Shown: positions 1 to 64,000 of the stretch, one piece after another | Layout: every line of letters begins with the position of its first letter | How positions within the stretch are numbered: the stretch's first letter is position 1 | Assembly: GCF_001194135.2 (NCBI RefSeq) | Contig: NC_068984.1 | Location: 82,095,949-82,159,948, forward strand | Source: Octopus bimaculoides | Lineage: Eukaryota | Reading direction: 5' to 3' | DNA length: 64,000 nucleotides | The notes under the pieces: generated by a model | Told to the model about the DNA's origin: nothing | The model's database searches: none | Seen by the model: only the letters and a program-made list of their open reading frames with translations | Program-made: the position numbers and the translations under genes

Positions 1-667
1 TAGTATTTTATGGACCCAGTAAAAATGAAAGGTAAAGACAGCTTCAACACTGTTCTTCTAATATTGTTATTTGAACCTTAATGCTAATGATAATAATTTC
101 TTACATTGACACACAAGGCCTTAAATTTGGTGTAAAATGGGTAGTCATTCATACTGACTCTAGTATTTGAATGTTACTTTATTTTATTGACTCAAGAGAA
201 GTGAAAGGCAAAGTTGACTTTTGTAAAATTTGAACTTAGAAGAAACATCACAGGACAATCCATTATCCTTATAATAACTATTTTTAAAATAGGTACAAAG
301 CCACAAATATTGGGGAGGAGGATGATATTGTCAATTTACCCATGGGCCACTGTCTGTGATTTAGGCTGATGTCCTCAAGAAGTTCTAGGAGTCAGCTGCA
401 GCATCTGGAGTTAGGGATAAATCCAAATTCTGAGGGTTGAATAAGGTTATGTGAGTTACAGATTTTTCAAAGTATCTCTTTCTCTCTCACATAGAAGACC
501 ATAAATTTGGTGAGGCAGTTAGTGAAACCCTTTTACAAGCGCTCTCCAGGATCAAATTAGCTTATATATATATATATATATATATAACATTATTGTACAT
601 ACATATCACAGTCGAGATTTTATTTTATTTCACCAGGCACATAAATGTAAGTTTCTTAGCTTTGAGC

Positions 668-917
668 GAGATCGTTGCCAGTGCCCCTGGACTGGCTCTT
701 GTGTGGGTGGCACATAAAATACACCATTTTGAGCGTGGCCGTTGCCAGTACCGCCTGACTGGCCTTCGTGCCGGTGGCACNNNNNNNNNNGTAGAAACTC
801 TGCCAAATCAGATTGGAGCCTGGTGCAGCCATCTGGTTTCACCAGTCCTCAGTCAAATCGTCCAACCCATGCTAGCATGGAAAGCGGACGTTAAACGTTG
901 ATGATGATGATGATGAT
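668..917 (+). mobile_element. 3' end of an RTE-type LINE (family B): 3' UTR with internal subrepeats and an (ATG)n tail
   Basis: Ends CCAACCCATGCTAGCATGGAAAGCGGACGTTAAACG-(ATG)n. The same terminus recurs in reverse near 10297, 12355, 14092, 24688, 34958 and 36005. Confidence 0.8.
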
Positions 918-1143
918 TGACCCCTATTTTATTGATATTGGAAGGAGGAAATATAAAGTCAGCCATTGAAGGATTTGAAGTCAGGCATAAGTAAATACTG
1001 TGAAATATTTTGACCACCATTCTACTAGTGGTGGAGGTGATATTGGTGGTGACAGCAATGGTGGCACAAGTAATTGTGGTGGTCTGTTTATGACAGAAGG
1101 TGATGATGTTTATGATAAACAGTTATTTGTTTTGCTTCTGTAG

Positions 1144-1252
1144 GTGACGTAAAGCAACAAGAACCAAGTGAGACGGAGCAGACATTGCCTGTAGAAAAAG
1201 AATCTCAATCTCTAGTGGAAGAGGTACCTGTGTTACAACATTCATTTTCAAG
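1144..1252 (+). CDS. NEK1: NEK1-like kinase, internal exon of the low-complexity C-terminal region (xDVKQQEPSETEQTLPVEKESQSLVEEVPVLQHSFS)
   Basis: Pyrimidine tract plus TAG acceptor at 1141-1143; AG|GTTTGT donor. Open frame, phase 1 to phase 2, joins 2765 in frame. Assigned by phase continuity with the recognisable downstream exons. Confidence 0.6.
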
Positions 1253-1314
1253 GTTTGTAACTAGTTATTGTTATCATTATAAATTTTTCAGTGTCATCTT
1301 TAATACCATTATCA

Positions 1315-2430
1315 TTGTCAACCTAGCTAAAACCAAAGTCCTAATAAGTAGGAAGGTAGACAAAACACAAACCCCTTCAGGTAGATGGCCCTGCTCAATC
1401 TGTAGAAAAGGCGTAGGTAGAAACTCTATAAGATGTACCTAGTGTAAGCTATGGACACATAAGAGGTGCAGCAATATCAAAGGAAGGCTAACTAGGAAGT
1501 TAGTTTTTGTATGTGGCAGACGTTCAGGAGCAATAAATACTAAAAATGTGCAGAAAACATTCCAGGGAGAAAAACTAGAAGTTGTTGATAGCTTCAGTTA
1601 TCTAGGCGACCAAGTTAGTAGTGGGGGAGGGTGCACTGAAAGTGTAGCTGCTAGAATAAGAATAGCCTGGGCAAAGTTCAGAGAGCTCTTATCTCTGCTG
1701 GTGACAAAGGGCCTCTCGCTCAGAGTAAAAGGTAGACTGTATGACACGTGTGTGAACAGCCATGCTACATGGCAGTGAAACATGGGCCGTGACTGCTGAG
1801 GACATGCATAAGCTTGCAAGGAATGAAGCCAGTATGCTCCGATGGATGTGTAATGTCAGTGTACATACTCAATAGAGTGTAAGTACCTTGAGAGAAAAGT
1901 TGGACCTAAGAAGCNNNNNNNNNNNNNNNNNNNNNNNNNNNNNNNNNNNNNNNNNNNNNNNNNNNNNNNNNNNNNNNNNNNNNNNNNNNNNNNNNNNNNN
2001 NNNNNNNNNNNNNNNNNNNNNNNNNNNNNNNNNNNNNNNNNNNNNNNNNNNNNNNNNNNNNNNNNNNNNNNNNNNNNNNNNNNNNNNNNNNNNNNNNNNN
2101 NNNNNNNNNNNNNNNNNNNNNNNNNNNNNNNNNNNNNNNNNNNNNNNNNNNNNNNNNNNNNNNNNNNNNNNNNNNNNNNNNNNNNNNNNNNNNNNNNNNN
2201 NNNNNNNNNNNNNNNNNNNNNNNNNNNNNNNNNNNNNNNNNNNNNNNNNNNNNNNNNNNNNNNNNNNNNNNNNNNNNNNNNNNNNNNNNNNNNNNNNNNN
2301 NNNNNNNNNNNNNNNNNNNNNNNNNNNNNNNNNNNNNNNNNNNNNNNNNNNNNNNNNNNNNNNNNNNNNNNNNNNNNNNNNNNNNTGGACACTAAACTCT
2401 GCTTGCGAAGACCTGTTGAGGCAAGTGAAA
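1315..2430 (+). mobile_element. Degenerate RTE-type LINE (family B) ORF2 fragment, from the RT C-terminus to the 3' UTR; interrupted by a gap
   Basis: Translates to NLAKTKVL...Cys-rich finger...LEVVDSFSYLGDQV...RIRIAWAKFRELL...GSETW...MLRWMCNVSV, with stops and frameshifts. Confidence 0.85.
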
Positions 2431-2764
2431 TCATTTCTGATAAAAAAGAAAGAACACTAGAAGTGGCCTCCTACAACCTTCTCACAGTGCTACATAGCCA
2501 ATGCAGAGAGATAGATAGATAGATAGAGAGAGAGGGGGGGGGGAGGCAGAAAGAGAGAGAGAGAAATTAAATCCAGTAGTTGACTGTTATATTTTATTTA
2601 TTGAGTCTGGAAGACTGAAAAGCAAAGTTGACCGCTTATCAGGAACTCAGAACACAAAATCTGGAATAATCACCATAAGGGATTTGTCCAATGTGTTGCT
2701 GAATTGATGGCCTTCATTTTCAATTCTTACAAAATCTTAATTCTAAGCTATTTTTAATTTTCAG

Positions 2765-2810
2765 CCCTCAGTTGGATTCAATAAATGATCTTCCAGAACA
2801 AAAAGAGGAG
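2765..2810 (+). CDS. NEK1: NEK1-like exon (SPQLDSINDLPEQKEE)
   Basis: TTTTAATTTTCAG acceptor and GAG|GTTTGT donor; 46 nt, phase 2 to phase 0, compatible with both neighbours. Confidence 0.65.
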
Positions 2811-3168
2811 GTTTGTATTATCTGTTTTTTTTCTGTTTATATTTCTTTCAAACCTCTGGTTAGGATGAGAAAAATCAGTTTTATGTGTAGTTATTGTTGT
2901 TGCTTAACCCCAGATCAATCGTAATTGAGCAGACCTGTGGTCAAAAACTCTTGTTTATAAACATTGTCTCTTCATTTTCAGATATGATGTATTTAGGACC
3001 ACACCTAATGTGTCCTTTCTATTTTGATGCAGATTCGCCTGTCATCCTTAGTAGCTTGGCTTTTTTGTTGACTTGTGTGTTTCTGTTGTTGAATTCAGTA
3101 ATTTGATGAGGGGTTAACGAAGTCTCTTGTATCATGTTATTATAAGTGTTACCCTTTATTTCCTTCAG

Positions 3169-3267
3169 CTAATGAGGACTCGGTCAGTACCAGATCTCAC
3201 TAGTCTGTTCCAAACTGCTGATAGCAAAATAAAAGAAACTACTGAAAATCTAGATAGCTTAAAAAAG
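3169..3267 (+). CDS. NEK1: NEK1-like exon (LMRTRSVPDLTSLFQTADSKIKETTENLDSLKK)
   Basis: TTTCCTTCAG acceptor and AAG|GTGAGT donor. LMRTRSVPDLTSLFQT matches the recalled vertebrate NEK1 motif MLRTCSLPDLSKLFRT. Confidence 0.85.
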
Positions 3268-3494
3268 GTGAGTAAATACTTGGAGTACTTATGTTATGTC
3301 TGATATTATGTATATGTAGTAGTATATATGTGTATGTGCTTGCATACCTGTGTGTCATTTAGTTGTTATTTTACAACTCAAAAAAAAAAATCTGCAGTTC
3401 ATTGTCTGAGATTTGTAAATTATCTAATTCCATTAGAAATTTATGGATTTTTAATGATTTTATTTTCTATATTTCCTTGGAACATAACTTGAAG

Positions 3495-3565
3495 GAATCA
3501 CAGAAAACTGATTTCCTGAAGCGACTTTCTCAAGTTTCTGATGATTTTGAACCAAGCCTTGAAGA
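3495..3565 (+). CDS. NEK1: NEK1-like exon (ESQKTDFLKRLSQVSDDFEPSLE)
   Basis: GA|GTGAGT donor, phase 0 to phase 2. The acceptor is the first AG after the pyrimidine tract (3494); an in-frame alternative acceptor would start the exon at 3504. Confidence 0.7.
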
Positions 3566-5190
3566 GTGAGTTCATACTTATTTCTTGATACTGCTGTTTA
3601 GTCTCTGTATTGCCTTGTAACTTTATAGTTTGTTGAGATACCAATGAAAATTTGTATGCATGTCATGATTCAAGGGAGGAATGAATTGTTAAAGTGATAT
3701 TAAGACATGGTACAGCTTCTGTGAGAGGATGCGCACTGCTAACATTTCAATTAGAGGAATTATAGATGAGCTATCACTTCACTAAAACAACTTATTCTAT
3801 TCACATTCACTATATGGTTGCATCATTTGATGAAGATATTGGATATTTTAAAGTAGTTGGTCGCTTGATAAAGGATGAGTGCTTTATTTGAAAACTAAAG
3901 ATATTGTAAAATAGTTTAACCATGATTGATGAACAAACAGATGAGAACAATGACATTATGAAAATACCCTATTATGTGTTGCACCTGTCATACCTTTTCA
4001 TGTAATATAAAATATTTTCTAATTTTCACATATATATTAAATACCAGTCTTCCAGATAACCAAATGAAGTAGTCTCTACACAAGCTTTGGAGACCCCCTT
4101 GCCCAACAGTGAAATTTCACCATCTTTCAAATTTGAAACTAGTCACAAACAAAGCCTGTAAAAGACCTTGTAGAAAAGTTTTATAACCTATGAATTTGTA
4201 AAATTAAAGATTGATTATTTTTCTTGGCACAGACGTGATCTCAAGTTCTTGTGCTCTTACAATTTCCACCTGGTACTAAGATAGTTCCCCATGCTTACTT
4301 TAGATGGTCACTTGACCTACTAGAAACAACAGCCAAATTTGGTTACATCTCTTTACATTTGAATTCAAATCTCACTGAGAACTGTTTTGCCATCAATTCT
4401 TCCATGATTAATAAAATAAACAACTGTTAGTTATTGAGGTAGATTTAATTGCATCCAACTCCTATAATTTATGATCATGTGATAAAAGTAAGCGATCATT
4501 ATCATAGTTATTATTATTAAGAGAGTTAGATAATAGTGAAATAAAGTTATTACAATGGACGTAAATATATTTGCTTATCTAAGTAATATAGTTGTAAAAT
4601 TTGATAATTTAAATATTTATCTGTTGGTTTAAAAGTATCTTTGGCTTTTAATATTTATAAATAGATCTGGGAGGTGGAATGACAAAATTAGTGAAGTTTC
4701 AGATAAAAGGTTTTGCAGTATTTTAATTGTGTCATAAATAGATTTTTTTGTAGTTTTTAATTTTTATTATTTTTGTTTTATCTTTTGTTATTTCTTAAAC
4801 AGTTTCTATGCTCTACATTGTAATGTAGGGCAAGAATTCCTGGTTGATTTCTTTCACTTCACTTTGCTATTCATATCTAGCCCAGCCATTTTAGATTCAC
4901 TACTGGATAGTACCTCTCCTGATTTTAGGCCTATGTGTCTATGCTAACCAAGTCCAGATTGGACAGGATACTCCCATGGTTGAATGTATAGTCCCAGCCA
5001 TTGGCACTTTGCTGTTAATGCTCTTGTGAAAAGCATTAATTTCACTAACATTCATTTTTCCTCTCCTAAAAACCACAACCTTTTGTTCTTGTGATGTTGG
5101 TGATCAGGCTTACTAAGTTAAAAGTTAACTGCTTCTGCTATACTAATCAATCCTTGATACATTGCTTATAATTGTGCTTTTTTTATTTAG

Positions 5191-5246
5191 GACAGACGAG
5201 ATTAGTCTGGTACGGCAGTCTATGCAAGATGTATTGACAAAAAGTT
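5191..5246 (+). CDS. NEK1: NEK1-like exon (ETDEISLVRQSMQDVLTKS)
   Basis: TTTTTTTATTTAG acceptor and T|GTAAGT donor, phase 2 to phase 1. Resembles the recalled NEK1 segment TDTDLQELQASMEQLL. Confidence 0.8.
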
Positions 5247-5594
5247 GTAAGTTTACTCTTTTTCTTTTTTTCTTTTTTCTCTTTTTTTAATTTTTTTTTT
5301 TTATCTTCAGTGTCTTTAAAATTCATTGCTTTGAAAATATAAGCGATAAATAGCTGAGTGGATGAGCTATTGAACTATCAAATCACATGCAGTTATTTCA
5401 TCCTATTTCTGAATTGGACGCTTTATTATACTATGCCACTCTTCATCTCACTTGTGGTAATAAGTATCAGATTCTCATAGAAAAAGTCAGTAAGGTTTGT
5501 TTAGCCTGTCATTAAAGACTTTTTTTTTTAATCATAAAAAGTAATGTAACTGTTACTATTTATTCTAACAAATGTGTAAAGTGAAGGTAAAGAC

Positions 5595-5911
5595 CTCCTT
5601 CAGTCATGAATGACCATGGGATTACACCTAGAAAGTTTTCCTCCAAGATACAAGTCCGGGCAAGGTTGTTTATGGAACCATGCATACCAGCCTCCCCTTT
5701 CCACACCACTGACATTATCCAAGGGAAAAGCAAAAGCCAATACAGCTTGGCACCAATGACATTGCAACTCATTTCTACAGTTGAGTGAACTGGAGCAACA
5801 TGGAATGAAGTGTCTTGCTCAAGAATACAACACATAGCCCAGTCTGGGAATCAAACTCACTACTTCATGATTGTGAGCCCAATGCTCTAACGACTGAGCC
5901 ATGCACCTTCA
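5595..5911 (-). mobile_element. tRNA-derived SINE (family E)
   Basis: The minus strand starts TGAAGGTGCATGGCTCAGTCGTTAGAGC (A box) ... GAGTTTGATTCCC (B box), then a CTTGAGCAAGACACTT core. A remnant lies at about 22540-22730 and a head at 48487-48507. Confidence 0.65.
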
Positions 5912-6032
5912 CAACAATGTGTTGAGTGAATGTATATTTAGATTTTATTTCTTTTTTAATATTAAGCACTATAAGTATCAGCCTTTTCCCTCATTTTCAT
6001 CCTTTTTTTTTTCCATTTTAGTTTTATGATCT

Positions 6033-6204
6033 AGGCGCAGGAGTGGCTGTGTGGTAAGTAGCTTGCTTACCAACCACATGGTTCCGGGTTCAGTCCCACT
6101 GCGTAGCACCTTGGGCAAGTGTCTTCTACTATAGCCTCGGGCCAACCAAAGCCTTGTGAGTGGATTTGGTAGACGGAAACTGAAAGAAGCCCGTCGTACA
6201 TATG

Positions 6205-6235
<31 letters not shown>

Positions 6236-6443
6236 TTGTGTGTCTGTTTTTTCCCCCATCATCACTTGACGACCGATGGTGGTGTGTTTACGTCCCCGTA
6301 ACTTAGCGGTTCGGCAAAAAGAGACCGATAGAATAAGTACTAGGCTTACAAAGAATAAGTCCTGGGGTCGATTTTCTTGACTAAAGGTGGTGCTCCAGCA
6401 TGGCCACAGTCAAATGACTGAAACAAGTAAAAGAGTAAAAGAG
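6033..6443 (+). mobile_element. Full-length tRNA-derived SINE (family A) with an internal (TA)n(TG)n tract
   Basis: A box TGGCTGTGTGG, B box GGTTCAGTCCC, CCTTGGGCAAG core and (AGTAAAAG)n tail; at least five other copies in the window. Confidence 0.9.
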
Positions 6444-6810
6444 TACAGCTGCAATAGATTTGCATCATATACATTTAGATCACTTCTAGAAAGTAAGGAA
6501 CAGAAAAGAGTCAATAAATAAAGCAATTGCTGATTATTAAACATTTATATTTCTGAATATTCAAATGTGGAAGTGTGAGCTTGTCCTGCATTTTAGTTTC
6601 AAGAGTATTTTATTACCCTATAATATAACAGAATTTAATTCAAGTCTTTGATTGTTGCATTATTATTCCAATCCTCCATTATTAGCCACCAGTGATAGCT
6701 GGCACTTTTCATTGTCTAATGACATGTTTTAACACTAACAAAAGAAATTTCTCGTTTGGAAGTAACTTGGTTTAAAATTGTATTTTTAATTTTTCTTCTT
6801 ATCATTCTAG

Positions 6811-6975
6811 TAGATGATGAAGATAGTGATGGAGATGATGGTGTCAGCTTAATGTCTGACCAAACAGAACCAGAGCTGAAGAATATTAAAGAGGAAGATG
6901 AGTGTGAAGATGATTATGATGATGTCAGCCTAGGAAATAGGGATACTGACAGTAAATGCAATTTATATCTTTCAG
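6811..6975 (+). CDS. NEK1: NEK1-like acidic exon (LDDEDSDGDDGVSLMSDQTEPELKNIKEEDECEDDYDDVSLGNRDTDSKCNLYLS)
   Basis: TTCTTATCATTCTAG acceptor, phase 1 start, acidic open frame. The donor is uncertain: CAG|GTGCGT at 6975 or A|GTAAAT near 6950, both phase 1. Confidence 0.7.
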
Positions 6976-7867
6976 GTGCGTAACTAACTTACTGCAGCAG
7001 TAGAAATGATCAGTAATATAGAGGGAAATGGAAGGAATGTAGTAATTCTGATAATGAATACCAACAATATAGTTATGTGTGTATTAATTACTCTTAGTCT
7101 TGTCAGCTTAGTAGTATATGATTTACTGAGGAGGAGTAATAAAATTGAAACATAATATCATTGAAGCTATCTCCCTTGCTGGTTTTTCAACCATAAACAC
7201 TTCTAGAGGTAGTTTTTATCAACTATTTGTTAGGATAATCTCAATTGATAGGAGTTTTTCAACTCACTATATTGTATATACGAGACCATACTGTATTTGT
7301 TTTTAACATGTAGAACATACCCTTAAGGTATTTTCTCCTTGCCATTTATTTTTTCTCTTTTTTCAGACAGTGTGTACCCAGGTCTATATTTTCTTATGTT
7401 TCTATTTTTTTTTTTTAATGTAGTAGTGTGATTTGAGGTAGATTTGGCTGCTAATTGTAACAGGGCACTTCAGTGGCTAATTTGTTAAGTATTTGGCTTC
7501 TACTTTGAAAATGCTAAGTAATATTTGTTACAGAGATTTTTCTTATTTAACCATTATATGGGCACAACTAGGAGTTATGCAGAATCTTCAGGTTTGTTGT
7601 GATGAATAGTTTGTGAGGCTATGGCAGGATGATGGGTTGGTTTGGGTTTGTGTTAGTTGAAGGTGCCAAAGGTAAGCATTAATGTATGAGCATATCCAAT
7701 AGTGTTTTGGAAATTTCCCAAAACAGAACTGTTTCACTTGGGTGGTTTCATTGTGCTTGAAGTAATTTTGTGATTATATATAAAAGTGTTTTAAAACATT
7801 TTACATGAACATGGAAGGGGTTCTAGAGAAATACAGTTTTGGATAGAACAATAGAACAACAAGTAGG

Positions 7868-8520
7868 ATATCATCATCATCATTATCAACATCATCATAA
7901 TCATCATCATTGTTATCATCATCACCACCATCACTACATTTTCATCTGTTTTCCTATGTTTGTATGGGTTGTGCAAATTTTCTCCAACACATCATTGCAA
8001 TACTTGCTGCATTTCTTTATCATCTCCTCTGTGAGTTTCAGCACCATTAAATTAGCTTTCATCACATCTTCCTGTGTCTGCCTTGATCTTTCTTTTCCAC
8101 TAGTCCTTTCTACATTGAATCTCCTGACACTAATTCACTCACCCATCATTAGCAATGAAGTTGTCTCTTTTGCACATTACAACTGATTACTCTCATACAC
8201 GGTTCATCTCAGTTCATTTATGTCTTATTTTTCATGCACACTAACATTACACATCCGGCAGGTTATGCTTGCTTTGTTTCTTTCCAACCTTCGAATATCC
8301 TCTGCATTTAGTGCTCATATCTCATGACCATCTTGCATTACAGTTAATACAAAGTACTCTTTGCTTGGAGAGAGAAACTCCTTGTCAGCAGAAGTAAGTG
8401 CTTCCTGAATTGTGTCCACCCTATTCTAATTCTGGTTATTATACTTTCAAAACACCTACCTTCACTGTTGCTTGGATTACCCAGGTAATAAGCTATTAAC
8501 TATATAGAGCCTTCCAAGTT
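7868..8520 (-). mobile_element. Old family-B LINE 3' fragment with a decayed (ATG)n tail
   Basis: The minus strand retains decayed YLG, MCNVSVH and R.L blocks. The (CAT)n tract at 7868-7935 is its tail and explains the His-rich and Met-rich ORFs there. Confidence 0.6.
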
Positions 8521-9914
8521 TTGCATTGAATTTATTTTACTGGAGCTCTAACTACTAACTACTCCTGTACATTTATCACAGGCAGGGTTTATATTCATTG
8601 TCAGTCTGCCTTCAATTTCTTTACACCTTGAGTACACTGTATGAGATATATACCTACTCCTTTTCTGTATATTCAGCTTGATCATTTCCTTGATGGCACC
8701 AGAGTCCTGTTTTTTTTCCACTTGAAATAGTGATGAAAGACTATGTAAATATACAAAACTGTATATTAGTTGACTTAAGAGAATAGAATTGTTTAAAAGC
8801 AATACTTAATTAGTGTTAATGTAATAAATACGGGGATCATTAAAACAAAATAAAGCTGAAAATAATGTGATTAGAGAAAAAGATGCAAGATTAGTTATTG
8901 ACTAATATTTTCATATTTCCAACAAATACAAGGCACAAATCTCGTTTCAGCATTATTCTGACTTCTTCAGTAAAGCATCATTTTCATATCAATTAAATCA
9001 TGAAAACATATTACATGTATCTAGATGTTATAATGTCCACTGCATTGAAGTAGAAGTAATATGACAAATAAACATCTGGATAGAAAATTTTAACAAATCT
9101 TCACACATATATCATGTCATATCATAACACACATGCACATATACACACATCTTATACAAACATCTATTCTCATATTAATAAACACTATTTTGAAAAAAGT
9201 TTACTCTGTGATGTTATTGGCTTGAAAAAAAGACGATGGTTTAGTTACTGTGTTATATTTAATGTAATGAACATTGGAAAAATCTAACTAGAAATATTTA
9301 TGAAAATACTAATGTCATTTCTCTCCTCCATGCATCATAATCATTTTTTTTGTTAGTTTTTTATGCTTATCATATTAAATATATGAATGCTAATTTAACC
9401 ATTGTTTTCCATGTGTGATGTCGTTTGTATTTTTTTAAATTTATGTATGTATATATATTTTTGTGTATATATATATANNNNNNNNNNNNNNNNNNNNNNN
9501 NNNNNNNNNNNNNNNNNNNNNNNNNNNNNNNNNNNNNNNNNNNNNNNNNNNNNNNNNNNNNNNNNNNNNNNNNNNNNNNNNNNNNNNNNNNNNNNNNNNN
9601 NNNNNNNNNNNNNNNNNNNNNNNNNNNNNNNNNNNNNNNNNNNNNNNNNNNNNNNNNNNNNNNNNNNNNNNNNNNNNNNNNNNNNNNNNNNNNNNNNNNN
9701 NNNNNNNNNNNNNNNNNNNNNNNNNNNNNNNNNNNNNNNNNNNNNNNNNNNNNNNNNNNNNNNNNNNNNNNNNNNNNNNNNNNNNNNNNNNNNNNNNNTA
9801 TATATATAAAACACATAGTAGATGATCCACAAGCACTGAAGCAAACTGAGTCTTCAACTTGTTCCATTTGCCAAAAGGTTTTACTGAACCCTCATATGTT
9901 GTTCACAAGAGAAT

Positions 9915-9950
<36 letters not shown>

Positions 9951-9970
9951 ATTTTAAAATATATTTTTAG

Positions 9971-10101
9971 CTTTAATGGAAGAAAATGCTGAGGAAGATG
10001 CAGCAAGTACTGATATTTTCTCAAAGCTGGAAGAACGAAGGGAGCAACTTGAAAACGATGTTGGAGGTGCACTTTTGAAAAAGGTTTACTGGATGATACA
10101 T
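9971..10101 (+). CDS. NEK1: NEK1-like exon, start of the conserved C-terminal domain (ALMEENAEEDAASTDIFSKLEERREQLENDVGGALLKKVYWMIH)
   Basis: TTTTTAG acceptor and CAT|GTAAGT donor. IFSKLEERREQLE..G...Y..I aligns with the recalled NEK1 segment [28 protein letters not shown]. Confidence 0.85.
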
Positions 10102-10700
10102 GTAAGTAAACTACTTTTGTTTTCCTTTGCTTTCTACTGTTTCATCAAGTTTGAAACGTTTGAAATAATATTATCTCTGACAAAAGTTAACTGGAGTCCT
10201 CAAAGAATTGAAAAGGTACAGTATGCAATGTAGAGAAAGGTATAGGAGATTTAGTCAAATCATTTTCTCATTCTGACACACCCTTGGATATTCTTATCAT
10301 CATCATCATTTTACATTTGCTTTCCATGCTAGCATGGGCTGGATGGATTATCACTATCCAAAATCAGTTTTATTTGGAGTTACTGTTCTCCTAGATGGAT
10401 TGGGAGACCAGATCTTTAAACAATTCATTTCTGACATGGTTTCTATGGCTGGATACCATTCTTAATACCAACCATTTTATAGAGTACTTTGGATGCATTT
10501 TATTGTGGCACCAATGAATTCTCTCCTCACATTGTCTCTGTCCTTTCAAGGCAAGAGGGCAAACAGAAGAGAGTGATGACACAGCAAACAAAAGAGGTGA
10601 GAGTATAAGTGTGATATTATGTTATGCTTTTTCTTATATCCTTGCAGGTTAATCTTGTTGAATGGTAGGTATTTAATTATCTCTAATGTTGCATTTACAG

Positions 10701-10818
10701 GACAAACTGCAGGAAGATGACATAGATGATGAGGAAATAATTAGCTTACTGTCTGACAAAGCTGTTTACTACCAGCCAATTGTCCAGTTAGTCCTTGCTG
10801 ATACAGCCTTCACCAATA
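10701..10818 (+). CDS. NEK1: NEK1-like exon (DKLQEDDIDDEEIISLLSDKAVYYQPIVQLVLADTAFTN)
   Basis: TTTACAG acceptor and A|GTAAGT donor. YQPIVQLVLADTAF aligns with the recalled NEK1 segment YAKILHLVMADGAY. Confidence 0.85.
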
Positions 10819-11171
10819 GTAAGTTTATAGAATTGTTTGATAAAATGTATATTATAAATGGTTAATAGCTTATCAGATTATGGTAGTGTACAGTTGTGTA
10901 GTATTAGAAAATTACCAAATAATTGTAAACTTTGTCTTTCTTATTTGCCTTCTCTCTCTCTCTCACCTAGACACTTTCACCAAAATTTTGTCTATCCCTC
11001 ACCCTCACTCTCACTAACCAGCTCTCCCATTGAACCCTTTCCCTTTACTCACTGCTATCAAAAAACAGTCAGTACTACTAGAAGGTTATCTGTAACTAGC
11101 TCCTTCTCTTTCACACCACTGCTTTCATTAACTCATCATATACAAAATAATATTTTCGTAAATCATAAATA

Positions 11172-11961
11172 CAGTGCTCCCTCTCTATAACACAGGTGAT
11201 GGGGATCCAAGAAAACCAACCGCCTTCTATCCGGGGGAGGCGATAATAGAAGAAAATGAGATATTTGGTTTGATTAGTAAAGTGCACGAACAAAAAACAA
11301 ACACATTCATTCAAGTTTAATATTTATTATACAATAAATTAATTATAAAATACCATGAATTATAGCACTTACAACAACTTTAAAAAAATATTTACATTGC
11401 ATTTTAGATGACATGCCACCTAGTGAATGATTTGAAAGCCCTTAAAAGTATGTTTAATTAATAAAGTTACATTGTATGAAAGTTGACATTTAATTGTTTT
11501 TTTATTCAATCATATAAAAAAAAGTCTGTCAGCTTCTTCTGCCACAGTTTTTTCCTCATCTTAATCTGTGCCTGCCTGAGCAGGTTCTTCAGGTGCATGA
11601 CGTGGACTGGTCCATAGTCTTCACACTCAGTGTATTTTATAAGCCACTTGAGGTATGAGACAGCCTCCGTGTGTGTCTTGGCTGGGGCTGGTGTCTCCAC
11701 TTCCTCTGTGTCATCTTCTTCTGGCTCCTCCTTAATCTGCTCCACAAACTGGGTGTCTGTCGGTGTCTCTGTTGGGGATATGGCTTCCTCTGCTTCCAGC
11801 TACCTGCTAACCCAGTCTTGTAGGGTCATTGTCTCCTCTAGGTGATCCTCTAGATGCTGTTCAAGTTGTGAGTGATAATGAGGGAAATTCTGCTTCAAAT
11901 TATTTGGGGTCCATCAAACCACCCGCAGTATAACAAGATGCCTTATAAAGAGGGAGCACTG
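11172..11961 (-). mobile_element. Non-autonomous Tigger/pogo-like DNA transposon in the last NEK1 intron
   Basis: 19-bp TIRs CAGTGCTCCCTCTCTATAA / TTATAAAGAGGGAGCACTG (18/19 match) with TA on both sides. The residual ORF ends ...QKKLTDFF, a Tigger-like C-terminus. Confidence 0.85.
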
Positions 11962-12354
11962 TATTATGATTTTTTTTAAAAACTTTACACATTTCAAACA
12001 AAACTAAACCCTATATTTGTCTGTTTTATGCTCATCCTTATTTTGAACCCAATCTTTGTTCTGAGACATATCAGAACAAATCATTTATTTGTTCCAGTAT
12101 TTCCTTGGGTCTTGTATGAAATACTAGTAAGTGTAATTATTGATCAACTAGTACTTTTGTAGATTTATGCAAAGAAAAACACTTTAGAGTAATATGAGTA
12201 AAGCATTTGTTTTCAGCATAGAGTTTGAAATCCTTGAAATAAAATATTCAAGCCATTTCGTTTATGTACAAGATTAATTTTTCTTTCAAAAATGTGATAA
12301 ACCAGTTCTAAATAGTTGCTCTCAATTTGCATAACAAGAATTAATATTCATTCT

Positions 12355-12750
12355 CATTATTTTACATCTTTTTCCATGCTAGCATAGGCTGAACAGATCT
12401 GTTCCATCATGGTATCTCACAACTTGTCATCTTTGTGAGATACAGTACTGAGGTCAGCTTTCATCAATTTTTCTCCATCTTCCTCTTATGCAGGGTCTTT
12501 CCACATAGCTACCATACTTCTCATACATCACATGCTTGTACTACTGCAGTCTTCTCTCCTGCACACTACTGCTGATTCCTCTTGTACTCTTTCTCGCTCT
12601 CAGCTCACCTATTTTCTTGTCATTAATTCTCTCTAACATTACACTATAGAGCATACTTATTCCTTTCCAGCCTTTGTAATTTCTATGCATTGAGTGTCCA
12701 TAGTTCACTCCCATGCAGCAAAACACTTCAAACACAAGCATCATATAATT
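12355..12750 (-). mobile_element. Family-B LINE 3' fragment
   Basis: The minus strand encodes ...SSVQERRLQ-stop-YGH and ends with the CCATGCTAGCATGG-type terminus. Confidence 0.65.
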
Positions 12751-12954
12751 CTAAATTCTGCCTTCACTTACAAGAAGCCATTTATTGCCAACTGTTAAAC
12801 ATGAGATTTCACAGTCAACTTTTGCTTAGTCAAATAGCTTCCTGCTTTATTCGTGATATAGATATTTTTCTGTATATTGCAGTACAAATTAGCATAAAAA
12901 TTATTTAATTTTTAATCATAGAATTCGACGATTAAATCCCATTTTTTTTTTCAG

Positions 12955-12962
12955 GTGATTAA
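12955..12962 (+). CDS. NEK1: NEK1-like terminal coding exon (S-D-stop)
   Basis: T12-CAG acceptor; a phase-1 join gives AGT GAT TAA; AATAAA at 12991-12996. The protein then ends a few residues after the AD.A motif, as NEK1 does. Confidence 0.6.
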
Positions 12963-13700
12963 AGAAACATTTGATAGAAATCTTTACATCAATAAAATAC
13001 TGACTTAAAGAATGGTGTTCAAGTTATTGGGTCTTCTCTGACATGTCATCTCTGGGATATTTGGACCAAGTGAAAACTATTGCTATTTATATTTCAATTT
13101 TACTGTAAACTCAAACATATCCCAATTCTTTGAAGTTGTATACCTGCAACACAGCTAATATACCCCTTTCTTTTTCTTTTATAAATATTTGTAAATTTAT
13201 TTGTGCAGTCATCCATTTCTCATTTTCCTTTTACATTGTGATTCATATCAATTCCTGTAAATAAAATCAGTAAGGTGTCTATATAACTTTTGTTATTCTC
13301 TTTACTCATTCAGTATTTTGTTTATTTCGCACAAACGTGATAAAATAGCCAAGTACTTGAGTGTGTGTGTGTGTTTCATTCGTTTAGTCATGTTATTTAA
13401 AGGCTCCTCTGATGCTGTTGAGTTTCATACGGTTTATGTTCATCTTCAACAACTGTAGGAAATTCTTGGGTGAGGAAGGAATTTCAGTGGGATAATGTTC
13501 TGACAAAGAAGGATTTGATACAGTGATTAATGCATGATTTAGATGAGAAGAGATGGTGTGGATGATGAGACAAGAAGACACAAATATGTTGAGTGGGCTT
13601 GAATGGAGGTGGCATACAACCAGTTATCTCTGAGCTACAATGAACTAAGGTTATTGTAGTAACAGTAGAAAAATCAGTGGACTAAATGTTGAAGTGTGTT

Positions 13701-14815
13701 TATGGGTGACTCTGTAAATGATTAGGCCAAGTGATTTATGAGAAATTAAGAGAATCTGTGTACCTGTTTTGCCAAGAGCTTTAGTGATGTATGTAAAATA
13801 GAATTGACTTCCTGAAGGCTTATTCTTCATTAGACCAAACGAGTGGTAGTCAGAGAGTACCAGATCCAGGTTGTACAATAGAAGGGGGACCACTGACCAG
13901 CCCAGTTTACTGATTGCCTGATTTGTTGCAAAAGTTATGTGGTCATGCATTGTCATGGTAAATATGGATCCTTTTCATATTCTTTTTCAGTCTCCTAATG
14001 GTTTCTCTAAGCATTTGAGTGTCTCAGTGTACCACTGCTCACTGTTCACAGTATAGCTACATTTGAGAAAATCAAAGAGAATGATGCCCTTGTCATCATC
14101 ATCATCGTTTAACATCCGTTTTCCATGCTGGCATGGCTTGGATTGTTTAACTGAGGTCTGAAGAGCCAGCAGCTGCACCAGGCTCTAATCTGATCTGGCA
14201 ATGTTTCTATAGCTGGATGCCCCTCCTAATACCAACCACTCTAAGAATGTAGTGGGTGCTTTTTACGTACCATCAGCACAGGAGCCAGTCAAGTGGGCCT
14301 GGCATCAATCACGTTTGGATGGTGCTTTTTATGTGCCACTGGCACGGGCGCCAGTCAGGGGACACTGGCATCAACTTTGTTCGGATGATGTATTTTACAT
14401 GTCACCAGAACGGGAGTCAGTCAGGGGGCACTGGCCACAGCTACGATTTTGGTTTAACTTGACTCAACAGGTCTTCTCAAGCATATATCGCCTGATGCAT
14501 CAGGGGTACTCTTAAATGGGCCAGACATGCAACACTGGCATCGGCCATGGCTGTGATCTCACTTTAGTTTCCGGGTCTTCTCAATCACAACATATCTCCA
14601 AAGGTCTCAGTCTTCTGTCATTGCGTCTGTGAGGCCCAGTATTTGAAGGTCATGCTTCACCACCTCATCCCATGTCTTCCTGGGTCTACCTCTTCACTCT
14701 AACAATCACTATAACTTTATGTGTCAATTGCTGGCCCTTGAAATTTTTAGGCCTTAGCAGTGTGATATCATTCCATAGGTATATTATATCTTTGTGTAAC
14801 GTTGGAACGCAATGT
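13701..14815 (-). mobile_element. Degenerate mariner transposase remnant split by a LINE insertion
   Basis: Minus strand reads PKNFKGQQLTHKVIVIV | insertion | DDKGIILFDF...TVNSEQWYTETL...LGWSVVPLLLYNLDLVLSDYHSF, a decayed KVMxTVFWDxKG / HPPYSPDLAPSDYHLF pattern. Confidence 0.75.
14092..14700 (-). mobile_element. 5'-truncated family-B LINE nested in the mariner remnant
   Basis: Starts at RGRPRKTWDE, contains about 50-bp 3' UTR subrepeats and ends GTTAAACG(ATG)n. Confidence 0.85.
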
Positions 14816-16259
14816 TTATAATGACATTATCACAGCACAACTCTGTAGGTCACTCTCTAACATTGTTTTGCTGTTCTCAATCCAAATTTTCTGCACATCT
14901 TCATATCTGAAAATTTTGTCCTTACTTAAGCAGTGAATTCTCCTGCAACAAAGAGTATGTCTTGGCTTGGGCCAAAGTGTTTTGGATTTATTCATAGAAT
15001 ACTTGAATTTCACTTTCATTTACATCAGTAGTTGGAGAGTAAACCTAGAGAAAAGAGATGTTAAAAGCTGTAGCTTTGATATGAACATATGTAAGTCTCT
15101 TATTGGTTGGTTGATATAAGATCATACTGTGTGATGCTTCTCATGAAAGGATGGCTCATGCTCTTGCTTCATGCTGTTCTTTTAAAATTATGATTAGGTT
15201 ATCATCTGCTGCAGTGAAATGTCCGGATTTGGTCTAATGTGTATCTACAAAGCCAAATATGGTGATTTTACATATTCTCGTTTCTTGAGTGATCTTATAT
15301 AGTTTTCCTGCCTGTTATAATGTACATTCCAGATACCTATATGTGTGCTTTTCCATAGAGTGGTTCTGCTTTGATCTCCTCTCATATAAGCAGCAGACCT
15401 TTTGTTGGGCAGTGCTGAGCCTGATGCATCTACAGTTGTGTTGAGGTCTCTACAGTGAGATCTCTCTCTTTTCCAGTAGCAATCACAACAGCAGGCCTCC
15501 TGTTGATTCCAAGGCTACTGTCCATCTCTTGAACTGTGCGATGCAGGATTTCCATGATACATGCTGAGTAGCATTAAATCAGAGGGTCCTGTGTACTCTT
15601 CTGTTGACATTTGGTTGTTCTTCCACAGGACCACCAGTGCTCAGTTGTCATGATGTTGGTCTGTTGGCATGTGTCCCTTGAACTAGTACCATAGAGTATA
15701 GCAGGGTTTTTCCCCTAAATCCATTGTATTCTATACTTCCAACTGAGTCACCTCGAGTGGGATGTGGCACTTCACCACGTACAATAGTTTTTATTGTGGA
15801 GAGGCTGCAAGTGTGCCTTCAGGCTTCACTAATTACAACACACCTGACTCCTAAAGTTTAGGTAGAATTACCAAGTGGTGGATCCATCAAAGGTTTGCTT
15901 GTGATCACTCTACGCAGCCCTGCTTACTACACTGGCTGCTCTCCACTCCTGACTCCCAATGTCCAGGTAGAACTGGAATACACCCAGCTTTGGGGCACAA
16001 CCTATTGTGTGTAATATAAGCAAACAATTAAGCACAGAGTGAATATGCTTGGATCATAAATTCAATAGTCTACATGAAGTCATTGAACTTTTACTGAATT
16101 TATGACCAGGGTAGAAGTAAAGAGTAGAAGCACAGTAAATTCAATGGATTCTGATTTAGATACAAGGGATGCAGTTTCGAGTAAAGACTGTAATAAATAA
16201 ATAAATATAGCTTAACGGGCGGAGAGTCTCACTCTACTTTTCTTACTGTATAAATATTG

Positions 16260-16472
16260 GTTTCAAATTTTAGTACCAGGCTAGCAATTTCGGGGGAGGG
16301 AGTAAGTCGATTACACCAACTTCAGTCAACTGGTATTTATTTTATCGACTCCAAAAAGGATGAAAACTAAAGTCCACCCCGGCAGCATTTGAACTCAGAA
16401 TGTAAAGACGAACGAACGACCGCTTAGCATTTTTCCCGGTGTACTAACGATTCTGCCAGCTCACTGCCTCGC
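16260..16472 (-). mobile_element. tRNA-derived SINE (family C) with a perfect 19-bp target-site duplication
   Basis: Head GAGCTGGCAGAATCGTTAG, B box GAGTTCAAAT; TSD TCTTACTGTATAAATATTG at 16241-16259 and 16473-16491. Confidence 0.9.
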
Positions 16473-16858
16473 TCTTACTGTATAAATATTGAACGAAAGA
16501 AAGAGCCTACGCATTGAAGAGAATCTTAATTTGCAATGTGGAGGATTTTAACTCTCGTGAGTTAAACAAGAGAGCGGAAAATGTTAAGAAGGTAATATAG
16601 AGGAGACGCAAGGTATTTAGAGGCGAGTGGGGGTCGTTTTCCTTAGAGAATATTTAAACCAGACCCAAAACTTATATTTTAAAAGCATTTAAAAAGTATT
16701 CCTGGGTATTAGAATAACAATTAGATATGACGAATGTCAAGATTCAATATAATTTCATCGTATGTCCTCATCTTTGGTAGACAGGACAGACGCGGCTTTG
16801 GCCATAGGTTTGGCTGATCAGTAGTGACCGGAGCTAAACAACAACTTTAGAAATATTA

Positions 16859-17062
16859 ATTTCAAATTTTGGTACAAGTTCAGAAATCTGGGAGGAGTGG
16901 GTTAGTCGATTACATCGACTCCAGTGTTCAACTGGTACGTATTTTATCTACCCCGAAAGGCAAAGACGACTTTGGCGGAATTTGAACTTGGAACGTGAAG
17001 ACGGACGAAATGGTGCTAAGCATTTTATCCGGCGTGTCAACGATTCTGCCAGCTCGCCCCTT
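16859..17062 (-). mobile_element. SINE family C with a 19-bp TSD (1 mismatch)
   Basis: AACAACTTTAGAAATATTA at 16840-16858 and AACAACTGTAGAAATATTA at 17063-17081. Confidence 0.88.
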
Positions 17063-17223
17063 AACAACTGTAGAAATATTATATGGAAACAAAATTTGCT
17101 TGCGATCATTTATTTATACTCATTCATTGACTTGACAAACAAAATCAAATTAACCTTACGATTTACAAAAATCAAAACCAGTAAGCGATTAGTAAACAAA
17201 CAGTTTCCACTATTTTGAACAGC

Positions 17224-17320
17224 GCGCCAAATAAACTAAATAATCTTTCAACTAAATGTGCAAACAAAAACAAAAAAAAAAGAGTAGTTACGAAACTGAG
17301 TTCCTGAATCAGTTTCCCGC
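17224..17320. promoter_or_regulatory. RPE proximal promoter region with two E2F-consensus octamers
   Basis: GCGCCAAA (reverse complement of TTTGGCGC) at 17224-17231 and TTTCCCGC at 17313-17320 both fit TTTSSCGC, within 115 bp of the ATG. Function is not shown. Confidence 0.4.
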
Positions 17321-17337
17321 ATTCAGCACTACTAATA

Positions 17338-17580
17338 ATGGCGGCTTCTTCGGGATACACATGTAAGATAGGCCCGTCTATTCTTAATTCTGATCTCTCA
17401 TCTTTATCCGAAGAATGTCAACGAATGATGAATTGCGGTGCAGATTACTTGCACCTGGATGTGATGGATGGCCACTTCGTACCGAACTTAACTTTTGGAC
17501 ATCCCGTTGTCAAGTGTTTACGACCGAAAGTTCCCAATGCATTCTTTGACATGCACATGATGGTTGCCAACCCCGAAAGG
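17338..17580 (+). CDS. RPE: Ribulose-phosphate 3-epimerase exon 1 ([20 protein letters not shown]...[16 protein letters not shown]...[11 protein letters not shown])
   Basis: Hallmark RPE motifs [16 protein letters not shown] and DMHMM with metal ligands H, D, H. Donor AGG|GTCTGA, phase 0. Confidence 0.97.
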
Positions 17581-19880
17581 GTCTGAGCGATGTATTTCTT
17601 TGTTAATTTATTTTATTAATTCTTTGAACTCTGTCTGTGTCTCTCTTGTAGTTTAGAATATTTTGTCTGACGATATTGTAACTTGCCTGTTTACTATTAT
17701 AAAGTTTTATTTTGTCATTTTCTTGATGACAACAATTGTTTTTGTTAGCTTACCATCGGGATTAATTCAGCAGGCTTATGATTAGACATTCCGTTTGTGA
17801 CCAGCAAGTCTCTTTTTTTTACCTCCCTTTCATTTTTTAAGCATATTTAGACTATATTGCACATTTTTCATCTTCTAAAACTGTGATTTGAGAAAACTTT
17901 GGCTGCTGTTTCTACCCAATAGAAGGACCATATGGGGGCCTATTTCTTTTATTAAAATTCTTATGAATTCTTCAGTAGACAGTGCACATGAGCTTTTTAA
18001 AACCTCTAAAACTGGTGGGAAGAAGTTATCGGAACTGATTGTTTATATCACGAGACAAGCTCAACCTTGATCAAAGTAAACCCTATGACCATAGACATTC
18101 CTTCCATATTATCCAATGTGCTCTGTGTTTAAAATTATGGGATGTAAGTTGTGGAAGATTTCAGACAGATCGAGTGACCTAGTAGCTCAATTTGATTCTT
18201 ATTAGTTAGTCATCATCTAAGAGAGCGAGAGAAAGAAGCGATGGTGGTGTAAGACGTCGAGAGAAAAAAAGGAGAAGCGGTAGCGTCTGACTCGTTACTC
18301 TCCTTGCTCATTCAGTGTCGACGTTTCCTTTCATCCATTCGAAGTCGATGAAATAGCTACCACTCGGCTCTAGATTATACTGGAAGTAGGAAGCCGTTAT
18401 TTCGTCTTGTTACAAGACTTGCACTTGTTATGTATTTTGTTTTAGTTTTTTTTTTCTTGTTAATGGCTCTTTGGGGGGGGGGGACTAAAAAAATTATTAC
18501 TATCATATGCACATGGTTACTTCGCTAATTAGTTCGACCCCGAAAAAGTGTATGGGCAGTAAATCCATAAAGGCAATATTGGAATTCAGTAAAGAATGTG
18601 TAGGTAAACACAGCAAAATATTTTGTTTAATCCATCGATTCCGTAAATCACATGGCCTGAAATTTTACGGGGAGGAAACAATCAGTTATATGGAATCCGA
18701 TATATGACTGGTACTATTTTATCAACTTTCTGACAAATGAAAGGCAAAATCGACCTTGGTGGAATTTGAACTCTGAATGTAGAGTCCTAGCATGCCATTT
18801 TGTACGACGCTCTAACAATTCAGTGTCATTGTACCTGGCATGTGTGTCTAAATTCATCTGGTGTAACATTTCATTTCTCTAGTATCGATGTGTACAAGTA
18901 CGCTAAAAAAAATCGACCCCTCTATTTGAATGAGTTCTTTAAATCCATTTAATTTCCAACTAATATTTTGGAACCACTTCAAAATCCAGGCTAAAATTTT
19001 CCTTTCTCTGGGAATTTTTGTAGCAAGGGAGATTACTCTTCCTTACTCACAAATTGATGTGAAAATTTTATCATGCTCAACATTGTAAATACAATCAGAT
19101 TTATTGGATTTTAATTAGAAATCTGTTTCCAAATCCAGACTTAATGAATTGATTTAAATGGCTCAGCTGCAGTTATTCTAAACTATATCAGCATGTCTCG
19201 GTTGTATTTGTAAAAGAGATACGTTTTCACAACTATAGATCATTGTTTTGATCAAAGAAGCTCTTTCTAAGACACTACTTAGAAACAAATTACAGACTTT
19301 TCAGTAAGTCAACATCCCGTTAATTTTAACATAGCAGTAGATTTTAATTTCCCCTCAATCTATCTACTGTGTGTATAGATACCATAGTAAATTGTTGGTC
19401 ATACTGGATAATGTGATCTGAGATAAACTTTGTTTGATAAGATGAGATGCCTTAATCATAGGTCTGCTGAATCCTTGAGTTAATCAATAATAAGCAGTGA
19501 CATAGCATTTTTTTGGACTATTATGAAAGGTAGTTTCTATGTTGATGATGTTATCAATGAAGTTCTGTTTAATATTTTTTGTTTCTCTTCCAAATGACTT
19601 GTGGCACCTAAAGCTCTAATACAACTTCTTGTATCATTAGTTTCTACAGCAGTATGTACTTAAAGGAATCACAATTGAAACAACATTCAACTCTCCTTGT
19701 AGCTGGAGAAAAATGTGTCATCTCATGAGGAGAGATGAACACAGCCCTGAGGGATGATGAAACAATTCTCAGTATGAAAGTGCAGTTGCAGCTAACAGCA
19801 GTGAGCTGTAGTAATCATTCACCTTGTGGTATCTTCTTACAGCTAGGTGAACTTGATCGTTAACAGTTCTACAGTTCCAA

Positions 19881-20349
19881 CTCTTTTACTTGTTTCAGTC
19901 ATTTGACTGCAGCCATGCTGAAGCACCACCTTTAGTCAAGCAAATCGACTCCAGAGCTTATTCTTTGTAAGCCTTGTACTTATTCTATCGGTCTCTTTTG
20001 CCGAACCACTAAGTTACAGGGTCATAAACACACCAGCATCGGTTGTCAAGCGATGTTGGGGGGACAAACACAGACACAAATATATACATATATGATGGGC
20101 TTCTTCCAGTTTTCGTCTACCAAATCCACTCACAAGACTTTGGTCGGCCCAAGGCTATAGTAGAAGACACTTGCCCAAGGTGCCACGCAGTGGGACTGAA
20201 CCTGGCACCATTTGGTTAGTAAGCAAGCTACTTACCACACAGCCACTCCTGCGCCTAGAGACACTTGCCCAAGGTGTCATGCAGTGGGACTGAACCCGGC
20301 ACCATATGGTTGGTAAGTAAGCTACTTACCACACAGCCACTCCTACGCC
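19881..20349 (-). mobile_element. SINE family A with a tandemly duplicated tRNA-like head
   Basis: Complete body plus two head copies at 20165-20256 and 20259-20349. Confidence 0.88.
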
Positions 20350-20548
20350 AACTGTTCAAAACTTATTTTATCAACCTTGGCAAGATAAACGATTATGTCA
20401 ATTCTTGTGAGATTTGAGCTGCAAACTATGTATAATTAAATATGTTTAGCAAAAAAAGTTATTGCTCAACTATCTTAGCCAACCTCACTTCACTCTTTTA
20501 GTGTGTTGCCTTAAAGATCTATAATTTGCCTTTAATTTTCTCTTCTAG

Positions 20549-20656
20549 TGGGTAGAAGGTATGGCAGATGCAGGTGCAAATCAATATACCTTCCATATAG
20601 AGGCCACTGACAATCCTGAGGACTGTGTGCGCAAGATCAAAGAATCAGGAATGAAA
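20549..20656 (+). CDS. RPE: RPE exon 2 (WVEGMADAGANQYTFHIEATDNPEDCVRKIKESGMK)
   Basis: TTTTCTCTTCTAG acceptor and AAA|GTAAAT donor; AGANQYTFHxEA motif; 108 nt, phase 0/0. Confidence 0.95.
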
Positions 20657-21316
20657 GTAAATTGATATTTGTTTCACTTTACACTTTTTATATATATATA
20701 CCCTAACCCTAATTTTTATATACTATGAAACCCTATTTTACCTGAAAATTTCCTGAAACAAAATTACAAACTACTGGTTTCATATTTCATATATTTTCTT
20801 TCCTTCTCGTGTTTTACATGTTATTATTATTTTCTTTATCAGTTATAGCATAGCTACTATGGATTTTGTTGAAATTCTAAATTTTACATTTAAACAGTGG
20901 GGTCAAAGTGGAATCTGTTGTAAATCAGTCAAACTGATTACAATCAGTTTTGTTGTCCTAATACACAGCACAATAGCCTTATTATAGTTTGATTTTTCTG
21001 GCCAAAGGTCAAGTACTTTAATGTCACTGACATGGACTTACAATGACCTTATTAAACGTTGGATTAAACATTGATAAACAATTATCAAAATATGGTATTT
21101 AAATAATTTCCAGTTTCTGAAGCTTGCTGAGTAGCTTAAAGATAATCAGTAAAACTTTGAGGCACTAATAGTGTAATGTAAGAGTAATAATATCATTACA
21201 AAATATACAGTAAAATGCTTTTTTTATGGACTATTGTTAGATTAAATTTTCCTTTCACTCATATCCTTTATATTGGTTTTCTTGTAAATGTATTTGTGTT
21301 TCTGCTTTGCTTTCAG

Positions 21317-21451
21317 GCTGGAATAGGTATGAAACCAAATACACCTATAGAAACAGTGCTTCCTTATGTACATATGGTTGATATGGTCCTTGTAATGACA
21401 GTGGAACCTGGCTTTGGTGGGCAGTCATTTATGAAAGAGCAAATGTCAAAA
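21317..21451 (+). CDS. RPE: RPE exon 3 (AGIGMKPNTPIETVLPYVHMVDMVLVMTVEPGFGGQSFMKEQMSK)
   Basis: TTTGCTTTCAG acceptor and AAA|GTAAAG donor; VMTVEPGFGGQ substrate-binding loop. Confidence 0.96.
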
Positions 21452-21719
21452 GTAAAGATTTTTCTCTGTATTACTTGAAAATTTAAGAGCAGTATAATAG
21501 AAGTGATTGACAGAATCCAACTCTAGATGAATGAATAGATATGTAACTCCGAAACAGTGCACTGTGGCATGCTGGTGTGCTAGGAATGTCTTGGTGCTCC
21601 TATGGATTAAAAAAATATATATGATTTAACACATTAGAAATTCCATACATGAGTGCCTTAAAATAATCTGTTATTCATTAGTTTATGTGCATAGCTAGGT
21701 ATGAGGGTGGTGGTGGTGG

Positions 21720-21925
21720 TGGTGAATTGGCAGAATCATTAGAGCATTGCGATATTTTCTTGGCTGTCCAGATTCTGAGTTCAAATCTCACCACAGTCAG
21801 CTTTGCCTTTCATTGTTTTGGGGTCAGTAAAATAAAGTACCAGATAAGTAATGGAATCAGTGTAATCAACTAACCATCTTAACTCCAAAATCACTAATTT
21901 TGTGCTTAAATTAGAAATCATCATA
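21720..21925 (+). mobile_element. Diverged SINE family C in RPE intron 3
   Basis: GAATTGGCAGAATCATTAG...GAGTTCAAAT...GCCTTTCATTGTTTTGGGGTCAGTAAAATAAAGTACCAG. Confidence 0.7.
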
Positions 21926-22233
21926 TATAAGTACAACTATGAAAACAAGGTATGCAATGATTTTCTATACTTTTAATCTTAAATTTTTAACTTTCAAACA
22001 GTATTTTGTTTTAAATTGCCATATGTGAGCCAAGTGCACTGTAAAATCAAAATGATTGAGAACTACTGGAATAGAGTAAGAGATTTGTTTAATAAGCCCT
22101 GTAACTCAGAGAGAGACGAAGTGCAAAAAAATTGGGTTAGAAATTGAATGTTAGAGGCATTGAAATCTCTATGCAATATATTTTAGGCAGTGTTGAATAT
22201 ATTTCAATCAAATTGTTTTTGTCCATTCTAAAG

Positions 22234-22320
22234 GTGCGGTTACTTAGAGAGAAATTCCGTGAGTTAGACATTGAGGTTGATGGCGGCGTTGGAACTTCTA
22301 CTATTAAAGACTGTGCTGAT
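22234..22320 (+). CDS. RPE: RPE exon 4 (VRLLREKFRELDIEVDGGVGTSTIKDCAD)
   Basis: TTCTAAAG acceptor and GAT|GTAAGC donor; IEVDGG motif with the catalytic Asp. Confidence 0.96.
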
Positions 22321-22863
22321 GTAAGCAAATATGACTTCTTATTTTATGCTGTTGGATACTATACCATTTGTTATATTTGCAGGAGGTAATACTGAATGAT
22401 AATGTGAGAGACCTATCACACTGATGACACTTGCACTACATCATAAGCACCAAAATATATCATAGTTTAGATTTGGCATGAGCTCTAAGGCTCGTAAAGA
22501 TGGATCTTAACTTGCTCTCCATGGCTTATAAGTGACTGAGATTATTAAACCTCAGAATGGGATGCCAGCCCTTCGTATGGTTAACTTCCCAGCTATTGTT
22601 GCAACTTGTTTACAGCTGAGTGGGATGGAGTAACATGAAATAAAGTGTTTTGCTGAAAAACACAGAATTAAAACTACAATCTTACAATCATGTGTGAAAC
22701 ATCCTAACCACTAGACCATGCATCTACACACCAAAATATAAGTTCTGAGCTACATTTAGTTATCTATGGCTCACAGTTAAGCTGTAAGGATACTGCTTAA
22801 TTGCCGAGTGTTGTCTGAGCTTGATGTACTGGGCTCAAACCTCTAAAAGCATGTTTGGATTAC

Positions 22864-23078
22864 TTAACCCTTTTTATACCAATCTGCTTGAGATTGCTTG
22901 TTGGTTCCGAAATATAAACCTGTTCTAAAATGATCTAAATTAAAAACATTTCATGTTAATTTATATTCCAAACACCAAGTGAATAATGACAAAATTATTT
23001 TACTAAATTTTTCATTGTTTTCAAAATAAATTGAAACAAAAGCAGTATATTGCAATAGAAATATGACAACAAGGTTAA
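22864..23078. mobile_element. piggyBac-like MITE remnant
   Basis: TTAA-CCCTTT at the left end and AAGG-TTAA at the right end; a similarly structured element lies at 62999-63251. Confidence 0.5.
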
Positions 23079-23406
23079 AGGAGAGAGGTGGATACTTCTC
23101 AAGTAATATTATTAAATAGATGCTATAAATAAGAGTGTCAGGTGCATCACAAGACATTCAATCAATCAATCATTTTTTTTTCTTTTATTCTTTCACTTTA
23201 CTGGTTTCAATCATTGAACTTTGGCCATGCTGGGACATCATCTTCTAAGGTTTTTAAACAAGAACTTTATTGATCCTTAATGAAATCCAAAGTTACTGTT
23301 TTTACTATACAGTGACACAACACTAGTAAACATAAACACAGACGCAGACGGACACACCTATATACACACACACACACACACACACATATATGATATATAT
23401 ATATAT

Positions 23407-23474
<68 letters not shown>

Positions 23475-24368
23475 GGCTGTCCACTTGTGACCGAGGAAGA
23501 CCATTGCTGACCTTCAGGAACATTGTGCACTCTAGGACTAACTTATATGTTGCATTTTGCGGTTCTGCTTGTGGCTAATGGTTTGGATGATTTAAGAGAA
23601 GATTGAACTAATGTCTGCTTTGGCATGGTTTCTGTGACTGGATGCTCTTCCTGATGCCAATCACTTTACAGAGCGTTTATGTACACCACAGACTTCTGCA
23701 CATTTTCTCTTTACCAAACTCTACTCACAAGGTATTGAGCAATTTAGACCTACATTGAAGAGACTTGCCCAGGGTTCTACACTGTGGTATTAAACCAGGA
23801 ATTCTGTGGTTCCAAAGTAAACTTATTAATCACAGTCATGCCTTCTACTATATAACATTTCATATGGAATGTCAGATTTCTGTTTTTAATTTTTAGAACA
23901 TTTTGTAAACGTTAGTGTGTGAAGAATTTATTTTTGTTAAAAAGTAAAATGGAAAATGCTGATGTATGTTCCTTCTCCAAAAGTATAAGGATGTTAGTAA
24001 AACTCTTCTAACTCAGAATGATACTCAAGCAACTTAGTTCACCAAGAAGACTACCACCTGCTATGAAGTTGCACCAAAAATATTAAACTCTTTTTCTTCG
24101 GGATTACATGATCTGAGTATGCATACTAATGTGTCTACTGCTTTTGGTGGATCTGACCTAGAAATCCAGCACTGCATCTAACACACAAGCTACATACAAA
24201 ATTCTGTACTATTGCATTATCCTGCTTAATGCTGATAATCTGCATCTTCTTTGAACTCTGCATCAGGTGTAATCAGGATTCTTGTTCACTTGTGACTAAA
24301 TCCAAGCATAAAATGATGTCTCCAGTGTGTGTGACTCAAATATTTGAAATACACACACAGGTGTGCAC

Positions 24369-24469
<101 letters not shown>

Positions 24470-24687
24470 TACACATATATATGAATAGTTTATTAAGAAA
24501 CTTTTAGTTCTACCTAGTTGTTTTTGTCATTAAGGAATACCTCTCTTTGGAGGACATGTTCATAACATATGCAATTCACCTGTGAAAGGGATGTGTTATA
24601 GACACATCATCTAAAGGGAAGAGGTGTTCTCTGATGCTTGCATGGGTCAGATATATATATATATATATATCATATTATTATTATAAT

Positions 24688-25410
24688 TATCATCATTTAA
24701 CATCCATTGTCCATGCTGGCATGGGTTGGACGGTTTGACCAGGGCTGGAAGGCTGCACCAGATTCCAGTCTGATTTGGCATGGGTTTTTTACAGCTGGAT
24801 GCCCTTCCTAATGCCAACCACTCTGAGAGTGTAATGGGTGCTTTTATGTGCCACTGGTACGGGTGCCATTTGCGTGAAACCAGTATCCACTACAACTGTG
24901 ATTTTACTGGGCTTGATGGGTCTTAAGCATGACATAATGCCAAAGGTCTCGTTCATTGCCTCCGTAAGGCTCAACACTCAAAAGGAACTCAGCCACTTTG
25001 CCTCCCGGGAGCCCAGTGCTCAAAAGGAACCCAGCCCATTTACCTCTATGAGGCCCAATACTCAAAAGGTGCTCTTTACGTGCCAGTTATGCGACACCAG
25101 CATCAGCCATGACTACAATTTCACTTGGCTTCGCACGTCTTCTCAAGCACAGCATATTGCCAAAGGTCTGTCACTAGCCATTGCCTCTGTGAGGCTCAAA
25201 GTTCCTGGGTCTACCTCTACCACAGGTTCCCTCCACAGTTAGATATTGGCACTTCTTTACACAGCTGTCCTCGTCCATATGCATCACATGACCATACCAG
25301 TGCAGTCGTCTCTCTTGCACACCACATCTGATGCCACTTATGCTTACTTTTCTCTCACCTCCATTACTAACTTGGTCACCTAGATAAGGGAAGCTATCTA
25401 CAACCTCTAG
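24688..25410 (-). mobile_element. Internally deleted family-B LINE 3' fragment in RPE intron 4
   Basis: LEVVDSFPYLGDQVSNGG is fused directly to ...GIRCGVQERRLHWYGHVMHM...GRGRPR, followed by 3' UTR subrepeats and an (ATG)n tail. Confidence 0.85.
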
Positions 25411-25572
25411 CCTTCCCCCTCCCCCCGTTGATGGAGATATATGTATTTCTATGTGTGTAAATGTGTGCATGTATGCACACAAAAATGCTCTTTTGTACAT
25501 GTATGCAAACTTACAAACAGAATTAGTACTTCATTGCTTTTTGTTAAAACCTTTTAATTTCTGTTTGTCTAG

Positions 25573-25695
25573 GCTGGTGCCAACATGATCGTCTCAGGCA
25601 GTGCCATCATCAATAGTGACAATCCACGTCAAACTATTAACTTCTTACGAATGACAGTGGAAGAAGCTATTCAGAAGAGTCAACTAGAACGATAA
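25573..25695 (+). CDS. RPE: RPE exon 5 (AGANMIVSGSAIINSDNPRQTINFLRMTVEEAIQKSQLER-stop)
   Basis: TTTCTGTTTGTCTAG acceptor; AGANMIVSGSAI phosphate-binding motif; TAA at 25693-25695; AATAAA at 25977-25982. The joined CDS encodes 231 aa. Confidence 0.96.
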   Translation, partial: AGANMIVSGSAIINSDNPRQTINFLRMTVEEAIQKSQLER

Positions 25696-26256
25696 AGGAT
25701 ACAACAATCATGCTACTTGAAGTGTTACCATTCCACATGCTTTTAGGACATTGATCATACATCTACCTAACTTGCTACGAGATTTCCCACTAAACTGTCT
25801 TTTCCATTGTGTGTACAACTTTATCATGTCGGTTGTCATGTTAGTGACATTGTTAGCTGTCACCTTCATACATCCTTGATTTTATGTGATTTATTGATGT
25901 CTTGTTTTCCTACAAACATGCTCAAGCTACTGGTTGGTCTATAAATGTTGGTCAATTTGGAGACTGATTTCAGATTAATAAATTCCATTGCTTAGCTTTA
26001 TTGCATTTGCTATTGCTTTTCTTTCTTTCTTTCTTTTCCTTTTTTTTCTACCAGTTTAAGTCATTGGACTACAGTATAGTGAGTTATATGACAACAATAC
26101 TTAGTCTAGTACTCGTATTAGCAAACTGTAGTTTGTGAATAGCTACAATTGACATTAGTTACCTCCCTTGTACAGTCGTAATTATCAGATGGTATTTATA
26201 TGGGTATTCACCATCAGGTAGATGTCCACGTGCACATACACATGCATACCTGTCTG

Positions 26257-26287
<31 letters not shown>

Positions 26288-26934
26288 TGCTTTTAATCAA
26301 TATTATTGGCAGTGACTTCTAAGTTTTAACTTGCTGAGCCATTTGTCGTACTGCCGACGATGACTTAGTTGGCCATAATTTCAAAGTAACTATCAATAAT
26401 TTTGTTTAAGAACAACAAATCTGTACTCTACAAAGTTATAGAAGAACCCATCAGAAAAATTGTAAAATTGTTTTTATTATAATTGAACATAAAAACATTG
26501 ATATATATATATATCTATATCTATACTATATATAAGACAGAGATGTGTGTGTAATCGCTTTTCACGTGAAATCGACTTCACCAAATGCTTCCATACTTGT
26601 GATGCGTGAATGATTTGATCTCGGATAAATCTTAGGCTCTTCATTTGATTTTTTAAATTAAAAATAAATAATATTGCTTTATATTTAAGATTCACTTCTT
26701 TAAAAAGGTTCCTCAATGTCAACTTCTGGTATTGATGTAACAACGGCAAAAACCTTCACTCTATTTTGTGTGTTCGTGTGTATAAGAGAGAGAGAGAGTA
26801 AATACTACATACACACCGCTCTCTCACTCTGTCTCACACACACACCCCTTGACTCACTCACACTCTGTCTCTTACAAACGCACACATACATAAATGTATA
26901 CAAACATATTTACAGACACGTGTGTATGCGCGCG

Positions 26935-27120
26935 CGTGCGTGTGAAAAGTTCCTGGCTTTGGGTAAAAGAAAATACAGGAAGATCAGTTAATTATGATTT
27001 TATTCAACATATTCCCCTCATATTCACACTTATTGCAGCAGTCCTTCATTTTTTCTTAGCCCTGTAAAATAACTTGGAAGGTTGGGCCTCCAACCTGGCC
27101 TTTCGCAATACCCTTAAAGC
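26935..27120. mobile_element. Truncated mariner-type terminal fragment
   Basis: GTGAAAAGTTCCTGGCT resembles the GCTGAAAAGTTCATAGGCT TIR core at 31789; no second end was found. Confidence 0.4.
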
Positions 27121-30100
27121 TATGTGTGTGTGTGTATGTATGTATAGGGAGAGAAAGACAGTGAGACATATACAGACTCCCACACAGTTTCCATTTGCCA
27201 AATTTCTCTGACAAAATATTGGTTTACTTCTGGCTATGATTTTGGACAGTTGCTCGAAGTATAACAAAAGTGAAAAAAGAACCATGCTATGTAGTTATGA
27301 TGCAATCTTCTTAACAATACCGCCATAAACAACAGTAAAATCTTCTTTAAATCACATGCTCACATCTGAAAAAAAAAAATGAATTATCTAATACCTGAAA
27401 AAGTACGGGCTAGATTGATCATAGGTGTATCAGAGCTAATTCTATTTTCTTCTGCACTGGCATGGGTTGGACTGATTTCACAGCACTTTGTGGCCTGCAT
27501 CATCTGGCACACAGCAATAAAGCAATCTGGCTTTGTTGCAGTATATGTATTACTGTGTACATTTTATTGCTTCATTTGTATTAGATAAGTTGTTTATGGC
27601 TACACTAAAGTATTCTTTCTGACCTGTATTAGGTCTTATTTGGAGTTACTGTCCTCCTAGACAGCTCACATGCAATATGGTTTGCAGAGTCCATGTCTTG
27701 TTCATACATTACATTTAAAATAAAAAAAATTAATGAAAATTATTAAAAAAACAAATATTCTAAATGGTTCTATTTCTTAATCTATGTAACAGGTGTCTAG
27801 TTGAATAATAAAAATATACAAAACTTTAGCTTAACAAAGACACAGTTCATTGATGGAGTCATGACTCAGCTAAGAATTGCCACCAATTCAAATATCAAGA
27901 ATTAATTATGGCAGAGGGTGATGTACTGCTGGAAAAAATGCCTTGTATTTTTTCTGACAATTGATGACGACAAATTAGGCAATCACAAGTACCAGTCAAG
28001 GACTGATGTCAATGTAACTGAATATAAACTTGTTTTAGTTAGCTATTACTATTAATGCTATTATTAGTAGTTTCATCATTTTTATAAAACTGACATCATT
28101 AGTATTCAAAACTAAAACTATAAGTGGGAACTAAACATATGTAATGTAATAAACCTCCTACCCCTGAATGTATAGTTAATTAAAATTTCAACTGCATTGA
28201 GGAGAGAAAATCTTTAGCTTTCATGATTAATTCTAGTAAAGAGTAGTGAGCTGGCAGGATGGCTAGACTGTTGGAAAAAAAAAATGCTTACTGGTTTTTT
28301 TTCTGAACCTTTACATTCTGAGTTAAAATCCCATTGATGCCAACTTTTTCCTAGGACTGATTCCAGAGACAGGATGGAGAAGTGAGTCTAAAATGAACAA
28401 GCATTAGGGCTAATGGCAGTACCTTAGCATAGCCACAGCCCTTGGATGGAACTAATAATAGAAAAATAAGAAAGAAAGATTAATTTTCATGTGCTGTGTA
28501 GGTTTTCTTCTTTAATATATGTTGAACATGATTCCTCAGAGCTTATCTGTCATGATCAGAATCAGTGTCAATGAGATCAACGCAGTCACTTGATCTACTA
28601 AAAATAGCAATCAAATTCCCTTAAATTCCACCCTTCTGTCTTAAAACATGAAAGACGTTGGATAATGTAGTCTTAGATATGCAAAAAGACAGAATGGTCA
28701 AAGCTGAAATGCTTTTGATTGTTGGTCCGCTCAATTAGGGCTGACATTTATGAAACAACCATCCAATATTAAATGTGAAACTAACAGTTTTCCACAAAGT
28801 ACTAAGTAAGCTTTGTAATAAAGAGAAGATTTAGTATTTTATGGTTGAGAATCTTTTTTTTTTCCCCCTGTTTTTGTTTTTCTTTTCCTGTTAAGCTAAT
28901 GAAAAAGAACTCTGTAGTCTTAGAAATAGTAAATGAAATACAACACCATAGCTGACCTAGAAGATTACATGTCTGATAAATACGAATATTATTACCAGGG
29001 GTATATATATTCTGGGTTTGCTAGGTAAGAACTGCATACCCGCCAGAGATGGTACAATTTCCGTATAATAATTCTGTCTTTGTACTGTCATGATATAATC
29101 TGCCAGTAATTTGTTTTCAAATCTAAGACACAAAGATTAAATCAGAGTTGAAGTTATTTTATGTATAGAAAGAACCTTAAGCATGACTTTCATACTTTTG
29201 TCAACATTGCACACCCTACAGCTATCTCGGTTACTGTTGTTTAAACTTGTGAATACTTTGACATTTTACTGGGAATGGATTATACTTTTGTTGCATTTGA
29301 TTTCTAGAGGAAAAAAACTAATTTACTCTGTTTAACTGCATTGAGTTCTTTAATATGGTTTGAATTTTACATGTTTTAATGGACAAGCAAACAATAACAT
29401 TATATTACTAAACAATTGTTAATAATTAGAAAAGACTTATATTCTATAAGAACCAAGAAACCTGATTTGACAGGATATGTCTAATCCAAGTAGATTTGCA
29501 TGCTGGACACAGTTAAATACTTTGCTGATGACAAATAATTTAACACCGTTTTCAATAAATTTCTTGAAGGCATACTGGTTGTTGCTGCTCTTTAGACCCA
29601 AGCATGCTCTGATTGAGCAGGCAAACAAACAGAATCATTTTTGTATGTGCAATGAATCAAGGTATCATAATCCAAAGTATCCATTTCTAAGAAGTTGCTG
29701 TGGATTTTGACAGTGTTTTGGCTATTTCTTGTACGTTAAGGAGAAGCTCTCTTTTGGCATAAGGTGCAATGGCTAAGAAATATAACAAAGTAGACTTCCA
29801 AAAGTCCTACTGGTAGTCATTAATGATTGAAAGAATGTTGCATGTTGTCCTGTTTTCTTTTTTTGTTTTTTTTTCTGCATTCTGCGTGGCTGTACGGTTT
29901 AGAAGTTCACTTTACATAGTTCTGGGTGACAGACAGACAGAAAGAAAGAAAGAAAGACCAGACGGGACGGGGCAGTAATGGGAGAGCGTGTTGATAGATT
30001 TATGGCTTTCAAATAGAAAGAAACGGCTTTGCAGACTATGGGTCGTCTAGTTCAAGACAGCTTTAGAGCATCGGCGAATGGAAAACCAAGTTTAGTACTG

Positions 30101-30269
30101 TAACACGCGCACGCATTCTTAATTCCACAGAGACGTACACACGTGTGCGCGCACACACACTGGCCCGAACATAAACAAACTCGCGTGCGCAACAGCCTCT
30201 CGAAAACCACGGATACACGTACATAATCAACCACTAAAAAATCACGATGGTATAGTCAGCAAATGATAC

Positions 30270-30480
30270 TCCTTTCTACTATAGGCACAAGGTCTGAAAT
30301 TTGAGGGGAGGGCACTAGTCGATTACATCAACCATCAGGGTTCGACTGGTACTTATTTCATCGACGTCGAAAGAATGGAAGGTCGACCTCAGCTGAATTT
30401 GAATTCAGAACGTAAAGCTGGAAGAAATGTCACTAAGCATTTTGTCCGGCATGCTAACAATTCTGCCAGCTCGCTGCCTT
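30270..30480 (-). mobile_element. SINE family C (a second, partial copy lies at 30893-31015)
   Basis: Matches the 16260-16472 and 55201-55410 copies. Confidence 0.85.
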
Positions 30481-31779
30481 GAAGATATCGATGTTATCGA
30501 CTAGCACCTTAACCTCAACATTTCTGACTTCATTCGCAAAATGAGCCCCCTTTAATTCTGCTCAGATTGCTTTCAGTTTTGGTGTATCACTGCAACTTTG
30601 AATTTTGATTACGAAAATTTCTGTCTCGCTATTGGCTAAAAATACAAAGTTTTTCCGATCTTTAAACCTCTGTAACTCTTTCCTCCAATTTTTTCTCCGT
30701 ATCATACCTTCATAGCAATGAGACTGGAAGACTACATTATTATAGCCAATTTACGGATTTTTTTACTTCCTTTTAAAAAAATGCATATTTTGCAAATGAA
30801 AATAAACTAGATCCAAAATTGAAAGCAATCTGAGCAAAATTAAAAGGGGCTCATTTTGCGAATGAAAAAGACTAGATCCGATCATTTTTTCTAAATTTTG
30901 GCACAAGGTCAGAAATTTTTAGGGTAAGGTGCTAGTCGATAACATCGATCCCAGTGCTCAACTGGTATTTATTTTATCGACCCTGAGAGGATGAGATCTC
31001 AGCAGCATTTGAACCCCGTAAAGATTACAGCCACGGTGACAAATCGCCCGTAGAGTGTACACGTAGTAGGTAGATAAATAAGGCAGGTACTGCAAATGAA
31101 GACAAAATTTCGGCCGTTTGATGTTTAAGATTCATAATACGTGTTAATTGTATAATAATAATGGTAGGGCGAATCAAAGTTCATCGAGTCACTGGTAGGC
31201 AAAGCGAGTAAGACACGTTCTAGTGCAAGGGTCGAAGAACCTTTTAAACCAACTACCCACAAATATATTTATTTATGCCGATGTTACCCTGTTGATTTGA
31301 AAGGAAGAAAATCAAAGATTCTTTGAATTCAAAGGGTTTATTGAATCTATTTATACGGAGAATACAATTATAAGTATAAAAAGTATAAAGCAAATGCGAT
31401 AAAATAATTTGATATCCTCATTATGAAATAAAAGGAAAAAATGATGTTTCATTTTTGTTACAACTACATCAGAATTGGGGCATTTTGATGCCAGAACGAC
31501 TTCAATATAGTCTTCGGGCCCAATTGATTACTTTTCTTTGTTTTTATGTTCATTAGAGTGGAGAATCTTTGTTTACAAAGATAGGTTGTTGCAAAAGGCA
31601 ACCACTTTGAAAGAGACTAGATCCACTTTTGACGAAAAAAATCAAATAATATTTTATCCCTTGCAATAGAAATGAACGATCAATAAACCAAAAATTAGCA
31701 ATAATATATTTCTATAAATAGATATTCATCTATATAAGTAAGTAAATATATATTTAATTTCTTAAAAAAAAAATATATA

Positions 31780-32996
31780 CGAAGGTGGGCTGAAAAGTTC
31801 ATAGGCTGACTCTGACGGAGTGATACTTGAGTTGTGAAATTTTGCATGCATCAATTTCTACTCTTCTTCTTAATAACTGATTGCATTGTTTCTTTCCAGG
31901 TAAACTGAGATCTGACTGTTCAAAGAAGATTTCAGAAGTAACTAGTAGCAACTTCTCTTGAAAATGGAGAAAATTTGGCATCGTGGCGTTATGAAATACA
32001 TGCAGAAAAAGGGTTTAGCCTCTAAGGATATTCATGCTGACATGGTTGGCTACATTAGAGGATGATGTTCCAGTTTTATCAACTGTGCAAAAGTAGGCAG
32101 CTGAATTTAGGTGAAGAGAGAGTCTTGGAGATGACTCGATATTTGGGCGTCCTGCAACTTCCACCACCGTGGAAAACATTGATCGTGTTCACCACATAGT
32201 GATGGATGACTGGCGATTGACTATAAATCAAATAGCCAATGTTACTAGCATATCATGACGAAGTTTCCTACTCGGTGGATACCACGCCTTCTGACACCAG
32301 ATCAAAAGCGCACCAGCTGATCACATCACGGGAAAGTCTGTCATTGTTTGAGGCAGATCCATCTGGTTTCCTTGAACATTTCCTAAGCGAGGATAAGTGT
32401 TTGGTTCATCACTTTGAGCCAGAGACAAAGAGACAATCAGTGCTCCAAAAAAGGCCAAGGTAGTTTCATCTGCAAGGAAGCAGATGGCCTCAGTTTTTTG
32501 GAATGCAAAAGACATTGTGTTTATTGACTATCTTCAAAAGGGGTACACCATCAATGTGCTTGCTGAGACAGTTAGGAAAAACTATCAAGACCAAACGCCC
32601 AAGAAAACTAATAAAAGGAGTCTTGTTTCATCAGGACAATGCTCCAGCACACAAGTCATGGGTTTCAATGGCTGCTGTGTATGACTGTGGCTTTGAACAG
32701 GTTGATCACACTCCCTATTTTCCTGATTTGGCCCTATCTGATTATCATCTGTTCCCCAACATGAAAAAGCACTTGGCTTAGAACCAGTATCACAGTGATG
32801 ATGATGTCATATCTGCTGTTGATGACTCTTTTTACCAACAGGATGAAAGTTTCTTCACCAATGGGATCCAAGCCCTGCAGCACCGCTGTAAGAAATGTGT
32901 GGGCTTCAAGGAGAACTGTGTTGAAAAATAAACCTCATCCGATCACATTCCATGAGAGTATCTTGGTCAGCCAATGAACTTTCCAGCCGACCCATG
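31780..32996 (+). mobile_element. Full-length but inactivated mariner transposon (DD34D type)
   Basis: Imperfect TIRs of about 30 bp (CGAAGGTGGGCTGAAAAGTTCATAGGCTGAC / GTCAGCCAATGAACTTTCCAGCCGACCCATG) with TA at both ends. Frameshifted transposase from ATG 31964: EDKCLVHHFEPETKRQS, MASVFWNAKDIVFIDYLQKG, FHQDNAPAH, HTPYFPDLALSDYHLFPNMK. Confidence 0.92.
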
Positions 32997-33850
32997 TATT
33001 TGTTTCTATAAATTAAAGTGCTTGCCTGAAAGTGGGTTTGAATTATAAATATATGTTTACTGCTATTTGTGCTATATACGATCCTCATTATGACTGGGAT
33101 GTGGTTTGAGTTCTTGTGTGTGTGTGTGTGGCTTTCCAAATGAGTGGTGCTTATTGTTCAACTCTAGTGTAATATCTAAATTATTTTTAGGTCGGTGCTA
33201 GGATTTCTTAAATAGTCTTGTTCGGATTTTAAAAAATCTATCCATAGTGTTGCTGTCCATGTTGTAAGAAATTGCCTGACTGTCATCTTTATACCGTCCG
33301 AAACTATCAGAGTGGTTCACTTGTTAGGGGAAGAAGATACCACCACCACCATCACAAGAGAAAACACTTCTAATTCGTCGTAGATCCTTTCAGAAATGTT
33401 CGATAAGGAACCACTCTCTTTTTTTACCTTGGAAGAATTTTCATGATAGAAGAGTGACTTTTGGTATTTCAAGCGAAGATATTAAGATATAGATGGATAG
33501 AAATCTTCAATGTTGAAACTGAGTAAACCTGCGGAGTGGTGTGTTTTCTCTACTGTTAAACAACTTGTAGGCACATTACCCCATTTGGCAGCAGGTAAAC
33601 AAGCTGGCTATACAGAGATATACTTATGCTGCTAGAGATACTGCATTCACATTTTCTCTCTTCTGTATCATTGTACATATATGCTTTGTTGTATTTAATT
33701 GCACACCTTTCTTTACTGAACATTTTTTTTCTTGTATTTTTTCAATTGTTCATACAATTGTTTTTGCCATGGTTCATTCTTCTGGGTCCTCCTAGCACAC
33801 TCCGCATACACTACTATTAATCGACCATTTCCGATCTAAGAGGGGACTTC

Positions 33851-34145
33851 TGTAGGCGCATTACACACTCGATAGCGGGTAAACAAGCTGGCTATACAGA
33901 GATAGAGGGCGTTACACAACATTAAGGTCAAACACGTGACCTCATCTCTTCCTCTTTGGGACCTTGAACTGTGAAGTTGTGATCTAGTCTCTCTCTCAAA
34001 ACACACCAGTTAGCAGAAAGGAGAATAGTACAGAAGACTATGGCCTTTCTATTTATCATTCCATTGTGCATATGAGTGTAGCCACAATAAACGTGTTCAA
34101 GTTATAACCTTGCTTGTATATGTTTTTCATCCCGGTTTACTACCA
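33851..34145 (+). mobile_element. Possible solo LTR
   Basis: TGTAGG...TACTACCA ends with AATAAA at about 34087, and a partial direct copy of the 5' end at about 33567-33622. No TSD found. Confidence 0.35.
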
Positions 34146-34744
34146 GCGAGATTGCAGCCTTCTGAGAGTCATATTAGGTGGCTCAATAACGACCTGCACC
34201 ATCTAAAAACTTAACGTAATGTTTCTAATCTTAAGGCTAATCACGTCGAATGCTGATTAAATCTGATTCGTTTATTAATCTCCATCTGAGGTTGGAAGGG
34301 GAACTCACATTAAAGGTAATATTAGAATGGCACATTACAAACGTTCACGTGGTCTTCTGCTTTTCGTTGTGAGATTATGTCTTTTCTTTTGTAGTGAGAA
34401 CTAAGATTTGAACACTATTCCCTAAGTTATCAGACCAGTGCCATGAATGGACCGTGCAATTATCACGAGTGTGTTCTATTTATCGTCTAATCGACTTGCA
34501 AGAGATCACACCACAAAGTCAGAACAAAAGTGAATGTCCTTGAGATCAGCACTCTTTTCTCTAGCCATAAGCAGTTCGAGACCACCAGAGGAAAAAAAAA
34601 AAACATTTTCCTCTCTCGCCACAAGCAAGCAAGCATCTTCGCTGAAGTTGAGAGCAGCCAGAGGCACATATCTCACCTCTTGCCACATGCAAGTCAGAGC
34701 AGAGCTTTTTTCTTCAAATTATGTGTGTGTGTATGTCTTTTGTC

Positions 34745-35120
34745 TGTTTGTGCCCCCATCACTGCTTGACAACTGATGTTGGTGTGCTTACATCCCTTAA
34801 CGTAGCGGTTCGGCAAAGGAGACCGATAGAATAAGTACTGGGATATTAAAAAAAAGAGTCTTGGGGTCGATTAGCTCCTCTTAAAACCCTTCAAGGTAGT
34901 GCCCTAGCATGGCCGCAGTCATATGACTGAAACAAGTAAAGGATAAAAGATTATATATATCATCATCATCATCATCGTTTAACGTCCTCCTTCCATACTG
35001 GTATGGGTTGGACGGTTTGACAGAAGATGATCAAGCAGAAGCCTGCTTCATACTTCTGTGTCTGTTTTGGCAAGGCTTTTATGGCTGGATGCCCTTCTTA
35101 ACACCAACTACCGCGCAGAG
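34745..35120. mobile_element. 3' half of SINE A (+) abutting a family-B LINE tail (-)
   Basis: Direct sequence identity with the 6250-6443 and 36005-36160 segments. Confidence 0.75.
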
Positions 35121-35559
35121 GGCCCCTCCAATGGATCCTTCTATCTACTACATATGACTAACATTATTTAAACAACCCAAGGGAAATAACCCATACCACC
35201 TGCAGTTTTTAGCGAAGCGATCAATATTTGATTCTCACGATCAGCCGACCTAATTCTGCATTTCACTACTCACAGTTTTGAACTGCTAAACATTATTATT
35301 GCACTTCCTTGATTTTAATCTTAAACCTTAAAGACTTCATTCATACATTTCTATACATACATACTTTTTTGAATGCCCATTGCTCCGATAATTCTGCATT
35401 TTCACAGTTACACTTTTTCCATGACAGTGGATAAATTTTTTTATTCCACAACGTATTTGTAGTGACTTCATGCAGCCATAGCGTGGATTCGATCCTCGAT
35501 TGCCAAATTTCACTTAACACTTCAACAGCACTTTTTTCACTGTAGAATAGTTTTTCTGT

Positions 35560-35790
35560 GAATGACAGCAGTTATACATTTCCCAGATGCCTTGGTTAAG
35601 CAGAATAATGTCTTTGCCACTTGACCCTTCTAACCTCCTCTAGGCCACCCGGGGCTGGAATGGGGATAACAGACCTCCAGCGAAATCATTTGTTCTCAAC
35701 AGTATGTCTATCCTTCTGGCTGCTTTTCGATAGTTATAAGAACAAGAACTCTGTGAGCTAAAGGCAGCTACTGAGAGTGACCATCAGTGA
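35560..35790 (+). repeat. Unclassified dispersed repeat; second copy at about 55700-55900
   Basis: TGACAGCAGTT.TACATTTTCCAGATGCCTT...CCCTTCTAACCTC...TTGTTCTCAAC...GATAGTTATAA.AACAAGAAC is shared by both loci. Confidence 0.6.
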
Positions 35791-36004
35791 GTGTGAACGT
35801 TATTATTGCACTTTATTCAAACACTTCATTCATATATTTATATACATACAATCTTTCCCTCCTACAGCTGACAGTTTTTTGTACTTTTTCGTGACGGAAA
35901 ATACACCTTTTGTGACAGTTATAACGAAATTGCTTTCTTATATCAGAGTAATAAGGCGTTTCAATAGAATTTATCCCCAGGAATTACCGGGTACACCAGC
36001 TAGT

Positions 36005-36306
36005 ATCATCATCATCATCATCATTTAACGTCCGCTTTCCATGCTAGCATGGGTTGGACGACTTGACTGGGGACTGGCGAACCAGATGGCTACACCAGAC
36101 TCCAATCTGATCTGGCAGAGTTTCTACAGCTGGATGCTCTTCCTAACGCTAACCACTCCGAGAGTGTAGTGGGTGCTTTTTACGAGCCACCGGCACGAGG
36201 TTCAGTCCGGTGGTACAGGCAACGGCCACACTCAAATGGTGCTTTTTACGTGCCACCGGCACGGGAGCCAGACCGCTGCTCTGGCAGTGATCCCGCTCGG
36301 ATGGTG
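36005..36306 (-). mobile_element. Family-B LINE 3' end, running into a gap
   Basis: (CAT)n-TTTAACGTCCGCTTTCCATGCTAGCATGGGTTGG terminus plus subrepeats. Confidence 0.85.
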
Positions 36307-36776
36307 NNNNNNNNNNNNNNNNNNNNNNNNNNNNNNNNNNNNNNNNNNNNNNNNNNNNNNNNNNNNNNNNNNNNNNNNNNNNNNNNNNNNNNNNNNNNNN
36401 NNNNNNNNNNNNNNNNNNNNNNNNNNNNNNNNNNNNNNNNNNNNNNNNNNNNNNNNNNNNNNNNNNNNNNNNNNNNNNNNNNNNNNNNNNNNNNNNNNNN
36501 NNNNNNNNNNNNNNNNNNNNNNNNNNNNNNNNNNNNNNNNNNNNNNNNNNNNNNNNNNNNNNNNNNNNNNNNNNNNNNNNNNNNNNNNNNNNNNNNNNNN
36601 NNNNNNNNNNNNNNNNNNNNNNNNNNNNNNNNNNNNNNNNNNNNNNNNNNNNNNNNNNNNNNNNNNNNNNNNNNNNNNNNNNNNNNNNNNNNNNNNNNNN
36701 NNNNNNNNNNNNNNNNNNNNNNNNNNNNNNNNNNNNNNNNNNNNNNNNNNNNNNNNNNNNNNNNNNNNNNNNNNNN

Positions 36777-36812
<36 letters not shown>

Positions 36813-38134
36813 GAGATAAATAGATAGATAGAAGCGCGCGCATACACATACGCACACACAAATTTACAAATACATAGGGGTGGATATAAGCTGGTGTGTT
36901 CATGGATAAAGATTGAAGTTTTTTAATTGAGAATGTAAAACAATATAAGAACATATGTAAGCTACAGGTTCGGTTCGCTATTGTTTCCCTTAACTTCGTG
37001 TAACAATTACGATTTCTAACGCAAACACAAGGCCAATGGAAAATACAAAATGCAGATTATATCTAAGTACTTAACTGGCACTTATTTAATCGATCTCAGG
37101 AGAAAGAATGGCAAAGTTTACTTCTTTCATCGCACAGTCAGATTTGATCTCAGCACCTAAACGGATGTAACAATATACCGTAGGGTATTTTATCTGGCGC
37201 TGTAGCGATTCTGTCTTCAAAAAGTAAGCGCATAAAAAATAACAACAGTAACAACTACTACTACAATTACAGTACGAGTGGAACAAAGTAGCGAGTGTCT
37301 CCGAGAAAGTTTAGCGTCGGGTTTTCCCACGCAACCAGCTAAACTAGAGGGCGGTGTAACTGTTAGTAGGATATCTTGAACTGCATGACTGACTGGCTGG
37401 CTGGCTTAGTTAACCCTTCGGTTCCAAATCTTATAGTAATAATGTTCCACTTGACACAGGCATGCACGCAAGAATACTTATACACAGATAAATGTAATGT
37501 ATATGCGAAAGAGCGTGTCACCTTTGTGTGTGTGTGTGCGTGTGTGTGTGTGTTTGTGCGTGTGTGTGTGTGTGTGTTTGTGCGTGTATGTATGAGTGTG
37601 TGTGCATGCGCGCGCATGTCTATGTGTAATGTGTGTGTGTATGTGTGTTTACATACATGCGCATTCGCATATATGTATATACACTTACATACACACATGT
37701 GTATGTTTGTGTGCATGTTACGCACACACAATGCTCCCTCGCATAGATATTAGAAAAGCATAAATTTCACACAGTTCATATTTTAATTATGCTCAACGAT
37801 GTTTCGTTGTATCTTCTGTGTAAATTTAAAAACTGTTTTCATACAAATCATCCAGATATTATGTTATGTTAATCAGAAAACCATAACTCGGTGATTTGGA
37901 TAAACACAGTTTTTAAACTAATTTAATTTAAATTTATTAATTATATATCATAATTATGTAATTATGTGATTATTCACTCAATGACGTTTATCTTAATGAG
38001 ACAACTGCTTAGCACTAATAAAAATGAAATAAAAAGAGCTATATGTGAAATTTATGCCTTTCTGCTTTTATGCTAAATAAACTGAATAATGTTAGAGATA
38101 TGTTACTCTTAAAGATCGTTTTAGCCGATATACA

Positions 38135-51091: not shown

Positions 51092-51391
51092 GATCCATAG
51101 ATTAAAATCTGAGGAATGGGTATCTCGGGATATCGAAATTTTTAAAAATAAGTCTGTTATGTATACATGTATTTTCGTTTTAGCCTAATGAGGAATCACT
51201 TACTAATGTGTTAACCAATAAACGACTATGAATATATGGTTTGCAATATAAAGCCATGCATCGTTAATTAACAAAGAAAATACAATTTATTTTAGATAAA
51301 TGTATTAAACTTTTAAAATTCTTTGTGAAGTAGCATGGGTTTTATAACATGATGTTGCTGGGAGATATCTTTTCAGTGTATCACATGTCGA

Positions 51392-51778
51392 GTGGAGGCG
51401 CAATGGCCCAGTGGTTAGGGCAGCGGACTCACGGTCATAGGATCGCGGTTTCGATTCCTAGACCGGGCGTTATGAGTGTTTATTGAGCGAAAACACCTAA
51501 AGCTCCACGAGGCTCCGGCAGGGGATGGTGGCGAACCCTGCTGTACTCTTTCAACACAACTTTCTCTCACTCTTACCTCCTGTTTCTGTTGTACCTGTAT
51601 TTCAAAGGGCCAGCCTTGTCACTCTGTGTCACGCTGAATATCCCCCGAGAACTACATTAAGGGTACACGTGTCTGTGGAGTGCTCAGCCACTTGCACGTT
51701 ACTTTCACGAGCAGGCTGTTCCGTTGATTGTATCAACTGGAACCCTCGACGTCGTGAGCGACGGGGTACCAACAACAA
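51392..51778 (+). mobile_element. tRNA-derived SINE (family D)
   Basis: tRNA-like head GGAGGCGCAATGGCCCAGTGGTTAGGGCAGCGG...GGTTTCGATTCC followed by a 300-bp non-tRNA body and a (CAA)n tail. Confidence 0.75.
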
Positions 51779-52319
51779 TCACATGTCGTAGGTTCACCAT
51801 TATTGATGTAGTCGGATATATCGACTCCTCCAGAGCATTACTAGTACCTATTTTATCATCCCAGATGCTAATACATTAACCATGGGCCAAAGAAGGAGTC
51901 TCATGTCAGATGCAGGAAATCGCGTGTCCAAATTTGAAATTTCGGTAGCATTCAAATTTTGAATTACCCATTGTCACAATCTCTAAAATACCAAATGGAA
52001 AAACGCTTTTTGATTAAAACAATAATTTAATATGCTACATTGTTATGGATTTGTGAAATTAAAGAGCATTATTCTTTTCAGTTTTGATGCATCTTCACTT
52101 GCAATTCGCCCCTAGTATCATAAAGGAACCCCCATAAACTCGAGCTTTTGTCTCAATGAAGGTTTATTATATCATTCATTGTCATGATTATGTAGATTTT
52201 TTTCCTTTTGCTTCTATATAAAACATAGAATTCATATTTAGTTTATATTATCCAACAATTTATTAGGGGTTATGCCTAGGAAAGAAATTCTTATTATCTA
52301 AGAATGACATGAGCAATCT

Positions 52320-52796
52320 GATGTAAAAGTAATTTTTGCAGAGTCGAAACCACGAACCAAGGTTTACATGTAGAATTGACAACACTACCGATAGCGACAA
52401 ATGCAGAATGTGTGGTGAAAGGGATGAAATGGTATAGCACATCGTTAGCGAATGACCGAAATTGGCTCAACGCGAATACAAACGACGCCATGACAATGTG
52501 GCAAGAATGATCCATTGGGAACTCTGTGGAAATCACGGCCTACAAAGAGCAAAGACGTGGTATGAGAAAACTCCAGAAGGAGTCACCGAAAATGAGAACT
52601 ACAAAACCATGTGGGATGTAATGATCCAGTGCGATCAACTGACCAGACATAGGAAACCGGACATTGCTTGGAGTTGCAAGAATTCTTCGCAGGGTTTTTG
52701 AAACCTGACCAGTGAACAAGTGTCACCTTAGTCTGCTGGCTGTGGACAGCTGACACTTAACATCATGCCCAGCAGAATAAGGTGTGAGTTTTAATC

Positions 52797-52852
<56 letters not shown>
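52320..52852 (+). mobile_element. R4/Dong-like non-LTR retrotransposon 3' fragment 1, internally deleted, with a (TAA)n tail
   Basis: CRMCG zinc knuckle, EYKRRHDNVA, WDVMIQCD, RKPDI fused to LGVARILRRVFET-stop, then a 3' UTR and (TAA)n. Confidence 0.8.
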
Positions 52853-52884
52853 NNNNNNNNNNGAAGAAGAAGAAGAAGAAGAAG

Positions 52885-52923
<39 letters not shown>

Positions 52924-52935
52924 AACAACAATAAG

Positions 52936-53642
52936 TAATAAGAACGAATTACATCAAATACAGAATAGACAACACATCAGAAAGTGATAAAGTGTAGAAT
53001 TTGTGGACAAAACGGTGAAACCGTATGGCATATTACCTGTAAATGTATGCCACTAGCCCAGAAAGAATATAAGAGACGTCATGACAATACGGCAAGGATT
53101 GTCTATTGGACATTTTGCAACAGGTATGGATTTGACAGAGCAAAAAAGTGGTACGAACATAAACCCGAAGGCATCATCAAAAACGATAATGCAAAGATTC
53201 TATGGGATTTTATGATTCAGTGTGACCATAAGATATAAGGAATAGGAAACCAGACATAGTGTTAATTGAGAAAGAAAGCAAACGATGCTGGATCATAGAT
53301 ATAGCATGCATAGCTGACAACAAGGTATGCGATAAGGAAGAAAGAAAAGTCGATAGATATGACAGGATAGCGTCGGAGGTCAAGCAGTTGTGGTCGATGG
53401 AAAAGGTGGTAGTAGTACCAATAATTGTCGGAGCCCTGGGAACAGTGAGTAAAAATCTTGGAAGTACATGGAACAAATAGGGGCTGCAATAAGGGTGGAG
53501 CACTTGCAGAAAGCAGCACTGCTTGGGACCGCTCGAATACTCCTGGCACCGCAGTACATCTCCAGCGTTAGAAGCTGTACAAAGACAATAAATAATAATA
53601 ATAGTAGTAAAAATAATAATGATGCTGATGATGATGATGATG

Positions 53643-53703
<61 letters not shown>
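52936..53703 (+). mobile_element. R4/Dong-like 3' fragment 2 with a restriction-like endonuclease domain, flanked by (AAC/AAT)n
   Basis: CRICG..ETVWHITCKC, RRHDN, PDIV...IIDIAC...K..RY, VPIIVGALG, LQKAALLGTARIL. Confidence 0.85.
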
Positions 53704-53704
<1 letters not shown>

Positions 53705-54369
53705 TAATTCGTTTTATTGTCCACAAGGGCTAATATCAATTAAAAACATGTAAGGACAAAGACAAGACGAAGGTTACAAAAGGTTTTGTCCGAAAAGGTA
53801 GGAAAGTTCGTCTAAACAGAGGAAGAAAACGGAGAAAGCTATAATAAATAAATAGATAAATAAATAAATAGGGGGAGGCGCTTCGAAAAAGGAAAGGTTA
53901 ATGCCCTGATGCAGTACCAGGCACTGGCTCTCATGGCTTCTGATCATAACTGATTGGAAGTATTATCATGTTTTGTTTTGGTATAAAAGATGGGCTACAG
54001 CAAATACTCTGCTCAATATCACAGGTTTGCTTCTCATTTGCTTGTCTGTAACCAGTTGAACATGTCCCTTAGTGGTTGACGATATGTGTATCTCTGATCA
54101 TGAGCAAAAGTAGTGGGGGAGCATCATAGCCATATGTTAAGGGGAATTCTTTGGGATTAGAATAATTCACCTCTGGAAACATAGGTGTTTTGTTCACTAT
54201 CCTTAAACAAACCTTATTCAGGGACCATTTGAGCGGGAGAGGCTACTCGACCTGAAGAAAATTCTAACTGAGCCCCACTTGCAAGGTCATGCGCTGTTTA
54301 CCTTGATATGAAGTCACTATGTGATGCAGGTGTCTAGCGTTTCCTTATCAGACGAGTAGTCATGACGGG

Positions 54370-54948
54370 TATATTGGAAGTAGCGAAAGTGCTTCATTGA
54401 AAACTGTGCGATAAATGTATGCGAGAGAGAGAGGCAAGACGTGCTCTGAACAGAGTGGTGGAGTTGGAGACTTGCATAATCTTCTTGGACTTCCTAATCC
54501 AAACAGATCAGGTGCTAGAGCATAACTGATCTGATCTAGTGGTGGTCAACAAAATGCACCACATGTGCTATATAGCATGATGTTGCGTGCCCCTTTGCCC
54601 CACGAATAGTCAAGAAGGAAGACAAAAAAGTAGATAAATACAACCCGCTCAAGTACGAAATAGCCTGGCTATGGGAAATGAAGAAAGTGAAGATAGTGCC
54701 AATTATTGTTGGGTCCTTGGAAACAGTATCAGAAGGTTTCAAGAGGGATATAAAGGAAATCAGAATAAAGTGCCCAGTAGAATTGTTACAAGAGGTTTGT
54801 CTCCTTGGCACGGCCAGAATAATTAGGGAAGTATTAGATAGTTGAAAAGAACAGATAGCATGGTACCGTAGGTTGCAGGTAGCAAGCCCGCTACGCATGC
54901 AAAACTCCAGACATTCCAACAAAACCTGAGATAAAAAGAAACAATAAT
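54370..54948 (+). mobile_element. R4/Dong-like 3' fragment 3
   Basis: VAKVLH..LC, PDL, VPIIVGSLETV, LLQEVCLLGTARIIREVLDS-stop and a distinct 3' UTR ending AACAATAAT. Confidence 0.75.
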
Positions 54949-55585
54949 CCTTTCTCCTAAAGGCACAAGGCCTGAAATTTGGTGCGACAGGATTAGTCGA
55001 TTATATCGGTTCCAGTGTTTCACTGGTAGTTAATTCTTCGACCCTGAAAGGATGAAAGGCAAAATCGACCTCGGGCGAATTTGAACTCAGAAATAAAGAC
55101 GGACGAAATGCCGCTAAGCATTTCGCCTGGCGTGCCAACGATTCTGCCAACTCGTCGCTTAATAATAACGATAATAATATTAATTAATAATAATAATAAC
55201 CCTTTCTACGATAGGCACAGGGCCTGAAATTTGGGGGAGAGGACTAGTCGATTATGTTGACCCAGTGTTTCACTGGTACTTAATTTATCGACCCCGAAAG
55301 GATGAAATGCAGAGTCGACCTCGGCGGAATTTGAACTTAGAACGTAGCGGCAGACGAAATATCGCTAACCATTTCACCCGGCGTGCTAACGTTTCTGCCC
55401 GCTTGCCACTTAATAATAACGGTTTCAAATTTTGCCACAAGAGCAACCATTTTAAGGGAGGAGATGAGTTGATTACATCGCTCCTCAGTATTTGACTGGT
55501 ACTTAATTTATCAACCCCGAAAGGATGAAAAACAAAGTCAACCTCGGCAGAATTTGAACTCAGAACAGCGGCAGACGAAATATTG
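54949..55585 (-). mobile_element. Three head-to-tail family-C SINEs separated by (AAT)n (54949-55160, 55201-55410, 55421-55585)
   Basis: Each matches the family-C sequence; a further head fragment lies at 56403-56452 beside (AAT)n(GAT)n. Confidence 0.9.
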
Positions 55586-56469
55586 CTGTAGTTAGTCTTG
55601 CAGGCATAAGGTGGATTTGGTCCACCATAGCCAAATTTGAATTAACACTTCAACAGAAGTTTTCTCACGGTGGAACAATGGTTTTTTTTGTTTTTTTTTC
55701 TGACAGCAGTTTTACATTTTCCAGATGCCTTAGCTAGGCCGAAATAATGTCTTCACCACTTAACCCTTCTAACCTCTCCTAGACCACCAAAAGCTAGAAT
55801 TAAGATAACAAGCACCAACGAAATCTATTGTTCTCAACGATGTGACTATCCTTCTAGATAGTTATAAAAACAAGAACCCCGAGCAAAAATCAGTCACTTG
55901 GTGACAACTCAGTCAATTGGTGACAACTCATGAGTTGAGAGAGAGCTGACATCAGTTAGTGAACCAACCACAAGAATCATGACCACAAGCAGGCAGACAA
56001 ACGGCCAGAGGGAAAAAGAAAGAAGTTTAGAATCAGCGACTATACGAGATCCAACTTCCCACACCTCTCACTTTCACCAACTCACTTTCTCTTCTCTGCA
56101 CATTACCATATCTCTCTCTATGGTTTACCACTACAATAAGAACAGACAGGCTGAAATTAACGTTTTTATTTCGCACGCTCTAGGATTTTATCACCTGCCC
56201 GTCGAGACAAGGTATTGTATAATGTAACGGTAAAATAAATGTTTTCTTCACAACTTCAATCACTGTTTTTTCATCTTTACATAATGGTAATCAACGATGA
56301 ACCAGTCCTTACAAACTGATTACGATTCCGACATATATTATCGTTACACAAAAATTAATTTCAACCGTACAAACAAACTTCTAACAGCAGCCGTTACATC
56401 ACGAAGCATTTCTCCCGGCGTGCTAACGATTCTGCCAGCTCGCCGCCTTGCTTAATAATAATAATAATA

Positions 56470-56516
<47 letters not shown>

Positions 56517-56535
56517 NNNNNNNNNNTGATGATGA

Positions 56536-56569
<34 letters not shown>

Positions 56570-56689
56570 GGTGGTGATGATGATGATTTTTTTATTGACT
56601 GTTAGGATAAAAAACATTTAGGACAATATAATGGACAGTTGGAACTTACATAAATAAGTTTAAACAGTAAAAAAAAGATCAGTTTACGA

Positions 56690-57047
56690 GGTTCCGGGTT
56701 CAGTCCCACTGCGTGGCACCTTGGGCAAGTGTCTTCTACTATAGCCTCGGGCCGACCAAAGCCTTGTGAGTGGATTTGGTAGACGGAAACTGAAAGAAGC
56801 CCATCGCATATATGTATATATATGTATGTGTGTGTATATGTTTGTGTCTCTGTGTTTGTCCCTCCAACATCAATTGACAACCGATGCTGGTGTGTTTACA
56901 TCCCTGTAACTTAGCGGTTCGGCAAAGAGACCGATAGAATAAGTACTAGGCTTCCAAAGAATAAGTCCTGGGGTCGATTGCTCGACTAAATGCGGTGCTC
57001 CAGCATGGCCACAGTCAAATGACTGAAACAAGTAAAGAGAGAGTAAT
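56690..57047 (+). mobile_element. 5'-truncated SINE family A
   Basis: Starts just before the B box (GGTTCCGGGTTCAGTCCC); the body matches 6033-6443. Confidence 0.88.
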
Positions 57048-58437
57048 AATAGGAAACTCCACCCAGGAGCGACCAAGGAAATTCGAGGATTCCGAATCAC
57101 CCTGTTCACCAGGAGTACCATGGCAAGTACTCCTCTAGCTTTCGTACTTTTCAGCCTACAGGCGCATGCTTAGAATAGGTCCATTTACACGGGCCATTAT
57201 CGCGACATTCGCCCACCTTTTAACAAATTTACTGGCGGGTATAGTAATGAATCTTTTATATTACAAATTCAAAAGTTAGTAACATGTATTAAATTACTAT
57301 TTTGGTCTAACGGTTAAAAAAAAATTTTTTTTCTTATATGTCTTGTTAAAGACTGCAGCGGAGGGCTGTTTCAAATTTGAACTCGGGTAAAATTTTGCTC
57401 GCGGGCCAAGTTCTCATCTCTCAAATAGAGGTTCCCGTGTGTTGTGTTCTTATGCATCAATATTGTTTCTTATATTCTTTAAAAAAAAAATTGTTATCTT
57501 TATCAGTTTACCATCAGAAAAAAAAATTACATTGCAAAATGAGAACAGCTACAGATAGACTAGAGAAATGGACCCGACTCCCTTGAGAAGAAACAAGCAC
57601 AAACTGTCAAGCTGAAATTAATAGATACCTAGTAGAAAGTGTATATGTGTGTATGTGTGTGCATGTGTAACTATGCGTGTTTATGCGGGTTAACGTATAT
57701 GTGTTGTGTGATTGTGTGTATATGTGTGCTAGTGTAACTGCGTATGTATATGTATATATGTGTGTATGTATGTGTGTACGTGTGTGCTGTGTGGTTGTGT
57801 TTGTGCTTATGTGTGTGTGTGTGTGAGTGAGTGAGTGACAAAGCTGTTTTCCCCTCAGTCGTGTATGTATTAAACCCTGTTTGTATAAGGCACAAGAAAG
57901 CTCCTCCCATGACTGCTAAAACCACATTGAAAACGGATGGTAAAGAAAAAGAAAGGAAAGCAAGAATGACGGAAGAGAAATAAAGAGAGAGTAACTGGTA
58001 CTGGTAGTGTGATACAGAGAATGAGAGAGAGAGAGAGAGAAACAAGAGAGTAGGGACAAGATCGTTCGATAGTGAGTGAGTGAGTGAGAGAGAGAGAATG
58101 AAAGAGAAGGAAAGGGACAGATAAAGAATAAGAGTTTATGATAAAAAGACAATAAACAAATGAAATATGAGAAGTCAACTTGTATGATTCTTTGAATTAC
58201 ATTTGAATTTTTAGTATCAAACCTCCTCACTAGTTACTGCGAAATCAGCTGAAACGATCATATTTAGCAAAGAAAGCTGTTAGCAGTTAAGTGTAACTTT
58301 CGATATTTCGGCGAACTTCAACTATCTTCATTAAAAAAAAAAAAGATACTTCAGTCCTTTCTAAACGCGTGTGTGTGCGTGTATATGTATATATGTATAT
58401 ATGAGTGCACGTGTTTATTTACCTCTCCTAAACGGTA

Positions 58438-59655
58438 ATGTCAACAGCAGTTGACACAAACACCGATTCCAATCGAACAGTTGTTTTATCGTCGAGACCA
58501 AAATCCCTGGAAGAATGTATTTCGAAATTCGATCATGAACTTGAACTTGAATCCGACAGCGAAGCTATATACTGCAATGTTACGACAGATAGTCTCCTTT
58601 GCTGGCCAAGAACTCCTGCCGGCACTACAACAAGCCAACCTTGCCCTTCATTGGAAGGGTCGGATACAACCAAATTTGCTTATCGTAGCTGTGACTTAAA
58701 TGGGGAATGGAGTTCGAAGTGGGATGACGATTCGTCCGCTTGGACAAACTACACACAATGTTACAGTTCCGAAGCTGAACTAATTTTCCAGTTTGATTCA
58801 GAAAATATACGAAAAGCATCAGCTGAGGATTTAACGGATTCCAGTATCCTGGGAATATGTGGATTGTCCATGTCATTGCTAGCCATTTTCTTTACCCTTG
58901 CTTATGTGCGCTATAAAAAATATAGCGGACCGCGTATGGACGTCTATAGAAACTTATTCGCAACACTGGTTCTCGAAGCATCTGTGAAACTATCATTTCA
59001 GATTATTCTTTTAATGGTATGGCTTGAAGACGGCCTCGTTGTTACTGTGTTCGATATTCCACACCTTTGTGAAGTATTCGTTGTAATTTTGGAATTTGCG
59101 GAGATTACCACCTATATTTGGACAGCTCTTCATGGACACCTGAGTTACCTGGAAGTGAAACAATACGATCCTTTAAAAGTGCAAGTTCTCTACGCAGTTC
59201 TAGGATGGGGTGTGCCGATTATTACCTTGGCTGAGTGGTTAGCAGTGCAAACAGCGACCAACGACGCTCCCTGTTGGTATGGTTACCGTTTCCAACAAAG
59301 CGCCTGGATTTTGGAACTACCTCGTGTGTGGGCCTTAATATGTTCACTGGTATTTCTAGCTTACACAATCTGGTCTCTAAACGAGACTGGACACATGAGA
59401 GACATCAGCGAAGTACACATGATCAAGCGTAGTACACTAGCGTGTCTCGCCTATATTTTCTTCTTAACTATGTCCTTATGTACATCTTTAGTACTGGCTA
59501 ATCTAGCACACAACAGCATCAACAAGATGCATTTATTAGCTTTAATCTACACAATTACATTCCTCACCTCTTTCAGAGGACTGTTTTTCACAATCGGCTA
59601 CTGGCTATGGGAAAACCAAGGAAGGAACTGGTACCAGAAAGTCAGTTTGGTTTGA
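58438..59655 (+). CDS. Single-exon, divergent class B1 (secretin-family; CRF/DH44-receptor-like) GPCR, 405 aa
   Basis: Uninterrupted ORF. Hormone-receptor domain with six Cys and D/W/P/G/W (ECISK, YCNVTTDSLLCWPRTPAG, QPCP, RSCDLNGEW, WTNYTQC). Seven hydrophobic segments, TM4 GWGVP, TM3 Cys and ECL2 CW. Confidence 0.9.
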   Translation: MSTAVDTNTDSNRTVVLSSRPKSLEECISKFDHELELESDSEAIYCNVTTDSLLCWPRTPAGTTTSQPCPSLEGSDTTKFAYRSCDLNGEWSSKWDDDSSAWTNYTQCYSSEAELIFQFDSENIRKASAEDLTDSSILGICGLSMSLLAIFFTLAYVRYKKYSGPRMDVYRNLFATLVLEASVKLSFQIILLMVWLEDGLVVTVFDIPHLCEVFVVILEFAEITTYIWTALHGHLSYLEVKQYDPLKVQVLYAVLGWGVPIITLAEWLAVQTATNDAPCWYGYRFQQSAWILELPRVWALICSLVFLAYTIWSLNETGHMRDISEVHMIKRSTLACLAYIFFLTMSLCTSLVLANLAHNSINKMHLLALIYTITFLTSFRGLFFTIGYWLWENQGRNWYQKVSLV

Positions 59656-60202
59656 AGATTAATCCTTGTGTTTATTGTATGTTTGAATTATTTTTTTAAA
59701 TCCTGTTTATTGACACCAATATATATATACATACACATACCAAAATACATACATACATACATACATACATACACATACAGATAGATAGACAGACAGATAG
59801 ATAGATTACTGCAGTTATATTATGTATATTATTGTTAATTCTGTTCATTCACACATCCACGTCCGAGCACGCTTATACTGGGTTGTAGACCTGATCTATC
59901 GCCCAAGTGTAACACAAACACCTTGTGTGCCTTTAGCAGAATCCATTCTGTTGTATTTGAGCCAGGTTCACATTTGTGTATAACTCGATATCCCTGGTGC
60001 GGCCTTCCCTCTTCATTAACCCACGAGTCGTGGTTTTCTCCTCTAGTCAACCCCCACTCCATTAGTCTCGGAGACACTTAAAAGGGGTCACTGATATTGT
60101 CCCACTTTTCTTTGATGAAATCTTTAAAAAATATTTTGTTGTCTGGGGAAAGTCATTACACCAATTATGATAAAACACGCACAGATTCACTTCCAGTTTT
60201 TA

Positions 60203-60340
60203 TTATTAGTGAATTGGTTAAATATCAAACTAACTAATCGATCGTGTTTAACGTGTTGGTTAAACAATCAATCGGTTTGTTTGTCCCAACATGTTAAACA
60301 AACGATTGATTAGTTTAATATTTTACCAATTCACTAATAA
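60203..60340. repeat. 138-bp hairpin with about 55-bp arms, downstream of the GPCR
   Basis: TTATTAGTGAATTGGTTAAATAT...GTGTTGG / CCAACATG...ATATTTTACCAATTCACTAATAA. Confidence 0.85.
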
Positions 60341-61211
60341 ATAAAAAGTAGAGTTGAATATGTGCGTGTTTTGTTATTGGCAGAGTGATTCTCACGAGAC
60401 ACAGCAAAATTTGTTTCAACACATGATTTCACATCAAGATTCTTGCAAACCAAATCCATTAACAAAACTTAAAAAGAATAATTCTTACTCCATACACCAT
60501 ATATATTTGTTTATAAAATGTGTGTGTGTGCGCGCGCGCGAGCCTCGCAGACAGACACAGACACACACACGCACACACGCACACATCATTACATAGATTT
60601 AATACATATAATATTTAGGATATAAGTATCAGCTTCTATGGCAATGTTTGTGTATGTTGAATGTTGCGTGTCTACACGTATGAGTGTCCCCGCGACTTAT
60701 GCATAACTAATGTGTATTTTGTAAATTATACCATATATTTCTCTGTACATATAAGTGTATTTATGATATAAGACTATTGTGACTTTTGTAGGATTGCAAC
60801 TCGTTGTACCCTATAATCTTTTAATTTCTTTGAATTGTTATTATGTTCAATCCGGGTTTGAGAGATAGAAGAGAGAGAGAGAGTGATGTATGAATGGTAA
60901 ACACTACATATGTATGTAGAGGTACATGTGCAGGAGAGACAGAGATGTGACAGAGGAAGAATGAGAGATGATTGAACGAGAGAAGAATATATATTATAAC
61001 ATACAACAAATATATCTTTTCATGATAAATGTACTTTTTCTGTAATTCAATTTATTTGTAAATATTTTGTTTATTTTTGTCTTGTTATGTTGCTGCTTCT
61101 AAATATCACGGGCAATGCTACCTCGTCTAACGCAAGGAGGAGTATCGGCATACCTGCACAAGCGTGTCCCTACTGCCGAATTTGTTTCTGCATATTGTTT
61201 AGGAAAATGAA

Positions 61212-61492
61212 TATTTTTTGATGAAATTTTCTAAAATTACCTTTCAGATGGTGTAGATTACGATTATATAGGAATTTAATGCCAAAAAAAAAAAATAATA
61301 ATAAATGAATAAAAAATAGTGGGGGCGCAACTACTGATATATGTCATATTTTCTGCAAAATTTCAAGCTTCATTTTATAGAGGTATATATTGTACGTGCT
61401 TACCATTTTTCTTTTATTTCTACATTAAATTCCAAAAGAAACGTAGCCTACACCATCTGAAAGGTATTTGCTGAAAATTTAATCAAGAAATA
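61212..61492. repeat. 51-bp inverted repeat pair; probable DNA-transposon remnant
   Basis: ACCTTTCAGATGGTGTAG at 61239-61256 / CTACACCATCTGAAAGGT at 61448-61465, with weaker extension on both sides. Confidence 0.6.
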
Positions 61493-62339
61493 TCAATTTT
61501 TCTGAAAGTTATGAGGAAATCAAGTGGGTGGTGGTGGAGGACACAACTGTGTAGATATGACGTAGCATCTCCATAGTCGCACGATCTGCAAGAAAGAGTA
61601 GCCAAATTCCCCTCACGTCACATCATGGTATCGTCTTAAAAAATAATGATGTTTCGCTTTGGATAATGTATCTAAACTGTTTGTAAAAAAAAAAAAAAGA
61701 AATCAAAGCAAAAGAAAAAAGAAAAACAGGTTGTCAAAATTGTTAAATTAACCGAGTTGGTAGAGTTCCAGACTTGCAGTATTTAGTTATAGACTTCTGC
61801 ATTCACAATTCAAATCCTACTGAATTCGTCATCCGTCTTTTTTGCTATCGTGTGACTCGGGGCTAATCCTGATCGAGCAGACCTGTGATCAAATGCATTC
61901 TTGTTGCGTTTATTGCATTCTTTTTTCTTTTTGTTTTGTCTACGAAGAGCTACGTTGTTCAACGTTTCCTCCTGTTTTTAAAGCTGTAGTTCTGATCTGA
62001 GGGACATTTGGTTGCTATTTCTATTAAGTCGAACAAATAAGACTGTTAAAAAATCGATCGAGTTGGGGGTTTAATTTCATCGATCACTCTCTTATCCCAT
62101 GTCTTTTCTTTTTCCAATTTAAAAAGTACATAGCAAATAAGAACAAACACATTTGAATGTCACTCTGATCTCTTATCTGAAAAAAGAAAAAAAAACTTAC
62201 GGAGATGTACTTGCATAGCAAGTGACCTGATCTGAGATCGTGTGCTGGAACGAAAACAATTGCAGCGTGGAAGGTGTTTATAAGCCATTTAAAATAACAC
62301 ACAAAATCCGTTAGATTCACTTCAACATTTAAATTTAAT

Positions 62340-62388
62340 TTGTCAAAATATTTTCGTCGCTTTGAGACCGCGACCTGTTCACTGACAA
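62340..62388 (-). ncRNA. Minimal type-I hammerhead-ribozyme-like motif with a G3-C8 core variant
   Basis: UUGUCA GUGAACA G GUCGC GGUCUCAAA GCGAC GAAA AUAU U U UGACAA: 6-bp stem I, 5-bp stem II and a palindromic helix III. Confidence 0.55.
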
Positions 62389-63667
62389 AGTTCTGTGCTG
62401 CATCTGAGAAAGTAACAGTTAGTTCATGATATATACGTACGTGTGTATGTATGTATGTATGTATGTGTGTATGTATGTATGTATGTATGTATGTATGTAT
62501 GTATGTGCGTGTACATGTGTGCGCGTATGCATCTGTGTACATGTGTATGCATGTGTGCATGCCTATACGCATGTATGTATATATGTATATATGTATGTAT
62601 GTGCGTATGCACGTATGTACTTATGGATGTACTTATGTTTATGTACTGATATGTGCGTCAGTTCAAGTTGTATACATGACTGTTACTTTCTATAGTTATT
62701 GCAGTCAGATGGTTCTCATCTTTTATCCATATCAACAAAGCTCCCAATACGGAATAAGTTCATGTGCCATGAGATTTCTCATTATATTTGAAGCTTTCTT
62801 GTTGTTTTTTCTTAAATTAACGACAGATCTGATGACAATAAATCGCAAATAACTCAAGATGGATTTGAGAATGGAGGCAGAATTTACGTCCTCAGAAATA
62901 ACGAAACAAATTGAAGATTTTTAATTCTATGCTCAAAATCTTACAGGGTACACTGTATACTGTATATATGATGTGACATATTTATGAACCTGTATTTTTT
63001 AACCCTTTTGCATTTGAACCAGCTTTATCTGGTTCAAATATTCTACCTGTTTTATGTTCAAACCGGTCAGATCCGGCCTTTCACACCTAACCTGCAATGC
63101 CATTCTAAAAATAAACAACCACATCGTCAAAATACGGAAGCTATTTGAAAGCAAAACAAAAATCTATTTGCAAACAAAATCTCGACGCCATTGAAAACAA
63201 TGAATATATAAGCTTTATATTTGACAGAGTAATCTAAATGCTAAAAAGTTAGGAAGTACAGTAAAAACTGGTTTCAAAAAGCAGTCATACTTTAATCACT
63301 TGCTTAACAGTGATCCGATTGCATTATCTTTGCTGTCGAACAGTGATTAACGATAAATTGTGACTAAAAACAACCTTCATTTCCGTAGATTGTGAACTCT
63401 TAGCTTATGACTAAATACACTCCTGCCACTGAGACTTTGACAACCCGGCAGTGAAAAAGAACAAGTGCACAGAAGGTGCATACTAAAGTTTAGTATATTC
63501 CTGTGAAGCACCCTAAACAATGAGAGTATGCAGTAGAGATACTGGAATGCAGTTAGGGGTAAACAAGTGCGCAGTACTAATTATATAGAGAGGCCGGACG
63601 GTAAAACTCTGAATGCATACAATTACCACAAGACAACGTCATTAAATCGCTGTGGTATAACAAGGGT

Positions 63668-63930
63668 GGAAATATCTAGGGGTATTGCAAGATGATAGGA
63701 TAATGGAAGGAGAAATGAGAGAGAAAGTCACTAAAGAGTACAAGAGGAGAATTAGGAGGGTGTTCGAAACAAGATTAAATAGAGGGAACATCATTAAAGC
63801 CATAAATACATGGGCTTATGCCCGTATTGAGATACTCTGTTCCCTTTCTGAAATGGACAAAGGTCGAGTTACAGAAGTTGGATAGAGGAACTAGAAAGCT
63901 GCTCATAATGTACAAACGCACTCCACTCTA
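63668..63930 (+). mobile_element. R4/Dong-like RT-thumb fragment
   Basis: WKYLGVLQDD...EKVTKEYKRRIRRVFETRLNRGNIIKAINTWA. Confidence 0.75.
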
Positions 63931-64000
63931 AAAGAAATACCGACACTCAAAAACAAACCCTTAGAATAAATCTGATAATGTTCGACAAAACTCAGTCAGA

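What the first reader, a model, noticed from the sequence alone, without database searches (positions are those of the whole stretch)
58438..59655. Class B1 GPCR with an intact peptide-binding domain but a rebuilt activation core and almost no C-tail: candidate atypical or decoy neuropeptide receptor
Seen: all six ECD cysteines, the ECD D/W/P/G/W residues, the TM3-ECL2 cysteine pair, GWGxP and 7 TMs are kept in an unbroken 405-aa frame, which argues against a decaying pseudogene. Established: class B1 activation relies on the HETx network (His2.50b, Glu3.50b, Thr6.42b), the TM6 PxxG kink, Asn5.50b, Gln7.49b and the YCFxN-helix 8 junction. Seen here, aligned by eye: RMDVYRNLF (His to Tyr), WTALHGHLSY (Glu to His), LICSLVFL (Asn to Ser), TM6 STLACLAYIFFLTMS with no PxxG, TSFRGLFF (Gln to Arg), YWLWENQ in place of YCFLN, and a stop about 12 residues after TM7. 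Inference: a lineage-specific receptor that may still bind a CRF/DH44/ELH-type peptide but signal unconventionally, for example as a scavenger, a heterodimer partner or a constitutively active receptor.
Basis: partly seen in the sequence, partly recalled or inferred. Interest (0 to 1): 0.78.

Follow-up and report, generated by a model that had tools for sequence, protein, structure and literature searches.

The report
Intronless atypical PDF-receptor-like GPCR of molluscs
This is a real, strongly conserved octopus gene for a hormone-receptor-type protein that keeps its peptide-binding head but has lost the standard switch parts, and it belongs to an old, intron-free mollusc-wide group of such receptors whose way of working is unknown.

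Summary
The 405-aa single-exon ORF at 58438-59655 (+) is confirmed as a class B1 (secretin-type) GPCR, with HRM and 7tm_2 domains and a class B1 fold. It is not a pseudogene. Orthologues in other octopods and in more distant cephalopods keep all of these residues, dN/dS is 0.06-0.10, and the 7TM (0.03-0.05) is more constrained than the ECD.

Two parts of the interpretation need correcting. The nearest canonical relatives are PDF receptors, not CRF/DH44 receptors. The rebuilt core is also not a cephalopod invention. The gene groups (99.5% NJ bootstrap) with about 20 "PDF receptor-like" proteins of bivalves and gastropods. These share the short tail, the loss of PxxG, an acidic 2.60 plus basic 7.49 pair (16/24 against 0/109 canonical receptors) and a single-exon gene, whereas a canonical Haliotis PDFR-like gene spans 174 kb. 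One ancient retrocopy probably founded the clade.

Function is untested and no expression evidence could be obtained. My best guess is a peptide-binding receptor with a non-canonical output, anchored through an invariant C-terminal -SLV PDZ-type motif.

The parts
58438..59655 (+). Complete single-exon coding sequence (405 codons plus stop) of the atypical PDF-receptor-like class B1 GPCR
   Evidence: ORF listing; Pfam HRM and 7tm_2; exact protein present in public databases, with cluster mate XP_029635728.1 'PDF receptor-like [Octopus sinensis]'
58438..58500 (+). N-terminal 21 residues, hydrophilic, with no signal peptide; the fastest-evolving part
   Evidence: Maximum Kyte-Doolittle 19-residue mean of -0.13; pLDDT below 50 for residues 1-19; dN/dS 0.3-0.7
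58501..58773 (+). Extracellular hormone-receptor domain (residues 22-112): N-terminal helix, two beta hairpins, six Cys, D51/W56/P70/G89/W91, and sequons N47 and N104
   Evidence: Pfam HRM over residues 45-110; invariant columns; AF2 secondary structure; dN/dS 0.12-0.28
58822..58917 (+). TM1 (residues 129-160)
   Evidence: AF2 helix with pLDDT 79-93
58930..59025 (+). TM2 (residues 165-196) with R166 (2.46, kept), Y170 (2.50, His in canonical receptors) and E180 (2.60, Arg/Gln/Lys in canonical receptors)
59059..59157 (+). TM3 (residues 208-240) with C211 (disulfide to C279), T225 (3.43, Asn in canonical receptors), H232 (3.50, Glu in canonical receptors), and L235/S236 in place of Y3.53/L3.54
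59170..59259 (+). TM4 (residues 245-274) with the conserved GWGVP (256-260)
59302..59397 (+). TM5 (residues 289-320) with S303 at 5.50 (Asn in canonical receptors)
59404..59511 (+). TM6 (residues 323-358), predicted as one unbroken helix; F341 and T344 occupy the positions of P6.47 and G6.50, so there is no PxxG hinge
59524..59613 (+). TM7 (residues 363-392) with R380 (7.49, Gln in canonical receptors), G381 (7.50, kept), Y388 (7.57, kept) and W389-L-W-E392 in place of C-F-L-N
59614..59652 (+). 13-residue C-terminal tail; the last four residues V-S-L-V (59641-59652) fit a class I PDZ-binding consensus and are invariant in all cephalopod orthologues
   Evidence: Alignment; synonymous but almost no replacement changes in the tail; weak short helix 398-404

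Best explanation
SHOWN. The ORF is a functional, selectively maintained gene. It is the cephalopod member of an old molluscan clade of single-exon class B1 receptors whose nearest canonical relatives are PDF receptors. Within the clade the peptide-binding ectodomain keeps every fold-defining residue. The transmembrane core has lost the class B1 switch parts: HETx, the central polar network, Asn5.50, the PxxG hinge, the helix 8 junction and the long C-tail.

INFERRED, origin. A processed retrocopy of a PDFR-type gene arose before cephalopods, bivalves and gastropods separated, and it diverged next to the canonical multi-exon PDFR.

INFERRED, mechanism.
(1) The ectodomain still captures the C-terminal part of a peptide. 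PDF/cerebrin-type peptides are the first candidates.
(2) Glu180 (2.60) and Arg380 (7.49) sit at positions that are neighbours in the central polar network of solved class B1 receptors. They probably form a TM2-TM7 ion pair that replaces that network and fills the place where a peptide N-terminus normally triggers activation.
(3) TM6 has no PxxG hinge, the HETx ground-state lock is replaced by Tyr170/His232, and there is almost no helix 8. The receptor therefore cannot make the sharp TM6 kink that opens the Gs pocket in canonical class B1 receptors.
(4) The 7TM and intracellular loops are nevertheless the most constrained parts and the C-terminus is an invariant -S-L-V. So the protein most likely still passes on a conformational or scaffolding signal to intracellular partners, through a PDZ scaffold and possibly a G protein engaged in a non-class-B1 way, rather than being an inert ligand sink.

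The confidence value is a blend: about 0.9 for identity, selection and clade membership, about 0.7 for the retrocopy origin, and about 0.35 for the mechanistic steps.
For: Real gene under selection. dN/dS is 0.066 (against a 98% identical Octopus relative), 0.097 (against Argonauta, dS about 1.0) and 0.061 (between the two more distant cephalopod orthologues). It is 0.03-0.05 for the 7TM and 0.12-0.28 for the ECD, with Fisher p from 5e-20 to 7e-74. All odd residues are identical in all five cephalopod sequences.

Class B1 identity.

PDFR affinity: the best canonical hits are insect, spider, annelid and mollusc PDF receptors, and the ECD-only HMM scores favour the PDFR clade.

Membership of an atypical molluscan clade. 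The NJ tree has 128 sequences and 386 columns; the cephalopod clade has 100% bootstrap and the cephalopod plus 19 atypical grouping has 99.5%. The TMD HMM scores 126-135 bits against the atypical group and 96-108 against canonical groups. Named members come from Mytilus, Mercenaria, Potamilus, Haliotis, Gigantopelta and Nucella.

Shared derived characters. An acidic 2.60 plus a basic 7.49 occurs in 16/24 atypical receptors and 0/109 canonical ones. PxxG and N5.50 are lost, and tails are 13-44 residues against a median of 111.

An independent, non-sequence character. The gene is a single exon in the window, Argonauta, Mercenaria, Haliotis rufescens and Mytilus californianus. A canonical Haliotis PDFR-like gene spans 174 kb.

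Literature. The roles of HETx, PxxG and the central polar network in activation, and the fact that HETx mutations cause constitutive activity, are described in PMC10166269. PDF/cerebrin peptides are present in all mollusc classes (PMC6425005).
Against: No expression evidence was obtained. All the short public contigs end in simple repeats and look genomic.

No ligand, coupling or localisation data exist.

The AF2 model is of moderate confidence (pLDDT 75, pTM 0.63). An unbroken TM6 is also what an inactive canonical receptor would show.

The tree is NJ with a simple distance on long branches. The ECD alone does not discriminate between the atypical and PDFR groups, so convergence or long-branch attraction is not formally excluded.

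Class A and adhesion GPCRs couple to G proteins without PxxG, so loss of the class B1 motifs does not prove loss of G-protein signalling.

Residues at 2.50 and 3.50 vary widely across the atypical clade, so no single replacement network is conserved clade-wide.
Confidence: 0.45

Rival explanations
1. Non-signalling decoy, scavenger or co-receptor. The ectodomain binds a peptide and the 7TM serves only as a membrane anchor, or as a partner that modulates a canonical PDFR or another class B1 receptor. This is analogous to atypical chemokine receptors or to receptor-modifying partners.
For: The ECD is intact while every canonical G-protein activation element is lost. The tail is very short, with no Ser/Thr cluster for arrestin-type regulation. 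A canonical PDFR paralogue coexists in molluscs (PMC7200681).
Against: The 7TM is under stronger purifying selection than the ECD (0.03-0.05 against 0.12-0.28). The intracellular loops and C-terminus are invariant over saturated synonymous divergence. This is not expected of a passive anchor, although a heterodimer interface could also explain it.
Confidence: 0.25
2. An essentially conventional Gs- or Gq-coupled neuropeptide receptor, probably for PDF/cerebrin. Its divergent residues are tolerated replacements, and activation proceeds through a gentler TM6 movement as in class A or adhesion receptors.
For: R2.46, G7.50, Y7.57, GWGxP and the disulfide are kept. Constraint on the TM core and loops is strong. 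GPCR classes without PxxG couple to G proteins; this point rests on general knowledge and was not tested here.
Against: Ten or more positions that are near-invariant in about 110 canonical class B1 receptors are replaced together. These include contacts of the G-protein pocket (Y3.53, L3.54, N8.47, E8.49), and most of helix 8 is missing.
Confidence: 0.2
3. A constitutively active receptor. Loss of the HETx ground-state lock leaves the receptor permanently 'on', with its level set by expression and PDZ-dependent localisation.
For: Mutations of H2.50 or T6.42 cause constitutive activity in PTH1R, GCGR, VPAC1R and CRF1R (PMC10166269). Here 2.50 and 3.50 are both replaced.
Against: Constitutive activity in those receptors still needs the PxxG hinge and the G-protein pocket, and both are altered here. 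The conserved intact ECD would be unnecessary for a ligand-independent receptor.
Confidence: 0.08
4. A decaying retropseudogene, or a mis-annotated fragment lacking an upstream signal-peptide exon.
For: The gene is a single exon with no signal peptide. One contig from a more distant cephalopod carries a 2-bp frame-breaking duplication.
Against: dN/dS is 0.06-0.10 across lineages whose synonymous sites are saturated. The full-length frame is kept in all species examined, and 13 other contigs give the intact protein for the species with the broken contig. Orthologues and distant atypical relatives all start at the same point just before the ECD helix.
Confidence: 0.02

Closest known systems
PDF receptor (Drosophila PDFR/Han and its protostome orthologues; ligand PDF, called cerebrin in molluscs)
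   Same: It is the closest canonical family by profile score. The ECD scores as high against a PDFR-clade HMM as against its own clade. It has an xWTNYTxCY motif before Cys6, like the G-W-T motif noted for PDF receptors (PMC3961327). RefSeq names it 'PDF receptor-like'.
   Different: Canonical PDFRs keep H2.50, E3.50, N5.50, PLLG, Q7.49 and YCFLNGEV, have tails of 33-290 residues, and are multi-exon genes (174 kb in Haliotis). This protein lacks all of these. It is a paralogue and not the PDFR orthologue, because canonical PDFRs coexist with it in molluscs.
Orphan 'PDFR-related' / 'PDF-like (unc4)' group (C. elegans SEB-3 and lophotrochozoan members)
   Same: It is an orphan secretin-type group allied to PDFR and reported from octopus, brachiopods and annelids (PMC7200681; PMC8557429).
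   Different: Whether the atypical molluscan clade is the same as this group could not be tested, because no reference sequence of that group was at hand. Cardoso et al. found no PDFR-related members in bivalves, whereas this clade has many bivalve members. That argues for a different group, or for a different naming of the same sequences.
Atypical chemokine receptors (ACKR1-4), class A receptors with altered G-protein motifs
   Same: The concept is the same: ligand-binding parts are intact, the canonical G-protein switch motif is lost, and the gene is maintained by selection.
   Different: They belong to a different GPCR class and are not homologous beyond the 7TM fold. ACKRs have phosphorylatable tails for arrestin-driven scavenging, whereas this protein has a 13-17-residue tail. 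This is an analogy recalled from general knowledge and was not tested.
Vertebrate class B1 receptors with C-terminal PDZ ligands (PTH1R, CRF1R, VPAC1)
   Same: Its C-terminus ends in S/T-x-hydrophobic, here -S-L-V, invariant in cephalopods.
   Different: In the vertebrate receptors the motif sits at the end of a long regulated tail on a canonical Gs-coupled core. The comparison is from memory, and PDZ binding was not tested here.

Membership tests
Class B1 (secretin-type) GPCR | N-terminal hormone-receptor domain with six conserved Cys and the D/W/P/G/W fold residues | tested here: met
   Pfam HRM at 61.1 bits against a cut-off of 26.2; invariant C27, C46, C55, C69, C85, C108, D51, W56, P70, G89 and W91
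Class B1 (secretin-type) GPCR | 7tm_2 transmembrane domain and class B1 fold, TM3-ECL2 disulfide, GWGxP in TM4 | tested here: met
   7tm_2 at 72.9 bits against a cut-off of 20.6; seven helices in the AF2 model; all top Foldseek hits are full-length class B1 receptors at probability 1.0; C211, C279 and G256-P260 present
Class B1 (secretin-type) GPCR | HETx ground-state motif (H2.50, E3.50, T6.42, Y/F7.57) | tested here: not met
   Y170, H232, C336 (or T333 by an alternative local alignment) and Y388; about 110 of 145 relatives have H and E at 2.50 and 3.50
Class B1 (secretin-type) GPCR | P6.47-x-x-G6.50 hinge in TM6 | tested here: not met
   F341 and T344 occupy these positions in both HMMER and MAFFT alignments; TM6 is predicted as an unbroken helix, residues 323-358
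Class B1 (secretin-type) GPCR | Central polar network (R/K/N/Q2.60, N3.43, Q7.49) and N5.50 | tested here: not met
   E180, T225, R380 and S303; none of 109 canonical receptors has an acid at 2.60 or a base at 7.49
Class B1 (secretin-type) GPCR | Helix 8 junction (YCFxNxEV) and a cytoplasmic tail | tested here: not met
   The sequence is YWLWENQG followed by 10 more residues; 17 residues follow Y7.57, against a canonical median of 111 and minimum of 21
Class B1 (secretin-type) GPCR | Activation by a 25-45-residue peptide with Gs/cAMP output | not testable with these tools
   Needs ligand and signalling assays
PDF receptor orthogroup | Groups with characterised PDF receptors to the exclusion of other class B1 subfamilies | tested here: inconclusive
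   PDFRs are the best canonical hits and the ECD HMM score is highest for the PDFR clade. The NJ tree places the gene in a separate atypical clade, and deeper nodes have under 20% support
PDF receptor orthogroup | Is the single PDFR orthologue of the species, not an extra paralogue | tested here: not met
   Canonical PDFR-like genes coexist with atypical ones in molluscs (Haliotis P0032 against P0100; Lymnaea P0060); both PDFR and PDFR-related genes are reported for octopus (PMC7200681)
Atypical molluscan single-exon PDFR-like clade (defined here) | Short tail, no PxxG, loss of N5.50, and an acidic 2.60 with a basic 7.49 | tested here: met
   The tail is 17 residues, with F341/T344, S303, E180 and R380. 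16/24 clade members share the charge pair and 0/109 canonical receptors do
Atypical molluscan single-exon PDFR-like clade (defined here) | Coding sequence in one exon | tested here: met
   Single exon in the window, Argonauta, Mercenaria, Haliotis and Mytilus; the canonical Haliotis gene spans 174 kb
Atypical molluscan single-exon PDFR-like clade (defined here) | Monophyly with the bivalve and gastropod members | tested here: met
   99.5% NJ bootstrap; the TMD HMM scores about 30 bits higher than any canonical group. Caveat: this is a distance method on long branches, and the ECD alone is not discriminating
Processed retrogene | Intronless copy of a multi-exon parent family; poly(A) remnant and target-site duplications | tested here: inconclusive
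   The intronless against 174-kb multi-exon contrast is met. No poly(A) or duplication is visible in the flanks, which is as expected for an event older than the split of mollusc classes
Class I PDZ ligand | C-terminal S/T-x-hydrophobic-COOH that binds a PDZ domain | tested here: inconclusive
   The -S403-L404-V405 sequence fits the consensus and is invariant in cephalopods. Other atypical members end differently. Binding cannot be tested here

The most novel reading that the evidence does not exclude
Molluscs carry a so far undescribed subfamily of class B1-derived receptors, founded by one ancient retrocopy of a PDF-receptor gene. In it the central polar network is replaced by a TM2-TM7 Glu/Asp-Arg/Lys ion pair, and the PxxG hinge, HETx lock and helix 8 are discarded. 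That would be a different activation architecture within the secretin-receptor fold. It could signal without the class B1 TM6 kink, or act as a dedicated modulator or co-receptor of PDF/cerebrin signalling, with the cephalopod member additionally tied to PDZ scaffolds.
Probability: 0.35. Interest if true: 0.72.

Novelty: new variant of a known kind. Interest (0 to 1): 0.56.

Why it matters
Class B1 receptors are treated as mechanistically uniform. HETx, the central polar network and the PxxG hinge are near-invariant from insects to humans, and they underlie current activation models and drug design.

This clade has kept the hormone-binding domain and the 7TM fold under strong selection, apparently since before the mollusc classes diverged, while replacing all of these parts. 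It is a natural experiment on what else this fold can do.

It also bears on comparative neuroendocrinology. Automatic annotation calls these genes 'PDF receptor-like', 'PDFR' or even 'CGRP receptor'. Counts of PDF receptors in molluscs, and inferences about circadian or neuropeptide signalling in cephalopods, may therefore be mixing canonical and atypical receptors.

If the receptors modulate or sequester PDF/cerebrin, they add a regulatory layer to a conserved peptide system. If they signal on their own, they define a new activation mode.

Tried and rejected
1. Transcript evidence from the short public contigs. L001-L010 all end in microsatellites or poly-T, have no poly(A), and the unmatched 5' 177 nt of L001 map nowhere in the window. 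I conclude they are genomic fragments, so expression is unresolved.

2. The frame break in L010 as a sign of pseudogenisation. It is a 2-bp TG duplication in one contig. The downstream frame stays open, and an intact 401-aa protein is seen on 13 other contigs. Rejected.

3. CRF/DH44 affinity, suggested by the PDB hits to CRF1R. The PDB holds no PDF receptor. Profile searches and ECD-only HMMs favour PDFR. Rejected.

4. Retention of T6.42 through the RSTL/KSTL resemblance. HMMER and MAFFT both shift the register by three residues. Left as ambiguous.

5. Measuring the E180-R380 distance. Model coordinates are not exposed to scripts.

6. A profile search with the whole atypical clade to map its taxonomic spread. 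It returned few new sequences because candidate selection is word-based, and added only Mercenaria, Nucella and one unnamed contig.

7. Mapping the gene to the Ocbimv identifiers used by Cardoso et al. 2020. The supplement lists identifiers only.

8. Literature searches for a prior description of the atypical core or of intronless secretin-type receptors in molluscs. None was found in the held library. This does not show that none exists elsewhere.
Full report
**Observation**

The window holds an uninterrupted ORF at 58438..59655 on the + strand, 405 aa. Apart from retrotransposon remnants it is the only long ORF in a 64-kb, AT-rich, gap-containing animal sequence. Pfam assigns an HRM ectodomain (61.1 bits) and a 7tm_2 domain. 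The 7tm_2 score is low for the family, 72.9 bits against a cut-off of 20.6. The best solved relatives are the glucagon receptor (1e-20), CRF1R (1e-17) and the calcitonin receptor.

An AlphaFold2 model built on a 22-sequence alignment has mean pLDDT 75.4 and pTM 0.63. It shows the ECD helix and hairpins, seven TM helices and a 7-residue helix after TM7. Foldseek returns only full-length class B1 receptors, at probability 1.0.

**The listed substitutions**

I placed the protein in a MAFFT alignment of 145 class B1 sequences, taken from an exhaustive HMMER search of 1.84 billion representatives. Wootten positions were anchored on a mammalian glucagon receptor in that set.

- The protein has Y170 at 2.50, H232 at 3.50, S303 at 5.50, F341 and T344 at 6.47 and 6.50, R380 at 7.49, and W389-L-W-E392 where canonical receptors have C-F-L-N. 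The HMMER pairwise alignment to GCGR agrees.
- R2.46, GWGxP, G7.50, Y7.57, the six ECD cysteines and the TM3-ECL2 cysteines are kept.
- Only 17 residues follow Y7.57. In 105 canonical receptors the median is 111 and the minimum is 21.
- Position 6.42 is uncertain: C336 by both alignments, T333 by the local RSTL/KSTL resemblance.

About 110 of the 145 sequences carry the full canonical set, so the combination is exceptional.

**Is it a live gene?**

A database search found a 98% identical protein from another Octopus and an 83% identical protein annotated in the Argonauta hians genome. It also found two more distant proteins from unnamed sequencing runs, at 69% and 66-71% identity. I take these two to be more distant cephalopods, probably decapodiforms, from their divergence alone. 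The window's own protein is in NCBI and UniProt. A cluster mate is XP_029635728.1, 'PDF receptor-like [Octopus sinensis]'.

Every unusual residue is identical in all five sequences, and the C-terminal QKVSLV is invariant.

Nei-Gojobori dN/dS values:

| Comparison | dN/dS | Note |
|---|---|---|
| window vs 98% identical Octopus relative | 0.066 | |
| window vs Argonauta | 0.097 | dS about 1.0 |
| between the two more distant orthologues | 0.061 | dS about 1.35 |

Between octopods and the distant pair, synonymous sites are saturated. By region, the 7TM is at 0.03-0.05, the ECD at 0.12-0.28 and the first 44 residues at 0.3-0.7. Fisher tests of replacement against silent changes give p from 5e-20 to 7e-74.

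The neighbourhood is also partly kept. Ribulose-phosphate 3-epimerase exons lie at 20.5-25.7 kb in the window, and the same gene lies 5 kb from the Argonauta orthologue, in another orientation.

One contig from a distant relative has a 2-bp duplication that breaks the frame. The intact protein is seen on 13 other contigs. The pseudogene reading is refuted.

I could not obtain expression evidence. All the short contigs end in simple repeats and look genomic.

**Which family?**

In the exhaustive search the gene's own 50%-identity cluster scores 868 bits and the next protein scores 169 bits, so the orthologue group is sharply isolated. The best canonical hits are PDF receptors of insects, a spider, an annelid and molluscs. 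Diuretic-hormone receptors score far lower.

| Subfamily HMM | ECD score (bits) | TMD score (bits) |
|---|---|---|
| PDFR clade | 87-97 | 96-103 |
| Atypical molluscan set | 81-93 | 126-135 |
| Other canonical | 77-90 | 103-108 |
| Glucagon / cluster B | 66-75 | 65-79 |
| DH clade | 44-62 | 67-69 |

PDF/cerebrin, which occurs in all mollusc classes (PMC6425005), is the first candidate.

**A wider atypical clade**

The motif survey turned up about 25 other sequences with the same syndrome: lengths of 361-451 aa, tails of 11-44 residues, no PxxG, N5.50 lost, and R or K at 7.49. The named ones are 'PDF receptor-like', 'PDFR' or 'secretin receptor-like' proteins of Mytilus, Mercenaria, Potamilus, Haliotis, Gigantopelta and Nucella.

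In an NJ tree (128 sequences, 386 columns, 200 bootstraps) the cephalopod clade has 100% support. Its union with 19 of these sequences has 99.5%. The TMD HMM of the atypical set scores the cephalopod proteins about 30 bits above any canonical group.

A charge pair marks the clade. An acid at 2.60 together with a base at 7.49 is found in 16 of 24 members, including all cephalopods. It is found in none of 109 canonical receptors, which have R, Q, H, N, A or K at 2.60 and Q (rarely E, N or L) at 7.49.

Distance trees on long branches can mislead, so I looked for an independent character, which was gene structure. The coding sequence is a single exon in:

- the window
- Argonauta
- Mercenaria
- Haliotis rufescens
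- Mytilus californianus

In contrast, a canonical PDFR-like gene of Haliotis spans 174 kb. The simplest account is one retroposition of a PDFR-type mRNA before the conchiferan classes separated, followed by divergence beside the canonical gene. The redesign is therefore old and mollusc-wide, not a cephalopod novelty.

**How it may work**

Shown:

- The ectodomain keeps its fold residues and sequons.
- The TM core and the cytoplasmic face are the most constrained parts.
- The canonical switch parts are absent.

Established (PMC10166269):

- The central polar network couples the peptide N-terminus to the transducer side.
- PxxG makes the TM6 kink.
- HETx locks the ground state, and its mutation causes constitutive activity.

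Inferred:

- E180 and R380 occupy neighbouring positions of that network. They probably pair, tying TM2 to TM7 where a peptide N-terminus would normally act.
- Without the hinge, the lock and most of helix 8, the canonical Gs-type opening is unlikely.
- Strong constraint on the 7TM, on ICL2 and ICL3, and on an -S-L-V end that fits the class I PDZ consensus suggests specific intracellular partners. That points to a non-canonical signalling or scaffolding role rather than a passive sink.

I give the identity and origin part high confidence, and the mechanistic part roughly one in three. The rivals are a decoy or co-receptor (0.25), an essentially conventional receptor with tolerated replacements (0.2), a constitutively active receptor (0.08) and a pseudogene (0.02).

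**Comparison with the literature**

Surveys of molluscan family B receptors list PDFR and 'PDFR-related' genes in octopus and 'PDFR' in bivalves. They do not analyse activation motifs or gene structure (PMC7200681). Lophotrochozoan studies recognise an orphan 'PDF-like (unc4)' group (PMC8557429). I could not test whether the atypical clade equals that group. Seven searches of the held library found no description of this syndrome.

**Verdict**

The gene is conserved and constrained, and it is one member of a larger family. It is a new variant of a known kind, with function still open. Interest is moderate to high for GPCR mechanism and for mollusc neuroendocrinology.

Noticed in passing
window 20533-25752 (+); L009 16215-19496 (-): Exons of a ribulose-phosphate 3-epimerase gene lie about 33 kb upstream of the receptor. 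In Argonauta hians the same gene lies 5 kb downstream on the opposite strand. The neighbourhood is conserved but rearranged.
   Followed up: partly
window 38195-41598 (-): There is a run of long ORFs typical of a non-LTR retrotransposon. The ORFs at 39294-41072 are reverse-transcriptase-like and the one at 41140-41598 is endonuclease-like. A Cys/His-rich ORF sits at 38195-38845. None was scanned against domain libraries.
   Followed up: no
window about 1.9-2.4 kb, 9.4-9.8 kb, 36.2-36.8 kb, 43.4-43.9 kb, 44.2-44.5 kb, 45.9-46.5 kb, 48.4-48.9 kb: There are seven runs of N (assembly gaps), mostly flanked by TG/TA/CT microsatellites. Microsatellites also directly flank the receptor ORF (58366-58410 and 59720-59810).
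   Followed up: no
L010 about 1080-1085: One contig from a more distant cephalopod carries a 2-bp TG duplication right after the codons for RFQQSA, which breaks the frame. The rest of the frame is open, and the intact 401-aa protein (P0028) is seen on 13 other contigs. This is a sequencing or assembly error, or a rare allele.
   Followed up: yes
public annotations of the window's protein cluster and of relatives: Automatic names are inconsistent within one 90%-identity cluster: 'PDF receptor-like' (O. sinensis, 405 aa) against 'calcitonin gene-related peptide type 1 receptor isoform X1' (O. vulgaris, truncated model of 287 aa). Atypical relatives are called 'PDFR', 'PDF receptor-like' or 'secretin receptor-like'.
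   Followed up: partly
window 58438-58500 and alignment A2: Neither this protein nor most of the atypical molluscan relatives has an N-terminal signal peptide. Translation starts a few residues before the ECD helix. A roughly 125-residue disulfide-bonded, glycosylated ectodomain would then have to be translocated using TM1 as a signal anchor.
   Followed up: partly
alignment A2, C-termini of P0047, P0051, P0066, P0071, P0074, P0095: One subgroup of the atypical relatives, whose only named member is from the freshwater mussel Potamilus, shares a different conserved C-terminal motif: R-R/K-I-S-x-Q-E-L-V-P ... E-E-N-E-L/V. This suggests each subgroup has its own intracellular docking signal.
   Followed up: no
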